Of a stretch of 64,000 bases of DNA, positions 1-64,000 are shown one piece after another (position 1 is the stretch's first letter; every line of letters begins with the position of its first letter). The stretch spans positions 184,672-248,671 of the forward strand of contig JAFSOC010000015.1 in the NCBI GenBank assembly GCA_017447185.1, read 5' to 3'. The notes below the pieces were generated by a model. That model was not told the DNA's origin and searched no databases. It saw only the letters and a list, made by a program, of their open reading frames with translations. This stretch comes from Clostridia bacterium. Its GTDB lineage: Bacteria; Bacillota; Clostridia; Christensenellales; Aristaeellaceae. The translations under genes and the position numbers were made by a program.

Positions 1-2
1 AG

Positions 3-2387
3 AATCCGTTGCTTGTTTCTGTCCGTTCCGGCGCACGTGCTTCCATGCCCGGTATGATGGACACGATTCTGAACCTCGGTCTGAACGATGAAGTTGTGGC
101 AGCAATGATCGCCGGAAACGATGATCCTAAATTCGCCCGCTTTGTTTATGACAGCTATCGCCGGTTCATCCAGATGTATTCCGACGTCGTCATGGAAGTC
201 GGTAAGAAGTACTTTGAACAGCTGATCGATGAAATGAAGGCCAAAAAAGGTGTTACGTTCGACGTGGAGCTCACGGCGGAAGACCTGAAGGAACTGGCTG
301 GCCAGTTCAAGGCAGAATACAAATCCAAGATCGGTTCCGATTTCCCCTCTGATCCCAAGGAACAGCTGATGGGAGCCATCAAAGCGGTTTTCCGTTCCTG
401 GGACAATCCCCGCGCCAATGTGTACCGTCGTGACAATGACATTCCGTACAGCTGGGGTACCGCTGTCAACGTAATGCCCATGGTGTTCGGAAACCTGAAC
501 AACAATTCCGGTACTGGTGTCGCGTTTACCCGCGATCCCGCAACCGGCGAAAACAAACTGATGGGTGAGTTCCTGGTCAATGCCCAGGGTGAAGACGTTG
601 TTGCCGGCGTGCGCACGCCGATGCCCATTGCCCAGATGGCAGAACAGTTCCCGGGCGCTTATGACGAATTCGTCAAGGTTTGTGCCCTGCTCGAAAAACA
701 TTACCGCGATATGCAGGATATGGAATTCACCGTTGAAAACGGCAAACTCTATATGCTGCAGTGCCGCAACGGCAAGCGTACTGCACAGGCTGCCCTGCGC
801 ATTGCCTGCGACCTGGTGGACGAGGGAATGCGTTCCGAAGAGGAAGCTGTTTCCATGATTGATCCCCGGAACCTGGATACACTGCTGCATCCGCAGTTCG
901 ATGCCGCTGCCCTGAAGAAAGCGGAACCGATCGGAAAAGGCCTCGGAGCTTCTCCCGGTGCTGCTTGCGGTAAAGTTGTGTTCACTGCGGAAGACGCAGA
1001 AGACTGGGCCAAGCGTGGTGAAAAAGTTGTTCTTGTCCGCCTGGAGACCTCTCCGGAAGATATTACCGGTATGAAGAGCGCACAGGGCATTCTGACCGTC
1101 CGTGGCGGTATGACCAGCCATGCGGCTGTTGTAGCCCGCGGCATGGGCAAGTGCTGCGTATCCGGCTGCGGTGAGATCATTATGGATGAGGAAAACAAGA
1201 AGTTTACTCTGGCCGGAAAGACTTACAACGAAGGCGACTGCATTTCCATCGATGGAACAACCGGTAAGATTTATGACGGACTGATTCCTACTGTGGATGC
1301 TACCATTGCCGGTGAGTTTGGACGGATTATGGCCTGGGCCGATAAATATCGTAAGCTGCGTGTCCGCACAAATGCAGATACGCCCGAAGATGCAAAGAAA
1401 GCCCGCGAGCTCGGCGCAGAAGGCATCGGTCTTTGCCGTACGGAGCACATGTTCTTTGAGCCGGAAAGAATTGCTGCTTTCCGTGAGATGATCTGCTCTG
1501 ACACTGTCGAAGAGCGTGAAGCTGCGCTGAACAAGATTCTGCCGTATCAGCAGAGCGACTTTGAAAAACTGTACGAAGCATTGGAAGGATATCCGGTATG
1601 CATCCGCTTCCTGGATCCTCCGCTTCATGAGTTTGTTCCCAACAGTGAAGAAGAAATTGCCCTGCTGGCAAAGGCGCAGAACAAGAGCGTTGAAACCATC
1701 AAGAATATTATTTCTTCTCTGCATGAATTCAACCCGATGATGGGCCACCGCGGATGCCGCCTTGCGGTCACGTATCCTGAAATTGCAAAGATGCAGACAA
1801 AGGCTGTGATCCGTGCTGCCATCAAAACCAAGAAGGCTCATCCGGATTGGAACGTGAAACCGGAAATCATGATTCCACTGGTATGCGAATTGAAAGAACT
1901 GAAGTACGTCAAGGATGTCGTAGTGGAAACCGCGAATGCCGAAATCGAAGCTTCCGGAACTAAACTGGAATATGAAGTCGGTACGATGATCGAAATCCCG
2001 CGTGCAGCTCTGACTGCGGATGAAATTGCGAAGGAAGCTGATTTCTTCTGCTTCGGCACCAACGACCTGACACAGATGACCTTCGGCTTCAGCCGTGACG
2101 ATGCCGGCAAGTTCCTGGGTGCATATTACGACACCAAGATCTTCGAATTTGATCCTTTCGCGAAGCTGGATCAGCACGGTGTTGGAAAGCTGATGGATCT
2201 GGCCATCAAACTCGGACGTCCCGCCAATCCGAAACTCCATGTGGGTATCTGCGGCGAGCATGGCGGAGATCCGAGCTCTGTCGAGTTCTGCCATAAGATT
2301 GGCCTGGACTATGTGAGCTGTTCTCCGTTCCGTGTGCCGATCGCCCGTCTGGCCGCAGCGCAGGCTGCCATCGCAGACAAAAAGTGA
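3..2387 (+). CDS. ppdK: pyruvate, phosphate dikinase (5'-truncated by window edge)
   Basis: PLLVSVRSGA, GGMTSHAAVVAR (phospho-His), GTNDLTQ and ICGEHGG motifs; frame is open from the window start. Confidence 0.98.
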   Translation, partial: NPLLVSVRSGARASMPGMMDTILNLGLNDEVVAAMIAGNDDPKFARFVYDSYRRFIQMYSDVVMEVGKKYFEQLIDEMKAKKGVTFDVELTAEDLKELAGQFKAEYKSKIGSDFPSDPKEQLMGAIKAVFRSWDNPRANVYRRDNDIPYSWGTAVNVMPMVFGNLNNNSGTGVAFTRDPATGENKLMGEFLVNAQGEDVVAGVRTPMPIAQMAEQFPGAYDEFVKVCALLEKHYRDMQDMEFTVENGKLYMLQCRNGKRTAQAALRIACDLVDEGMRSEEEAVSMIDPRNLDTLLHPQFDAAALKKAEPIGKGLGASPGAACGKVVFTAEDAEDWAKRGEKVVLVRLETSPEDITGMKSAQGILTVRGGMTSHAAVVARGMGKCCVSGCGEIIMDEENKKFTLAGKTYNEGDCISIDGTTGKIYDGLIPTVDATIAGEFGRIMAWADKYRKLRVRTNADTPEDAKKARELGAEGIGLCRTEHMFFEPERIAAFREMICSDTVEEREAALNKILPYQQSDFEKLYEALEGYPVCIRFLDPPLHEFVPNSEEEIALLAKAQNKSVETIKNIISSLHEFNPMMGHRGCRLAVTYPEIAKMQTKAVIRAAIKTKKAHPDWNVKPEIMIPLVCELKELKYVKDVVVETANAEIEASGTKLEYEVGTMIEIPRAALTADEIAKEADFFCFGTNDLTQMTFGFSRDDAGKFLGAYYDTKIFEFDPFAKLDQHGVGKLMDLAIKLGRPANPKLHVGICGEHGGDPSSVEFCHKIGLDYVSCSPFRVPIARLAAAQAAIADKK

Positions 2388-2400
2388 TCCAACGGTTCAT

Positions 2401-2428
2401 AAAACCGGCAGCGTAAGCTGCCGGTTTT
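2401..2428. terminator. bidirectional intrinsic terminator
   Basis: AAAACCGGCAGC-GTAA-GCTGCCGGTTTT between convergent ppdK and recX. Confidence 0.9.
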
Positions 2429-3057
2429 TATATATCTTCGATGAGACTGTCAGAAGCAATTTCAAATGCTTTTCTTGCTGTCTCCCATGAAAATCCGCGG
2501 CGCACAAGAGCTGCTAACGTATTCCTGAATACTTTTTGCCGGTCATCGGAAACACGGATGGTTTTCAGTTTCTTACGGGCAAAATCAACCGCGTGCTGCA
2601 GCTGTTCGTCTTCTGTGGCGGCTTCGAGAACTTCATCAATCATTTCCGGATCAATGTCCTTCATACGCAACTCCTGCCGAATGCGGCCTGCACCATATTT
2701 ATGCATCCGGGATTCTACCCATTGCCGGGCAAAATCAAGGTCATCAAGCAGCTTTTCTTTTTCAAGCTTATAAAGGACCAGACCGATTACCTCATCGTCA
2801 TAGTGGGCATTTTCCAGTTTTCTTTCAATTTCGCCCTTGCTGTGAGGACGACGGGCGAGCATTGCGACAGCCTGATCCAATGCGGAAGGATACTGAATAA
2901 GAAGAATTGTTTTCTCAAAGGAGGTACGGTCCACTTCGGTTCCTTCTGACAGCGGAAAAGGCAGCACAAGACGGCTCGGAAGCCAGACCTGCCATCCGCT
3001 TTCAAAAGTGATTTTCGTTTTATTCCGGATTGTGTCAATGGAACGGATTATTTCCAT
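2428..3057 (-). CDS. recX: regulatory protein RecX
   Basis: LARRPHSKGEI..KL, LLDDLDFA, YGAGRIRQELRMK and LVRRGFS three-helix repeats; ATG at 3057 overlaps the upstream gene. Confidence 0.9.
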   Translation of the reverse strand: MEIIRSIDTIRNKTKITFESGWQVWLPSRLVLPFPLSEGTEVDRTSFEKTILLIQYPSALDQAVAMLARRPHSKGEIERKLENAHYDDEVIGLVLYKLEKEKLLDDLDFARQWVESRMHKYGAGRIRQELRMKDIDPEMIDEVLEAATEDEQLQHAVDFARKKLKTIRVSDDRQKVFRNTLAALVRRGFSWETARKAFEIASDSLIEDI

Positions 3058-4205
3058 ACCGGCAGTTCCTTTCTGAAGGCCCAGCGGCAAAGATCGAGGT
3101 TCGCGGTTCCAAACCGTCCGCTTCTGGACTCACTGCAGCCGCCATTCAAAGAAAGCAGGATATTACCGGTGGATTCTTCCCAGAAAGCGCCGTCCACGCA
3201 GCCGTAGGCAAATCCCTGGTGGCCATAGACGGTTGAATCGGAAATACGCCTGTCCCGCACGATCAATAAGCCGTGCCCGTAGGAAAGTGTGGGAGAAACA
3301 TCCCCGTAAGAAATGACATCCTGTTTCATATAATTCGCATAACTGGAAGAAAGAAACTGTGATCCATGATCACGGATACAGGCAGTCAGCCGGAGAAGAG
3401 AGGGGAGCGTAATATACATGCTACCGGCTGTATAGCCATAGTGGAGCATTGAATCAGGATGGGTGATCGGAAGGCGTCCCAGTCGTGTGACCCGTATGCC
3501 GGTTCCTGTATGATAGGGCAGGATCCGGATGACCGGCATGATCCGATCTTCCGGGAGAGACGCCCCTTCCAGGGAAGCATCAAGGTTCAGTGGGTGAAAC
3601 AGATACTGCTGATAGACCTGTTCAACAGACTGGCCGAAGATCGACTCCAGGACGCATCCAATCAAGCCGAATCCAAGATTGGAATAACGGAATACTTCGC
3701 CCGGAGCATGGAACCTGCATCCTTTTATCGCTTCCGTATAGGGGGCTCTTTTCAGCAGCAACCCTTCCAGACCGTGAGGGTCTGCGAGTCCGGAGGTGTG
3801 AGAGAGAAGATGATGCACCCGGATTTCCCGGAGTTCATCAACTTGCTTTCCTTCCGGCAAAAGCTCATCAACAGGAGCTTCCGGATCCAGGAGCCCCTGA
3901 TCCATCAGGATTGTACATAGAAAGGCCGTTGCCATTTTTGTAATGGAAGCAACACGGAAATAGGTGTTTTCATCCGCCACCAGACTGGTATGGACAGCTT
4001 GTGTAAAAATCTGGGATGTATCCTGTCCGGACTGCAGGCACAGCGCAGCTCCGGTTATATGGTTCCTGCGCAGTAATGCGGACAGTTTATTTTCTGTAAT
4101 CAGTGGATGACCGGTGACGCGTTTGACCGGATTTTTCGGAATGGAAGGTGAGATGAAGGGAAGCGCAGCGCGGTAAAGGAGATTTTTACTCTTTGATGTC
4201 GGCAT
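3048..4205 (-). CDS. serine hydrolase, beta-lactamase/class C PBP family
   Basis: ASITK (SxxK), LLSHTSG, YSN and HQG motifs. Confidence 0.88.
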   Translation of the reverse strand: MPTSKSKNLLYRAALPFISPSIPKNPVKRVTGHPLITENKLSALLRRNHITGAALCLQSGQDTSQIFTQAVHTSLVADENTYFRVASITKMATAFLCTILMDQGLLDPEAPVDELLPEGKQVDELREIRVHHLLSHTSGLADPHGLEGLLLKRAPYTEAIKGCRFHAPGEVFRYSNLGFGLIGCVLESIFGQSVEQVYQQYLFHPLNLDASLEGASLPEDRIMPVIRILPYHTGTGIRVTRLGRLPITHPDSMLHYGYTAGSMYITLPSLLRLTACIRDHGSQFLSSSYANYMKQDVISYGDVSPTLSYGHGLLIVRDRRISDSTVYGHQGFAYGCVDGAFWEESTGNILLSLNGGCSESRSGRFGTANLDLCRWAFRKELPVWK

Positions 4206-5169
4206 AAATCAACTCTCCTTCCGAACATCTTCCGTACAGTATGAAAAGGGAAATGATATTCACAGTGCTGCAGCCTGCGAGCAGGAGGAAGCGCGTAAGG
4301 ACAGGAAAGTCTGTATGAAGAAGGCCGGAAAGCCAGAGGGATGCTGCCAGATCTGTGACAACAGCAAGAAAAACCGGAAAAATTGTAAGGGGAGAATGAA
4401 CTTTCTCAGTGGTACGGAATAACCATACATAGCGGATAAGCAGGAACAGGCTGACAATAACACTCAGAAGCTGGCTGATCCGGATGGAAGATGAAGCATA
4501 AAGAGAATCCATACGGAAATCTTCAATGATCAGCCTTCCGCAGGCATACAGGAACGCGTAGAAGAAGAAAACATCGCCACGGTACCTGAACCACTTTCTG
4601 CGGGCGATCATCAGGAATATAAAGACAAAGATATTCCACAGCGATTCATAGAAAAAGGTGGCCATATGCCATTCAAGCCCGCTGGCTCCCTGAATCTGCA
4701 CACCAAACGGGAAAAAACAGAGCGAGGGGTTGGTGATCAGAAGGCCGTATGCTTCCTGGTTAAAATAATTACCCCAGCGGCCAAGCGCCTGTGCCAGGAT
4801 CAGGCCGGGAGCAATTACATCGCACAGGGCAAGGAAAGAGATTTTCTTTACCCTGCAGAAAATCCATCCGGCAAGGAGCCCCGCGATAACAGCGCCGTAA
4901 ATGGCGATACCGCCTTCCCATACTCTCAGGATGGAAAGAAGATCATCTTTGAACTGTGGCCAGGAAAAAGCGACATAATAGATTCTCGCACCGATAATCC
5001 CGCAGGGAAGTGCAATCAACGCGAAATCGATGATTGTGCCCTTGGGGAGGCCGGCACGCTTTTCTTCTTTCGATGCAAGGAAAACAGCAAAAGCCGCCCC
5101 GATCACAATCAGAAAACTGTACCAGGGCACAACACCAAAAAGCATCCTGGAATATGGGACAGAAAGCAT
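4186..5169 (-). CDS. lgt: prolipoprotein diacylglyceryl transferase with extra C-terminal hydrophobic segments
   Basis: GARIYYV, WEGGIAIYG, GRWGNYFNQEAYG and EDFRMD motifs. Confidence 0.95.
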   Translation of the reverse strand: MLSVPYSRMLFGVVPWYSFLIVIGAAFAVFLASKEEKRAGLPKGTIIDFALIALPCGIIGARIYYVAFSWPQFKDDLLSILRVWEGGIAIYGAVIAGLLAGWIFCRVKKISFLALCDVIAPGLILAQALGRWGNYFNQEAYGLLITNPSLCFFPFGVQIQGASGLEWHMATFFYESLWNIFVFIFLMIARRKWFRYRGDVFFFYAFLYACGRLIIEDFRMDSLYASSSIRISQLLSVIVSLFLLIRYVWLFRTTEKVHSPLTIFPVFLAVVTDLAASLWLSGLLHTDFPVLTRFLLLAGCSTVNIISLFILYGRCSEGELIYADIKE

Positions 5170-5197
5170 CTGCGTTCTCCTTTCGACTTATAAAAAC

Positions 5198-5963
<766 letters not shown>

Positions 5964-6053
5964 TTTTCCTGTAATAACGCTTTTATCAGCTTGTTATGCC
6001 GTATTGTTTCCGGTATAATGAGCTGATATTATTTTTTGGAGCGGGTATTTATC

Positions 6054-7007
6054 ATGCAGCAGATTGCCCTCGCCCCCCTGTGCGGTGTAACAGACCATAT
6101 TTACCGGACCATCTGTTTTGAACAGGGATGCGATACAGCCTATACTGAAATGATCAGTGCAATGGGATATCTGTGTGCACCGGAACAGCGTGTTACCCGG
6201 GAACTGATGGAAAGGGGACCGGGGGAGAAAAAACTGATCCTGCAATTGTTTGGAAAAGATCCTGATACCGTAGCGAAGGCAGCCGGCGTAATCAGCCGTC
6301 TCGGCTTCTATGACGGGATTGATCTGAACATGGGATGTCCGGCACGAAAAGTAGCCTGCTCGGGAGAAGGAAGCGGCCTTCTCCGCGTCCCTGAAATTGC
6401 ACGCGAAATGATGGAAAAAACCGTAAAAGCTTCCATGCTGCCGGTATCTGTCAAGATGCGGATCGGCTGGGACCGGGAACATATCAATGCCCTTGAAATT
6501 GCACGAATGGCGGAGGATGCCGGTATCCGGCAACTGACGGTGCATGGCCGTACCAGGGAACAGCAATATTCAGGTGCGGCAGACTGGGATATCATCGCTG
6601 AAGTGAAAAAGAGTGTTGGTATACCGGTTATCGGCAACGGCGACATCTTCACTGCTGAAGATGCAGTGCGGAAACTGCGTACAACAGATGTGGACGGGAT
6701 CATGATCGGGCGCGGAGCGCTTGGAAACCCATGGATCTTCAGGGAAATCAAATCGATCCTTTCCGGGGAAACACCCCAGAAGGTATCGCTGACGGAGCGG
6801 TCTGAAATGATTCGGCTCCATTATGAAAGGATGCTTTCCTCCAGGCCGGAACGAATTGCTGTTCGTGAGATGCGTAAGCATATCGGCTGGTATCTGCACG
6901 GGCTGCGCGATTCTGCAAAAGTCCGGAATGAAATCAATCGCATGGTACAGCCAGAAGAGATTTTTTCACGGCTTCGGTTGTTCTTTGAAACTTCGGCAGA
7001 AGCCTGA
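6054..7007 (+). CDS. dusB: tRNA dihydrouridine synthase DusB
   Basis: DLNMGCP, VHGRT, GNGDI and GRGALGNPW motifs. Confidence 0.93.
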   Translation: MQQIALAPLCGVTDHIYRTICFEQGCDTAYTEMISAMGYLCAPEQRVTRELMERGPGEKKLILQLFGKDPDTVAKAAGVISRLGFYDGIDLNMGCPARKVACSGEGSGLLRVPEIAREMMEKTVKASMLPVSVKMRIGWDREHINALEIARMAEDAGIRQLTVHGRTREQQYSGAADWDIIAEVKKSVGIPVIGNGDIFTAEDAVRKLRTTDVDGIMIGRGALGNPWIFREIKSILSGETPQKVSLTERSEMIRLHYERMLSSRPERIAVREMRKHIGWYLHGLRDSAKVRNEINRMVQPEEIFSRLRLFFETSAEA

Positions 7008-7022
7008 ACGGATGTGACACAG

Positions 7023-8378
7023 ATGAAAAAAAAGATTTTTCTGTTGCTGCTGAGCCTCATGCTCCTGTTCCCTGCACAGATATTTGCAGCCGGAATGCAG
7101 GACTTCCTGGCTTTTCCCGGAGAAGGAGAACCGGTTTCGTTTGAACTTGCCGCGGAAATCATAAAGATTCCGCAACTCGATGAAAACCGTACGGAACAGC
7201 TTAACCGCATTCTGAAACATGTCCGGTTTTCAGGGATTACCGGTGAAAAAGAATCAGAAGTGACGGTGTCTCTGGACAATGAAGAACTATTCAGTATCCT
7301 TTCATTTGACTATTCCGGAATGAAACAGACAGTTCTGGCTCCGGATCGTGAACATTATTACAGTTGTTCAGATATTCCGGAATACACGGAAATGAATCTT
7401 CTCCCTGTTTCAACCGGTGAAGCTGCCAAAATCGAGAGAAGCCGGAAAATACGGCTATCACTGGATGCTGTATCCGGTTTCCTTGAAAAACTGCCTGATT
7501 CTTTTCCGGACAAGGTTTCCAGGTCAAAAACCACGGAGAAGTATAGGAATTATGGGACTGCATCCTGCAAAATCGTGCTGAAACTGTCGGATGAGGAAAT
7601 GAACGGCTATCTTCAGCAGTTCCTTAAGAGTCCGGAATTCACATGCTGCGATCCGAATCTGGCGAAGATGGTATTTACCGGGAGACAAGGATTTACTCTT
7701 CTGTATACGGAAGACAACAAACTGCTGAAAGCTTCCTACAGCGGTAAAGCATCGTGGGCGGAGAATGACATCCGGGATATCCGCCTCGAATGGAAAACTG
7801 TTCGCCGCGATGGGTATGCGAAGGATGAACTTCAGCTGAGAACACCGGACGAAAAAAGGACGGCCAGGAACAACCTGATTCTGAGTTACATTCTGCAGAC
7901 AGGAGAAGACGGGAGCGAAAAGCTGACCTGGACTGAAGAAACAGATGTTCTGGAAAACCGTGTCCGGAAACAGGGGAAATTCGAAGTTGACCTTACCCTG
8001 AAGGAAAACAGCCTGACAGGCTCCGTGAAGGATACTGAGAAAGTGAATAACGTCAATTCTTCCAAAACTATTCTTATGGAGTGGACAGCTCTGCAACAGA
8101 ATAGTTGGACCGGAACACTTGAAATAATCAGCAAAAAAGATAAAATAGAAAAGGTACATATCAGGGCTATTTTGTCCCTGACGGCCGGGATCTCGGTACC
8201 GGTTTCATCCGGCCAGCCGGAAACGGTTCATGTAAGTGAGGCGGATTTCAGCCGGATCACAGAGAAACTGTATTCAGAGATCCTGCGAAAACTGATGAAG
8301 CTTCCGGCGGAAGACCAGGCGTTTTTCCGTGAAGGAATTCCGGATTCATTATGGAATACAATCGTCAGCACACAATGA
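7023..8378 (+). CDS. exported hypothetical protein
   Basis: long ORF with signal peptide MKKKIFLLLLSLMLLFPAQIFA; no family recognised. Confidence 0.8.
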   Translation: MKKKIFLLLLSLMLLFPAQIFAAGMQDFLAFPGEGEPVSFELAAEIIKIPQLDENRTEQLNRILKHVRFSGITGEKESEVTVSLDNEELFSILSFDYSGMKQTVLAPDREHYYSCSDIPEYTEMNLLPVSTGEAAKIERSRKIRLSLDAVSGFLEKLPDSFPDKVSRSKTTEKYRNYGTASCKIVLKLSDEEMNGYLQQFLKSPEFTCCDPNLAKMVFTGRQGFTLLYTEDNKLLKASYSGKASWAENDIRDIRLEWKTVRRDGYAKDELQLRTPDEKRTARNNLILSYILQTGEDGSEKLTWTEETDVLENRVRKQGKFEVDLTLKENSLTGSVKDTEKVNNVNSSKTILMEWTALQQNSWTGTLEIISKKDKIEKVHIRAILSLTAGISVPVSSGQPETVHVSEADFSRITEKLYSEILRKLMKLPAEDQAFFREGIPDSLWNTIVSTQ

Positions 8379-8397
8379 CGGGTAAGGAGCCAAAGAC

Positions 8398-9981
8398 ATG
8401 AAGAAAAAACTATGCTGCCTTCTGACAGTTGTCCTGTTCCTTTTCAGCATTTCCTCCGCATTTGCGGCCGGATATACACTGCCATTCAAGATGCAGCGCC
8501 AGCTGGAAGTTGGCAGCGGACTGAAAGGATCTTTTGTTATTCATTCAAATGCGAGCGCTGAAAAAGAGCCGCTTATCCATGCCCTGGCCAATGCGGAATT
8601 TGAGATTCGCGGTATCCGGTCAGAAAACAACGTTCACTATTACATTTATCAACCCGGTGAAAATGAAGACAGGAAGAACCTGACTGAATTTAGCATCCTT
8701 GACAACAAGTATTATCTTCGCAGTGATTTGCTTGGGGACAAACCGTTTCAGCTTCCCGATATTGACACTTTTATCAATTCCAGGCTGAATGCTGAAGGAG
8801 AAAATCCTTCCATCTTTCCTGATATTCTGCGGATGATTCTTGCAGATATGAAGGGCGAGGACAATACGCTGAATACCGAACCATTTGAGAAGCAGATTGA
8901 AGTGTGGATCTCATCCTTTAAATCTGACATTACCATCCACTCTGACGGACAAGGCACGCCGCGTCTTACACAGGAATTCCGGATTCCGGTTGAGACTGTT
9001 TACAGCGCCGTAACTGAACTCGTTCGCTCCATTTCAGAAAATGAAGCTGCAATGAATATTCTGCGGGCAACGCTTTCCCAGGAACAGATTGACATGTACC
9101 TGAATCCGAACTTTGGATATTTCTATCTGGATGCCATGAAACACCTGGACCTCTCCGGAGAGATTGTATTTACAAAGGAAGTATCCACCCTTGGAGAAAT
9201 GATTCACAGTTCACTGACACTGCCGCTTGAAGATGCCAGGACCGGTTTTTCCTTTGTTCAGATTGAAAGCGACGAACTCCGCAAATCAGTTCTTCTGTCC
9301 GGGAGCCGTGGTGTCTATTATCTGAATCTGCCGGTAAGCTTCAGTCCTGAAAGCGATTCCTACGAAGAGGAAATCCGGTTTGCTCGTATTGAAAAGAAGG
9401 TTCAGGACTGGAAAAACCTTGCACTCAGAATCAAAGTTAAAAAAACCCATGATAAATATGATGATGAAGATGAGACTAGGACACATGAAGAGGACCATTA
9501 TGTCATCAGCATTGCAAGGGATATATCCTCTCTTCCTGAACCGTTTGCCACGGTAGAGATTCCAGAGATACCGGACGCAAATACAACGCTTGACCTTCAC
9601 TATTCCAGCAAAATGCAGCTTTCCAGCCCGACAACTTTGGAAATATCCTGCGCCGTTACACAGGGTGAATACAACTTCACACTGGCCGGGAAAGTCAAAA
9701 CTGCATCCCAGTGGCTGTTTGCTCCTTTTGATGTGGCCAATGCGCTTGATGCGGTCAGGTACTCATGCGATGAATTCATGAAGCTGAAAGACCAGTGGAT
9801 TGAAGATGCGGATAAGGATCTTGATAGGACGCCGGAAGAAATCAAACTGGCTGAACCGGCTGCCACATCGGCGCCGGAGGAAATACCAGGGACGGAAGAA
9901 GCTACGGAAGCTCCGGCGGAGCCTGCGGAGGCTCCATCTGACACGGAAGTACCGGTGGATGCTGAAAATGGTAGCGTCTGA
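8398..9981 (+). CDS. exported hypothetical protein with acidic Pro/Ala/Glu-rich C-terminal tail
   Basis: AAGGAG RBS; signal peptide ending SAFA; tail EPAATSAPEE...TEAPAEPAEAP. Confidence 0.82.
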   Translation: MKKKLCCLLTVVLFLFSISSAFAAGYTLPFKMQRQLEVGSGLKGSFVIHSNASAEKEPLIHALANAEFEIRGIRSENNVHYYIYQPGENEDRKNLTEFSILDNKYYLRSDLLGDKPFQLPDIDTFINSRLNAEGENPSIFPDILRMILADMKGEDNTLNTEPFEKQIEVWISSFKSDITIHSDGQGTPRLTQEFRIPVETVYSAVTELVRSISENEAAMNILRATLSQEQIDMYLNPNFGYFYLDAMKHLDLSGEIVFTKEVSTLGEMIHSSLTLPLEDARTGFSFVQIESDELRKSVLLSGSRGVYYLNLPVSFSPESDSYEEEIRFARIEKKVQDWKNLALRIKVKKTHDKYDDEDETRTHEEDHYVISIARDISSLPEPFATVEIPEIPDANTTLDLHYSSKMQLSSPTTLEISCAVTQGEYNFTLAGKVKTASQWLFAPFDVANALDAVRYSCDEFMKLKDQWIEDADKDLDRTPEEIKLAEPAATSAPEEIPGTEEATEAPAEPAEAPSDTEVPVDAENGSV

Positions 9982-10002
9982 TACATAAAGGAGCATCGGA
10001 TC

Positions 10003-11136
10003 ATGTTCAGAAAATGTATTGTGTTGGTCCTTGTGATGATTTTTGCTGCCGGGACTGCACTGGCTCAGGACGCACATCTAGAGATCGAACTGACGGTGCA
10101 GAGAACTGACAATGAAAATAAAATTACAGGAAGCATTCTGGCCAGGGAACAGGATTTACTGGTATTCTCCAGCCTGTTTCCGTCATATATGGTTTCCATT
10201 CCCGGGGAAATGGATTTTGAAAAACTTTTTCATTCGTTAGGCGATGAGCTTTCTCTTTCCGTTCCGGGGATCATGGACATCATCAGCGAATCAGGGATTA
10301 TTGCCCAGGGTACTCAGACGAACGGGATCTACTCGGGTGACCTGTTTGATGAAGCAAAAACCATGCAGACCGGCAGGCTGGCCATCTCAGATCTGGTTAC
10401 ATTCATGGAATCTCTTCCGGGCTATAATGAAGCCGGATCAGCACACTCCTTTGTCAACGGATTTCTCCCCGGTGCGGGCTCTGAAGAGCTGTTGAATGCA
10501 TACATTCAGTATCAAGTATATGACAGCGGAAAATATTTGACGCTGAACATCATCAGCGGTGATGCAACTATGGCTACAGCGTCCTTTGACTTCTCCGTAC
10601 AGAAGCGAATCAAAATCCTTTTAGGATCTGCAGAAGAGGGAAAGAACTATTATCTGGACACTGAAATGACTGAAACCGCTGAAAACGCTGTGAAGATTCA
10701 GTCCGTCCTGCTTGCAGATGCAGGAAAAAACGGGTATCGTGCAGCCCGGGAAAACAAGCCTATACTGGAAAGTACCTGGACATTCTCGCTCCTGCCTAAA
10801 CTTCGTGAAATTCTTATAAACGGCCTGTTTATACCTTCAAATGATATGGAGTCTGTGGTGTTTAACGGAACACTGTCTGTAAATGAAAACCCCGTCCTGA
10901 CAATGGAATTCCATTTCAGCGGGGCTGAAGAAAACCGGTTTATCGTTGGGGTGAAAACCTCAGATGATGCGGTCAGCACTGCAGGGAAAACAGAGATTTC
11001 CTTTGAGGAAATTACTACTGCACAGGGAATTACACCATTTGCAACCGAAATAAGCACCAATTTCCTTGCTTTGTATCCGGTACTGATTCAGGCAATTCCG
11101 GAAGGATATCAGAAGATGCTCGTTATGTTGAATTAA
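10003..11136 (+). CDS. exported hypothetical protein
   Basis: AAGGAG RBS; signal peptide ending TALA. Confidence 0.8.
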
Positions 11137-12296
11137 TCTGCCCGGCACAGAAGGCATACAGCTTGCGCGGAGATGCCTTCACCGCGGCCTTCAAAACCAA
11201 GCTTTTCCGTGGTTGTTGCCTTAATGCTGATCTGAGACGGGCTGCATTGCAGCAGATCGCTGATGTTCCGGATCATCTGCGGGATATAAGGAGCCAGCTT
11301 TGGCTTTTGAGCGACAATTGTGATATCCGCGTTGCCCAGAATGTATCCCGCATTCCGCACGTATTCATATGTTTTCTGGAGCAGTACAAGGGAAGATATT
11401 CCCCTGTACTGTTCTTCTGTATCGGGGAAATGTTTTCCGATATCTCCAAGCGCTGCGGCTCCGAGCATGGAATCCATCAGGGCATGCAGGGCAACATCCG
11501 CATCGCTGTGACCAAGAAGGCCCAGTTCATAAGGAATATCAACGCCGCACAGGATCAGTTTCCTGTTCGCAGTAAGCTGATGAACGTCATATCCCATTCC
11601 AATCCGATGGGAAAGCGTTTTATTATCAAGGATTGCATTCACAATCGGCAAATCTTCTTTCTCAGTAATTTTGATGTTTTGCCTGGATCCAAAGGTCAGG
11701 AAAACAGGAATTCCGCAGTATTCTGCTATGGATGCATCGTCCGTGGCAGAAAAATGGTCTTTTTCGGCCCGGAGCGACGCTTCCAGCAAGGTGTTGTATC
11801 GAAAACCCTGCGGTGTCTGGATCTCATAGAGGTGCGCGCGGTCCACCGTGCAGGAAATCGTCTGTCCGTCATCAGACTTTTTCATTGTGTTGACGGCAGG
11901 AATACCCGGAACTCCGCTTCCGTGTGCGATACAGGATTCCAGGACGCTCTGGATCACAGATCGCGGTGTCAGACAGCGGGCGGCGTCATGGACCAGTACG
12001 ATATCATCCGGCGAAGCCTGCAAAGCTTTCAGCCCGTTAAGTACAGAGGACTGACGCGAAGGACCGCCGGTTGTGATATGAATGGAAAATGATACAGATG
12101 AGGAGGAGACAATGTTTTCAATTCCGGAAAGGTCTTCTTTTCTGCACACAATCATCATGTTGTCAATCAGCCGATCAAACAACTGAATGCTGCGGGAAAG
12201 GACAGACTGACCACATACGGACAAAAAGATTTTGTTTTCCTCCGTGCCCATTCTTGTCCCGGAACCGCCTGCAGCCAGGATGACATGCTTTTGCAT
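11133..12296 (-). CDS. ispDF: bifunctional IspD/IspF (MEP pathway)
   Basis: [17 protein letters not shown] and QTPQ (IspD), then GYDVH, GHSDADV and KATTTE (IspF). Confidence 0.96.
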
Positions 12297-12568
12297 TATT
12301 CAGCCTCCTCCGGCAGTGATACAGAAGGGGTAAGCGCTTCAAACAGATCAGCAGCCTGCTCTTTCCGGACAGTTTCCGCAACGCTCAATACCTTGTACTT
12401 TGCTGTGCGTTCACCGAAACGGATTGCGATAATATCCCCGGGGATAACTTCGCTGCCGGGCTTCGCGACTTTATCGTTGATGGTAACACGTCCGGCGGTA
12501 CAGGCTTCATTCGCAACCGTACGGCGTTTGATGATTCTGGATACTTTCAGATATTTGTCAATTCTCAT
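12296..12568 (-). CDS. yabO: S4-domain RNA-binding protein YabO/RqcP
   Basis: [19 protein letters not shown]; conserved position after yabN-hup. Confidence 0.9.
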
Positions 12569-12611
12569 AATCCTGTTCCTTGCATAATCAATGTAAATTG
12601 GTATAAACCTG

Positions 12612-12643
12612 AAAAAAGCCTGCAGGATGAAAATCCTGCAGGC
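12612..12643 (-). terminator. intrinsic terminator after hup
   Basis: GCCTGCAGGAT/ATCCTGCAGGC stem followed by T6 on the minus strand. Confidence 0.85.
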
Positions 12644-12654
12644 AGAAAGGTCAA

Positions 12655-12954
12655 TTACTTCTTGCCCTTTTTCTTGGCAGGAGTGTTGACTTTGTCTTTC
12701 AGAGCTTTGCCGGCCTTGAAAGCAGGAGCCTTGGAAGCGGCGATCTTGATTTCGGCGCCGGTCCGGGGATTACGGGCAACACGGGCGGGGCGCTTCTTCA
12801 CATCGAAGGTGCCGAAGCCAATCAGCTGGACCTTGTCACCCTTGGCCAGGGAACCGCTGATAACATCAACGAATGCATTCAGAGCTTTTTCAGCATCTTT
12901 CTTGGAAAAATCACTTTTCTCGGCCAGTGCAGCAATCAATTCGCTCTTGTTCAT
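12655..12954 (-). CDS. hup: DNA-binding protein HU with Lys-rich tail
   Basis: MNKSELI, GFGTF, RNPRTG and [10 protein letters not shown] motifs. Confidence 0.97.
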
Positions 12955-13042
12955 TGGGAAATCCTCCTCATTTTTTCATGCAAAGCATGATAATTAAATA
13001 TGTCAAAGACCTAAAAATATTCAATTTATGCCTTCAACATAA

Positions 13043-14455
13043 TCACAGTATACTCAGAAATCCTTGAAAGTCAAGCGTTCCGAGGGATTTCGCATCGTTT
13101 TTACCGCGTTTTTCCAGGGATTGACAGGTTTCAATCACTTTTTGCACATATTCATGTAATATGACTTCACTGTCAACCCCATATTGACGTGCAAGAACAA
13201 CGCAGAAAAACAGGATTTTCCCGAGAAGATCCTTTCGATGATCTGGTGAAGCATCCTGCAGTTGCTGAAATTGGTTCAGCAGATTGGAAAGGATATATTC
13301 TTCAGATGACTGCTTCCTGGAAGCAGTCTGTATTTTGCGAATGATTTTCTGGGCATAACGAAGGGATGGCAGGGACGATGAAACAGATTCCAGGGATTCT
13401 GTAAAGGATTGATCGCCCTGTTCTTTCTGTTTGATCTGATCCCACGCAGCTTCTGAAAAAGAGGATGGTTTCTGATCTCCGCTGGCAAAGACGTGGGGGT
13501 GGCGTCGGATCATCTTGTTTGAAATACAGGATATGATATCGACCATTGTAAACTCATCAAAGGAATTGCCGATAGATGCGTGGAATACAACCTGGAAAAG
13601 CAGGTCTCCGAGCTCTTCTGCAAGATGTTGCGAATCTTCCTGGCCGATCGCATCCACAACTTCCCATGCTTCTTCAACCAGATAGGGCTTCAGGGTTTCA
13701 TGCGTCTGCTTCTGATCCCACGGACAGCCTCCGGGTGAACGAAGCGTATCCATAATTTCCATCAGATCTGTTAATGTTTTTCGTTCACGATTCATTTTGT
13801 CTTTTCCCGGAACCGCAACAGCGGAAAGATGATCGTAATGCGGCTGGCGGTCCAGTTCATAGAGGGGAACAGGATAAGGCGTTCCGTCCGTTCCAAAGAA
13901 GAAAACAGTTTCTTCGTCATCCACAAAAACGGAGAGAGCTGTTTTGATATCGCCGGCGGTGATTGCGTCGTTCAATTCCGTGATCAGTATTGGACGGGAA
14001 GGATCCAGGGAAAGTCCGCTGAAAGAGGCAGCCGGGCAAATCCGGATATCTGATGTGGAGAAGAAACCACGGCAGGCGGAGAGATAATAATCTGCATAGG
14101 AAAAACCGGGAACAATTCGTATTTCTCCGGATTCGGGACGGAACCGATACAGGGCATCCACAGAACTGTCCGTCATGGCGTCTGCTACTGCATATACAGC
14201 AGAACCGTTTTCACCGGCTGTTTTCCATACGCATTCGGCGATGGCTGCGGAAAGATTGTCAAAATCATCCATCGTATCATAGAGGCTGTCCATCGAGCAG
14301 TATGGAATGTTATGGATGTCAAGGAAAGAGGAGAGAGCATGGAGCTTTGTACGAAGCAAAAGAGTACCAGGTTCCCGGAGCTTTTTGATTGTGATTTCGT
14401 TCAGGAATTCCGGGTCACCGGGGCCAACGGAAAGAACGGTAATAAAGGATGTCAT
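13043..14455 (-). CDS. mazG: YabN-type tetrapyrrole-methylase-like/MazG nucleotide pyrophosphohydrolase
   Basis: VGPGD N-terminus; LRSPGGCPWD..QT, EEAWEV, EELGD and RRHPHVF motifs. Confidence 0.92.
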   Translation of the reverse strand: MTSFITVLSVGPGDPEFLNEITIKKLREPGTLLLRTKLHALSSFLDIHNIPYCSMDSLYDTMDDFDNLSAAIAECVWKTAGENGSAVYAVADAMTDSSVDALYRFRPESGEIRIVPGFSYADYYLSACRGFFSTSDIRICPAASFSGLSLDPSRPILITELNDAITAGDIKTALSVFVDDEETVFFFGTDGTPYPVPLYELDRQPHYDHLSAVAVPGKDKMNRERKTLTDLMEIMDTLRSPGGCPWDQKQTHETLKPYLVEEAWEVVDAIGQEDSQHLAEELGDLLFQVVFHASIGNSFDEFTMVDIISCISNKMIRRHPHVFASGDQKPSSFSEAAWDQIKQKEQGDQSFTESLESVSSSLPSLRYAQKIIRKIQTASRKQSSEEYILSNLLNQFQQLQDASPDHRKDLLGKILFFCVVLARQYGVDSEVILHEYVQKVIETCQSLEKRGKNDAKSLGTLDFQGFLSIL

Positions 14456-16050
14456 GCTGTTTTTTTCCTCCTGCGTAAAATAGCATTCAGATCATTCTTC
14501 GTAACGGCTTTCAGGAGAATGGCAGCGCCAAAGAAGACGACCATTCCGATAATTACACATAGGATCGTTGTAATCCGGCCGCCGGGCAGAAGCGTTTTCA
14601 TAATGTAAATGACAACACCCATGATGGCGGCTGCGAGGCCCGGGCGGATAATCCAGGTCATCCAACGGAATTTCATTTTTGCAATACGGCAGACATAAAT
14701 GGAATTAATGATCATAACAACGGAATAACACGCGATGGAAGCAAACGGTCCGCCATGGATATCAATTCCGGGGGTGCCGATGAGAATATAGTTTAGTAAA
14801 ATTTTTACTGCGACACCGATCAGCATGGTATACATCGGGATTTTCTGCTTGCGCAGGCCCTGAAGTATGCTGCTGGTGGCTTGCACAGCTGTAAATAGTA
14901 CTACCGTCATGGCAGAAAAAGTGAGCAGTTCGGAGGCAAGTTGAATACGTGCGTCGCTCCAGGTAAAATAGAAAAAGGAAACAATCCGGCCAGCCAGCAG
15001 ACTCATGCCTACGGAGCACGGAAAACCGATCAGGAAAGCATAACGCATTCCGGTGTTGATTTCCTGCCTTACGCCATCCATATCCTTTACAGCATAACGG
15101 GAGGAAACGCTCGGTACAAGCGTGACGGAAATTGCAAGGGCAAGGGCAGTCGGAATATTGATCAGTCTGATGACTGCACTGGTGAACGCTCCATAGGCAT
15201 CCTCCGCGGCAGCCTGTGTCAGACCAGCAGTTATCATCCGTTTGATCATCATGGCGGAATCGATAAACTGTGAAAACGGAATAATACAGGCACTGATGGT
15301 AATTGGGATCGAAATAATGATCAGGCGGCGAAGCAGGACACGGCCGGAAACCGGTTTGGTATCCGGGTTTTGCGGAAGCGCATTATATTCAGGCTTTTTC
15401 ACCTTATGGCGGATAATCATATAGATCATCGAAATGATTTCCGCCAGCGTAATACCGAAAAGGGCGCCGGCAGCGCCTAATTCCAGGCTGTGATATTGAT
15501 GGAGGCCGATGTAAGCCAGCGGAAGAGACAGAACGACTTTGCCAACTTGTTCAATTAGCTGGGAGATGGCTGTTGGAAGCATGTTCTGCTGCCCCTGGAT
15601 GAAACCGCGGAAGGCGGAAATAATACAGACAATCATCACACATGGCGCGATGGCATAAAATCCCATGGAAGTCTGCTGAACGCCGACCATGTTTACAAGT
15701 ACACTGTTCATCAACACCATAATGATGGAGAAGAAAGCACCGATGACTGCCAGCATCTTCAGGGCTACCCTGAAAGTATTTCTGGCATTCCTTGCGTCAT
15801 CCCGTGCAAGATAATCTGCGACCATCCGGGAAACAGCAACCGGAAGGCCGGCGTCGGAAATGGTCAGGAGAAGTGTATAAGTGGGGTAGACGAGGTAGAA
15901 CAGATTTGCGACTTTTCCGCTTTCAGCCACCCCCGGCTCGCTCAGCATATTCAGCGGGATGGAAAACAGAAGACCAATAACTTTACAGATAATACCCGCA
16001 ATTCCGAGAATTGAAATACCCTTCGCTACAGATTTAACCTGTTTCGGCAT
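14452..16050 (-). CDS. MOP-superfamily flippase (YabM/SpoVB/MurJ-like)
   Basis: multi-TM protein; AGLPVAVSR, RGFIQG, SQLIEQ motifs; synteny with yabN. Confidence 0.88.
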   Translation of the reverse strand: MPKQVKSVAKGISILGIAGIICKVIGLLFSIPLNMLSEPGVAESGKVANLFYLVYPTYTLLLTISDAGLPVAVSRMVADYLARDDARNARNTFRVALKMLAVIGAFFSIIMVLMNSVLVNMVGVQQTSMGFYAIAPCVMIVCIISAFRGFIQGQQNMLPTAISQLIEQVGKVVLSLPLAYIGLHQYHSLELGAAGALFGITLAEIISMIYMIIRHKVKKPEYNALPQNPDTKPVSGRVLLRRLIIISIPITISACIIPFSQFIDSAMMIKRMITAGLTQAAAEDAYGAFTSAVIRLINIPTALALAISVTLVPSVSSRYAVKDMDGVRQEINTGMRYAFLIGFPCSVGMSLLAGRIVSFFYFTWSDARIQLASELLTFSAMTVVLFTAVQATSSILQGLRKQKIPMYTMLIGVAVKILLNYILIGTPGIDIHGGPFASIACYSVVMIINSIYVCRIAKMKFRWMTWIIRPGLAAAIMGVVIYIMKTLLPGGRITTILCVIIGMVVFFGAAILLKAVTKNDLNAILRRRKKTA

Positions 16051-16068
16051 AAGGACATCCTTTCCGTA

Positions 16069-17523
16069 TCAGTATTTATGCCAGGCAGAACGGGTGAACA
16101 GAATAAACATGGGCAGAAGCTCCAGGCGGCCGAACAGCATGAGCAGGGAAAGAACGGACTTTCCCCATACACCATAACCGACAAAATTATCAACTGGTCC
16201 GACAGAACCGAATCCCGGACCGACGTTGCTGACACAGGTCAGAGATGCAGTCAGATTTGTAATAATGTCATATTTCCCTTCCAGAGAAATCAAAAAACCA
16301 CCAATAAGAACCAGCGCGATATACATCACGGCAAATTGGGCAACCTGTGAAACGATATTTTCATCCACGGCCTTTTTGTCGATCCGGATGACGTCCACTT
16401 TCTTCGGCCGTCCTGCGGCAAGCACATTCCGGCGGGACAGCTTCATCAGCATCTTGACGCGGATAACCTTTATACCTCCGGCTGTGGATCCGGCGCAGGA
16501 ACCGATAAACATCGCAAGGATGATCAGGAACTGTGAAGCAACCGGCCACCGACTGTAATCCGCGGTAACAAAGCCGGTGGTTGAAATGATGGATGAAAGT
16601 TGGAAGGAACTGTAGCGAAGGGAGGTGAAGAAAGATTCGTAATAAGGAAGATTGAACAGTGTGATCGCCAGCGTAAATGAGATCGCAATAAAGAAATAGG
16701 TGCGAAATTCCTCATCCCGCCAGAATGCTTTGAATCTTTCACCGATCAGGAATTTGTAATAAAGTGCGAAGTTGATGCCAAACATGAACATGAAAACTGT
16801 AATAACAATATCCACCGGGACGCTGTCAAAAGCGGCAACGCTACTACCGTAATTGCTGAAGCCGCCGGTACCGGCTGTGGCAAAAGCATGGACGGCGGCA
16901 TCATAAGGTGACAGACCGCAAAACAGTAACGCGATAAACTCGAGCAGCGTCAGAAGGATATAGATTCGGTAAAGAATTTTGGCTGTCTGACCTGTTTTGG
17001 GTACCAGCTTACTAAGGGATGGTCCAGGACTTTCCGCTTTTACAAGGTGTGCAGTTCTTCCTGTCAGCTTCGGCAGCAAAGCCAGTGTCAGTACAAGAAC
17101 GCCCATGCCACCAATCCAATGAGTGGTGGCGCGCCAGAAAACAACACCGTGCATGTAGTTTTCAAATCCTTCGAAAACAGAAGCACCGGTAGTTGTGAAA
17201 CCGGAAACGGACTCGAAAAAAGCGCTGTCAAAATGTGTGAACATTCCGGACAGCATATAGGGAATAGCACCGAAGGCGCTCATCAGAATCCAGCCGAGAG
17301 CAACGATAATAAATCCTTCCTTCAGACGAAGATAGGATTTTTTATCTGATTTCGGTATCAGGTACATGGCTGCGCCAACAGCAATTGTGATAAGAATGCT
17401 GTAGCCCAGGGCAGCAGTATCACCGTCCCGAAAATAAAGCGAAATAAGGAATGACGGAATCATTGCCAGTCCTTCGATGGCGAGAATCGCACCCAGTACA
17501 CGAACGATCAGTTTACGGTTCAT
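16069..17523 (-). CDS. trkH: Trk potassium uptake membrane protein
   Basis: pore loops FTTTG, AGTGGF, STTGF and SNVGPG; GRLE motif. Confidence 0.95.
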   Translation of the reverse strand: MNRKLIVRVLGAILAIEGLAMIPSFLISLYFRDGDTAALGYSILITIAVGAAMYLIPKSDKKSYLRLKEGFIIVALGWILMSAFGAIPYMLSGMFTHFDSAFFESVSGFTTTGASVFEGFENYMHGVVFWRATTHWIGGMGVLVLTLALLPKLTGRTAHLVKAESPGPSLSKLVPKTGQTAKILYRIYILLTLLEFIALLFCGLSPYDAAVHAFATAGTGGFSNYGSSVAAFDSVPVDIVITVFMFMFGINFALYYKFLIGERFKAFWRDEEFRTYFFIAISFTLAITLFNLPYYESFFTSLRYSSFQLSSIISTTGFVTADYSRWPVASQFLIILAMFIGSCAGSTAGGIKVIRVKMLMKLSRRNVLAAGRPKKVDVIRIDKKAVDENIVSQVAQFAVMYIALVLIGGFLISLEGKYDIITNLTASLTCVSNVGPGFGSVGPVDNFVGYGVWGKSVLSLLMLFGRLELLPMFILFTRSAWHKY

Positions 17524-18884
17524 CGATACAGTACCTCGTTCAGATCAGAAATCCCCAGATTTCTGGAAACAATAATTACATGGTCTCCTTCCTCAATATG
17601 ATCTTTTCCGAAAGGGATGATGATTTTTCCCTGATGGACAATAACGGAAACAAGGGAGCCCTTGCGTGTGTTGAGATCCTTCAGCGGAATTCCGATATAG
17701 GGATCTCCCTTGCGCGCGACAAATTCGATCGCTTCAGCATTCCCGTCAATCAGACGGTACAGGCGCTCAATATGCGTACCGTTGCTGTTTTCACGGGCAC
17801 GGACATAGCGGAGAATTGTTGAAGAAGTGATTACCTGAGGGCTGATAACTGAATCAAGTCCGAGATCGTTCAGAACGTCCATATATGCCATACGGCTATT
17901 CTTTGCGATGGTTTTCTGGACCCCGCTACGCGAAGCGTAAAGCGCAGTCATCAGGTTTTCCTCATCCCGGTTGCTGAGGGAAACAAAAGCGTCCACTTGC
18001 GAAAGGCCCTGTTCCTGGAGCAGATCCTGATCTGTTCCGTCGCCGTAAATTACATCCACGCGGGGGAGAAGTTCACTCAGGCGCCTGGCTTTTTGCGAAT
18101 CCAGTTCAAAAAGCGTCACATGGATGCCCATCGGAACAATCAGGCGGGACAGATAATAGGAAATCCGGCCTCCACCGAGGAGCATAACGCTGCGGATTTT
18201 CTGGCTGTAGCGGCCGAGAAAACGGAAGAACTCGGTAATTGTGACCATGTCACCGGAAACGAAGACTTTGTCTCCGGGGAGGATCGCAAAATTACCATCC
18301 GGAATGATGACGGAATTGTTGCGTTCAACCATGGCATACAGGATACGCGGAAGATGTGGAACCTTGCTGGCCAGATCCTTCATTGGAATGCCGACGATCG
18401 CGTCTTTTTCCTGTGCCCGGAATTCAACCATTTCTACAAGGCCTCGGGCAAAGGACTCGATACTCCCGGCAAAGGGATAGCGAAGCAGGCGGCTGATTTC
18501 CAGCGCAGTAGCGCGTTCGGGGTTGATTGCCACATCGATGCCCAGTTCATTCTGCAGAAGTGTCTGACTCTCATTGAATTCGGGGTCACGGATGCGGGCG
18601 ATCGTATACTGTGCACCAAGGCGTTTTGCAATCAGACAGGCAAGCATATTGCTTTCATCGCTTTCCGTTGAAGCAATAACGATATTCGCTTTTTCGACGC
18701 CGGCTTCAAGCAGAACTTTAGCATTGGCACCGTTGCCTTTAATGCAGATAACATCCAGAGAACCGGAACAGCGCTCAATGACGTCATCGTTCTTGTCAAT
18801 AACAGTAACATCGTGCTCTTCCTGCGTCAGATGTTCTGCCAGCGTATATCCGACTTTTCCGGCACCGATAACAATGATTCTCAT
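17520..18884 (-). CDS. trkA: Trk potassium uptake regulatory subunit (two RCK units)
   Basis: GAGKVG and GGGRIS Rossmann motifs; 4-nt overlap with trkH. Confidence 0.95.
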   Translation of the reverse strand: MRIIVIGAGKVGYTLAEHLTQEEHDVTVIDKNDDVIERCSGSLDVICIKGNGANAKVLLEAGVEKANIVIASTESDESNMLACLIAKRLGAQYTIARIRDPEFNESQTLLQNELGIDVAINPERATALEISRLLRYPFAGSIESFARGLVEMVEFRAQEKDAIVGIPMKDLASKVPHLPRILYAMVERNNSVIIPDGNFAILPGDKVFVSGDMVTITEFFRFLGRYSQKIRSVMLLGGGRISYYLSRLIVPMGIHVTLFELDSQKARRLSELLPRVDVIYGDGTDQDLLQEQGLSQVDAFVSLSNRDEENLMTALYASRSGVQKTIAKNSRMAYMDVLNDLGLDSVISPQVITSSTILRYVRARENSNGTHIERLYRLIDGNAEAIEFVARKGDPYIGIPLKDLNTRKGSLVSVIVHQGKIIIPFGKDHIEEGDHVIIVSRNLGISDLNEVLYR

Positions 18885-19018
18885 ACAAAATCCCCCAAAA
18901 GCATATCACATTATATTTTATCATTTTCAGGACAATTTGGAAAGTATGGAATTGGTCAATCGCTGCAATTGAGAAAATCAGATAAATATATACTGGCGAT
19001 GGCATATGTCCTGATATA

Positions 19019-19047
19019 TTGCATTTATCGTTGCAAAACAATATAAT
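19019..19047 (+). promoter_or_regulatory. sigma-A promoter of the GH5 gene
   Basis: TTGCAT-N17-TATAAT upstream of an AAGGGGTG RBS. Confidence 0.65.
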
Positions 19048-19075
19048 GTAGTCAAAAAAAACAAGGGGTGATCAC

Positions 19076-20353
19076 TTGAATAAGCCGAAACGGATGCTTT
19101 TCATTCTGAGTATTTTCCTTGCGGTGGCGTTGATGGTTTCTGTCACTGCAGGTGGGGCATTGGCCGAAGCAGCATTGGAAATCGAGCAGGATCCATATCA
19201 GCTGATTCCGTCCGGAGAAGTTGAAATCCCTGTTATCGGTGAAGCAGATCTAAAAAAATTTGATTTCCCTGATAATGAAGCACTTCATTTTGTTTCCAAT
19301 CTGAAGGCAGGATGGAATCTCGGAAATACATTTGACGCCTATGATGATGGAAACGCATCACTCGGACTGCGCCTTGAAACATACTGGTGCCAGGCGAAAA
19401 CAACACAGGAACTGTTCCACGCGCTGAAGACAGCCGGGTTCAATCTTGTGCGTATTCCTGTCAGCTGGCACAATCATCTTGTGGATGATGAATATACGAT
19501 TGATCCTGCATGGATGGACCGGGTGAAGGAAGTTGCACAGTGGGCAGTGGATGAGGGAATGTACTTTATTGTCAATATACATCATGACAATTCCACCCAA
19601 TTCTTTTATCCGGATGACGAACACGCAGAACAGAGCGAAAGGTATCTGACAGCTATATGGAAGCAGATTGCTGATAATTTTGCCGGTTTTGACGAGCACT
19701 GTATCCTGGAATCCATGAACGAACCCCGGCTTGTTGGAAAAAACAATGAATGGGGTCTGGATGGTTCCTCCAGCGCAAATACAGCAGTCAATTATATCAA
19801 TCAATGGAATCAGAAATTTGTGGATATTGTGCGCGGAACAGGAGGAAATAACGCAACCCGGTATCTGGCTGTTCCCGGATACTGCGCCAGTCCAAACGGG
19901 GTACTCAGCGATCTTTTCACCATTCCGGCCGATCCCGCAGATAACAGGATCATCATTTCAGTGCATGCCTATACACCATATGCATTTGCGCTGAATACAC
20001 AAAGCACGGACAGCACATTCGATCTGACGGAAAGTAAAGATAAGAAACAGGAAATTGCCCTCTTTATGAACAGCCTGTACAACAAATTCGTCAAGAACGG
20101 AACACCCGTGATCATTGATGAGTTCGGTGCACTGCAGAAGAAACCGGATGACCTCCAGGCGAGGGTGAATTTCGCTGCATATTATATTGCCTCTGCCAGC
20201 ACCAGAGGCATGACCTGCTGCTGGTGGGACAATCATGTATTCACCGGGAACGGTGAAAGATTCGGAATCATTGACCGTGTAAATGTCCGATGGAAATATC
20301 CTGATATTGCACTGGCAATTCTTGAAAACTGTACATATAACCGCGAACCCTGA
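19076..20353 (+). CDS. secreted glycoside hydrolase family 5 endoglucanase (GH5_4-like)
   Basis: signal peptide; GWNLGNTFD, VRIPVSW, NIHHD, MNEPR (acid/base), HAY, IDEFG (nucleophile) and WWDN motifs; TTG start. Confidence 0.93.
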   Translation: MNKPKRMLFILSIFLAVALMVSVTAGGALAEAALEIEQDPYQLIPSGEVEIPVIGEADLKKFDFPDNEALHFVSNLKAGWNLGNTFDAYDDGNASLGLRLETYWCQAKTTQELFHALKTAGFNLVRIPVSWHNHLVDDEYTIDPAWMDRVKEVAQWAVDEGMYFIVNIHHDNSTQFFYPDDEHAEQSERYLTAIWKQIADNFAGFDEHCILESMNEPRLVGKNNEWGLDGSSSANTAVNYINQWNQKFVDIVRGTGGNNATRYLAVPGYCASPNGVLSDLFTIPADPADNRIIISVHAYTPYAFALNTQSTDSTFDLTESKDKKQEIALFMNSLYNKFVKNGTPVIIDEFGALQKKPDDLQARVNFAAYYIASASTRGMTCCWWDNHVFTGNGERFGIIDRVNVRWKYPDIALAILENCTYNREP

Positions 20354-20354
20354 C

Positions 20355-20390
20355 AAAAAGAGCGGCTTGCAGATTTGCAAGCCGCTCTTT
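20355..20390. terminator. bidirectional terminator between GH5 and tRNA-Ser
   Basis: AAAGAGCGGCTTGCA/TGCAAGCCGCTCTTT inverted repeat. Confidence 0.88.
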
Positions 20391-20480
20391 GGCGGAGAGT
20401 TAGGGATTTGAACCCTAGGTGAGGTATCACCCCACACACGATTTCCAGTCGTGCGCCTTAGACCACTCAGCCAACTCTCC
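20390..20480 (-). tRNA. tRNA-Ser (GGA)
   Basis: GGAGAGTTGGCTGAGTGGTCTAAGGCG; anticodon arm CACGA-CTGGAAA-TCGTG; long variable arm; GGTTCAAATCC; encoded CCA. Confidence 0.97.
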
Positions 20481-20500
20481 ATGCATGGTCACATTCGGAA

Positions 20501-20528
20501 ATTATACCATTTATCCTTTGTTTGTCAA
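20501..20528 (-). promoter_or_regulatory. sigma-A promoter of tRNA-Ser
   Basis: TTGACA-N16-TATAAT. Confidence 0.8.
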
Positions 20529-20543
20529 GATCGATTTTCAGAA

Positions 20544-21254
20544 TTACAGCTGTTTGAGCCTGGTAATTTCATCCGCTGTGAGTGAACGCCACATACCTGA
20601 AGGAAGATTTCCAAGGGAAACAGGTCCGAATTCTACACGCTTCAGGCTGACGACCTGATGACCGATGGCATCCACCATTTTCCGGACCTGGCGATTTCTT
20701 CCTTCATGGATCGAAATGAGCAGGACCGTATCAAAAGTATTCTCGCGGATCAGGCGCACAGAAGCCGGAGATGTGATTTTTCCGTCAATCAGGACTCCCT
20801 TGCGCAGCGCGAGGATCTCCTCGTTGCTGACATGATTTGAAACCTTGGTCAGATATACTTTTTTTACAAGGCGGCTGGGATGAAGCACATGGTTCATCAT
20901 CTCACCGTCATTTGTCAGCAGAAGGAGGCCTTCACTGTCATAATCCAAGCGACCGACAGGGAACAGGCGAACCGGGTAATCCCTGAATTTGTCCATCACA
21001 GTGTTTCGCCCTTCCGGATCGGAAACGGTTGTTACTTCTCCGGCCGGTTTGTTATAGGCAATATAATGCTTTGTTTCTTCGGGACGGACAGGTGCCCCGT
21101 CCACACAGACATGGTCGCTGAGTTCATCCACCTGGACACCCATTTGCGTGATGACAGATCCGTTTACGGTAATACGACCATCCAGAATCATTTTTTCAGC
21201 GGTCCGCCTGGAGGCGACCCCGCACTGGGCGAGATATTTCTGAAGCCTGATCAT
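20544..21254 (-). CDS. rluB: 23S rRNA pseudouridine synthase RluB/RsuA family
   Basis: S4 domain RLQKYLA; GRLDYDSEGLL and EGRNRQVRKM motifs. Confidence 0.9.
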   Translation of the reverse strand: MIRLQKYLAQCGVASRRTAEKMILDGRITVNGSVITQMGVQVDELSDHVCVDGAPVRPEETKHYIAYNKPAGEVTTVSDPEGRNTVMDKFRDYPVRLFPVGRLDYDSEGLLLLTNDGEMMNHVLHPSRLVKKVYLTKVSNHVSNEEILALRKGVLIDGKITSPASVRLIRENTFDTVLLISIHEGRNRQVRKMVDAIGHQVVSLKRVEFGPVSLGNLPSGMWRSLTADEITRLKQL

Positions 21255-21274
21255 AGTTTATCCTCTTTACCTCA

Positions 21275-22573
21275 TTAATACGGACAATCCTGATGAAGAC
21301 TGATATGGGTATAGCTTCGGGTTCCATCCTTCATTTCAGACAGGGTATGTCCGGAACCGATCAGCTTGTATTTATAGGTTGTCAGGCCTTCAAGCCCCAT
21401 GGGACCTCTGGCGTGGATTTTTCCGGTTGCGATGCCGACTTCCGCGCCGAAACCATAGACAAATCCGTCTGCGAAACGGGTTGAGGCATTCCAGTATACA
21501 CCGGCACTGTCTACACGGTTCATGAATTCAGCTGCATTCCGGGCGTTTTCTGTCACAATACAGTCTGTATGATGGGAACCATACCGGTTGATATGGGAAA
21601 CAGCTTCCTGCAAAGAAGAAACGACTTTTACAGAGACAATGTAATCCAGGTATTCTGTGCTCCAGTCTGTTTCTTCCGCAGGTTTGCAGGAATGGATTTT
21701 CTGAACAGATTCATCGCCGCGGATCTCAACACCGGCTTTCGCCAGCGCATCGCATATTCCGGGAAGAAGGGAAGCGGATGCTTTCTCGTGAATCAGGATG
21801 GTTTCCGCTGCGTTGCATACGGAAACATTCTGTGTCTTGCTGTCAAGGGACAGTTTTACGGCCAGGGCAGGATCGGCATATTCGTCAATATAAACGTGGC
21901 AGATGCCGTCTGAATGACCAAGAACAGGGATCCTGCTGTTATCCATGATATACTGGACGAACTGACGGCTGCCACGCGGAATAATCAGGTCGATCAGTGC
22001 GTCTTCCTTCAGCATGGCGCTGACATCTTCCCGGGTTTCAAGCAGCTGAGCTGATTCCGGAGAAAGTCCGGCCATCTCCAGTGCGTTCTGTACACATTCA
22101 CAAAGAACCTGGTTGGTATGGATTGCTTCGCGGCCACCTTTCAGAATGACACTGTTTCCGCTCTTGATGCAAAGGGAAGCAATCTGTATCAATGCATCGG
22201 GACGGCTTTCAAATATAACCCCGATGACCCCGATCGGACATACAACACGGTAAAGAGAAAGGCCCCCGGTTATTTCTTCTGCATAGGTGGTTTTGCCCAG
22301 CGGATCCGGCAGGGCGGCAAGGCTGTTAAGACCTTCGACCGTCTGTTCAAGTTTCTTTTCGTCAAAAACAAGACGGTGAAGCAGGGGTGAGGAAAGGTGA
22401 TCCGCTTCAGCGGCTGCATAATCTTCCAGATTCGCACTCCGGATTTCCGGGAATCGATCACGGAGAAGATCGGCCAGGCAGAGGATCGCCTGGTTACGAA
22501 GCTGTAAAGAGGCGACAGACAGGTCGTAATAGGAATTTCTGGAATGAAGAGCAATCTCATGTAAATCTTTCAA
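21275..22573 (-). CDS. proA: gamma-glutamyl phosphate reductase
   Basis: IFESRP, LKGG, IPRG, CNAAET, NASTRFADG and HARGPMGL motifs; TTG start after AAAGGAAG. Confidence 0.95.
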   Translation of the reverse strand: MKDLHEIALHSRNSYYDLSVASLQLRNQAILCLADLLRDRFPEIRSANLEDYAAAEADHLSSPLLHRLVFDEKKLEQTVEGLNSLAALPDPLGKTTYAEEITGGLSLYRVVCPIGVIGVIFESRPDALIQIASLCIKSGNSVILKGGREAIHTNQVLCECVQNALEMAGLSPESAQLLETREDVSAMLKEDALIDLIIPRGSRQFVQYIMDNSRIPVLGHSDGICHVYIDEYADPALAVKLSLDSKTQNVSVCNAAETILIHEKASASLLPGICDALAKAGVEIRGDESVQKIHSCKPAEETDWSTEYLDYIVSVKVVSSLQEAVSHINRYGSHHTDCIVTENARNAAEFMNRVDSAGVYWNASTRFADGFVYGFGAEVGIATGKIHARGPMGLEGLTTYKYKLIGSGHTLSEMKDGTRSYTHISLHQDCPY

Positions 22574-22622
22574 AACAAAACACTTCCTTTCCCGTGAAAA
22601 AGTATAACAGACTGTGAACGAA

Positions 22623-22651
22623 TTGAAAAGGCCCGGAAAGTATGGTATAGT
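22623..22651 (+). promoter_or_regulatory. sigma-A promoter of smpB-ssrA
   Basis: TTGAAA-N17-TATAGT with extended TG. Confidence 0.65.
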
Positions 22652-22673
22652 AAGATGTCTGGGGGAATTAACG

Positions 22674-23144
22674 ATGCCGCACCAAACAGGAATCAAGACG
22701 ATTGCACAGAACCGCAAAGCCTATCACGATTATTTTGTGGAAGAGAAATATGAATGCGGCATTGCGCTCTTCGGGACAGAAGTTAAAAGCGTCCGTCAGG
22801 GAAGAGTCAATCTGAAGGAAAGCTGGGTCAGGGTTCATAACGGTGAAGTCTGGGCGGAAGGGATGCATATCAGTCCCTACGAGCAAGGGAATCAATTTAA
22901 CAGGGATCCGATGCGGATGAAGAAACTGCTTTTGCACAAATCCGAAATACGGAAACTGGATGCAGCCGTTATGAAACAGGGGTACACACTGATTCCTCTC
23001 GAACTGTACCTGAAGGATGGACGTGTGAAGGTTTCTCTTGGACTGTGCCGCGGCAAACAGCTGCACGATAAACGGGATGCCCTAGCCAAACGGGATTCAG
23101 ACCGTGAGATTCAGCGGGCACTGAGAAACCGGCAGAAGAATTGA
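22674..23144 (+). CDS. smpB: SsrA-binding protein
   Basis: [20 protein letters not shown] and HDKR motifs; adjacent to tmRNA. Confidence 0.98.
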
Positions 23145-23159
23145 AAGCGTAATTTATTT

Positions 23160-23503
23160 GGGGATGATCCGGTTTCGACGGGAATATCGGAAAATGAATA
23201 AGCGAGCCGCAGCCCCTGTACTGCGTATCAACGGGGAAAAACAATAACTGACAATAGCAATTACGCTTTCGCGGCTTAATGCCGCGCGTCGGCCCTGATT
23301 GCCTGCAGATCAGGTCACCGGCGTCAAAAATGCAGGGAACGAGTACCGGCTAAGCTTTGCAACGGTATCCGTAATCATGAAGCTACTTTTTCGGCAGTCT
23401 TTCCGCGGACGGCCGGAAAGGGAAAATAAATCACGGAATGCGCTCGGAGAAAGTTCATTGGACGGATTTTCGGACAGGGGTTCGACTCCCCTCATCTCCA
23501 CCA
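23160..23503 (+). ncRNA. ssrA: tmRNA; tag peptide (A)DNSNYAFAA at 23250-23279
   Basis: 5' GGGGATG..TTCGAC pairs with 3' GGTTCGACTCCCCTCATCTCCACCA; ATAACT-GAC resume context; tag ends in AA-stop. Confidence 0.97.
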
Positions 23504-23507
23504 TACG

Positions 23508-23538
23508 AACAGAACACAGTTGCTGTGTTCTGTTTTTT
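23508..23538 (+). terminator. tmRNA terminator
   Basis: AACAGAACACAG-TTG-CTGTGTTCTGTT followed by a T run. Confidence 0.85.
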
Positions 23539-23544
23539 CACATT

Positions 23545-23573
23545 AAAACAGACCCTTCAAAACGAAGGGTCTG
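23545..23573 (-). terminator. tRNA-Leu terminator
   Basis: CAGACCCTTC/GAAGGGTCTG stem with T4 on the minus strand. Confidence 0.8.
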
Positions 23574-23579
23574 CTGGCG

Positions 23580-23661
23580 TGCGGTCGACGGGACTTGAAC
23601 CCGTACCCATTGCTGGACACGCCCCTCAAACGTGCGCGTATGCCGATTCCGCCACGACCGC
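23580..23661 (-). tRNA. tRNA-Leu (GAG)
   Basis: GCGGTCGTGGCGGAATCGGCATACGCG; anticodon arm CACGT-TTGAGGG-GCGTG; variable arm; GGTTCAAGTCC; CCA not encoded. Confidence 0.96.
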
Positions 23662-23674
23662 GAACAACAGGAGC

Positions 23675-23703
23675 ATTATAAGACCCGCACTTTACTTTGT
23701 CAA
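23675..23703 (-). promoter_or_regulatory. sigma-A promoter of tRNA-Leu
   Basis: perfect TTGACA-N17-TATAAT. Confidence 0.85.
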
Positions 23704-23793
23704 GAAAAACTGAAACCGGAAGGGCCGGATCTCTGATATTTACGTTGACGTGAATGCGGATAACTGTTAACCTTTATATATCAAACCAGGGAG

Positions 23794-26214
23794 ATGATCA
23801 TTATTCGTTTTATGTCCCGAACAGTTGCCGCCATACTTCTTATTGTGGTCATTGCGGTGTGCCTGACAGCAACGGTTCATGCGGAAAATGAATTTTCCGT
23901 ACAAAGAATCGGACAGATGATCAGCAATCGCGAAAATGCCTTCTCTGTATTTGCACCCGAGAACGGTTTGTTTTCTGTTGCAATTCGCGATGATTACTAT
24001 ACTTACAGAATCATTGAAACTCCTGTCAACGCGGGAAACAACGAGGTGAAATGGGACGGATGCGGGTATCATTCCGAAAAACTGGATACACAGTATTATA
24101 CATTTGATTTTTCCCTGGCGGGTGAAAGCGGACAAACATATACGTTTTCCTTCCGGTCTCCGGTTGTCAGCAACGACCAGTATCTTCAGTTTGTTCTGCC
24201 GTCCGGGGACGAAGTCAGCCTCAGCGCCATGGGGGACTGGTTCGTTGAAGTCAGGGCAGTGAGGGACGGGACGGTCACATTTGTTTTTTCACCGTCTGAT
24301 TTGTCAGAACCCATAACTGTACAAAAACCTGCCCATGGTGGAAGAGTGGAACATTACACACTGGAAAAACTGGCGGGTAAAAGCCGGATTGCACCCGGAA
24401 ACTATACAGTTTCCGTATACGAAATTACAAAACCGGATAACATTACTTCTTTTCCACTGCATATCTCGGATGAAGAGCCTTCCCGGGAACCTGTTCAGGT
24501 GACCGGTGAGATCATGCCGTCAGAGGAGGGCGGGGATGCTGCTGTCTGGGAGGCTATGATGCGGCCTTCCGTTGTGATTGACGAAGAATTCAACAGATCC
24601 ATTCCGGTATACGCAGAACCGGACAAAACAGCAGAAAACCTGGGTACGTTGCATGGAGCGACACAGTGCCTGTCTGTTTTTGAACTCAGGGACAGCTGGG
24701 CCAGAATTGGCGCATGGAATCATGAATCAGCTGATTATATGGAAGGATGGATTCCTGACAGCAAACTGAAAGTCGTTTATCCAAACAAGGATTACGGATT
24801 GCTTATAAATAAAAAAGAGCAGACATTGACAGTTTATTATCAGGGCAGAAAGCTGGAAACCCTCCTGGTTTCCACAGGACATATGGATCCGGGCAAACTG
24901 ATCCGGGAAACAGCTGCCGGAATGTATTTTACAGGCCTGCACCGTGTTGCTTTCTCGATGCAGGGGAGCAAATATGATTATGTGATTCAGTATGACGGCG
25001 GCAATCTGCTGCACCAGATTCCATACTCATCTGCCGGGAAAAAGGATTTCACATGGGGAAAGGCGTATCTCGGATCCAAGGCGTCACACGCATGTGTCCG
25101 GATCCAGGACTTTCCAGGTCCGCAATCTGGGATCAACGCGTACTGGATATGGACGCATATTCCATATCGGACAAAAGTTATTATACTGGACGATCCGGAA
25201 GAACGTGAAAAGGCGAAATCGGTCCTGTGCGGCACAGATCCTGTTGTGACGGACCGGATCACCTTCCTGGAGGATGAGCAGCCCGAAAGAAATGACCAAC
25301 ATGCAGTGCTGACCTTTGGGGGAAACATTGTTGCCGGAAACAGCGAAGGAGCATTCTATAGCAACAATTCCATCTGCACACTGATCGAGAAAGAAGGCGT
25401 CGCTTATCCCTTCAGCGATTTGCTGTCAATTTTCGAAAATGATGACTGGACCTGCCTGAATCTTGAAAGTACATTAAAATCGGACAATCTGAATGCGGAC
25501 AGGTACAGATCCGTTCGATACCGCGGTCTGCCCGAATATGCCGGCATTTTTCCGGCCTCTTCTGTTGAAATGGTTTCATTTGGAGAGCATGTTTACGATT
25601 ACCGTGATGATGGCTTTGATTCCACAGTAAAAGCTCTTGAACACGAAACCGAATGGATCGGATATGGAAAGACTGCCGCTGTCCATATCAGGAACCATCT
25701 CTTTGGGTTCGGAGCCTGCACAGAGGAAGAATACATCAGAGATCCGGAAATAATAGGGAAGGAAATTGAAAACCTGCGCGGCATGGGATGTGAATTTGTG
25801 ATCTATCAGTGCAACTGGGGAAATGAAAAAGACGATTTCCATTCCAAACTTCAGGACGCGATGGCCAGAGCCTGTGAACGCGCAGGAGCGGATTTGCTGA
25901 TCGGACATCATCCGGGGAAAATACAGGGAATAGATTATATCAATGAAATGCCTGTGATTTACAGTCTCGGCAATCTGATCGCGGCAGGCGCGGCAAGAAC
26001 AAAAACATATGACGCTCTGATTGTTCAGGCTGTATTCGATCTGAACGGTGAAAGCAGAAAACCTTCGCTTCGCCTGATACCGGTGCTGGCCAGTTCTGCG
26101 GCCGAAGAAAAGAACAATAACTGCCATCCTGCAGTGGCACAGGATGGAGATCGGCAAAGGATCCTGAAAACGATCCAGAAGGATACCGGATTTCTTTTGA
26201 TACTGGATCAGTAA
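23794..26214 (+). CDS. exported multidomain protein: Ig-like/SH3-like region, L,D-transpeptidase (YkuD) domain and degenerate CapA (PGA_cap) domain
   Basis: signal peptide ending TVHA; VSTG and LLHQIPY...LGSKASHACVRI (LDT His/Cys); CapA-like NLES, WG.E, IGHHP and YSLGN motifs. Confidence 0.82.
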   Translation: MIIIRFMSRTVAAILLIVVIAVCLTATVHAENEFSVQRIGQMISNRENAFSVFAPENGLFSVAIRDDYYTYRIIETPVNAGNNEVKWDGCGYHSEKLDTQYYTFDFSLAGESGQTYTFSFRSPVVSNDQYLQFVLPSGDEVSLSAMGDWFVEVRAVRDGTVTFVFSPSDLSEPITVQKPAHGGRVEHYTLEKLAGKSRIAPGNYTVSVYEITKPDNITSFPLHISDEEPSREPVQVTGEIMPSEEGGDAAVWEAMMRPSVVIDEEFNRSIPVYAEPDKTAENLGTLHGATQCLSVFELRDSWARIGAWNHESADYMEGWIPDSKLKVVYPNKDYGLLINKKEQTLTVYYQGRKLETLLVSTGHMDPGKLIRETAAGMYFTGLHRVAFSMQGSKYDYVIQYDGGNLLHQIPYSSAGKKDFTWGKAYLGSKASHACVRIQDFPGPQSGINAYWIWTHIPYRTKVIILDDPEEREKAKSVLCGTDPVVTDRITFLEDEQPERNDQHAVLTFGGNIVAGNSEGAFYSNNSICTLIEKEGVAYPFSDLLSIFENDDWTCLNLESTLKSDNLNADRYRSVRYRGLPEYAGIFPASSVEMVSFGEHVYDYRDDGFDSTVKALEHETEWIGYGKTAAVHIRNHLFGFGACTEEEYIRDPEIIGKEIENLRGMGCEFVIYQCNWGNEKDDFHSKLQDAMARACERAGADLLIGHHPGKIQGIDYINEMPVIYSLGNLIAAGAARTKTYDALIVQAVFDLNGESRKPSLRLIPVLASSAAEEKNNNCHPAVAQDGDRQRILKTIQKDTGFLLILDQ

Positions 26215-27326
26215 AAGATATAGTAAGTGCACTCAAGACGTCCGTTATAGAGACGTCTTTTTTTGTCTGCCCTCCTGCCATAGGAACGTTCAAAAGACGG
26301 ATCTGATGAAATGACACACATGGACCATCCGGGATGACGTTCTTTCAGCAGGCGCAGGTCATGGTAAAGAAGACGGCAGGTTTTCTGATCGCTGAGCCGT
26401 TCCCCGTAGGGCGGATTGCAGATGAACACACCTCTGCCGGATTGGAGGAATACCTGTTGCAAAGGCCTGACTTCAATATGTACCTTGCCTTCCAGCTGGG
26501 CCTGCCGGATATGCCGAATGGCCAGCTTTACAGCTTCAGGATCAATATCAGAGCCGGAAACAGACAGGTGAAGGTCCGCAACGGATTCATGTGCAGCATC
26601 CTGGCGAAGCGTGTCAAAAGGAACAGTGCGGAACGGGGAAAACGACTCCATCGCAAAATGCCGTCGAAGTCCGGGAGCGATCCCTGATGCTTTCAGAGTG
26701 GCTTCAATCAGAATGGTTCCGGTACCACAACAGGGGTCATATAGCATCATGTCCGGCCTCCATGGACTGAGCTGGACAAGCGCAGCAGCAAGGGTTTCAC
26801 GCAAAGGCGCTTCACCGTTCCAGGTGCGGTAGCCACGACGGGAAAGCGCTTCACCGGATGTGTTGATCAGAATGCGCACCAGATCGGAATGAATGGAAAC
26901 CAGTACCGGAAAAGAAGAACCGTTTTCAGGGAAAAAGGACCGGCCGGTGGATTTGCGAAGCTGTTCGATGATGGATTTTTTGGTGACAGCCTGGCAGTCA
27001 CGCGGACTCATAAGAGTGCTTCTTGCACATTTTGCCGAAACGAGGATGGATTCATCACCGCTGAGATATTCCTGCCAGGGGACAGAAGCGACAAGCTGGT
27101 ACAAATCTTCAAAAGAAGTGCATTTTTGTTCAGCAGCCAGGATAAAAACCCTGTCGCAAAAGTGAAGCTTTAAATTGCAGAGAAAGATCCCCTCAGGACT
27201 TGCTGTAAAGCGTACGCCGCCGTTTTCCGCCTTTGCATCCGGAAAACCAAGTCTGCGAAGTTCGTCAGCAACAAGGCCTTCAAGCCCAAATGCAGCAGAT
27301 GCATAACATAAAAATGCCTGTTTCAC
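26208..27326 (-). CDS. THUMP-domain rRNA m2G methyltransferase (RlmL/YpsC family)
   Basis: FGLE, LSRRGYR, APLRETLAA, DPCCGTGT and NPPYGERL motifs. Confidence 0.92.
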   Translation of the reverse strand: MKQAFLCYASAAFGLEGLVADELRRLGFPDAKAENGGVRFTASPEGIFLCNLKLHFCDRVFILAAEQKCTSFEDLYQLVASVPWQEYLSGDESILVSAKCARSTLMSPRDCQAVTKKSIIEQLRKSTGRSFFPENGSSFPVLVSIHSDLVRILINTSGEALSRRGYRTWNGEAPLRETLAAALVQLSPWRPDMMLYDPCCGTGTILIEATLKASGIAPGLRRHFAMESFSPFRTVPFDTLRQDAAHESVADLHLSVSGSDIDPEAVKLAIRHIRQAQLEGKVHIEVRPLQQVFLQSGRGVFICNPPYGERLSDQKTCRLLYHDLRLLKERHPGWSMCVISSDPSFERSYGRRADKKRRLYNGRLECTYYIFY

Positions 27327-27480
27327 AAAAATCCCTCCTGTTTCAGTTTACATGGTTTCAAAATGAAAGTAAAGGCGAAAAGCATTACCGGATCTGAAGC
27401 TTCATCGGAGGAATTCCTTGATTTTGCAAAGGATGTACGATATACTAAATTGATTAGAATCAGGAAGGATGATGTTCATA

Positions 27481-27813
27481 ATGAAGCTGATTATTGCGAT
27501 CGTTCAGGATGAAGACTCTTCCAAATTAGTCTCGAAATTGATGCAGGACGGGTTCAGTGTTACGAAGCTGGCAACAACCGGCGGCTTTCTGAAGGCCGGT
27601 AACACTACGCTGCTGCTTGGTGTCGAAGAGGAAAGGATGCAGGATGCGATACACCTGATTGAGACGGTATGCAAAAGCAGGAAACAGATTACTTCCGCAC
27701 CGGCAGCTCTGGCGGGAATGGCCCATGGGGAATATACGACCTATCCCGTGGAAGTCACCGTTGGAGGCGCTACAATGTTTATTCTCTCCATCGAACAGTT
27801 CCTCAAAGTGTAA
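27481..27813 (+). CDS. darA: c-di-AMP receptor, PII-like DarA/PstA (DUF970)
   Basis: MKLIIAIVQDED, TKLATTGGFLKAGNTT and VGGAT motifs; TTGATT-N17-TATACT promoter upstream. Confidence 0.93.
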   Translation: MKLIIAIVQDEDSSKLVSKLMQDGFSVTKLATTGGFLKAGNTTLLLGVEEERMQDAIHLIETVCKSRKQITSAPAALAGMAHGEYTTYPVEVTVGGATMFILSIEQFLKV

Positions 27814-27820
27814 ACAGAAA

Positions 27821-28846
27821 ATGGAAGATATAATTTTAGAAAGTTTTCTGAATCACGGAGAAACATACCGGATTTTATTTGATCAGTTGCAAAATGAAAC
27901 TGCAGTCCATGCGTATCTGATTACCGGCGAAAAAGGAACCGGAAAGAGGACATTGGCCAGGCTGATGGCAAAAACAATCCTGTGCAGTTCGGGTGGGAAA
28001 CGTCCATGCGGTGTGTGCCGTAACTGCGTCCTGGCGGAAAAGAATGAACATCCGGACCTGATTCTGATTGAAAAAGGGTCACCGATTGCTGCAGGTGTAA
28101 AAAAAGACCGGAATACAATTCCAATCGAAGATATCCGTGAAATGATACGTCTGTGCGGAATCCGTTCGACGGACGGAAACAAGCGCGTCGTGCTGCTCTT
28201 TGATGCGGATAAAATGACAACACAGGCGCAGAACTGCCTGCTCAAAACACTGGAAGAACCGCCGTCGGATACATATTTAATTCTGGCGACGGATCACACA
28301 GAATCAATCCTTCCGACGATTATCAGCAGATGCCGGATCCTTCGTACGAAAGCCTGGGATGATCAATATATCCTTTCCGTACTTGACAGGAATCATGTTT
28401 TGGGAGAACATTCTGCCGATGCCGTAGCTGCAGCAGGAGGGTCCATCGGAAGGGCGCTGGAGCTGACAAATGATGATTCCTACTGGAAACTCAGGGACGA
28501 AGTTATGGATATCTTTTTCCAGACAACGTCCCGGAGTGACGTCCTGAAGATATCAAACCAGTGGAAAGACCGCAAACAGGATGCGGAACAGCTTTTTTCG
28601 GTTCTGGAATCGTTGGTTGGAATGCTGATGGAATACAGGTTTTACAGGGACAGGAAAACCGATCTGTCAGCTTTTCCGCCGCAATGGCAGAAATTTGCCG
28701 GGAAGGCACAGGAAGAGGAATTTGTTGTTCTGACGAACTGCATTTCTTCTTCAAAAAAACAGCTGCAGTATTCGCTGAATTTTCAAGCAGTGCTTGAAAA
28801 ACTGATTTTTACTTTTATAGGAGAAGGGAACAAATGGCTACAATAG
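27821..28846 (+). CDS. holB: DNA polymerase III delta' subunit
   Basis: HAYL..G..GTGK, Zn-binding C..PCGVCRNC, HPD, NCLLKTLEEP and TIISRC motifs. Confidence 0.93.
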   Translation: MEDIILESFLNHGETYRILFDQLQNETAVHAYLITGEKGTGKRTLARLMAKTILCSSGGKRPCGVCRNCVLAEKNEHPDLILIEKGSPIAAGVKKDRNTIPIEDIREMIRLCGIRSTDGNKRVVLLFDADKMTTQAQNCLLKTLEEPPSDTYLILATDHTESILPTIISRCRILRTKAWDDQYILSVLDRNHVLGEHSADAVAAAGGSIGRALELTNDDSYWKLRDEVMDIFFQTTSRSDVLKISNQWKDRKQDAEQLFSVLESLVGMLMEYRFYRDRKTDLSAFPPQWQKFAGKAQEEEFVVLTNCISSSKKQLQYSLNFQAVLEKLIFTFIGEGNKWLQ

Positions 28847-30012
28847 TCGGAATACAGTTTCAAAAAAACGGGAAAATATACAATTTCGATGTAAACAACC
28901 TTGAAGTCAAACCGGATGATTATGTGGTCGCTGATACAGGCCATGGCATTGATCTCGGTCAGGTTGTTGTCGGATGCAGGCATGTTGAAGATACGGATTC
29001 TGCCGTTGCACAGAAAAAGCTGATTCGTATCGCGACGGAAAAAGATTTGCAGACCAGCGCAGAAAACCGTGAAAAAGAACGTGAAGCTTTTACCGTCTGC
29101 CAGAAGAAAATAGCCGAACATAAGCTGGATATGAAACTGGTGTCCGTAGAGTATGCGTTTGATAACAGTAAAGCGCTGTTCTACTTTACTGCAAATGGAA
29201 GGGTTGATTTCCGCTCTCTTGTAAAAGATCTTGCTTCCGTGTTTAAAATGAGGATTGAACTGAGGCAGATCGGCGTACGTGATGAAGCAAGAATGATTGG
29301 CGGTCTCGGACCGTGCGGACGACAGATCTGCTGCGGCTCTTTCCTGGATGAATTCCAGCCTGTCTCAATCAAAATGGCAAAAGAACAGAACCTTTCCCTG
29401 AATCCCACGAAAATCAGCGGGGTCTGCGGCAGGCTCATGTGCTGTCTGAAATACGAGCAGGATCATTATGAACAGACGCGGAAAATTATGCCGCGAATCG
29501 GAAAGGAAGTATCCACTCCTGACGGAACCGGAACAGTCAGTGATCTTAACATTGTAAAGGAAACGGTATTTGTCAGGATTACAAACGGCGATTCCAGCGA
29601 AATCAAGGAATATCCCCTTGAAAAGGTGGAAAGAATAAACAGCAGCGAGATACATCAGACGGCAGACAGGAAGGAAAACGCAGCGAATGGGGAAGTCCAT
29701 CCTGAAGGAGCCCCGGAAGCCGAGACAGGCAATGACAGTAAAGGGAAGGGAAATCCGCAGAGGGAAAATCGCGGTAAAAAGGGACAGAACAATCCTTCCG
29801 GCCAGAACATAAACCAGCGAAAACCTGAAAAACAGGAAACGGCTAAAAAGAATCCTGCATTAGGTAAACCCGTGATGCGGGAGAACCCAAACAGAAATGT
29901 GCCGAAGCAGGAAACAGCTCCTGCTGTGGAAGCGGCAGAAGAAAAAACGGAGGTTTCTTCCGGATCGAACTGGGCGGAAGCGGTCCGAAAAGCAATTGAT
30001 TCCATCAATTGA
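28834..30012 (+). CDS. ricT: PSP1-domain protein RicT/YaaT with disordered C-terminal extension
   Basis: RVDFR, GPCGRQICC and SGVCGRLMCCLKYE motifs; follows holB. Confidence 0.93.
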   Translation: MATIVGIQFQKNGKIYNFDVNNLEVKPDDYVVADTGHGIDLGQVVVGCRHVEDTDSAVAQKKLIRIATEKDLQTSAENREKEREAFTVCQKKIAEHKLDMKLVSVEYAFDNSKALFYFTANGRVDFRSLVKDLASVFKMRIELRQIGVRDEARMIGGLGPCGRQICCGSFLDEFQPVSIKMAKEQNLSLNPTKISGVCGRLMCCLKYEQDHYEQTRKIMPRIGKEVSTPDGTGTVSDLNIVKETVFVRITNGDSSEIKEYPLEKVERINSSEIHQTADRKENAANGEVHPEGAPEAETGNDSKGKGNPQRENRGKKGQNNPSGQNINQRKPEKQETAKKNPALGKPVMRENPNRNVPKQETAPAVEAAEEKTEVSSGSNWAEAVRKAIDSIN

Positions 30013-30126
30013 TTCATTTGCTTCACAATGCGGTTTTTTTCTGAATGTCTTGAATCTTTGATTCATAGATGATAAAATAATTACACAACAACGTTCGGAA
30101 AGAACGAATTAACGGAGGTTAAGGTT

Positions 30127-30297
30127 ATGGCTTACAAAATTTCTGATGAATGCATCAGCTGCGGTGCTTGTGCTGCTCAGTGCCCCGTCAGCGCGATCAG
30201 CGAAGGAGACGGAAAATTCGTAATCGATGCAGATACCTGCGTCGAGTGCGGTGCCTGTGCGGAAACCTGCCCTGTTGGCGCGCCTGCCCAGGAATAA
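30127..30297 (+). CDS. fdx: clostridial 2[4Fe-4S] ferredoxin (56 aa, missing from the ORF track)
   Basis: manual translation MAYKISDECISCGACAAQCPVSAISEGDGKFVIDADTCVECGACAETCPVGAPAQE; two CxxCxxCxxxCP motifs; GGAGG RBS. Confidence 0.97.
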   Translation: MAYKISDECISCGACAAQCPVSAISEGDGKFVIDADTCVECGACAETCPVGAPAQE

Positions 30298-30309
30298 TTT
30301 ATCCAGATC

Positions 30310-30335
30310 AAAAACCGGCGAGAGCCGGTTTTTTT
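30310..30335 (+). terminator. ferredoxin terminator
   Basis: AAAAACCGGC-GAGA-GCCGGTTTTTTT. Confidence 0.88.
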
Positions 30336-30352
30336 ATTTTCCGGAAGAACGC

Positions 30353-30379
30353 AAAAAAACCCGCAGGAAATCCTGCGGG
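30353..30379 (-). terminator. tRNA-Lys terminator
   Basis: CCCGCAGGA/TCCTGCGGG stem with T7 on the minus strand. Confidence 0.85.
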
Positions 30380-30382
30380 CTG

Positions 30383-30455
30383 TACACCATTAGGGACTCG
30401 AACCCTAGACACCCTGATTAAGAGTCAGGTGCTCTACCAACTGAGCTAATGGTGC
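30383..30455 (-). tRNA. tRNA-Lys (CTT)
   Basis: GCACCATTAGCTCAGTTGGTAGAGC; anticodon arm CCTGA-CTCTTAA-TCAGG; GGTTCGAGTCC; CCA not encoded. Confidence 0.96.
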
Positions 30456-30472
30456 TCAAGCGAACGATAGCT

Positions 30473-30500
30473 ATTATACATGAATTAACATATTTGTCAA
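30473..30500 (-). promoter_or_regulatory. sigma-A promoter of tRNA-Lys
   Basis: TTGACA-N16-TATAAT. Confidence 0.8.
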
Positions 30501-30572
30501 CAAGAAATTTATTTGTTTCATCCGGATGAACTATGATATAATTATTAGGATAAGACTGAGGAGGATTCTTGA

Positions 30573-30986
30573 TTGTTTTTTCAGGTTTATGATCCGCTTG
30601 ATGAAAAAGAAGTATCCCTGATGAATATTCTCCAGCTTGCTTACGTCGGTGATGCGGTTTGGGAAATTGCGGTCCGGAATCACCTGATCCGCCAGGGATA
30701 TAACCTGCATCATCTCCATTCCGAATGTATCCGGAAAGTCAATGCCCACGCACAGGCGGAATTTGCCAAGGCCTTGCAGTATGAACTGACTGAAGCGGAA
30801 GCAGATCTTATGCGGCGGGGAAGAAATGCACACCCACATCATCCCGTTCCCAAAAACCAGGATCCAGAAGATTATTCCATGGCTACAGCATTTGAAGTAT
30901 TGCTTGGATTTCATTATTTGACAGGCCATGAAGAACGTTTGCACCAGATTATAACACTGTTGATTGGAGGGGCAGAAAATGGCTGA
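30573..30986 (+). CDS. mrnC: Mini-ribonuclease III
   Basis: LAYVGDAV, RRGRNA and ATAFEVLLG motifs; GAGGAGG RBS. Confidence 0.93.
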   Translation: MFFQVYDPLDEKEVSLMNILQLAYVGDAVWEIAVRNHLIRQGYNLHHLHSECIRKVNAHAQAEFAKALQYELTEAEADLMRRGRNAHPHHPVPKNQDPEDYSMATAFEVLLGFHYLTGHEERLHQIITLLIGGAENG

Positions 30987-31725
30987 AAGAAAAGAAATGA
31001 ATGTCGTTCTTGTGCGACATACGCTTTCACCGGAAGAACTTGTATCACTGGGGGCGAAACTTTGCTACTCAAAATCGACTATCTCCGGTCTGACAGAAAA
31101 AATTTCGGCACAGGATCAGTCCGCTTTTATTGAAAAGCTGCTGAATATGGGCCATGAATCAATTTTTGAACATGCATCTTTCACATTTGGAATCGAAGGA
31201 GTCAGTCGTGTGCTTCTTGCACAGCTGACAAGGCACCGGCTCGCCAGCTTCTCCGTACAAAGCCAGAGATATGTTTCCTATGAAAACGGATTTGGATATA
31301 TCCTCCCTCCGAGGATTGAAGCGCTTGGGGAGGAGGCTGTGCAGCGTTATACTGAGCAGATGGAACAGATGGAAACCTGGTACAGGGAATGGCAGTCGTT
31401 GCTGGGAAAAGGCGAAAAATCCAATGAAGATGCCCGTTTTGTTCTCCCGAACGCATGTGAAACCCGTGTTTTGCTGACGATGAACGTCCGGGAACTCTGG
31501 CACTTTTTCTCATTGCGGATGTGCAACCGGGCACAGTGGGAAATCAATGAACTGGCAAAAAGGATGCACAGGCTGTGCATTGAAACAGCCCCGGCGCTGT
31601 TTGCCGAAGCAGGATCGGCCTGCCTGCGCGGAAGATGTCCGGAAGGAGAAAAAACCTGCGGACAGGTGGAAGCCAAACGCAAAGAGAGAAAAGAACTGCT
31701 TGAATCCCTGAAGAAGGAGATCTGA
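30979..31725 (+). CDS. thyX: FAD-dependent thymidylate synthase
   Basis: GHESIFEH, RHRLASFSVQSQRY, EDARFVLP and RAQWEI motifs. Confidence 0.96.
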   Translation: MAERKEMNVVLVRHTLSPEELVSLGAKLCYSKSTISGLTEKISAQDQSAFIEKLLNMGHESIFEHASFTFGIEGVSRVLLAQLTRHRLASFSVQSQRYVSYENGFGYILPPRIEALGEEAVQRYTEQMEQMETWYREWQSLLGKGEKSNEDARFVLPNACETRVLLTMNVRELWHFFSLRMCNRAQWEINELAKRMHRLCIETAPALFAEAGSACLRGRCPEGEKTCGQVEAKRKERKELLESLKKEI

Positions 31726-31727
31726 TT

Positions 31728-32717
31728 ATGCCGTCTGAGAAAAAATACAACAGGAATGAAGCCGCCCCAAAGGGCGCGAAATCAAAACAGGATTTCAGAA
31801 AGAATGAATTCCGTGGGATAGATCCGGATTATCGTTCGGGCAGAAATACAAGAAGAACAGGCACACAGCTGAAAACTGAAAAAAGGTCCTTTCCGGCACC
31901 GCAACGCACCTCTTACAGACAGTTTGAGTTTGATGCTGAGATGGATACAAAAAGGCAAAATGTCAAAGAGACTTCAGACGACATCTATATCCTGACCGGA
32001 AGAAACCCGATTCGTGAAGCGTTAAAAAACAATCGGGATCTGGAAAAACTGATGGTTCAGAAAGGTGACCTTTCCGGTTCCGCAATGGAAATTGTAAAAA
32101 CCGCAAAAGACCGGAAAATCCTTGTACAGGTTGTTGAGAAAAGCCGGCTGGACGAAATTGCTCCGAATCACCAGGGGCTGATTGCTTTTGCTTCAGCTTA
32201 TTCCTATTCGACTGTGGAAGATATTTTGCAGGCGGCGGCTGAAAAAAATGAGGATCCTTTCCTGGTTCTGCTGGATGGTATCACAGATCCCCATAATCTT
32301 GGAGCTATTATCCGCAGCGCTGAATGTACAGGAGCGCACGGTATCATTATTCCCCAGCACAGAAGTGTCGGACTTACCCCGGCTGCAGTCAAAGCGTCCG
32401 CCGGCGCTGTGGAATACCTGCCGGTTGCACGGGTAACAAATCTGAACCGAACCATTGAAGAACTGCAGAAAAGAAATATCTGGGTATATGCGCTGACGAT
32501 GAACGGGAAAGACTATGAATCCGTATCGTTCTCCGGAGGGACAGCCATTGTGATCGGCGCGGAAGGAGAGGGAATCAGCAAACTAACAGAAGAAAAATGT
32601 GATCTTGCAGTTTCCCTGCCGATGAAGGGCCATCTGGACAGCCTGAACGCTTCCGTTGCAGCCGGTGTGATTATGTACCGGATAATGTCCTTCAGAAAAG
32701 CTGGTATTTCTGATTGA
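31728..32717 (+). CDS. rlmB: 23S rRNA Gm2251 methyltransferase with basic N-terminal extension
   Basis: GRNPIREAL, HQG, DPHNLGAIIRSA, GAEGEG and SLNASVA motifs. Confidence 0.95.
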   Translation: MPSEKKYNRNEAAPKGAKSKQDFRKNEFRGIDPDYRSGRNTRRTGTQLKTEKRSFPAPQRTSYRQFEFDAEMDTKRQNVKETSDDIYILTGRNPIREALKNNRDLEKLMVQKGDLSGSAMEIVKTAKDRKILVQVVEKSRLDEIAPNHQGLIAFASAYSYSTVEDILQAAAEKNEDPFLVLLDGITDPHNLGAIIRSAECTGAHGIIIPQHRSVGLTPAAVKASAGAVEYLPVARVTNLNRTIEELQKRNIWVYALTMNGKDYESVSFSGGTAIVIGAEGEGISKLTEEKCDLAVSLPMKGHLDSLNASVAAGVIMYRIMSFRKAGISD

Positions 32718-32738
32718 TGCGAGAGGCAGGCTGTTATT

Positions 32739-33437
32739 GTGGATAAGAACATCAGGGAAGTTCCTGAATCCTCACCCAATGAAATGCTTTCCGGTTTTGA
32801 GGAATACGCAAGTCCAGAAATCAGTAAATATGCTGAATTTACGGATGAACAGATCGTCGAAATGAGCCACAGCGGAGATATTGCTGCGGAAGAATATCTG
32901 CTGGATAAATACAAGAATTTTGTGCGTTCCAAAGCAAGAAGTTATTTCCTGGTGGGCGCTGATCATGAGGATATTGTCCAAGAGGGAATGATTGGTCTTT
33001 ATAAATCGATCCGCGATTTCCGGCCGGACAAACTCAGCTCATTCCGCGCTTTCGCTGAACTCTGCATTACGCGTCAGATCATTACGGCGATCAAAACAGC
33101 CACACGGCAGAAACACATTCCGCTGAATAATTATGTTTCATTAAATAAACCCCTGTATGACGAAGAAAGCGACAGAACACTTCTGGATGTGATCGTGGAA
33201 GGAAGAATATCCGATCCGGAAGAACTGATTATTAATATGGAGAATGTCGGGAATATCCGTACCAAGATCAGTGAAGTGCTGTCAACACTTGAACAACAGG
33301 TTCTGAATGCCTATCTTGACGGAAAGAGCTATCAGGAGATTGCTGAATCTCTTGGAAGGCATGTGAAATCCATTGATAACGCTTTGCAGAGGGTAAAAAG
33401 AAAACTCGAGAAAAATCTCGAGGAAAATCAGAACTGA
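32739..33437 (+). CDS. sigH: RNA polymerase sigma-H factor
   Basis: QEGMIGLYKSIRD, AIKTATRQKHIPLN and KSIDNALQRVKRKL motifs. Confidence 0.96.
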   Translation: MDKNIREVPESSPNEMLSGFEEYASPEISKYAEFTDEQIVEMSHSGDIAAEEYLLDKYKNFVRSKARSYFLVGADHEDIVQEGMIGLYKSIRDFRPDKLSSFRAFAELCITRQIITAIKTATRQKHIPLNNYVSLNKPLYDEESDRTLLDVIVEGRISDPEELIINMENVGNIRTKISEVLSTLEQQVLNAYLDGKSYQEIAESLGRHVKSIDNALQRVKRKLEKNLEENQN

Positions 33438-33452
33438 CTTTATTGAAATAAC

Positions 33453-33797
33453 TTATGGATTTCCGGCTTCCGTTACCTGATCCTGGATCAGATCGGAAGC
33501 TTTTTCAATAACGGTCTGCAGATTAACAGGAGAAGAATTCCTGTGACTTCCGGCCGGAATAACCTGAATGTTCCCGGCTGGAGACTTGCTGCCAAGACCT
33601 GACACAAAAACACACAGAAGAATCAGCAGGACAGAAAGACTGCAAAGCGCAATAACGGTTCTCGGCCGGAATGCGGTTTTCCTGGGAGAAGAGACTGCTG
33701 CTTCAAGAATACGATGTTTCAGGTGCTGATCCGCTTTCAGCCCGGAAAGAACATGTTCCGTCACTTCAGGAACGCGATTCAGCTGATCCATGCTCAT
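33453..33797 (-). CDS. small single-TM protein, putative anti-sigma factor
   Basis: ATGA overlap with the ECF sigma gene; one hydrophobic helix (IALCSLSVLLILLCVFV). Confidence 0.65.
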   Translation of the reverse strand: MSMDQLNRVPEVTEHVLSGLKADQHLKHRILEAAVSSPRKTAFRPRTVIALCSLSVLLILLCVFVSGLGSKSPAGNIQVIPAGSHRNSSPVNLQTVIEKASDLIQDQVTEAGNP

Positions 33798-34306
33798 TCT
33801 CCTTTCAATTCCTTTATCAGTTTGTTCCTTGCCCTGCTCAGCCGGGAGGAAACTGTCCCTTCAGCCACTTCAAGCATTTCTGAGATTTCCGCCACGTTGT
33901 AACCCTGGTAATAATGCAGCAGGACAACCTCCTTGAATTCAGGAGAAAGGCGGTTGATGGCTTCTGACAGGGCGATCGAGTCGGCCGCTTTGCCGATTTC
34001 ATCATCTGCGGGGAAAAGCTCGAATGCCGGATGGCCGAGGACCACTCTCCGGACCCAGCTGCTGCGCCAGAGATCCCTGCACTTATTCAGCGTTACTTTC
34101 AGCAGCCAGGATTTTTCCCTGCCCGGATACAGAACCGGGCGATTCAGCAGCAGTTTGACAAATACATCCTGCGTTACATCTTCAGCACGCTGCCGGTCAC
34201 CTAGATAATAATACGCTACGCGAAGGACGTCTGTTGCGTAGCTTTCATACAGCTCATCAAACGTCATCCCGGAAACGCCGGAAGGCTGATCCTGATCTGT
34301 TTCCAC
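33794..34306 (-). CDS. ECF-type RNA polymerase sigma factor
   Basis: AEDVTQDVF and SWL (region 2); EISEML..AEGTVSSRLSRAR (region 4); GTG start after AAGGAGG. Confidence 0.93.
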   Translation of the reverse strand: METDQDQPSGVSGMTFDELYESYATDVLRVAYYYLGDRQRAEDVTQDVFVKLLLNRPVLYPGREKSWLLKVTLNKCRDLWRSSWVRRVVLGHPAFELFPADDEIGKAADSIALSEAINRLSPEFKEVVLLHYYQGYNVAEISEMLEVAEGTVSSRLSRARNKLIKELKGE

Positions 34307-34515
34307 AGAATCCTCCTTCACAAACAAAAACGAACCAACCAACTTAAATCTTCCCTCCGCAGGCACTTTTTTCAAAAAAAGAATCAGATCCGGGAAGCAA
34401 TCTGGAACCTCTTCAGATCGGCAGGAGAATAAAAAAGGATTATCTTCCTGCTGAAACCATTATAAACTGAAGAGAAATAAAGGGCAATCACATTTTTTTC
34501 AAGCCAAATTTGCAC

Positions 34516-34544
34516 TTGACGAACAATACAATGAACAGTAAAAT
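34516..34544 (+). promoter_or_regulatory. sigma-A promoter of glgCDA
   Basis: TTGACG-N17-TAAAAT. Confidence 0.65.
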
Positions 34545-34612
34545 ATTAAAAACGGAGATATTATATCGTTTTTTCTGGAATATCATAAATCAATTAAGGA
34601 GTGTGTCATTCT

Positions 34613-35797
34613 GTGTTGAGAAAGAAGACTTGTGTTGCAATGCTTCTTGCCGGCGGGCAGGGAAGCCGTTTGGGTATTCTGACAAAAAAAGTGGCAAAAC
34701 CAGCAGTTCCTTATGGTGGAAAGTACCGGATTATTGATTTCCCGCTCAGCAACTGCACAAACAGCGGTATTGATACGGTTGGCGTCCTGACGCAGTATCA
34801 GCCTCTCGAATTGAATGCTTATATCGGCAGCGGCGCTCCGTGGGATCTGGACATATCCAACGGCGGCGTTTTTGTGCTTCCGCCTTACCAGAAAGGGAAG
34901 AGCGGAGAATGGTATCGCGGTACAGCGAATGCCATTTATCAGAATATTGCCTTTATTGAGCAGTATAATCCGGATTATGTGCTGATTCTCAGCGGCGACC
35001 ATATCTATAAGATGGATTATAACGCCATGCTGAACTATCACATCCGTCACGGTGCGGATGCTACGATCGCGGTCCGTGAAGTACCGTGGGAAGAAGCATC
35101 CCGCTTCGGCATTATGAATACCGATTCGGATGACAAAATTGTGGAATTCGAGGAAAAACCAAAGAATCCGAAGAGCAACAAGGCTTCCATGGGTGTTTAC
35201 ATTTTCACCTGGAGCAAGCTTCGCCACTATCTTGAGGAAGATGAAGCTGACAAAAAGAGTTCCAACGATTTCGGGAAAAACATCATTCCGAATATGCTGA
35301 ATGACAAACAGGTGATTGTTGCATACAGTTTCAACGGTTACTGGAAGGACGTCGGAACTATTGAAAGCCTCTGGGAGGCCAATATGGATCTTCTCGAAAA
35401 GCCGATGCCGATTGATATGCACGACAAGAGATGGCGTATCTTTGCCAAGAATCCGGGCATGGCCCCGCATTACATTGCCAAGGGCGCCACGGTAAAGGAT
35501 TCTTTGATAACTGAAGGCTGTGAGGTTTACGGAAATGTAAATCATTCCGTTCTTTTTGCCGGCGTTATCATTGAGGAAGGCGCAAAGGTGGAATCCAGCG
35601 TCATCATGCCGGGAAGCGTGATCAAGCGCGGAGCGGTTGTTCGCAGGGCAATTGTTGCCGAGAACGCTGTTGTCGGTCCCGGTGCGTTTGTTGGCGAGGA
35701 AACCGGCAATATTGCAGTCATCGGCACAGGAATTACCTTGCCGGCCGGAGTCAGCATTCCTGCAGGCCAGCAGGTGGACGAAGAATATACTTTCTGA
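34613..35797 (+). CDS. glgC: glucose-1-phosphate adenylyltransferase
   Basis: [33 protein letters not shown] and YWKDVG motifs; exact start uncertain. Confidence 0.97.
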
Positions 35798-35823
35798 GTA
35801 ACTGTTAGAAAGGACGAAAAAAG

Positions 35824-36945
35824 ATGAAAGATGTAATGGGTCTTATTTATACAGGCGAAAATGATGCCAGGCTTCGCGAACTGACCGTTACGCGTGCCAT
35901 TGCTGCCATGCCTGTTGCTGGTAGATACCGCGTAATTGACTTCCTTGTTTCCAGCATGGTAAACGGCGGAATGAAGAACATCGGTGTAATTACACAGAAG
36001 AATTATCACAGCCTGATGGACCATCTCGGTTCCGGAAAGGAATGGGATCTTCACGGAAAGCATAATGGCCTGCATATTCTTCCGCCTTTCCTTACACGGG
36101 AGAATGTAGGACTATATCCGGGCCTTCTGGATGCGCTTCGTTCCAATAATAATTTCCTGATCCGCAGCAAGCAGGAAACCCTGGTCCTCAGCAACAGCAA
36201 TATCATTTACAATGCCCGCCTGGATGAACTGGTGCAGTATTATCGTGATACAAATGCAGATATTACGCTTCTTTATACGAAGGATCCTTCCATGAAGCGT
36301 GATGAATACGGAACATATCTGGCCATTGACAAGAGCGGAAATGTGACAGATATGGAAGTACTGCCGACCCATCCCGGATATGACAATATCTTTATGGAAG
36401 TGCTCGTAATCAAGAGAGAGCTGCTACGCGATCTCGTGGACAAAGCCGTTTCCCATGGGCTTCATTCCATGGATAAGGATATTATTCTTCGCCTTGTTCA
36501 GGATAAATCCGCAAAGATCAATGCTTACGAATACAAAGGAAAGTGCTGGCAGATTGATTCTGTTCAGAGCTATTTCAAATTTAACATGGATATCCTGGAT
36601 CCTGAAATGCGGAAAGGACTGTTCCGCGATGAACTGCCCGTATTTACAAAGGTCAGGGATGAAATGCCTGCCTGCTACGGGGATAACGCAACGGTAATAA
36701 ATTCTCTTGTGGCGGATGGCTGCCAGATTGACGGTATTGTGGAAAACAGCGTTCTTTTCCGCGGTGTAAAGATTGCTCCTGAAGCGCATGTCAAAAACTG
36801 TATTATCATGCAGGACGGTCAGGTGCATGAGGGCGCATATATTGAGAACTGTATCCTGGATAAACAGGCGGTTATCAAACGCAATGCACGCCTGATCGGT
36901 CCGGATGCATATCCGATTGTGATTGGAAAAGACGTTGTAATTTAA
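35824..36945 (+). CDS. glgD: glucose-1-phosphate adenylyltransferase subunit GlgD
   Basis: GRYRVIDF..S.M and SLMDHLGSGKEWDL motifs; follows glgC. Confidence 0.95.
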   Translation: MKDVMGLIYTGENDARLRELTVTRAIAAMPVAGRYRVIDFLVSSMVNGGMKNIGVITQKNYHSLMDHLGSGKEWDLHGKHNGLHILPPFLTRENVGLYPGLLDALRSNNNFLIRSKQETLVLSNSNIIYNARLDELVQYYRDTNADITLLYTKDPSMKRDEYGTYLAIDKSGNVTDMEVLPTHPGYDNIFMEVLVIKRELLRDLVDKAVSHGLHSMDKDIILRLVQDKSAKINAYEYKGKCWQIDSVQSYFKFNMDILDPEMRKGLFRDELPVFTKVRDEMPACYGDNATVINSLVADGCQIDGIVENSVLFRGVKIAPEAHVKNCIIMQDGQVHEGAYIENCILDKQAVIKRNARLIGPDAYPIVIGKDVVI

Positions 36946-36961
36946 TTCGGAGGAAAAACCT

Positions 36962-38470
36962 GTGAATATTCTTTTTACAGCAAGTGAAGCAGTTCCTTTT
37001 GTAAAAACCGGCGGCCTTGCCGATGTAGTCGGTGCCCTGGCGCCTGTTCTTGCGAAGGAAGGCCATGACGTCCGTGTGATTATTCCTGATTTCAGTGCAA
37101 TTCCACAGGAATATGTTTCCCAGATGTCCCATGTCTGCGATTTTGAAATACAGTTGGGGTGGAGAAGGCAGTACTGCGGCATAGAGAAACTCGAAAAAGA
37201 CGGAGTCACATGGTACTTTATGGATAATAAGTACTATTTTGGCCGTCCCTATATCTATGGCATGGGCGGGGATGAATATGAACGTTTCGGGTTTTTCTGC
37301 CGTGGCGTCCTGAATATGCTTCCGCTGATCGGTTTCCGGCCGGATGTGATTCATTCACATGACTGGCAAAGCGGCATGATTCCTGCATTGCTGAAAATCC
37401 AGTATGCGCATCTTCCGTTCTACGCTCCAATCAAATCCGTATTCACCATTCATAACCTGCAGTATCAGGGTATTTTCGGAATTCGTGAAGTACAGGATAT
37501 TCTTGGGCTGGGCGACAGCCTCTGGACAGAAGATCAGCTGGAATGCTTTGGTTGCGCCAACTTTATGAAAGCAGCCCTTGTGTATGCCGATATGATCACG
37601 ACAGTGAGTCCGTCCTACGCTGAAGAAATCCAGACAGCTTATTACGGAGAACGGCTGGATGGCCTTCTTCGGGCCCGAAAGACCGATCTTCACGGCGTTC
37701 TGAACGGGATTGATATGGATGAATATAATCCACAGACGGACCCGATCATTGCAGAACACTTCAATTTCGAAGACCTGCAGGGGAAGGCTGCCTGCAAAAA
37801 GGCGCTGCAGGAAGAACTCGGACTGGATGTGAATCCGGATATCCCGATTATCGGTATGGTCGGCCGGCTCAGTAATCAGAAAGGCCTCGACCTTGTTGAT
37901 TATGTGATTGCTGACATTATGCGCCAGGAAGTTCAGCTTGTTGTCCTTGGCATGGGCGAAGGAAGATACTTCAATCTGTTCAGCTGGGCAGAGGGCGAAT
38001 ACAAAGGACGTGTGGCTGCACGGTTTACAATGGATCATAACCTTGCGCACAAAATCTATGCCGGTGCTGATATTTTCCTGATGCCAAGCCAGTTTGAACC
38101 GTGCGGATTGAGCCAGATGATTGCCATGCGATACGGAACCATTCCGATCGTACGGGAAACCGGCGGACTGAGGGACACGGTGCTGAGCTATAACGAATTC
38201 AGCGGTGAAGGGAATGGCTTTACATTCTTCAATTACAATGCACATGATATGCTGCATGTTATAGAACGTTCCATCGGCTATTACAATAACCGCAGGGATA
38301 TCTGGAACACATTGCAGCAGCGCGGGATGAAAGGGGATTACAGCTGGGCACATTCAGCTAAGGAGTACATGAACCTGTATCAATCCCTGTTTGAACCGAA
38401 AACAGAAGAAACCGCAGAAGCCGGCGAATCAAATGAAAAGAACCCGGTGGTTGTTGAATTTAACGAGTAA
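36962..38470 (+). CDS. glgA: glycogen synthase
   Basis: KTGGLADV, HDWQ, TIHNL and FEPCGLSQ motifs. Confidence 0.97.
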   Translation: MNILFTASEAVPFVKTGGLADVVGALAPVLAKEGHDVRVIIPDFSAIPQEYVSQMSHVCDFEIQLGWRRQYCGIEKLEKDGVTWYFMDNKYYFGRPYIYGMGGDEYERFGFFCRGVLNMLPLIGFRPDVIHSHDWQSGMIPALLKIQYAHLPFYAPIKSVFTIHNLQYQGIFGIREVQDILGLGDSLWTEDQLECFGCANFMKAALVYADMITTVSPSYAEEIQTAYYGERLDGLLRARKTDLHGVLNGIDMDEYNPQTDPIIAEHFNFEDLQGKAACKKALQEELGLDVNPDIPIIGMVGRLSNQKGLDLVDYVIADIMRQEVQLVVLGMGEGRYFNLFSWAEGEYKGRVAARFTMDHNLAHKIYAGADIFLMPSQFEPCGLSQMIAMRYGTIPIVRETGGLRDTVLSYNEFSGEGNGFTFFNYNAHDMLHVIERSIGYYNNRRDIWNTLQQRGMKGDYSWAHSAKEYMNLYQSLFEPKTEETAEAGESNEKNPVVVEFNE

Positions 38471-38489
38471 CAGAAAAAATGAACAGTTG

Positions 38490-38520
38490 CAGGGGATGTG
38501 CACATGCACATCCCTGTTTT
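38490..38520 (+). terminator. glg operon terminator
   Basis: GGGATGTGCA/TGCACATCCC stem followed by TGTTTT. Confidence 0.75.
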
Positions 38521-38536
38521 AAAAACGGAGTAGAAA

Positions 38537-39280
38537 ATGGATCATTGCGAATTACGGGAAGATGAAACGCTGGAAGATCTCCAGCTTGAGGGGCTAAAAC
38601 TGCTGCAGAAGAAAAAAGGCTTCCGGTTTGGAATGGATTCCGTACTGCTGGCTCATTTTGCCTTCATACATGAAAATGATACTGTGGCAGATTTTGGGAC
38701 CGGAAGCGGCGTGCTTCCGCTGCTGTTGATTGGCAGGAATAAGGGAAAAACTTTTCAATGCCTTGAAATACAGGAAGAAATCGCTGAGATGGCACAGAGA
38801 ACAGTCCGGCTGAATCATCTGGAAAACCGTATTCGGATCATTTGCGGAGATGTTGAAAACGCGCATCAATGGATAAAGGAATGTTCATTGGATGCTGTCA
38901 TCTGTAATCCGCCTTACAGTGTTCACGGATCATCGATTGTCAGCCCGTCTGCTACCAGGGCGATTTCAAGAAGCCAGCAGGAAAATACACTGGCAGGTTT
39001 CTTTCGGAGCGCTTTCCGTATTCTCAAAGGCAGAGGAAGGTTATACATGGTGTATCCGGCACCTCAGATGCTGCAGATTATGAAACAGCTGCAGTCGTTT
39101 CATCTGGAACCCAAAAGATTCCAGCTGGTTTATCCCTATGAAAACAAACCGGCAAATCTTGTTTTGATTGAAGCGGTGAAGGACGCACGTCCTATGCTGC
39201 ATCCAATGGATCCCCTGATCATATACACACCGGATCATCACTTGACAAATAGACTGAAGTCTGTTTATCATATTGAATAG
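38537..39280 (+). CDS. tRNA1(Val) A37 N6-methyltransferase family (YabB/TrmN6)
   Basis: FRFGMDSVLLA, DFGTGSG and CNPPY motifs. Confidence 0.88.
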   Translation: MDHCELREDETLEDLQLEGLKLLQKKKGFRFGMDSVLLAHFAFIHENDTVADFGTGSGVLPLLLIGRNKGKTFQCLEIQEEIAEMAQRTVRLNHLENRIRIICGDVENAHQWIKECSLDAVICNPPYSVHGSSIVSPSATRAISRSQQENTLAGFFRSAFRILKGRGRLYMVYPAPQMLQIMKQLQSFHLEPKRFQLVYPYENKPANLVLIEAVKDARPMLHPMDPLIIYTPDHHLTNRLKSVYHIE

Positions 39281-39313
39281 AATTCGGTCTGTTATGGGCG
39301 GGTGAGTTGTTGT

Positions 39314-40543
39314 ATGAATGAAATCTGGGATTTTGCAGTGATCGGAGGCGGAGCCTCCGGAATGGCCGCAGCTATTACCGCATCAGGATTTCATGATCGT
39401 GTCCTGCTGATTGAAAAATCTCCTTCTCTTGGAAAAAAGATCGCTGCTTCCGGAAACGGGAGATGCAATTTGATGAATATTTTGGACCCGGTTTATTACG
39501 GAAACAGTGAGTTTGCCGGAAAAGTGCTTCAGCACTTTGGAAAGGAAAAACTGCTTCATTTCTGGAATGACCTGGGACTGTGCCTTTCAGAAGAGGAAGA
39601 AGGCCGGATTTATCCCTGTACATTCCAGGCTGTCAGTGTTCTCGATGCGTTGAAAACAAGGCTGAAAACAAACCAGGTGAATATCCTTCTTCAAACAAAA
39701 GTAACTCAGGTTACGAACCGGAATGCCCTGTTTCATATTGAAACAGAGAAAGATGTATTTATCAGCAAACGTATTCTGGTTGCATCAGGTGGGGCAGCGG
39801 CGCCGAAACTGGGAGGTTCGGGATCGGGATATTCAATCCTTGAATCTTTCGGACATCACATGATTCCGGTTTTTCCTGCTTTATGTCCGATTGTGACAGA
39901 TAGTAAAAGCATTTCCGGACTAAACGGTATTCGGGTGAAATGCATGATCTCTGTTTTGAATCAGAATCACTCGCTGCTTCAGAAGAAAAAAGGAGAAATT
40001 CTTTTTACGGATTACGGAATCAGCGGAATCTGCGCAATGCAGTGCGCCAGATTTGTCAAAGAAAACGGCTGTACTGCGGAACTGGATATTGTCAGCCGGG
40101 TTTTTCAGGAAGAGTCCAAACTGATGGAATTCCTGAAAAGCAGAAGGGAAAAAGTCAGCAATTTTCCTCCGGAACAGATCCTGACAGGTTTTCTGCTCCC
40201 CAAACTGTCATTTGCTGTAATGAAACAGGCCGGCATCAGTATGCGCAACAGTCTTGCCGGAGACCTGACAGACGATGATCTGCTTGCCGTTGCAGACCGG
40301 CTGCATCATTATACGCTTCGGATTGAAGGAGTTAAAGGACTTGATGATGCGCAGGTTACTGCCGGCGGTGCCGACTGCAGGGAATTTGATCCGGAAACGA
40401 TGGAATCACATATTGTAAAAGGTCTCCATGCAGCCGGAGAACTGCTGGATGTTGACGGCGACTGTGGCGGGTTTAACCTGATGTTTGCATTTTCATCCGG
40501 TATTCTTGCGGGGCTGAATGGAAGAGAGGAAGAACGTAAATGA
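39314..40543 (+). CDS. HI0933/YhiN-family flavoprotein
   Basis: GGGASG, SGNGRCN and GELLDVDGDCGGFNL motifs. Confidence 0.92.
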   Translation: MNEIWDFAVIGGGASGMAAAITASGFHDRVLLIEKSPSLGKKIAASGNGRCNLMNILDPVYYGNSEFAGKVLQHFGKEKLLHFWNDLGLCLSEEEEGRIYPCTFQAVSVLDALKTRLKTNQVNILLQTKVTQVTNRNALFHIETEKDVFISKRILVASGGAAAPKLGGSGSGYSILESFGHHMIPVFPALCPIVTDSKSISGLNGIRVKCMISVLNQNHSLLQKKKGEILFTDYGISGICAMQCARFVKENGCTAELDIVSRVFQEESKLMEFLKSRREKVSNFPPEQILTGFLLPKLSFAVMKQAGISMRNSLAGDLTDDDLLAVADRLHHYTLRIEGVKGLDDAQVTAGGADCREFDPETMESHIVKGLHAAGELLDVDGDCGGFNLMFAFSSGILAGLNGREEERK

Positions 40544-41235
40544 AAAAAGGTGAAATCAAAAAACAGGAAATCCTTCGGACCGCGGAAGCACGTTTTTGCC
40601 GCTTTGGATATGAGGAAACCAGTATTCAGGATATCCTGGACGACCTGCATACAAGCAAGGGAAGTTTCTATCATCATTTTACAAGCAAGGAAGCATTGCT
40701 TGAAGCGATCTGCAGATACCGGGCAGAGTCCAACTCCCTGGAGATCCTGGGCGCTGTTTCTCCGGATACAGCCCCGATTGATGCCTTGAATTTATTGGTT
40801 TCAGGTTTGATTCCGTTTTCCGGGGAAAAGCTTTCCTTTCTGCTGATGATTCTTCCCGTTTTCTCCGGACCGGAGGGTGTACAGCTGAAAACCGGGTATA
40901 TGAACGAATTGTCATCGATATATCACAGCCCGATCAGCGACATCATCAAAAAAGGAACCGATGCAGGATTCTTTTCCTGTTCCGATTCCGATTTCTCAGC
41001 CACAATGGTGTTGTCCATCGTTCATCATTACTGGCTGTCCGTCTGTGACCTGATCCTTTCAGACCATCGCGGGGGAGTCCGTACAGATCCATCTGAACTG
41101 CTTTCCATGACAGAACAGTACAGAACTGCGCTTGAAAGAATTCTTTTTGCTCCTTATGGTTCCGTGATGCTGCTGTCCCTTCCGGAACTGATAAACCTGA
41201 TCGACCAAATTCATCTTCACCTTCAGGTATCCTGA
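40540..41235 (+). CDS. TetR/AcrR-family regulator
   Basis: GYEETSIQDI...SKGSFYHHFTSKE HTH; ATGA overlap with the upstream gene. Confidence 0.9.
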   Translation: MKKGEIKKQEILRTAEARFCRFGYEETSIQDILDDLHTSKGSFYHHFTSKEALLEAICRYRAESNSLEILGAVSPDTAPIDALNLLVSGLIPFSGEKLSFLLMILPVFSGPEGVQLKTGYMNELSSIYHSPISDIIKKGTDAGFFSCSDSDFSATMVLSIVHHYWLSVCDLILSDHRGGVRTDPSELLSMTEQYRTALERILFAPYGSVMLLSLPELINLIDQIHLHLQVS

Positions 41236-41241
41236 AGAAAA

Positions 41242-41880
41242 TCAGGAAGGAAGGTCCCAAGCGATATATTTTTCTTCTGCGTCTCCAAAGACGATTTTCC
41301 CGTCTGTAATATCTGTGAGGGTCCGGACAGAACTTTCGAAGTCTTTTGTTCGTGTATCCAGTAAAAACTCGACATTTTCAAGGTAAATAACATCGCGGAT
41401 CCTGACATTCATTTTCTGAAGCGCATATTGAACGGAATTCCAAAGGGAATAGGAGACCGTGCAACGGATTTCAGAGGACAATTCCATCTGCACAAGCCCG
41501 GCGGTTTCCAGTGCAATTTTACATCCCTGTGAATAGGCTCTGGACAATCCTCCGGCTCCGAGAAGCACACCGCCGAAGTACCGAACGACAACCACACAGC
41601 AATTTACTATCTGCTCATTTTTCAGGACATTCAGTATCGGGAGGCCGGCTGTGCCGCCAGGTTCACCGTCATCACTGTAACGGATGATTCCGCTGTTTAT
41701 TCCAATGATATAGGCGTAACAGCAATGCCTGGCTTCCCGATGCATTTCCCTGATGGTCCGGATGAATTGCACAGCTTCTTCTTCAGAAGTACACGGACGG
41801 ACATATCCGATAAAACGGCTTTTCTGAATGACGACTTCATCGTCAGCCTGTTTCAGGACGGTGATATAGGATTCATTCAT
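41242..41880 (-). CDS. YigZ/IMPACT family protein
   Basis: [15 protein letters not shown] and [13 protein letters not shown] motifs. Confidence 0.93.
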
Positions 41881-43106
41881 CCGAGAATCACACGGCAGAA
41901 GCCTTTTTTACCTTTCTTCAGCAAAATGCCTTCCGTGCCGATCTGCTCTGCGGACAGGACGGCAGCAACGTCAGTAACTTTCTCATTTTCAAGCGAAACA
42001 GCGTTTTGCTCGATTTGCTTGCGAGCGTCGCTCTGGCTTTTGCATAGGCCGGAACGGACCAGCATTGTGGAAACGCGCGCGTCTTCAGCCAGTTCCGCAG
42101 CGGTAACGGTAAGCGTCGGAATGTCTCCGCCGGCGGGGCCGCCGCTGAAAAGCGCTTTTGCGGCGGCTTCGGCCTGCACAGCAGCTTCTTCGCCATGGAC
42201 GAGCTTTGTTACTTCATAGGCAAGGACACGCTTGGCTTCATTCAGTTCTGCACCCTGCAGGGCACCCAGCCTGCGCACTTCATCCATGGGCAGGAAAGTA
42301 AGGAGGGCAAGGCATTTTTCAACATCTTTGTCATCTACATTCCGCCAGTACTGATAGAAATTGTAGGGTGAAGTCTTTTCCGGATCCAGCCACAGCGCAC
42401 CGGCTTCAGTTTTGCCCATTTTCCGGCCATCGTGTGTCAGCAGAAGCTGGAAGGTGCATGCAAATGCTTTCTCCTGCTCTTTCCTGCGGACAAGATCCGC
42501 ACCGCCGAGCATATTGCTCCACTGATCGTTTCCACCCATTTCAAGGCGGCAGCCATAGCGATGGAAAAGCTCGAGGAAATCATAGCTTTGCATCAGCATA
42601 TAAGTAAATTCGAGGAAACTGAGTCCGTTTTCGGATGCCATTCTGGCTTTGTAACATTCAGCTGTCAGCATTTTGTTGACGGAAAACATGGAACCGATAT
42701 CGCGCATGAAATCGATGAAATTAAGGTTGCGCAGCCAGTCAGCGTTATTGACGATGATCGCTTGCCCTTCTGAAAAATCGAGGAAGCGGGACATCTGCTT
42801 TTTGATGCATTCCACATTCTGATCGATTGATTCGGTGGAAAGCATTTTACGCATATCCGTCTTACCGGAAGGATCTCCGATCATGGCTGTTCCGCCGCCC
42901 ATAAGGGCAATCGGTTTATGCCCCGCTCTCTGCATATGAGCCATCGCCATAATCGGTATATAATGACCGATATGAAGGCTGTCAGCCGTAGGATCAAAAC
43001 CGACATAAAACACAGTCGGGGACTTAAGCTGTTCATACAGTTCGTCTTCAAAGGTTGTCTGCGCAATAAATCCGCGGTCTTTCAGGATATCAAGAATATG
43101 TTCCAT
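41877..43106 (-). CDS. tyrS: tyrosine--tRNA ligase
   Basis: [13 protein letters not shown] and KMGKT motifs; C-terminal S4 domain. Confidence 0.98.
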
Positions 43107-43126
43107 TTTACTGTTTCCTCCTGTAC

Positions 43127-44308
43127 TCAGATAGTTTCGCCAACAAGATCTTTCAGTACATTCATTCCGGTTTCGATCTGCTCCAGCGTGCTGTTGGAGA
43201 AATTCAGCCGGATCGTATTTGTGTGCCCGCCGCCGACACAGAAATGTGTGCCGGGTACAAAAGCGACCTTTTTCTCTATTGCTTTATCCAGGAGATCTTT
43301 CGCATTCAGATGTTCCGGCAGCTCAGCCCAGATGAACAGTCCGCCCTGCGGTCTGGTATACCTGACGCTTCCGGGGAATTCTCCCAGCTTGGAAAGCATG
43401 AATTTCATCTTTTCACCGTAATTCGCGCAGATCTTCTGAATATGGGCGGGAAGGAGATTCCTCCGGAGGAACTGGTCCACGACAGCCTGATTCAGATTTG
43501 CTGTATGAACATCCGTGGACTGCTTTCCAACCGTACATTTCCGGATGATTTCAGAGTCTCCAGCAATATATCCGACACGAAGCCCTGGAGAAATGATTTT
43601 GCTGAAACTGCCAAGGAAAACGACCCAGCCATCCTGGTCAAAACTTTTGATGGAAGGAAGGGGTGTTCCCTCATAACGGAGATCCCGATATGGATCGTCT
43701 TCAGCAACAACCATATGGTACTGATTGGCGAGCTCGGCAATTTTCCTTCTTCTTTCAGCCGGCAGCGTTTTTCCGGAAGGATTCTGGAAAGTCGGTATGG
43801 TATACAGGAGCTTGGGATGGTACTGACGGATCTTGGATTCCAGATCTACCATGATCATTCCGTCTTCATCGCTCTCAACGGGAACAAGATTGGCCTGATA
43901 AAGTTTCAGACATTGCATGTTGCCAAGGAAAGAGGGGTTTTCAACCAGTACGGTATCCCCGGGATCAATGAGCGCTTTGCTCAGAAGATCCATGGCCTGG
44001 GTGGAACCGGTCACAGGCAGCAGATCCGGAATGGCGCAACCCAGCTGCGAACGGACATATTCCTTCAGGCTTTCGCGGAAGGGAGCATAACCTTCTGTGG
44101 CGCCATACTGAAGAAGGGCCTTTCCGTTCTCGAGAAGCACCTGATCTGCGATTTCACGGACAGTATCATCCGGAAGGGCTTCCGGAGCAGGATTGCCGCC
44201 GGCAAAAGAGATCATGCCCGGCTGTGCAATTACTTTAAAAATTTCGCGAATTGCGCTTCCGGATACCTGATCAAACCGGTGTGCAAAAGGATACCTGGAT
44301 GTACTCAT
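43127..44308 (-). CDS. PLP-dependent class I aminotransferase (LysN/Aro8-like), probably aromatic
   Basis: FAGGNP, FQNPSG, EDDPY and [13 protein letters not shown] motifs; first gene after a Tyr T-box. Confidence 0.88.
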
Positions 44309-44327
44309 TTGCATCTCTCCTTTCAAT

Positions 44328-44568
44328 AAAGAAACCGCAGTTCAGCCGGAAGGCGATGAACCGCGGTACCACTTCCATTCTGCGGGATCAGAGAGAATCC
44401 CGCACTCAACAAGCTGTAACCGGCAGACCGGATCTGCCCTAATCAGACAAAGGATCCTTTCAGGCAAATAGCTCCGGGATGTACTTCCCCGCAGAAGCGA
44501 ATGCTTTTTCACACCGGCCAAAAGCTCTCTGAAAACGCAGTCCGGGGTACTCTTCCCATCATTGCAGA
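44328..44568 (-). promoter_or_regulatory. T-box riboswitch, Tyr (UAC) specifier
   Basis: AGUA/GAA loop, AGAGA and GGUG-GAA-like stem I motifs, GAAG-TAC-ATCCC specifier (44481-44483), T-box TGGTACCGCG and terminator; TTGACA-N17-CATAAT promoter at 44576-44604. Confidence 0.92.
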
Positions 44569-44712
44569 TAAACATATTATGCGTTCAAAGGCTTGTTCTG
44601 TCAAGCCATTTTCAACTTGATTATATAATTTAAATCTTGTATAATTATATGAATCCTTTTTCATCTCCCGGACTGTGAATGCAGGACCGGAATGCACGGG
44701 AGGAATGATTTC

Positions 44713-45063
44713 ATGGAATGCAAGATTAAGAATGATCTCGGAACAATCTACATTGCAGAAGACGTAATGATGAAAGTAGTAGGATATGCTGCCCTTGAGT
44801 GCTACGGGATTGTTGCTATGTCCGGCAAGAAAGCCACAGACGGTATTGTGGAATGGCTTGGCCGTGAAAATCTTTCCAAAGGCGTCCAGATCCGCAATGT
44901 CGGAGACATGCTGGACGTTGACCTTTATATCATTGTGGAATACGGGATCTCCATATCCGAAGTCTGCAAAACAATTGTTGAAACAGTACGCTACAAGCTT
45001 GAGAGCATGACGGGAGTCAAAGTCCGCAAGGTAGGCGTTTCAGTCGAAGGAATCCGGATCTGA
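44713..45063 (+). CDS. Asp23/Gls24 family protein (YloU-like)
   Basis: ECYGIVAM, IIVEYG and V.VEG motifs; precedes the DAK2 gene; TTGATT-N17-TATAAT at 44617-44645. Confidence 0.92.
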   Translation: MECKIKNDLGTIYIAEDVMMKVVGYAALECYGIVAMSGKKATDGIVEWLGRENLSKGVQIRNVGDMLDVDLYIIVEYGISISEVCKTIVETVRYKLESMTGVKVRKVGVSVEGIRI

Positions 45064-45105
45064 TTCCAGGCGACGTAAATCTGTAAATGACGGAGGAATA
45101 TTCCT

Positions 45106-46791
45106 TTGATACAGTTCAAAACGATTGACGGTCTTCTTTTGCGGGATATGATCATGGCCGGCACAGCTTTGCTTGAAAAAAACCGCGAAGCGGTTGACGC
45201 GCTGAATGTATTCCCGGTTCCGGACGGAGATACCGGGACAAATATGTCCCTTACCATGCAGTCTGCATGCCGCGAAGTCAACAGCAAGGAATTCCTGCGC
45301 GCCGATGAGGCTGCGAATGCGCTGGCAAAAGGTGCGCTGAAAGGTGCCCGCGGTAATTCCGGGGTTATCACCAGCCAGCTGCTCCGCGGTTTTGCAAAAG
45401 CGCTGAACGGGGTCGAAAAAATCACACCTGTGCAATTTGCACAAGCCCTTACCAAGGGATCCGAGATGGCGTATAAAGCTGTTATGAAGCCGAAAGAAGG
45501 AACAATACTGACGGTTGCCAGAATTGTTGCGGAAGATGCACTGAAACAGGCCAATAAGGATCCGAATGATTATGATAAACTCTTTACGGTAATCCTGAAG
45601 AGCGGCGAAGCGATCCTGAAAAAGACCCCGGACATGCTTCCGGCACTGAAACAGGCAGGGGTTGTCGACTCCGGCGGACGGGGACTGATGCTGATTTACC
45701 AGGGTTATGCAGCAGTTCTGCGTGGTGAGGATATTAATCTTACCGAAACCGGGATGGAGGATGATTTTTCTGCGGTTTCCGATGACTGCCATGATCTGAG
45801 TAAAGATCTTACATATTCTTATTGCGTGAATTTTACCCTGAGTCATTTCCGTGAAGACTGCGATGAACACGATATCGATTCCTTCCGCCGCAGGCTTAAC
45901 CGGATTGGTGACAATGTTTCCGTAAACGGTGACCTCACAAAAGCAGAAATTCATGTCCATACAGACAATCCCGGTTCCGCACTGGAATACGGTGTTGAAC
46001 TGGCAGAAATTTCAGATGTCCGTATTGACAATCTGCTGGAGATGAAGCGACAGTTCGATAAAGAACACAACCCGAATGCCGCATCCGAAGGAGAAGGAAT
46101 GGAGAGCGCAGATGGTACACCTGCAGCGGCCGAGAAGCGTTACGGGTTTGTTGCTGTTTCTCTTGGTGCCGGATTCTCCCAGTTCTTTGCGGATTTGAAT
46201 GTAGACAAGATTGTGGAAGGCGGACAGACAATGAATCCGTCTGTTGATGATCTTCTGAATGCTGTGAATCAGGTTCCTGCAGAATGTGTGTTCATTCTTC
46301 CGAATAACGGGAATGTTATCTTTGCGGCGAACCAGGCAGCGGAACTTTCCGGGAAGGATGTACGGGTTATTCCGACGAAAAATGTTGCTATGGGCATTGC
46401 GGCCGCAATTGCGTTTCAGAACGATCAGGAACCCGATGAAAACGTACGCCGGATGGATGAGGCATCCCAGCACGTAAAAACCGCAATGGTCACCTATGCG
46501 ATCCGGGACAGCGAATATAATGGCATTCAGATCAAACAGGGAGATATTATCGGACTGCATAACGGCCAGATCGAATTCTCCGGTTCTTCCATTCATGATG
46601 TTGTGATGGAAATGATGAAAAGCATTATTACAGATGAGGATGAACTGATTACCGTTTACTATGGTGCGGATGTTTCAGAAGCGGATGCAGAAGCCATCTC
46701 CTCTGATATTGAAAAATCCTATGACTTTTGCGATGTCGAATGCCATAATGGTGGACAGCCGCTGTATTACTATCTGATTTCCGTGGAGTAA
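45106..46791 (+). CDS. fakA: DAK2-domain fatty acid kinase subunit (YloV/FakA)
   Basis: LNVFPVPDGDTGTNM, GARGNSG, GGQTMNPS and GGQPLYYY motifs. Confidence 0.92.
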   Translation: MIQFKTIDGLLLRDMIMAGTALLEKNREAVDALNVFPVPDGDTGTNMSLTMQSACREVNSKEFLRADEAANALAKGALKGARGNSGVITSQLLRGFAKALNGVEKITPVQFAQALTKGSEMAYKAVMKPKEGTILTVARIVAEDALKQANKDPNDYDKLFTVILKSGEAILKKTPDMLPALKQAGVVDSGGRGLMLIYQGYAAVLRGEDINLTETGMEDDFSAVSDDCHDLSKDLTYSYCVNFTLSHFREDCDEHDIDSFRRRLNRIGDNVSVNGDLTKAEIHVHTDNPGSALEYGVELAEISDVRIDNLLEMKRQFDKEHNPNAASEGEGMESADGTPAAAEKRYGFVAVSLGAGFSQFFADLNVDKIVEGGQTMNPSVDDLLNAVNQVPAECVFILPNNGNVIFAANQAAELSGKDVRVIPTKNVAMGIAAAIAFQNDQEPDENVRRMDEASQHVKTAMVTYAIRDSEYNGIQIKQGDIIGLHNGQIEFSGSSIHDVVMEMMKSIITDEDELITVYYGADVSEADAEAISSDIEKSYDFCDVECHNGGQPLYYYLISVE

Positions 46792-46798
46792 AGCAAGG

Positions 46799-48808
46799 AT
46801 GAATCTTGACGATCTGGAAGGCATCGGGCCCGCACGGCTGGAGGCATTACGCGCAGTGGGAATTCTCTCATTGCGCGATTTATTGTTTACGCTGCCCGTA
46901 CGATATGAAGATCATCAAACCGTTTTTTCCTGTTCTGAAAAGACTCCCGGAAATATTCTTGTTTCGGGAATATTCAGTGATTCTCTGAAAAAAGTGTATT
47001 TTAACGGCGTTTCAAGGGTGCAGGGAAGTATATCTGATGATTCTGGAAAGCTTTCTGTATGCTGGTATAACGAACCGTGGATTACGCAGCAAATTCATGT
47101 AAATGAACCGGTCCGGCTCTACGGACGCCTCTCTGTTAAAAATGGAAGAAGGACCCTGCAGAATCCGAAGATTGTTACAGATGCCGGCTGGATGCCGGTC
47201 TACAAATCCCTGAGAAAGTTCCCGGCCAAATCTTTCCGCAATGCCATTGAAGCAGCATTGAAGAATCTGGAAGACTGCTGCCCGGAGACGCTTCCAGCCG
47301 GTTTCCGGATTGAAAACCGGCTGTGCGAACTGAATTTTGCACTTCGTGAAGCGCATTTTCCTTCCAGCATGCAGAATCTGGAAATCGCCCGAAGAAGACT
47401 GTCTTTCGAGAAAATCATGCTTTATCTGCTGTATATATCAAAAATCAGGCAGAACAGGCGTCCGGCGCCGGCCTTGAAGATCAGCAGTATCCAGGCAGAT
47501 TTGTTCTGGTCACTCTTTTCTTTCAGTCCGACAAATGATCAGAAAAAAGTTTTACTGGATATTTCTGAAGATCTTCAGAATGATCACGCAATGGCAAGGC
47601 TGGTCCAGGGGGATGTTGGGTGCGGCAAAACAGCCGTAGCGTTCGGCGCGGCTTTTTTGACCTGTTTTGCGGGTTATCAGGCCTGCATGATGGCTCCTAC
47701 GGAAATACTGGCTACACAGCACTATGAGAATGCCAAAGAAGTGTTTAAACCCTACAGCATTTCCTGCCGGCTGCTGACAGGAAGCACAAAAGCAAAGGAA
47801 AGGAAAAAAATCCTGGAAGAACTGGCGGACGGGACTTGCCAGATTCTCTTTGGTACACATGCGCTGATCAGCAAAGATGTTTGTTATTCCAAACTGGGTC
47901 TTGTCATAACAGATGAGCAGCATCGGTTTGGTGTGAACCAGCGGTCAGCTCTGCAGGATAAAGGAACTACAGAAGAACAGATCAGCCCGCATGTGCTTGT
48001 TATGTCCGCCACACCGATCCCGAGAAGCTTGGCTCTGATTCTTTACGGAGACCTGGATATCTCTGTGATCAGGGAGCTTCCAAGAGGCCGGATTCCGGTG
48101 AAAACACATCTGGTTCCTGAAACGAAAAGGGAAGATATGTATGGCTTTCTGAAAAAAGAAGTTCAAAAAGGGCGACAGGCATATATTGTATGTCCGATGG
48201 TAGAAGATTCTGATCAGGCAGATGAACTTCGCAGCGCAAAAAGCGTTTATAAATCCCTTCAGGCGTCGTCACTGAAAGATTTACGAATCGGGCTGACATG
48301 GGGAAATCAGAAAAGCGTCGAAAAAGAGCAGATTCTGAGGGATTTCAAGGATGGAAAATACGATATTCTTGTTTCCACTACTGTGATTGAAGTCGGAATT
48401 AACAATCCCAACGCGACCATCATGATTATCGAAAATGCTGAAAGATTCGGCCTGAGTCAGCTTCATCAGCTACGCGGAAGAGTGGGCAGAGGGACAGAGG
48501 AAAGCTGGTGTTTCCTGCTTTCAGATCATACGGAGAAACTGCAGATTCTTTGCAAAACCAATGATGGATTTGAAATATCGAGAAAAGATCTTGCAATCAG
48601 AGGGCCCGGAGATCTACTGGGGACACGGCAATCCGGTGAGGCGGATTCCACTTTTGCTTTCACAGGAGATTCACTGCTGATTGAGGAAGTGTCTGCTGCT
48701 GTGAAAAAGCTGCATCAGGATCCGTCACAGAAGGAAACACTGAATATTCTGGAAAACTATGCTGATGACTATTTTGCCTGTTCAGAAAGAGAAATCGCGC
48801 TGAATTAA
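46799..48808 (+). CDS. recG: ATP-dependent DNA helicase RecG
   Basis: QGDVGCGKT, DEQHRFG, MSATPIPR and QLRGRVGRG motifs. Confidence 0.96.
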   Translation: MNLDDLEGIGPARLEALRAVGILSLRDLLFTLPVRYEDHQTVFSCSEKTPGNILVSGIFSDSLKKVYFNGVSRVQGSISDDSGKLSVCWYNEPWITQQIHVNEPVRLYGRLSVKNGRRTLQNPKIVTDAGWMPVYKSLRKFPAKSFRNAIEAALKNLEDCCPETLPAGFRIENRLCELNFALREAHFPSSMQNLEIARRRLSFEKIMLYLLYISKIRQNRRPAPALKISSIQADLFWSLFSFSPTNDQKKVLLDISEDLQNDHAMARLVQGDVGCGKTAVAFGAAFLTCFAGYQACMMAPTEILATQHYENAKEVFKPYSISCRLLTGSTKAKERKKILEELADGTCQILFGTHALISKDVCYSKLGLVITDEQHRFGVNQRSALQDKGTTEEQISPHVLVMSATPIPRSLALILYGDLDISVIRELPRGRIPVKTHLVPETKREDMYGFLKKEVQKGRQAYIVCPMVEDSDQADELRSAKSVYKSLQASSLKDLRIGLTWGNQKSVEKEQILRDFKDGKYDILVSTTVIEVGINNPNATIMIIENAERFGLSQLHQLRGRVGRGTEESWCFLLSDHTEKLQILCKTNDGFEISRKDLAIRGPGDLLGTRQSGEADSTFAFTGDSLLIEEVSAAVKKLHQDPSQKETLNILENYADDYFACSEREIALN

Positions 48809-48821
48809 CCTTGCTAATACT

Positions 48822-49973
48822 TCAGTCCTCCATAAATTCGACCAGGACAGAATTCTGGAGATCCATTCCTTTCCGGGTCAGGGACCATGCGCCGCCTGAA
48901 TACTGCATCAGGCCGTCCTTTACCATTTTTTTCAGTGTCTCTTCGTAACAGGAATCAATGGAAATGCCATGTAATTCCATAAACCTTTCCGGCCGGATGC
49001 CACGGTTCATCCGCAGGGACAGCATCAGCGTCTCAAATCTTGTGTCTTCCGGGGATACATGCTCTTCTGTAAAAAAATCCTGGCCGTTGTATACCATTTT
49101 CAGGTATTGATCCATAGCTTCAGGATTGGTTCTGCGGATACAGAATAATCCTCTTTCATTTTTCGCGGTTATCCGCATTGAAGAAGCGGACAGACCGAGT
49201 CCAATATACTGCTCCTGGGTCCAGTATCCGATATTGTGACAACATTCATGGCCGGGCAGCGCAAAATTGGAGATCTCATACTGTTCAAGTCCGTGCTTTT
49301 TCAGTTTCCGGATGGCGAGGTCATACATTTCACGTTCAGTCTCCGGTTCGGGAAGGGTCAGTTCACCTTGCTGCAACCGTTTCCATAGAGGAGTGTCTTC
49401 TTCCGGAATCAGCCCGTACGCACTGATATGCTGCGGACAAAGGGAAAGAGCAGCGTCCAGGGTTTCCTCCCAGTCACTGATGGTTTGGCCTGGAATGCCA
49501 AAAATCAGATCCAGGTTCAGGTTAGAAACAGAGTATTTTCTGGCGATCTGAACAGATTCTTTGACAGCACTGAAATCATGGATTCGTCCCAGTGTCTTCA
49601 AAAGATGATTCTGATATGCCTGCATGCCATAGGAAATCCGGTTGATTCCCAGATCGGAAAGCGCTTCAATGAAAGGAACGGTAATGGTTCCTGGATTCGC
49701 TTCTATGGAAAATTCCGTGCATTCATCCATAGGAAAGAGCTCACGCAATCCGTTAACAAGGCGACGAAGCTGTTCCGGGGAAAGAAGTGAAGGCGTCCCT
49801 CCGCCGATATATGCTGTTTTAACCGGTTCATCTGAAAAAGACTTTCTTATTTCAGCTTCCCGCAGCAGAGCCCCGATATATTCATTTTTCTGAATGTCTG
49901 ATGATGGAAATGAAATAAACGAGCAATACTCACATTTCTTTGCGCAGAAGGGGATATGTACGTAAATTTCCAT
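48822..49973 (-). CDS. hemW: radical SAM heme chaperone HemW (HemN-like)
   Basis: YVHIPFCAKKCEYC, GGGTPS, YEISNF and HN..YW motifs. Confidence 0.92.
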   Translation of the reverse strand: MEIYVHIPFCAKKCEYCSFISFPSSDIQKNEYIGALLREAEIRKSFSDEPVKTAYIGGGTPSLLSPEQLRRLVNGLRELFPMDECTEFSIEANPGTITVPFIEALSDLGINRISYGMQAYQNHLLKTLGRIHDFSAVKESVQIARKYSVSNLNLDLIFGIPGQTISDWEETLDAALSLCPQHISAYGLIPEEDTPLWKRLQQGELTLPEPETEREMYDLAIRKLKKHGLEQYEISNFALPGHECCHNIGYWTQEQYIGLGLSASSMRITAKNERGLFCIRRTNPEAMDQYLKMVYNGQDFFTEEHVSPEDTRFETLMLSLRMNRGIRPERFMELHGISIDSCYEETLKKMVKDGLMQYSGGAWSLTRKGMDLQNSVLVEFMED

Positions 49974-50485
49974 GGCCTCTCCTTTAAAACGGTTGCATCA
50001 GGCATGGCAAGATTTTGAAGCATTAATCCGCATCGGATTGCATACCGTACAGTAAACCAGGTTCCACCTTCAAAACGGGTCATATAGCATATGCACAGTG
50101 AAGAGGAATCCACCATGAAACGGTTTCGGTTCTGCATACATCCGGAATAATAGAAATCAGACAGGATGTTTTTTTCATCTGCCTGGAGAAGAATCGACTG
50201 ATAGATACTGCGTTCTTCTTCCGGCCAGCGATCCGCCTGGGAAAGACATGGGACTGCAATTACAAGTTTTAAATCCCCGTGGGTTTTCCTGAACCGGATG
50301 ACTTCCAGAGCTGCAAGGGTGTCAAACCCGCGGGCACCACCGCAGATAAAGATCCTGTATCCGTTTTCGTAGGCACTGTGAACAGCTTCCAGGATTTTTT
50401 TCTGCAGCAGGAAGCGTTCCGCTTCGGGGATGTCCCTGTGTCCGGAAAAACATACGGTGCTGGATTTATCAAAGTGTCTTTCCAT
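49847..50485 (-). CDS. DUF1273/YpsA-like SLOG protein (3' end uncertain)
   Basis: CFSGHR, GGARGFD, RNRFMVD and GGT motifs. Confidence 0.85.
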   Translation of the reverse strand: MERHFDKSSTVCFSGHRDIPEAERFLLQKKILEAVHSAYENGYRIFICGGARGFDTLAALEVIRFRKTHGDLKLVIAVPCLSQADRWPEEERSIYQSILLQADEKNILSDFYYSGCMQNRNRFMVDSSSLCICYMTRFEGGTWFTVRYAIRCGLMLQNLAMPDATVLKERPWKFTYISPSAQRNVSIARLFHFHHQTFRKMNISGLCCGKLK

Positions 50486-50489
50486 ACTG

Positions 50490-52289
50490 TCAGTCCATCT
50501 TCAGCACGGCGAGGAATGCTTCGCTGGGAACCTGTACTGTTCCGAACTGCCGCATGCGTTTCTTGCCTTCCTTTTGCTTTTCAAGCAGCTTCTTTTTACG
50601 CGTAATATCTCCGCCATAACATTTGGCAAGAACATCCTTCCGCATGGCTTTTACAGTTTCACGGGCGATCACTTTTCCGCCGATTGCGGCCTGGATCGGT
50701 ATTTCAAACATCTGACGCGGGATCACATCCTTCAGTTTTTCAGCGATGCCGCGTCCCCTCGCATATGCCTTGTCACGGTGAACAATAATGGAGAATGCAT
50801 CACAAAGATCCCCGTTCAACAGAATGTCCAGCTTGACGAGATCACTCTCACGATAATCTTTCAGTTCATAATCGAAAGAAGCATATCCGCGGCTGCGGCT
50901 TTTTATCTGGTCAAAGAAGTCAAAAATGATCTCGTTGAGAGGGAGGTCATAATTCAGTTTAACACGGTTCCCTTCATACTGCATGTCAATAAATACACCG
51001 CGTTTGTCCTGACACAGTTCCATCAGCGTTCCTACTGAATCCTGCGGTGTATAAATTGTCGCATGCACAAAAGGTTCTTCCATATAGTCGATTTCACCGG
51101 CCGGAGGAAGATTTGTCGGATTATCAATCATCAGTACAGTTCCGTTGTTTTTTACAACCTTGTAGATTACGCTCGGAGCGGTTGTCACAAGGTTGAGGTC
51201 AAATTCACGTTCCAGACGGGTTGTCATGATATCCATATGAAGCAATCCAAGGAAACCGCACCGGAATCCAAAGCCAAGAGCCACAGAAGTTTCCGGCTCG
51301 AAGGAAAGGGAAGCATCATTCATCCGAAGCTTTTCCAGTGCATCTTTCAGAGCGGGGTAATCAGCACCGTCTGCCGGATAAATTCCACAGTAGACCATGG
51401 GGGTGACTTCCCTGTAGCCGGGCAAAGGTTCAGAGGCAGGGTTTGATGCATCTGTAATTGTATCGCCTACACGGGTGTCCCGGACATCCTTGATGGAGGC
51501 AGAAACATAACCGACATCACCGGCTCTCAGATGATCACAGGGAACATATCCGGGAGACAGATGACCGACTTCAACCACATCAAATTCCGAACCGGTTGCC
51601 ATCAGGCGCATACGCATTCCAGGGTAAATCGTTCCTTCCTTGATACGGATAAAACAGATTGCACCTCTGTAGTTGTCGTAAAAAGCGTCAAAAATGAGCG
51701 CCTGGAGCGGTGCGGATGCATCACCGGAAGGGGCTGGAATATGCCCGGCAATCGTTTCAAGCACCTCATCGATATTTTGCCCCGTTTTTGCGGATATACA
51801 GGGCGCATAGCTGGCATCAAGGCCGATGACATCTTCGATTTCAGTGCGGACTTCTTCAGGCCTTGCAGAAGGAAGGTCGATTTTGTTGATAACGGGAATG
51901 ATTTCAAGATTGTGATCAAGCGCCATATATACATTGGCCAGCGTCTGTGCTTCAATACCCTGCGTGGCATCCACAACCAGAAGAGCGCCTTCACATGCAG
52001 CTAGAGCCCTGCTGACTTCATAGGTAAAGTCTACATGGCCGGGGGTGTCTATCAGATTCAGGATATATTCATTGCCATCCTTTGCGGTGTAATTCATATG
52101 GACAGCTTTGCTTTTGATGGTGATCCCTCTTTCCCGTTCCAGTTCCATGCTGTCAAGAATCTGTTCCACCATTTCCCGTTTTTCAAAAACACCTGTTTTT
52201 TCAAGAATACGGTCTGCAAGCGTGCTTTTGCCATGGTCAATATGCGCCACAATGCAGAAATTCCGGATCCGGTTCATGTTATTTTCCAT
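50490..52289 (-). CDS. lepA: elongation factor 4
   Basis: [22 protein letters not shown] and [10 protein letters not shown] motifs. Confidence 0.98.
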
Positions 52290-52923
52290 TATTCCCTCCG
52301 GGCTGATTAAACTTTTTCCCAAGCCTGTTTTCTTTGCCTTGAATCAATCTGGCGATATTGGCATGATGCCGTGCAACACACATAATCATCAGCAGGAAAG
52401 CCCAGACAATAATGCAGGCATTTCCCTGGCTGAAAATGAAAGACAGTCCTGCGAAGGAAATGACCAGCAGCATACTTCCGACAGAAATATAACGGAAAAG
52501 GGCAATTACCAAAATTGTCAGAGCGATACAGATCAGTGCGTAAACAGGGAAGCAGAAAAGCATTACGCCGCCTGTTGTTGCAACGCCTTTTCCTCCGCGA
52601 AAACCGAAGAAAACGGGCCAGTTATGACCGATGACACAGAAGAGTCCGGCAAGCAGAACAACAAAGCGCGCGTTCGGATGACCTCCGCAGATCCACTGTG
52701 CAATCAGACAGGAGAGGACACCCTTGATGACATCAAAGAAAAAAGTGATCAGGCCATATTTCCATCCCATAGTGCGCTGTACATTGCTCGCACCGGTGCT
52801 TTTGCTTCCGACCGTATGAAGATCAGGGCCGTTGGCAATTTTGGAAATGATGATTCCGCCGGACAGAGAGCCCAGCAGGTAGGCAATCAGGCAAGAGAGA
52901 ATAATTTTGATTTCAAAAGCCAT
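52279..52923 (-). CDS. plsY: glycerol-3-phosphate acyltransferase
   Basis: [22 protein letters not shown] and RH..NI.RL motifs. Confidence 0.95.
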
Positions 52924-52928
52924 GGGTG

Positions 52929-54263
52929 TCAGTCCTCCTTTTTCCTTTCACGGAGAATAAACCGAATCGGTGTGCCTTCAAGTGGGAATGTTTTCCGGAA
53001 GAAATTCTCCAGATATCTTTCATAGGAGAAAGACATCAGGGTTTCATCATTAACAAAGAATACGAAGGTTGGCGGCTGAATGCCGGTTTGCGTGGCATAA
53101 TAAATTTTCAGGCGCCTTGTACCCTGCAGCGGCGGCTGGAGATTGCCGGTCGCATCATTTACTACATCATTCAGAATACCGGTTGTGATACGTTTTCTGG
53201 AGGTCTCGTACACTTCCTTCACTTTATCAAAAACGGTATTCGTTCTTTGTCCTGTTTTTGCGGAAATAAACAGGACCGGTGCGTAATCCATGAATTTGAT
53301 TTTTTCAATGACTTCTTTCCGGTATTTTTCCAGGGTTCCGGTTTCTTTTTCAAGCATATCCCACTTGTTGACAATAACGATAACCGCTTTTCCTTCTTCA
53401 TGGATCAGGCCGGCAATTTTGGTGTCCTGTTCAGTGACTCCGTCATTTGCGTCAACAAGGAGCAAAGCAACATCGCAACGTTTGATAGCGGCGATGGAAC
53501 GTAGTACACTGTATCTCTCAAGACTTTCGTCTTCAATGGAGCTTTTTCTTCGCATGCCTGCAGTATCTATGATATTAAAGGCTGTCCCGTCCTCTGTATG
53601 GAAAATCGTATCAATGGCGTCGCGTGTAGTGCCGGGAATATCGGACACCATTGTCCGCTCCTGCCCAAGAAGCCTGTTTGTAAGAGAACTCTTACCGACA
53701 TTCGGACGGCCGACAATGGCCATCTGAATAACGGTCTCTTCCTCTTCATCAGAAGAAGGATCCCTGTCCGGAAAGCAGCTGATAATCTGATCCAGCAGGT
53801 CGCCAAATCCAAGCATATTGACGCTGCTGATTCCGATCGGATCTCCGAGACCTAATTCATAAAACTCATAAAGGGAGTTATTCAGCCCCAGGTAATCGAC
53901 TTTATTGACAACCAGAAGAACAGGCTTTCCGGCCCGGCGAAGGAGGTTTGCGACATCCTTGTCATCTTCCGTAAGACCTTCACGCGCATCTGTGAAAAAA
54001 CAGATGACATCTGCCAGATCAATGGCAGTCTGTGCCTGCATGCGCATCTGGCTTAACAACACATCTTCACTGTGGGGATCTATGCCGCCTGTATCTATCA
54101 GCGTGAATTCATGTCCGAGCCATTCTGCATCAGCATGAATTCTGTCTCGTGTAACTCCGGGGACATCTTCCACTATACTGATGCGCTTCCCGGCAATTTT
54201 GTTGAAAAAAGTTGATTTGCCGACATTCGGCCTGCCGACAATGGCAACAATCGGTTTGTTCAT
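52929..54263 (-). CDS. der: ribosome biogenesis GTPase Der
   Basis: two GRPNVGKS G-domains. Confidence 0.98.
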   Translation of the reverse strand: MNKPIVAIVGRPNVGKSTFFNKIAGKRISIVEDVPGVTRDRIHADAEWLGHEFTLIDTGGIDPHSEDVLLSQMRMQAQTAIDLADVICFFTDAREGLTEDDKDVANLLRRAGKPVLLVVNKVDYLGLNNSLYEFYELGLGDPIGISSVNMLGFGDLLDQIISCFPDRDPSSDEEEETVIQMAIVGRPNVGKSSLTNRLLGQERTMVSDIPGTTRDAIDTIFHTEDGTAFNIIDTAGMRRKSSIEDESLERYSVLRSIAAIKRCDVALLLVDANDGVTEQDTKIAGLIHEEGKAVIVIVNKWDMLEKETGTLEKYRKEVIEKIKFMDYAPVLFISAKTGQRTNTVFDKVKEVYETSRKRITTGILNDVVNDATGNLQPPLQGTRRLKIYYATQTGIQPPTFVFFVNDETLMSFSYERYLENFFRKTFPLEGTPIRFILRERKKED

Positions 54264-55585
54264 CTTACGTCCTCCGTCTGGAATAATGCGCTGATAAATG
54301 ATTCTCCGGTATTGCGGACAACCTGAATCGGTTTTCCGATGATATCCTGTACTCTTTCCAATGTATAATCATCAAGGAAACAATCTGAGTTTTCACGGAG
54401 CATGGATTCAGAAATCAATACTTTGTCGAATTCTTTTCCTTCCAGGGCCTGTATCAGATCCTGGCCGACAATCAGTCCGGTTACCGTGATGGAATCACCG
54501 AAAAAACGGTTCGGAACAGGAACAACCTCTGTCTGTACCCAATCCGGTGTATACATACGGGCCAGTTCCTGAATGTGCGGAAACACGGAAGCGCCGGTGG
54601 GAATAATCAGCCGGGTGACAATGCCTTTTGTCAAAGGGGAATGAACTTCGTTTTGAATGTCCGTATAAGCTGCTTCGCATTCGTCCTTAAACTGGCGGAT
54701 CATTCCAACGCCATTCTCAATCTGAGGATAATCCTCATAATGTTCTTCCGCGGGAATGTCCTGTCCAGCTATGCAGTAGAACTCATCAGACAGGAAGACA
54801 AAACGTGTCCCGAATTCTTCAAGATATTTTTGCTGACGCCGGGAAACAATTTGTATGGTCTCTTCAGCAAGCTGCCTGCTGACAGGAGGAATTTGCTCGA
54901 GTTTCGCACGGAACTTTGTCATCCCGATGGGAACAATGGCGACGGAAAGGGAAGAAGGCCAGAGGGATGCAAGGTCATCCAGCGTTTCCTCAAGGATGTT
55001 TCCATCGTTAAATCCCGGGCAAAGAACAATCTGGGAATGAAACTGCAGTCCGTGATTTTTCAATGCGGTAAGACGGTCAAAAAGATTTCCGGCATTCGGG
55101 TTACGAAGCATTTTCACACGAACATCCGGATCTGTTGCGTGAACAGAAATATATAGCGGAGACGCTTTCCTGCGCAGTATACGGATGAATTCCTGATCAT
55201 CCACGTTGGTCAGTGTTACATAATTACCCATCATCAGACTGAGGCGCCAGTCATCATCCTTGACATAAAGCGTTTTACGCATGCCGGACGGCATCTGATC
55301 AATAAAACAGAAGACGCAGTGATTCAGGCAGTGGCGAGGCTTCATGGCAACGGTTTCATCCAGCTGAAGGCCCAGCGGTTCCCAGGACGATTTTGCAATG
55401 CTGACCTGGCGAATCTTTCCGTTCACATCGGCTATTTCAATTTCCAGATGAGGATGAAGGATCAGATCCTGATAATCAATCTCATCGATGACTGTTTCAC
55501 CGTTAATGGAAACAAGACTCTCATTTTTCTGAATTCCGGCTTTTTCTGCCGGGGAGGAAGGCGATACGGACAGAATTCTGATCAT
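54260..55585 (-). CDS. PDZ + radical-SAM-like DUF512 protein
   Basis: CLNHCVFC, LYVKDDD.RLS, QIENGVG and VTGL motifs; AGGAGG RBS; 4-nt overlap with der. Confidence 0.9.
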   Translation of the reverse strand: MIRILSVSPSSPAEKAGIQKNESLVSINGETVIDEIDYQDLILHPHLEIEIADVNGKIRQVSIAKSSWEPLGLQLDETVAMKPRHCLNHCVFCFIDQMPSGMRKTLYVKDDDWRLSLMMGNYVTLTNVDDQEFIRILRRKASPLYISVHATDPDVRVKMLRNPNAGNLFDRLTALKNHGLQFHSQIVLCPGFNDGNILEETLDDLASLWPSSLSVAIVPIGMTKFRAKLEQIPPVSRQLAEETIQIVSRRQQKYLEEFGTRFVFLSDEFYCIAGQDIPAEEHYEDYPQIENGVGMIRQFKDECEAAYTDIQNEVHSPLTKGIVTRLIIPTGASVFPHIQELARMYTPDWVQTEVVPVPNRFFGDSITVTGLIVGQDLIQALEGKEFDKVLISESMLRENSDCFLDDYTLERVQDIIGKPIQVVRNTGESFISALFQTEDVR

Positions 55586-55749
55586 ATGCGCATCCCTCCT
55601 TACGTTCAAAATCTCCCAATTTATTATCCTAGAATTGAATGGAGTTGTCAAGAATCAGGCCGGGACACGGCAGCGCTGCCATGGTTGTCATTTCACACTC
55701 ATGATGATAATATATATGCGTTTCAATAAGGTTACTGAGAGGTTTGCTT

Positions 55750-56757
55750 ATGGCTCAGAATGGAGATATCGGTATCGATCTTGGCACATCAAATGTAGTG
55801 ATTTACATGAAAGGCAACGGCGTCGTTTTCCGTGAACCATCCGTTATCGCGGTGGAAAGCGAAACCAATCAGATTATTGCGTTCGGAACAGAAGCTTACC
55901 GCATGATCGGACGTACACCGTCCAGTATCAGTATAATCCGCCCCCTCGCACAGGGGGAAATACTTGATTTTGAACTGACTGCAGCGATGCTTCGGTATTA
56001 CATTTCCAATGTAATCGGGAAAAAGTTTTTCTCCAGGCCACGTGCAATTATGTCCGTTCCGTCAGGTGTTAAGGAGATGGAAAGAAAGGCGCTGATCACA
56101 TCGCTGTTTGATGCGGGACTGCGAAGAACGCAGATCCTGGACAGAACAATTGCCGCTGCACTTGGCGCGCAGCTGAATTTTCTTGGCTCGTACGGAAGCA
56201 TGGTGGCTGACCTGAGCGCCGGAGGTACGGACATTGCAGTTCTCAGCAACGGCATCGTTTCCGTTGTCAGTTCGGTTCAGATGGGTGGCGATCATTTTGA
56301 TGATGCTATCATCCGGTATCTTCGGAAGAAATACAACATGCTGATTGGTGAAAGAACCGCAGAGCAGGTCAAAATAACTCTAGGCGGCGCAATGCGGAGG
56401 AATCCGAGGGTGACGATGGATGTTACAGGCAGGAATCTGATATCCGGTCTTCCCAGAACGATTTCCATTGATTCAGATGAAATATATGAATCCCTGATTG
56501 ACAATGTGAACGACCTGATTGAGAGCGTTCAGGCAGTTATTGAAAAAACCCCGCCGCAGCTCGCCTCCGATATCCTGGAAGGAGGCGTCACACTGACGGG
56601 GGGCGCAGCAGCACTGTATGGCCTTTCCGAAGCTATTTCAGATGTGATCAGAATCCCATGCCGGGTTGCTGATGATCCAAAGGACTGTATCGTTCTGGGA
56701 TGCGCGAAAGTATTGAATGATCCGGCCGGAATGCGTCATCTGCTGTCTGCATCCTGA
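55750..56757 (+). CDS. divergent MreB/Mbl-family actin homologue
   Basis: GIDLGTSN, EPSV, MIGRTP, GERTAEQVK and LTGG motifs; catalytic motifs altered. Confidence 0.9.
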   Translation: MAQNGDIGIDLGTSNVVIYMKGNGVVFREPSVIAVESETNQIIAFGTEAYRMIGRTPSSISIIRPLAQGEILDFELTAAMLRYYISNVIGKKFFSRPRAIMSVPSGVKEMERKALITSLFDAGLRRTQILDRTIAAALGAQLNFLGSYGSMVADLSAGGTDIAVLSNGIVSVVSSVQMGGDHFDDAIIRYLRKKYNMLIGERTAEQVKITLGGAMRRNPRVTMDVTGRNLISGLPRTISIDSDEIYESLIDNVNDLIESVQAVIEKTPPQLASDILEGGVTLTGGAAALYGLSEAISDVIRIPCRVADDPKDCIVLGCAKVLNDPAGMRHLLSAS

Positions 56758-56761
56758 TGGT

Positions 56762-59278
56762 TTATTTTTTCGGGTTTCCGGCAGTGTCGATTCCGGCAGC
56801 ACCGACAAGTCCTAGGCGTTCCGCGGCTTCTTCCCGCATTTTGTACTTGAGGATTTTGCCGGCCGCATTCATCGGGAAATGATCCACAAATTCAATATAC
56901 TGAGGAACCTTGTGACGGGCCATATGGCTTTTGATGTATTCCGTCATCTCTTCGGATGTCAGGGATGCATCTTTCTTTTTGATAATGCATGCCATAACAG
57001 CCTCGCCGTATTTGGCATCCGGAACACCGATGACCTGCACATCTTCCACAGCGGGATGCGTATAGATAAATTCTTCAATTTCCTTGGGATAGATGTTTTC
57101 ACCGCCGCGGATAATCATATCTTTCAGGCGTCCTGTAATCAGATAGGTTCCGTCTGGATTCCTGCGGGCCAGATCTCCGGAGTGCAGCCATCCGTCTTTA
57201 TCAATTGCTGAAGCGGTGGCATCCGGCATTTTATAGTAACCTTTCATGATGTGATAACCGCGGGAGCAGAATTCACCATCCTGGCCGTCAGGAAGTTCAT
57301 TGCCGGTTTCCGGATCAATCACTTTACACTGAACATGCGGGAATGCGTATCCGACGGTTTCTGTACGCAGACTGAGCGGATCGTTCCAGTCTGACATCGT
57401 ACTGCCGGGAGAAGATTCGGTTTGTCCGTAAACACTGACGATTCCGCGCATATTCATCTCATCCGGCTGAGCTGCACGCTTCATCAGTTCAGGCGGACAA
57501 CCGGATCCGGCCATAATGCCTGTCCGCATGTAGGAGAAGTCTGTTTTCCGGTAATCTTCATGGTTGAACATTGCGATAAACATTGTCGGGACACCGTGAA
57601 AACAGGTAATTCTTTCCTGGTTGATACAGGCAAGGGAATTCTTGGCAGAGAAGTAGGGAAGCGGACAGAGTGTGGCCCCATGCGTCATGGAAGCTGTCAT
57701 CGCAAGCACCATACCGAAGCAGTGAAACATCGGAACCTGGATCATCATGCGGTCCGCCGTAGACAGGCCCATCCTGTCACCGATACATTTACCGTCATTC
57801 ACAACGTTGTAATGCGTCAGCATAACACCTTTCGGAAAACCGGTTGTCCCGGATGTGTACTGCATGTTACAGACATCGTCTGGCTTAACATGCGCGGACA
57901 ACATCCGGATTGTTTCCTGTGAAACGGTATCCGCCCTGCGCATTGCCTGATCAAAAGTCAGGCATCCGGGCTGCCTGAAGTCAACGGTAATTACATTTCG
58001 CAGGAAAGGAAGGCGTTTGCAGTGAAGCGCTTCGCCCGGCTTTGCGGAAGCAATTTCCGGGCACAGCTCATTGATGATTTCTTTATAATTACTGTCCAAC
58101 GCTTTTTCAATCATTACAAGTGTATGGGTATCGCTCTGACGCAGCAGATAGTCAGCTTCATGGATTTTATAGGCTGTATTCATAGTGACGAGTACAGCGC
58201 CGATCCTGGCACAGGCCCAGAAAGTAATATACCATGCCGGGACATTCGTTGCCCAGACAGCAACCTTGGCGCCCGGTTTCACACCCAGTGAAACAAGTGC
58301 CCGGGCAAAACAGTCAACATCATCCCGGAAACCTGAATAGGTTCTTGTATAATTCAGGGTTGTATATTTGAAAGCATACTGATCCGGAAATTCCTCTGCC
58401 ATTCGGTCCAGAACCTGACCAAAGGTTTCATCAATCAGTTCATCCTTTTTCCATACATATCTTCCTGAGCCGTCAAAGTTGAAGTAGAGGGATTTCTTTT
58501 TTCCTTTTGGATTATCAAAGCGGTTCATGTAGTTCACGAAATGGGAGAAAATGATTTCCCGGTCAGAAAGATCTTCCATCCATTCTGTTTTCCATTCGAG
58601 GGAAATAAAACCGCTGTAGTCAATGGAAGAGAGCGCGTTCATGAATTCCTTTACGGGAAGCGTTCCTTCACCGATCAGGTTATAGGATAGATCATCGTTG
58701 GAATCGCGCAGGTGAACATGTTTCACGTATCCACCGAGATTCCTGATGGTTGTATCGGGGGATTCATGGAAATCACGGTAAGGATGGTGCACATCCCAAA
58801 GACAGCCGAGTTCATCGCAGGCATATTCATCCAGCAGGGAACGAAGACGTCCGGTATCGGCGTAAATCCCGGTTGTCTTGATCAGAAGGGTTACTTTTTT
58901 GTCAGCGGCATCCGGAAGCACTTCATCAAGGAAATGCCTGACCTGTTCCTCCCGGTGCGTAAGCGCGCAGACAGCTACATACGGAATATGCATGGAACCG
59001 GCAACATCAAAGAGCATCCGGATCTGATCCGGATCTGTGTTATCCAGACTGATATCCTCTGATGTATCAAAACACGGAATCTTCAATCCGCATTCCTGAA
59101 GCATCCGTTCTGTCTCATTCCGGTTGTATTTATGGAACGGTCCTCCGCGGCTGATCAGGGATTCTATTTTATGGAGATTATAAACTTCAATGCCCTGGAA
59201 TTGCATTTCACATGCGTCTTCCATCTGCTTCATCCAGTCTTTTTCTCTCCATCCGCGGGTTGAAAAAGCAAGGTTCAT
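56762..59278 (-). CDS. fusion of a sugar-phosphate-isomerase/AP-endonuclease-2-like TIM barrel and an acyl-CoA synthetase (ACSF2/YngI-like)
   Basis: N-terminal WDVHH, HVHLRD, GEG.LP and ISLEW; C-terminal YTSGTTGFPKG, VPMFHCFG, YGQTE, WLHSGD, GGENIYPKEIE and GKILK. Confidence 0.9.
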   Translation of the reverse strand: MNLAFSTRGWREKDWMKQMEDACEMQFQGIEVYNLHKIESLISRGGPFHKYNRNETERMLQECGLKIPCFDTSEDISLDNTDPDQIRMLFDVAGSMHIPYVAVCALTHREEQVRHFLDEVLPDAADKKVTLLIKTTGIYADTGRLRSLLDEYACDELGCLWDVHHPYRDFHESPDTTIRNLGGYVKHVHLRDSNDDLSYNLIGEGTLPVKEFMNALSSIDYSGFISLEWKTEWMEDLSDREIIFSHFVNYMNRFDNPKGKKKSLYFNFDGSGRYVWKKDELIDETFGQVLDRMAEEFPDQYAFKYTTLNYTRTYSGFRDDVDCFARALVSLGVKPGAKVAVWATNVPAWYITFWACARIGAVLVTMNTAYKIHEADYLLRQSDTHTLVMIEKALDSNYKEIINELCPEIASAKPGEALHCKRLPFLRNVITVDFRQPGCLTFDQAMRRADTVSQETIRMLSAHVKPDDVCNMQYTSGTTGFPKGVMLTHYNVVNDGKCIGDRMGLSTADRMMIQVPMFHCFGMVLAMTASMTHGATLCPLPYFSAKNSLACINQERITCFHGVPTMFIAMFNHEDYRKTDFSYMRTGIMAGSGCPPELMKRAAQPDEMNMRGIVSVYGQTESSPGSTMSDWNDPLSLRTETVGYAFPHVQCKVIDPETGNELPDGQDGEFCSRGYHIMKGYYKMPDATASAIDKDGWLHSGDLARRNPDGTYLITGRLKDMIIRGGENIYPKEIEEFIYTHPAVEDVQVIGVPDAKYGEAVMACIIKKKDASLTSEEMTEYIKSHMARHKVPQYIEFVDHFPMNAAGKILKYKMREEAAERLGLVGAAGIDTAGNPKK

Positions 59279-60696
59279 GCTTCTTCCTCCTCATAAATAA
59301 TTTTGTTCAGTGCGTTGATATAAGCCATAATACCAGCACCGACAATATCCGTGGATATGCCTTTTCCGGAATATAGCTTTCCGTCTGAGCGGAGCCTGAT
59401 CAATGTTTCGCCCATGGCTTCACGCCCTTCTGTGACGGACTGGATCTGGAAATCATCCAGTTCAAAATGTCTGCCGGTGGCTTTTTCAATGGAATTGAAG
59501 GCAGCATCAATTGCCCCATCGCCGGTGGAAATACCTTCCAGCTGTTTTCCGTGGAGAGAAAGTTTCATATGAGACATTGCACCGATGGTGCTGCCTGTGT
59601 TAATTACATATTGAATATCTGTATATGCAGGGGGAACCTGCATTGCCTCCGTAGCGACAATTGCTTCGAGTTCCCTCAGGGTGATTTTATCCTTGCTGCG
59701 GGAGACTTCCTGGAACCTGGTCCAGACTTTCTCAAGATCATCTTCCGTAAGGTCATATCCCAGTTTGGAGATGGCTTTGGAAATAGAATCATGTGATTCA
59801 TGGGCATTTATGGTAATGCTGTCATTTTGCGTTTCCGTGTTCCGGACAGGCATAAATGAGTGTGAAAGCCCGGAACGGCAGAGGTTTTCGATCTGAGCGG
59901 TGAGCGTATTGATTTTTTCGACTCCGATTCCAAGGGAGATATCGAAATGCTTCTGTTTAACATTCAGGATGCTGACAATATTCCGCAGGGAAATACTGTC
60001 TGTTCTGAATGCAGCGGCCTTTATTTCGCGGATACCACATCGGACGGCTTCAATGGCACAGGCATCAGACAAATTCATGGTATCAGCACAGGAATATCCG
60101 ACAGTAATGTTTTTCATTTCCGGTACGTGTTCAAAAAGGGGTCGCAGAAAAAGGCCTGTTTCGTCCGGAAGCATGGATCCGGCTGTGTCACAGAGCGTTA
60201 TAGTGGATGCGCCTGCTTCGATGGCTTTCCGAAGGACATCCTGCAGGAATCTACTGTCGCTGCGGGTTGCATCCATCGCAACGAACTCCACGTTAGAAGT
60301 ATATTTCCGGCATTCCGTGATTCTGTCGGCGATCTGGCAGATTAAAGCGTCCGGTTTGATGTGGGAAAGATATTCCATCTGTACAGAACTGACAGGTACG
60401 ACAATCTGCAGACGGGGATTGTCCGCGTCCTTGAGAGCATCCCATACGATATCCACATTGCTTTGCGAAAGGCTGACAGGAACTGCAAGCCTGGAATTCG
60501 AAACAGCCTGACTGACAGATTTGATCAGAAGACTGTCGATTTTTTCATTGACAATTTCTTTCAGGGAAATATAGTCCACATCCAGTTTGTCCAGCATTTT
60601 GCACAGTTCGATTGTTTCCCGGAAACTCAATTCGGGACTTTTTTCTCCCTGACAAAGTGTACAGTCACAGATACAGACCTTTTCGGAATTGCTCAT
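59275..60696 (-). CDS. degenerate 2-isopropylmalate synthase (LeuA) paralogue with intact regulatory domain
   Basis: HMGL-like barrel traces (VEF.AMDATR, IEAGA.TI...DT.G); C-terminal GDGAIDA and GISTDIV..AYINALN; catalytic motifs missing. Confidence 0.85.
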   Translation of the reverse strand: MSNSEKVCICDCTLCQGEKSPELSFRETIELCKMLDKLDVDYISLKEIVNEKIDSLLIKSVSQAVSNSRLAVPVSLSQSNVDIVWDALKDADNPRLQIVVPVSSVQMEYLSHIKPDALICQIADRITECRKYTSNVEFVAMDATRSDSRFLQDVLRKAIEAGASTITLCDTAGSMLPDETGLFLRPLFEHVPEMKNITVGYSCADTMNLSDACAIEAVRCGIREIKAAAFRTDSISLRNIVSILNVKQKHFDISLGIGVEKINTLTAQIENLCRSGLSHSFMPVRNTETQNDSITINAHESHDSISKAISKLGYDLTEDDLEKVWTRFQEVSRSKDKITLRELEAIVATEAMQVPPAYTDIQYVINTGSTIGAMSHMKLSLHGKQLEGISTGDGAIDAAFNSIEKATGRHFELDDFQIQSVTEGREAMGETLIRLRSDGKLYSGKGISTDIVGAGIMAYINALNKIIYEEEEA

Positions 60697-60711
60697 TTGT
60701 TCTTTCCTCCT

Positions 60712-60972
60712 AAAAAAATATAAGCCCTGAAGCTATATGCTTCAGGGACGAAAATATCGCGGTACCACCCATTTTACTGCCATATGGCAGTCACTCTCGG
60801 ACTCAGACAAGTCCATAGCCGATTACGGGGCGTCCGGGCTTCATTACTGGAGCATTGCTCGTTCACAAAACCGGCTCCGGAAGCAGTCAGTTTTCATTCC
60901 TGTACTGTCTCACAGCATACGACAGCTCTCTGAAACATTCCTGGAAACATTCTTTCCTTCATTGCCTTTGAT
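60712..60972 (-). promoter_or_regulatory. T-box riboswitch, probable Leu (CUG) specifier
   Basis: AGAGA and GCTGTGA stem I motifs; GA-CTG-CTTCCGGAGC in the same register as TAC of the Tyr T-box; T-box GGGTGGTACCGCG; terminator CCCTGAAGC/GCTTCAGGG with T run; TTGACA-N17-TAGTAT promoter at 60987-61015. Confidence 0.88.
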
Positions 60973-61173
60973 ATTCAATTGAATGGATACTATCATAATC
61001 CATGTTTGATGTCAACCGATTCATCCGGTGCAGAGATTGTATTTTTCATGTTCAATGAACAGCCTGGAAATGTTGATTCTGCAAGGGAAAGAAGAGGAAT
61101 ATAAATTGACAAAAATGGTGAATTTGATATCATATACGTAGTTTTTATCTGATTGGAAGGGAAGTCTTGCTGT

Positions 61174-62160
61174 TTGACAGAAAGTCGTGAAATTGTTCTG
61201 ACTGCTGATACCATGGATGCATATATCGCACTGTTTGGCCTGAATGATCAGAATATTTCCGTGATTGAACAGGAATGTTCTGTTCATATTGCACTCAGAG
61301 GGAACCATCTTGTGATTCAGGGAGATCCGGATCGCCTTGCTTTCGCCGAGAAAACGGTGCAGATCCTTTTTGACATGATACAGCATAACGAAACAGTTGA
61401 CCGCCTTCGGATCCGCTATGTCATTTCCATGATACGTGATGGAAATGCCGACAGAATAGAAGAATCCCTGAAGAAAGTTATTGCCATTACACACCGCGGG
61501 AAACAGATTACCTGCAAGACGCTCGGCCAGCAGAAATATATTGAAACGATCCGGAAAAATACGCTGACTTTTGCCATCGGTCCTGCAGGTACAGGAAAAA
61601 CTTATCTGGCAATGGCACTTTCCGTTATGGCCCTAAAAAACAAAGAAGCAGAACGGATTATCCTGACCCGTCCGGCTGTCGAGGCCGGGGAAAAACTGGG
61701 CTTTCTTCCCGGCGACCTTACGCAGAAGGTCGATCCGTATCTTCGACCCCTCTATGATGCCATGTATGACTTTATGGGAGCTGATTCATACACCCGCCTG
61801 CTGGAAAGAGGCACGGTTGAAGTGGCACCTCTTGCATATATGCGTGGGCGTACTCTGTCTGATGCTTTCATTATTCTGGATGAAGCGCAGAACACGACAC
61901 CTGAACAGATGAAAATGTTCCTGACCAGAATCGGCTTTAATTCCAAAGTGATTGTTACGGGCGACATTACGCAGACTGATCTGCCGGCAGGAAAAAGTTC
62001 GGGGCTTGCGGAAGCAATAAGGATTCTTGACGGCATTCCTGGAATCGGAATTGTTGAATTGACAGGCAAGGATATTGTCCGCCATGAACTGGTTCAGCGC
62101 ATTGTGGAAGCTTACGCTGAAAATGAGAAAAACCAGCGGGAAGGGAAGGAAACCAAATGA
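61174..62160 (+). CDS. phoH: PhoH-family ATPase
   Basis: GPAGTGKT, RPAVEAGE.LGFLPG, YMRGRTL, DEAQN and GD.TQ.DL motifs. Confidence 0.95.
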   Translation: MTESREIVLTADTMDAYIALFGLNDQNISVIEQECSVHIALRGNHLVIQGDPDRLAFAEKTVQILFDMIQHNETVDRLRIRYVISMIRDGNADRIEESLKKVIAITHRGKQITCKTLGQQKYIETIRKNTLTFAIGPAGTGKTYLAMALSVMALKNKEAERIILTRPAVEAGEKLGFLPGDLTQKVDPYLRPLYDAMYDFMGADSYTRLLERGTVEVAPLAYMRGRTLSDAFIILDEAQNTTPEQMKMFLTRIGFNSKVIVTGDITQTDLPAGKSSGLAEAIRILDGIPGIGIVELTGKDIVRHELVQRIVEAYAENEKNQREGKETK

Positions 62161-64000
62161 CCGAATCTGCTGTAAACAATTCTTCAACGGGAAAGAATCC
62201 TGCGCGCAAGAATAAGATTATCGGCTGGTTCCGCACATCGGCATTCAAATGTGTGCTAATGGATGTGGTCACTTTTGCTCTTATTCTGATTATTTTCTTC
62301 CTGATTTGTGTTCCAAAGAAATACAATTTGTCTGTCGGATCCATTTCTCATGATACGATTAATGCCACGAAAGATGTTATAGACGAAGTAAGTACACAGG
62401 AAAAAAAGAACGCGGCTGCTGCGCTGGTGGAACCGACTTACCGCTTTCAGCAGGATGTCAAAGAAGAAGTGATGAACGCGTTAAACAGCACCTTCGCTGA
62501 ACTGCGGACGATCCAGCAATACGGGATTACACTTCGGAATGAAAACAATATGCGTCCCAATTCGTTCTCAGAAGAAGAAATTGCATATGCTATCAGTCTG
62601 CTTGGTGATTTGTCACTGAACCGGAACCAGATTGTTACGCTGCTTCGCGTCGACAACGAGCAGTTTGACAACATGGTCAGTACTGTAAAGACGGCTGTTG
62701 ACAATACAATGAATAACTCTTCAGTTCGTGAAGGCCAGGTCAATCAAGCCATTCAGACCATTATTCAGATTGTCGGATTTAAGGTTGATATTTCCCTGAC
62801 ACAGAATGTTCTGCCCACGGTTCTGCGCGCATGCATCAAGCCGAATATGATCATAGACCAGGAAGCCACTGATGAGGCGAGAAACAAAGCAATGGAATCG
62901 GTTGAACCTGTCGTTTATCTGATGGGACAGAATATTATACGCGAAGGAGACCGCGTAACTTACAGTCAGATGGAGATGCTTCGTCAGCTCGGACTGCTCA
63001 ATGATGATCACTATGATTTTTCTTCCTACTGGGGATCTCTGATTGCAGTTGTGATTTCCATGATGACTTTGTTTATCATGTTGCTGCTGCTGCGTCCGGA
63101 CGTTCTTACGAATGTCCGCCAGATGGCAGTTATCCTGCTGATCCTTTTTCTGTGCATCGGGCTTGCTGCGCTGACAAATCTGCTTCCCAGCATTTATGTT
63201 ATGCCTGTCGCACTCTGCGCAGCCCTTGGTACCGTTCTGATCGGATACAGGGTTGGAATTACGCTGACGGTTACGCTTACACTTCTTCTTGCTGCATTGA
63301 CGGCCGGAAACAATCAGTCATCCTTTTATGACGTTGCAATTATTTCTGTAATGACGCTATCTGAGAGTATGTTTACGATTTGGTTCCTGAAGGGACATCC
63401 GCAGCGTACCCGCGTGCTGCTTACAGGATTGTTTTCCGCCATCATTGGACTTGTAATTATCTTTGGTATGAAGCTCCTGACGTCTGCGGATTCCCTGAAC
63501 ACAATGGCAATTGTCGGATGGGCGGTCGGCGGCGGAATCCTGAGCGGGTTCCTTGCAGTTGCGCTCCAGCCGCTGTTTGAAATTGTATTCAGGCTGCCAA
63601 CACCAACCCGTCTGCTTGAACTGACCAATCCTTCACAGCCGCTGATGAAACGCTTGATGATTGAAGCCCCCGGCACATATCATCATTCAATCGTTGTAGC
63701 AAATCTTGCTGAATCCGCTGCCACCAGAATTAAGGCCAATTCATATCTGGCCCGGGCGGGAGCATATTATCACGATATCGGGAAACTGAAGCGTCCGATG
63801 TATTTCAAAGAGAATCAGATGGGAGAAAATCCCCATGAACATACAGATCCGTATGTATCTGCAGCGATTCTGATCAGTCATACAAAAGACGGTATGCTGT
63901 TGGCACAAAAAGAACACATTCCCCCGGAAATTCAGGATATTATCCTTCAGCATCACGGTGTAACGCCTGTAATGTACTTCTATCACAAAGCACTCCAGCT
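62157..64000 (+). CDS. pgpH: 7TM-HD phosphohydrolase, PgpH/YqfF-like c-di-AMP phosphodiesterase (3'-truncated, missing from the ORF track)
   Basis: manual translation from the ATGA overlap with phoH: TM, extracellular region, multi-TM block, then EAPGTYHHS, YYHDIGK..RPMYF.ENQ and QHHG. Confidence 0.88.
   Translation, partial: MTESAVNNSSTGKNPARKNKIIGWFRTSAFKCVLMDVVTFALILIIFFLICVPKKYNLSVGSISHDTINATKDVIDEVSTQEKKNAAAALVEPTYRFQQDVKEEVMNALNSTFAELRTIQQYGITLRNENNMRPNSFSEEEIAYAISLLGDLSLNRNQIVTLLRVDNEQFDNMVSTVKTAVDNTMNNSSVREGQVNQAIQTIIQIVGFKVDISLTQNVLPTVLRACIKPNMIIDQEATDEARNKAMESVEPVVYLMGQNIIREGDRVTYSQMEMLRQLGLLNDDHYDFSSYWGSLIAVVISMMTLFIMLLLLRPDVLTNVRQMAVILLILFLCIGLAALTNLLPSIYVMPVALCAALGTVLIGYRVGITLTVTLTLLLAALTAGNNQSSFYDVAIISVMTLSESMFTIWFLKGHPQRTRVLLTGLFSAIIGLVIIFGMKLLTSADSLNTMAIVGWAVGGGILSGFLAVALQPLFEIVFRLPTPTRLLELTNPSQPLMKRLMIEAPGTYHHSIVVANLAESAATRIKANSYLARAGAYYHDIGKLKRPMYFKENQMGENPHEHTDPYVSAAILISHTKDGMLLAQKEHIPPEIQDIILQHHGVTPVMYFYHKALQ

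Follow-up and report, generated by a model that had tools for sequence, protein, structure and literature searches.

The window analyzed here, a stretch of 64,000 nucleotides from a Clostridia bacterium, carries a compact two-gene unit on its minus strand (all features given below are on that strand). The flanking genes lie on the other strand, and from their sequences we take them to be mreB-like and phoH-like. The unit begins with a sigma-A-type promoter-like site (60987..61015; TTGACA-17-TAGTAT with an extended TG, 10 of 12 matches). The preliminary description called this a sigma-A promoter, and the hexamers are present; however, the number of such sites in the scanned region (14 versus 9.5 ± 3.5 in shuffles) does not exceed chance, so this one counts only because it lies immediately before the leader. 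A T-box leader follows (60741..60971; Rfam RF00230, 111.1 bits against a gathering threshold of 93), with a CUG (Leu) specifier codon (60884..60886) in a register shared with 48 parsed leaders, the T-box core sequence of the antiterminator (60758..60770), and an intrinsic terminator (60712..60747; −16.4 kcal/mol over 60712-60750) made of a hairpin stem at 60747-60725 and then a U tract. Behind a ribosome-binding site (AGGAGG, 60706..60711), gene 1 (59275..60696) encodes a 473 amino acid pseudo-LeuA with a degenerate DRE-TIM barrel, and gene 2 (56762..59278) an 838 amino acid fusion of a TIM barrel with an acyl-CoA ligase. The two are coupled (59275..59290) by a GGAGG (59290-59286) and an ATGA stop/start overlap (59278-59275), and in 63 of 72 related pairs the overlap is 4 or 1 nucleotides. 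The complete T-box leader and the coupled gene pair of the preliminary description are both borne out.

An uncharged cognate tRNA causes read-through of a T-box leader, and T-boxes of the terminator type are therefore on when the amino acid is short. Among 80 related loci, all 48 parsed leaders of pseudo-LeuA specify leucine in the same register, through three synonymous codons (CTG 30, CTC 17, CTA 1), in agreement with the leucine specificity first proposed for the unit. The core sequence was not seen directly upstream in 18 of the 68 loci with enough upstream DNA. Many ligases without pseudo-LeuA are still under Leu T-boxes (31 loci examined; all 15 parsed leaders are Leu). A second type of ligase, the HTH-cupin ligases found near the related loci, has 51 leaders (32 Ile, 18 Val and 1 misparse), and one branch divides the proteins with Ile leaders from those with Val leaders.

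Is gene 1 still an isopropylmalate synthase? It matches the HMGL-like and LeuA_dimer profiles and keeps the barrel fold (rmsd 1.9 Å to 3ewb), but falls below every LeuA cut-off (288.5 versus 532 for NF002086; 258.6 versus 598.7 for TIGR00973). CQGEK replaces RDGEQ of the DRE active-site helix and SCA replaces the HxH metal ligands, both of which are invariant in 12 of 12 intact LeuA. The losses comprise the DRE aspartate and both metal histidines (across 75 pseudo-LeuA copies, neither Asp nor His is among the five commonest residues at these positions), the NGIG loop and all of the HESGIH..TYE block; subdomain I (HESGIH and a conserved Tyr), deleted in gene 1, is a gap in all 75. Subdomain II and the LeuA allosteric (regulatory) domain (residues 338-466; 59299..59685) are retained. 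The latter is the most conserved part, and its GDGxxDA and STD motifs, which we presume, in line with literature passages, to act in leucine binding, are present in 74-75 of the 75 copies. The dN/dS ratio is about 0.07-0.27 for the barrel and 0.02-0.22 for subdomain II and the regulatory domain, far below 1 in all computable pairs. The copies form a single clade (support 100) among clostridial short LeuA proteins, apart from CimA, and are full length in nearly all loci (one, L019, is split in two frames). On the evidence of its sequence, gene 1 is a LeuA copy that is catalytically dead yet maintained by purifying selection, much as the preliminary description had supposed; it combines lost catalytic residues with a ligand domain under purifying selection, as expected of a pseudoenzyme sensor subunit. 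Misleading annotation as isopropylmalate synthase is a widespread risk for this gene.

Gene 2 matches the AP_endonuc_2, AMP-binding and AMP-binding_C profiles. In its AMP-forming acyl-CoA ligase domains (residues 291-808; 56855..58408) the catalytic motifs are intact (P-loop YTSGTTGxPKG, YGQTE, GD, GRxKD and the catalytic Lys); the P-loop is identical in 95 of 95 ligases, and D702, R717 and K808 are invariant in 67. The best family match, PRK12583 (NF009233), scores 665.6 and does not reach its cut-off of 832. Among proteins of solved structure the best matches share 20-31% identity and are ligases of the aryl- and fatty-acyl types, none of them a characterised close relative. AMP-forming ligases consume ATP and do not conserve it, which, together with the Leu T-box, upholds the earlier view that the unit serves amino-acid supply and not catabolism. 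Identity to the neighboring MbcS-like ligases is about 24-26%, and for the Val-type ligase tested the top NCBIfam match is MbcS. The Km of MbcS is 8.9 uM for isobutyrate, 5.5 uM for 2-methylbutyrate and >500 uM for isovalerate (PMC11167679); its near inactivity on isovalerate would explain the need for another ligase family for leucine.

The N-terminal part of gene 2 (about residues 1-255; 58514..59278) is a xylose-isomerase-like TIM barrel with a remodelled pocket, whose nearest solved relatives are uncharacterised proteins. It keeps part of the metal site (Asp162, His189, Asp192, Glu228). The complete Glu-Asp-His-Glu site is absent, the first metal glutamate being Lys134, and Ala102 and Tyr33 each stand in place of an Arg. 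Lys134 occurs in 59 of 81 pseudo-LeuA-linked barrels and Glu134 still in 15; copies without pseudo-LeuA have the full metal site and basic pocket throughout, both the fused ones (14 of 14) and the stand-alone ones (7 of 7). A single branch divides the ligases with pseudo-LeuA from those without, so the link between pseudo-LeuA and barrel remodelling amounts to one event. Members of the barrel family are present in 68 of 82 genomes that have the ligase versus 0 of 69 that lack it; the family follows the ligase rather than sugar genes. Judged by its pocket residues, the fused barrel is degenerate in this window's lineage, a point that the preliminary description missed.

The checks proposed at the outset were whether both genes keep together under a Leu T-box in other genomes, and whether carriers lack leu genes and possess a suitable oxidoreductase; these showed the two genes together, carriers mostly without LeuB, and Vor present. 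The gene immediately before the ligase is pseudo-LeuA in all 16 genomes that carry it and in 72 of 80 loci. LeuB is present in 1 of 16 pseudo-LeuA genomes versus 73 of 135 others, the compared genomes being related to one another and mostly metagenome-assembled, and in 6 of 50 locus genomes. One genome (G135) has pseudo-LeuA together with a full leu operon, and ligases of the gene 2 family also occur in 40 of 74 LeuB-positive genomes. Vor beta is found in 28 of 28 fused-ligase genomes, a count from a search of carriers only and hence with no control. Where leuB, leuC and ilvC are all missing, an intact orphan leuA persists in 16 of 22 genomes with the ligase versus 0 of 35 without it. At least one of the HTH-cupin (Ile/Val) ligases, vor, ilvE, a vor-linked ATPase or PFOR accompanies 59 of 80 loci, and the neighboring MbcS-like ligases with Ile or Val T-boxes adjoin a VorB-type oxidoreductase and ilvE. 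The absence of leuBCD alongside, noted earlier, extends to the whole assembly (88.66% complete), where LeuC/aconitase, LeuD, ilvC and ilvD have no match and the sole Iso_dh match is a 420 amino acid frame of isocitrate-dehydrogenase size. Val- and Ile-T-box ligases, VorB (564.5 versus an NCBIfam cut-off of 399) and ilvE (ilvE-like, 49%) are all present.

On these observations, the likely role of the unit is to serve as the leucine arm of a route that salvages branched-chain acids, with the dead LeuA probably the leucine-sensing partner of its ligase. Read from regulation and context only, the substrate of gene 2 is very probably isovalerate. Uncharged tRNA-Leu would let the leader be read through into genes 1 and 2; the ligase would convert isovalerate to isovaleryl-CoA, with ATP going to AMP; a VorB-type oxidoreductase with reduced ferredoxin would yield 2-oxoisocaproate, and IlvE would transaminate this to leucine (both genes are in the genome, and the flux is what we infer). 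The same step for 2-methylbutyrate and isobutyrate would fall to two HTH-cupin ligases, one with an Ile and one with a Val T-box. Pseudo-LeuA would be made 1:1 with the ligase, and we lean toward a model in which its regulatory domain binds leucine and, at ample leucine, it restrains the ligase; the remodelled face of the fused barrel would be the likeliest docking site. The partnership proposed in the preliminary description fits the adjacency in all 16 carrier genomes, but it is not obligatory, because in the order sample pseudo-LeuA is missing from 12 of 28 fused ligases and from every stand-alone one. The same description saw an alternative pathway built on a LeuA relic; since the route is the long-known isovalerate carboxylation, the relic would underlie its control, not its chemistry. 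A more speculative and rather doubtful extension gives LeuA a second job as leucine gauge. An older, intact, leucine-inhibited LeuA, retained even after the loss of leuBCD and ilvC, would have signalled leucine shortage by 2-isopropylmalate, and the metal/arginine/lysine pocket of the barrel would have read this dicarboxylate and switched the isovalerate ligase on; in the window's lineage both pockets would have decayed together, the relay being replaced by a direct contact of the barrel with a dead LeuA whose translation is coupled to it. If so, a small-molecule signal was converted into a protein-protein one.

Several other readings deserve consideration. Amino-acid fermenters run the reversible enzymes Vor and IlvE in the oxidative direction, and the unit might thus be catabolic, handling leucine-derived acids in fermentation; we find this hardly credible for a unit that is switched on at leucine shortage and spends ATP. 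Alternatively, the ligase might chiefly feed branched membrane lipids, providing isovaleryl-CoA or several short acyl-CoAs to prime their synthesis, with leucine control only indirect. Rumen bacteria put branched acids into lipids, according to passages of PMC7709123, and MbcS works for lipid synthesis in S. aureus, but the three ligases each have the T-box of the matching amino acid and cluster with vor and ilvE, in genomes mostly without LeuB, which makes this quite improbable. The barrel's co-occurrence with the ligase, its full pocket where pseudo-LeuA is absent and the orphan leuA genes could instead point to a catalytic 2-isopropylmalate route through ligase, barrel and LeuA that bypasses LeuBCD and has decayed here, the proteins persisting as a scaffold. 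This we regard as very improbable: no short chemistry seems to lead from isopropylmalate to isovaleryl-CoA or 2-oxoisocaproate with a ligase plus a barrel of the isomerase type, the LeuA substrate would itself have to derive from valine or isobutyrate where ilvC is missing, and pseudo-LeuA carriers retain a Leu-controlled ligase with neither active site.

A variant that leaves salvage intact assigns pseudo-LeuA elsewhere, as leucine sensor for Vor or an adjacent PFOR, or as a structural subunit that stabilises the ligase or channels for it. Of the 80 loci, 14 have PFOR straight after the ligase and 38 have vor genes or their ATPase nearby, and no interface evidence singles out the ligase. The variant is nevertheless unlikely, as the ligase is the only invariant neighbor, with its 4- or 1-nucleotide overlap, vor and PFOR sit on another contig in this genome, and the best-conserved part is the regulatory domain and no new surface. 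Finally, pseudo-LeuA might be a decaying relic carried along between T-box and ligase. The split copy and a barrel that is down to 33-50% identity across most carriers would fit, but the low dN/dS largely refutes this, and the near-universal full length, with catalytic parts gone and regulatory motifs kept, leaves it highly improbable.

For about sixty years rumen and gut anaerobes have been known to build leucine, isoleucine and valine out of branched-chain acids, and ruminants receive isoacids in their feed. The literature searched contained no description of the module (Leu T-box, pseudo-LeuA and barrel/ligase) and no paper assigning the activating enzymes of the branched-acid route or their control. 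Three ligases with matching T-boxes yield a gene assignment open to direct testing and, for uncultured Clostridia, a genomic marker of dependence on isoacids. This has consequences for cultivation and for metabolic models in which such genomes would count as auxotrophic. If pseudo-LeuA does regulate the ligase, a feedback sensor has outlived its own pathway and moved to the replacement, with the intact orphan leuA genes perhaps preserving the earlier stage.

The closest known chemistry is the isovalerate carboxylation of rumen anaerobes (Allison and colleagues 1962-1971, as cited in PMC7356843). It shares the predicted steps (acid to CoA ester, reductive carboxylation, amination) and the parallel 2-methylbutyrate and isobutyrate routes predicted here. 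That work was physiological, and the passages concerned (PMC7356843) mention no genes, whereas here candidate genes are offered by matched Leu/Ile/Val T-boxes, plus a dead-LeuA partner. MbcS of S. aureus and IbuA of R. palustris are branched-chain acyl-CoA synthetases (PMC11167679) that likewise activate scavenged branched acids by AMP-forming chemistry. Gene 2 belongs to another, PRK12583-like subfamily, and MbcS feeds lipids, barely uses isovalerate and has neither fused barrel nor partner. The fused barrel shares with xylose-isomerase-like barrels (Pfam AP_endonuc_2) the fold and part of the metal site, but has a lysine for the first metal glutamate. Pseudo-LeuA shares with the short bacterial LeuA form (TIGR00973, NF002086; 3ewb, 3rmj, leucine-bound 3fig) the barrel fold, subdomain II and regulatory domain, and differs in lacking the catalytic motifs, falling below the cut-offs and having no leuBCD linkage. 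Passages of bioRxiv 2025.10.31.685773 describe pseudoenzyme sensors in Thermus thermophilus, ADLP acting on a CoA transferase and GdhA and APRTh on glutamate dehydrogenase. Their folds and ligands are different, and binding and regulation are demonstrated there but proposed for pseudo-LeuA; the likeness lies in a dead enzyme copy with a ligand site, which here would regulate a different enzyme.

The two genes lie behind a T-box leader on the minus strand (60741-60971; Rfam, 111.1 bits) that contains a CTG specifier, the core sequence and a terminator. The specifier codon was taken from the Rfam alignment and from comparison across leaders; folding stem I by itself did not recover the T-box structure (z -0.39). 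A promoter-like match (61015-60987) has a favourable position, and the promoter scan taken alone is not above chance. Gene 1 (60696-59275, minus strand, 473 amino acids) encodes a LeuA barrel and regulatory domain, and gene 2 (59278-56762, minus strand, 838 amino acids) a TIM barrel and an acyl-CoA ligase; they meet in an ATGA overlap, with GGAGG ahead of gene 2. Every element listed in the preliminary description, from the T-box and promoter-like site to the gene pair and its junction, was recovered. Contigs from four RNA-labelled runs cover the region (one spans 58364-60885); they are uninformative on transcription, strand and level, and suggest the bovine gut as the habitat of the source. 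Elsewhere in the window are a second T-box (44346-44571, minus strand, 107.9 bits; specifier by eye TAC, Tyr), followed by what we take to be aminotransferase-like and tyrosyl-tRNA-synthetase-like genes, a tmRNA (23160-23503, plus strand) and three tRNAs: 20393-20480, 23580-23661, 30383-30455 (-).

We applied to gene 1 the LeuA domain layout given in excerpts of PMC10464499. Its score is far under every LeuA cut-off. Compared with 12 intact clostridial LeuA, 75 homologues no longer have the aspartate of DRE or the two metal histidines as common residues, and the HESGIH..TYE block of subdomain I is absent from all 75. The GDGxxDA and STD motifs, presumably the regulatory motifs of LeuA, are kept in 74-75 of the same proteins. 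Across 121 homologues, conservation is 0.80-0.93 at residues 351-473 versus 0.60-0.78 over the barrel. Both parts are under purifying selection: dN/dS is about 0.07-0.27 in the barrel (computable in 11 of 12 pairs) and, over 12 pairs, 0.02-0.22 in the C-terminal part, dS being often close to saturation. The homologues form a single clade within short-form LeuA, separate from CimA, which rules out a CimA derivative. Judged from its sequence, gene 1 is a maintained pseudoenzyme outside the active LeuA family. At one related locus the pseudo-LeuA is broken into two frames (L019:6543-7997). At another (L154:6112-7404, genome G153), a 430 amino acid LeuA has intact DRE and HxH motifs and is missing the HESGIH block; it sits in a complete ilv-leu operon, in a genome that also has an intact-pocket fused ligase, and is either misassembled or a naturally occurring intermediate.

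The ligase motifs of gene 2 are intact: the P-loop is identical in 95/95 sequences and Lys808 is invariant in 67. The closest curated family is PRK12583, whose cut-off is not reached, and no solved relative found by structure or sequence comparison reveals the substrate. Whole-protein fold searches with the gene 2 model returned ligase matches only, none covering the barrel; searches of PDB sequences with the barrel led to uncharacterised proteins, and the Atlas label for a stand-alone barrel is just sugar phosphate isomerase/epimerase. The barrel family, fused or separate, occurs in 68 of 82 ligase-positive versus 0 of 69 ligase-negative genomes. Where pseudo-LeuA is lacking, the barrel keeps a full pocket: all 14 fused copies carry Glu31, Arg102, Glu134, Asp162, His165, His189, Lys191, Asp192 and Glu228, and Arg33 and Lys231 are also present in 13/13 displayed barrels (seven stand-alone, six fused). 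In gene 2, Lys134 occupies the position of the first metal glutamate; among 81 pseudo-LeuA-linked barrels this position is Lys in 59 and Glu in 15, and Arg102 is kept in 10.

How general is this arrangement? Among the best 80 of at least 595 genomic matches, pseudo-LeuA is immediately upstream of the ligase in 72 loci (five others are truncated by contig ends and three are without it), with a 4- or 1-nt overlap in 63 of the 72 pairs. Of the 68 loci with sufficient upstream DNA, 50 are preceded by a T-box core. Leaders could be parsed at 47 loci and in the window, and all 48 specify Leu (CTG 30, CTC 17, CTA 1); an apparent TGA at L087 was a parsing slip and reads CTC by eye. HTH-cupin-ligase genes accompany 43/80 loci, and their 51 leaders comprise 32 Ile, 18 Val and one misparse; one branch divides the Ile from the Val proteins, and an apparent CTA before a Val-clade ligase (L044) is GTC by eye. 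The tested Val-type ligase is MbcS-like, and excerpts of PMC11167679 give MbcS a Km of >500 uM for isovalerate versus 5.5-8.9 uM for isobutyrate and 2-methylbutyrate. Frequent neighbours are VorB-family genes, ilvE, a vor-linked ATPase and PFOR; counting the HTH-cupin ligases as well, 59/80 loci have at least one of these. A single-chain PFOR (TIGR02176, above cut-off) follows the ligase, mostly directly, in 14/80 loci (L018, L019, L020, L031, L037-L039 and others) and may be a dedicated isovaleryl-CoA carboxylase. In 37/80 loci a 228 amino acid CbiA/ParA-like ATPase (e.g., L036:406-1092) is usually directly ahead of the vor genes; its homologue in the source genome (C10:102946) is not linked to vor. 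A Glu/Leu/Phe/Val dehydrogenase after the ligase (L067:2472-3509), whose cluster is found in three loci, might take the place of IlvE. The module also turns up in records labelled Bacteroidota, Eggerthellaceae, Abditibacteriota and Spirochaetaceae (L042, L049, L061, L064, L069, L082), by gene transfer or mis-binning; in the ligase tree, which did not include L082, the other five nest among clostridial copies.

In the source genome the salvage parts are scattered rather than clustered: vor at C30:92013-94370 (VorB above cut-off), ilvE at C10:386128, and the Val- and Ile-T-box ligases at C12:20294 and C39:40593. The preliminary description had noted the want of leuBCD alongside; this extends to the whole assembly (88.66% complete), where LeuC, LeuD, IlvC and IlvD have zero matches and the sole Iso_dh match is isocitrate-dehydrogenase-sized. 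The aconitase family also has no match there, despite isocitrate-dehydrogenase-like and Re-citrate-synthase-like genes, probably because of an assembly gap. Two clusters that we take to be indolepyruvate-oxidoreductase-like, each with a CoA-ligase-like gene (G000:C30:124519-128364 and G000:C21:29380-33519), suggest that aryl acids are salvaged in parallel, giving aromatic amino acids.

We then consider 151 genomes of the order. Carriers of pseudo-LeuA mostly are without LeuB, as had been anticipated (1/16 versus 73/135 other genomes); of the genomes behind the 80 loci, 50 were checked and 6 had LeuB above cut-off. Vor beta, likewise expected, is present in 28/28 fused-ligase genomes, a figure that covers carriers only. 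The proposed co-occurrence of the two genes is one-sided: pseudo-LeuA never appears without the ligase (16/16), and 12 of the 28 fused ligases (one, G140, divided across contigs) are without pseudo-LeuA, which contradicts a constant partnership. A further 54 genomes match the ligase part alone. Among 31 loci whose ligases are without pseudo-LeuA, 15/15 parsed leaders specify Leu. In the ligase tree, one branch (support 97) separates presence from absence of pseudo-LeuA. Since Leu leaders also precede ligases without pseudo-LeuA, leucine control is a property of the ligase, and the inactive LeuA is an extra component of a single lineage.

What might have preceded it? A separate LeuA is found in 12/12 fused-ligase genomes without pseudo-LeuA versus 1/16 with it. 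Among 77 genomes without a LeuB match, a LeuA-type regulatory domain occurs in 40/42 with the ligase versus 1/35 without, the single latter case being CimA-like. Subtracting from the 42 the 15 pseudo-LeuA genomes and five with an apparently complete leu pathway (G079, G109, G136, G176 and G178, rejected as orphans for a leuA-leuC operon in four and a LeuB-like dehydrogenase in all five) leaves 22, none with ilvC or a LeuC-sized protein. LeuA with intact motifs, in long and short forms, is kept in 16 of these, spanning 10 families, and some of the genes have their own Leu T-box; the other six comprise four with CimA alone and two with neither. A CimA-type synthase without leuB, leuC and ilvC is seen in four ligase-positive genomes (G104, G112, G162, G199), and at L189 (G061:C4:87500-100000) an intact orphan leuA adjoins vor genes convergently.

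General retention of branched-chain synthesis genes does not explain the orphans, ilvC being found in 0/16. Intact orphan leuA accompanies the barrel gene in 14/16 genomes versus 2/6 without it, and for two unrelated LeuA forms we infer that a shared product fits better than a shared interface. At first, isopropylmalate made by intact LeuA might have occupied the basic metal pocket of the barrel and so reported a shortage of leucine, the lineage of the present operon later exchanging the metabolite for direct contact, a history that we consider rather unlikely. Counting against it, the sampled genomes are related and reduced genomes shed many genes together; LeuBCD could be replaced by aconitase and isocitrate dehydrogenase acting promiscuously, and G129 is a possible exception, with a 359 amino acid dehydrogenase that may be LeuB-like. 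For the present operon, the ligase very probably activates isovalerate, with flux then passing through Vor and IlvE. It is tempting, with a slight leaning in favor, to propose that pseudo-LeuA controls the ligase in a leucine-dependent manner via the remodelled barrel.

Full-text literature searches found no published description of the module; most subscription papers were outside their scope, and comparative T-box surveys may list such operons as being under T-box control. The module is real and is a variant of a known pathway type. The known rumen route to leucine, as outlined in excerpts of PMC7356843, proceeds by carboxylation of isovalerate and then amination, and the gene pair would work like the leucine arm of that carboxylation pathway. 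By analogy, and as far as the excerpted accounts go, the pair may also be likened to the pseudoenzyme sensors of Thermus.
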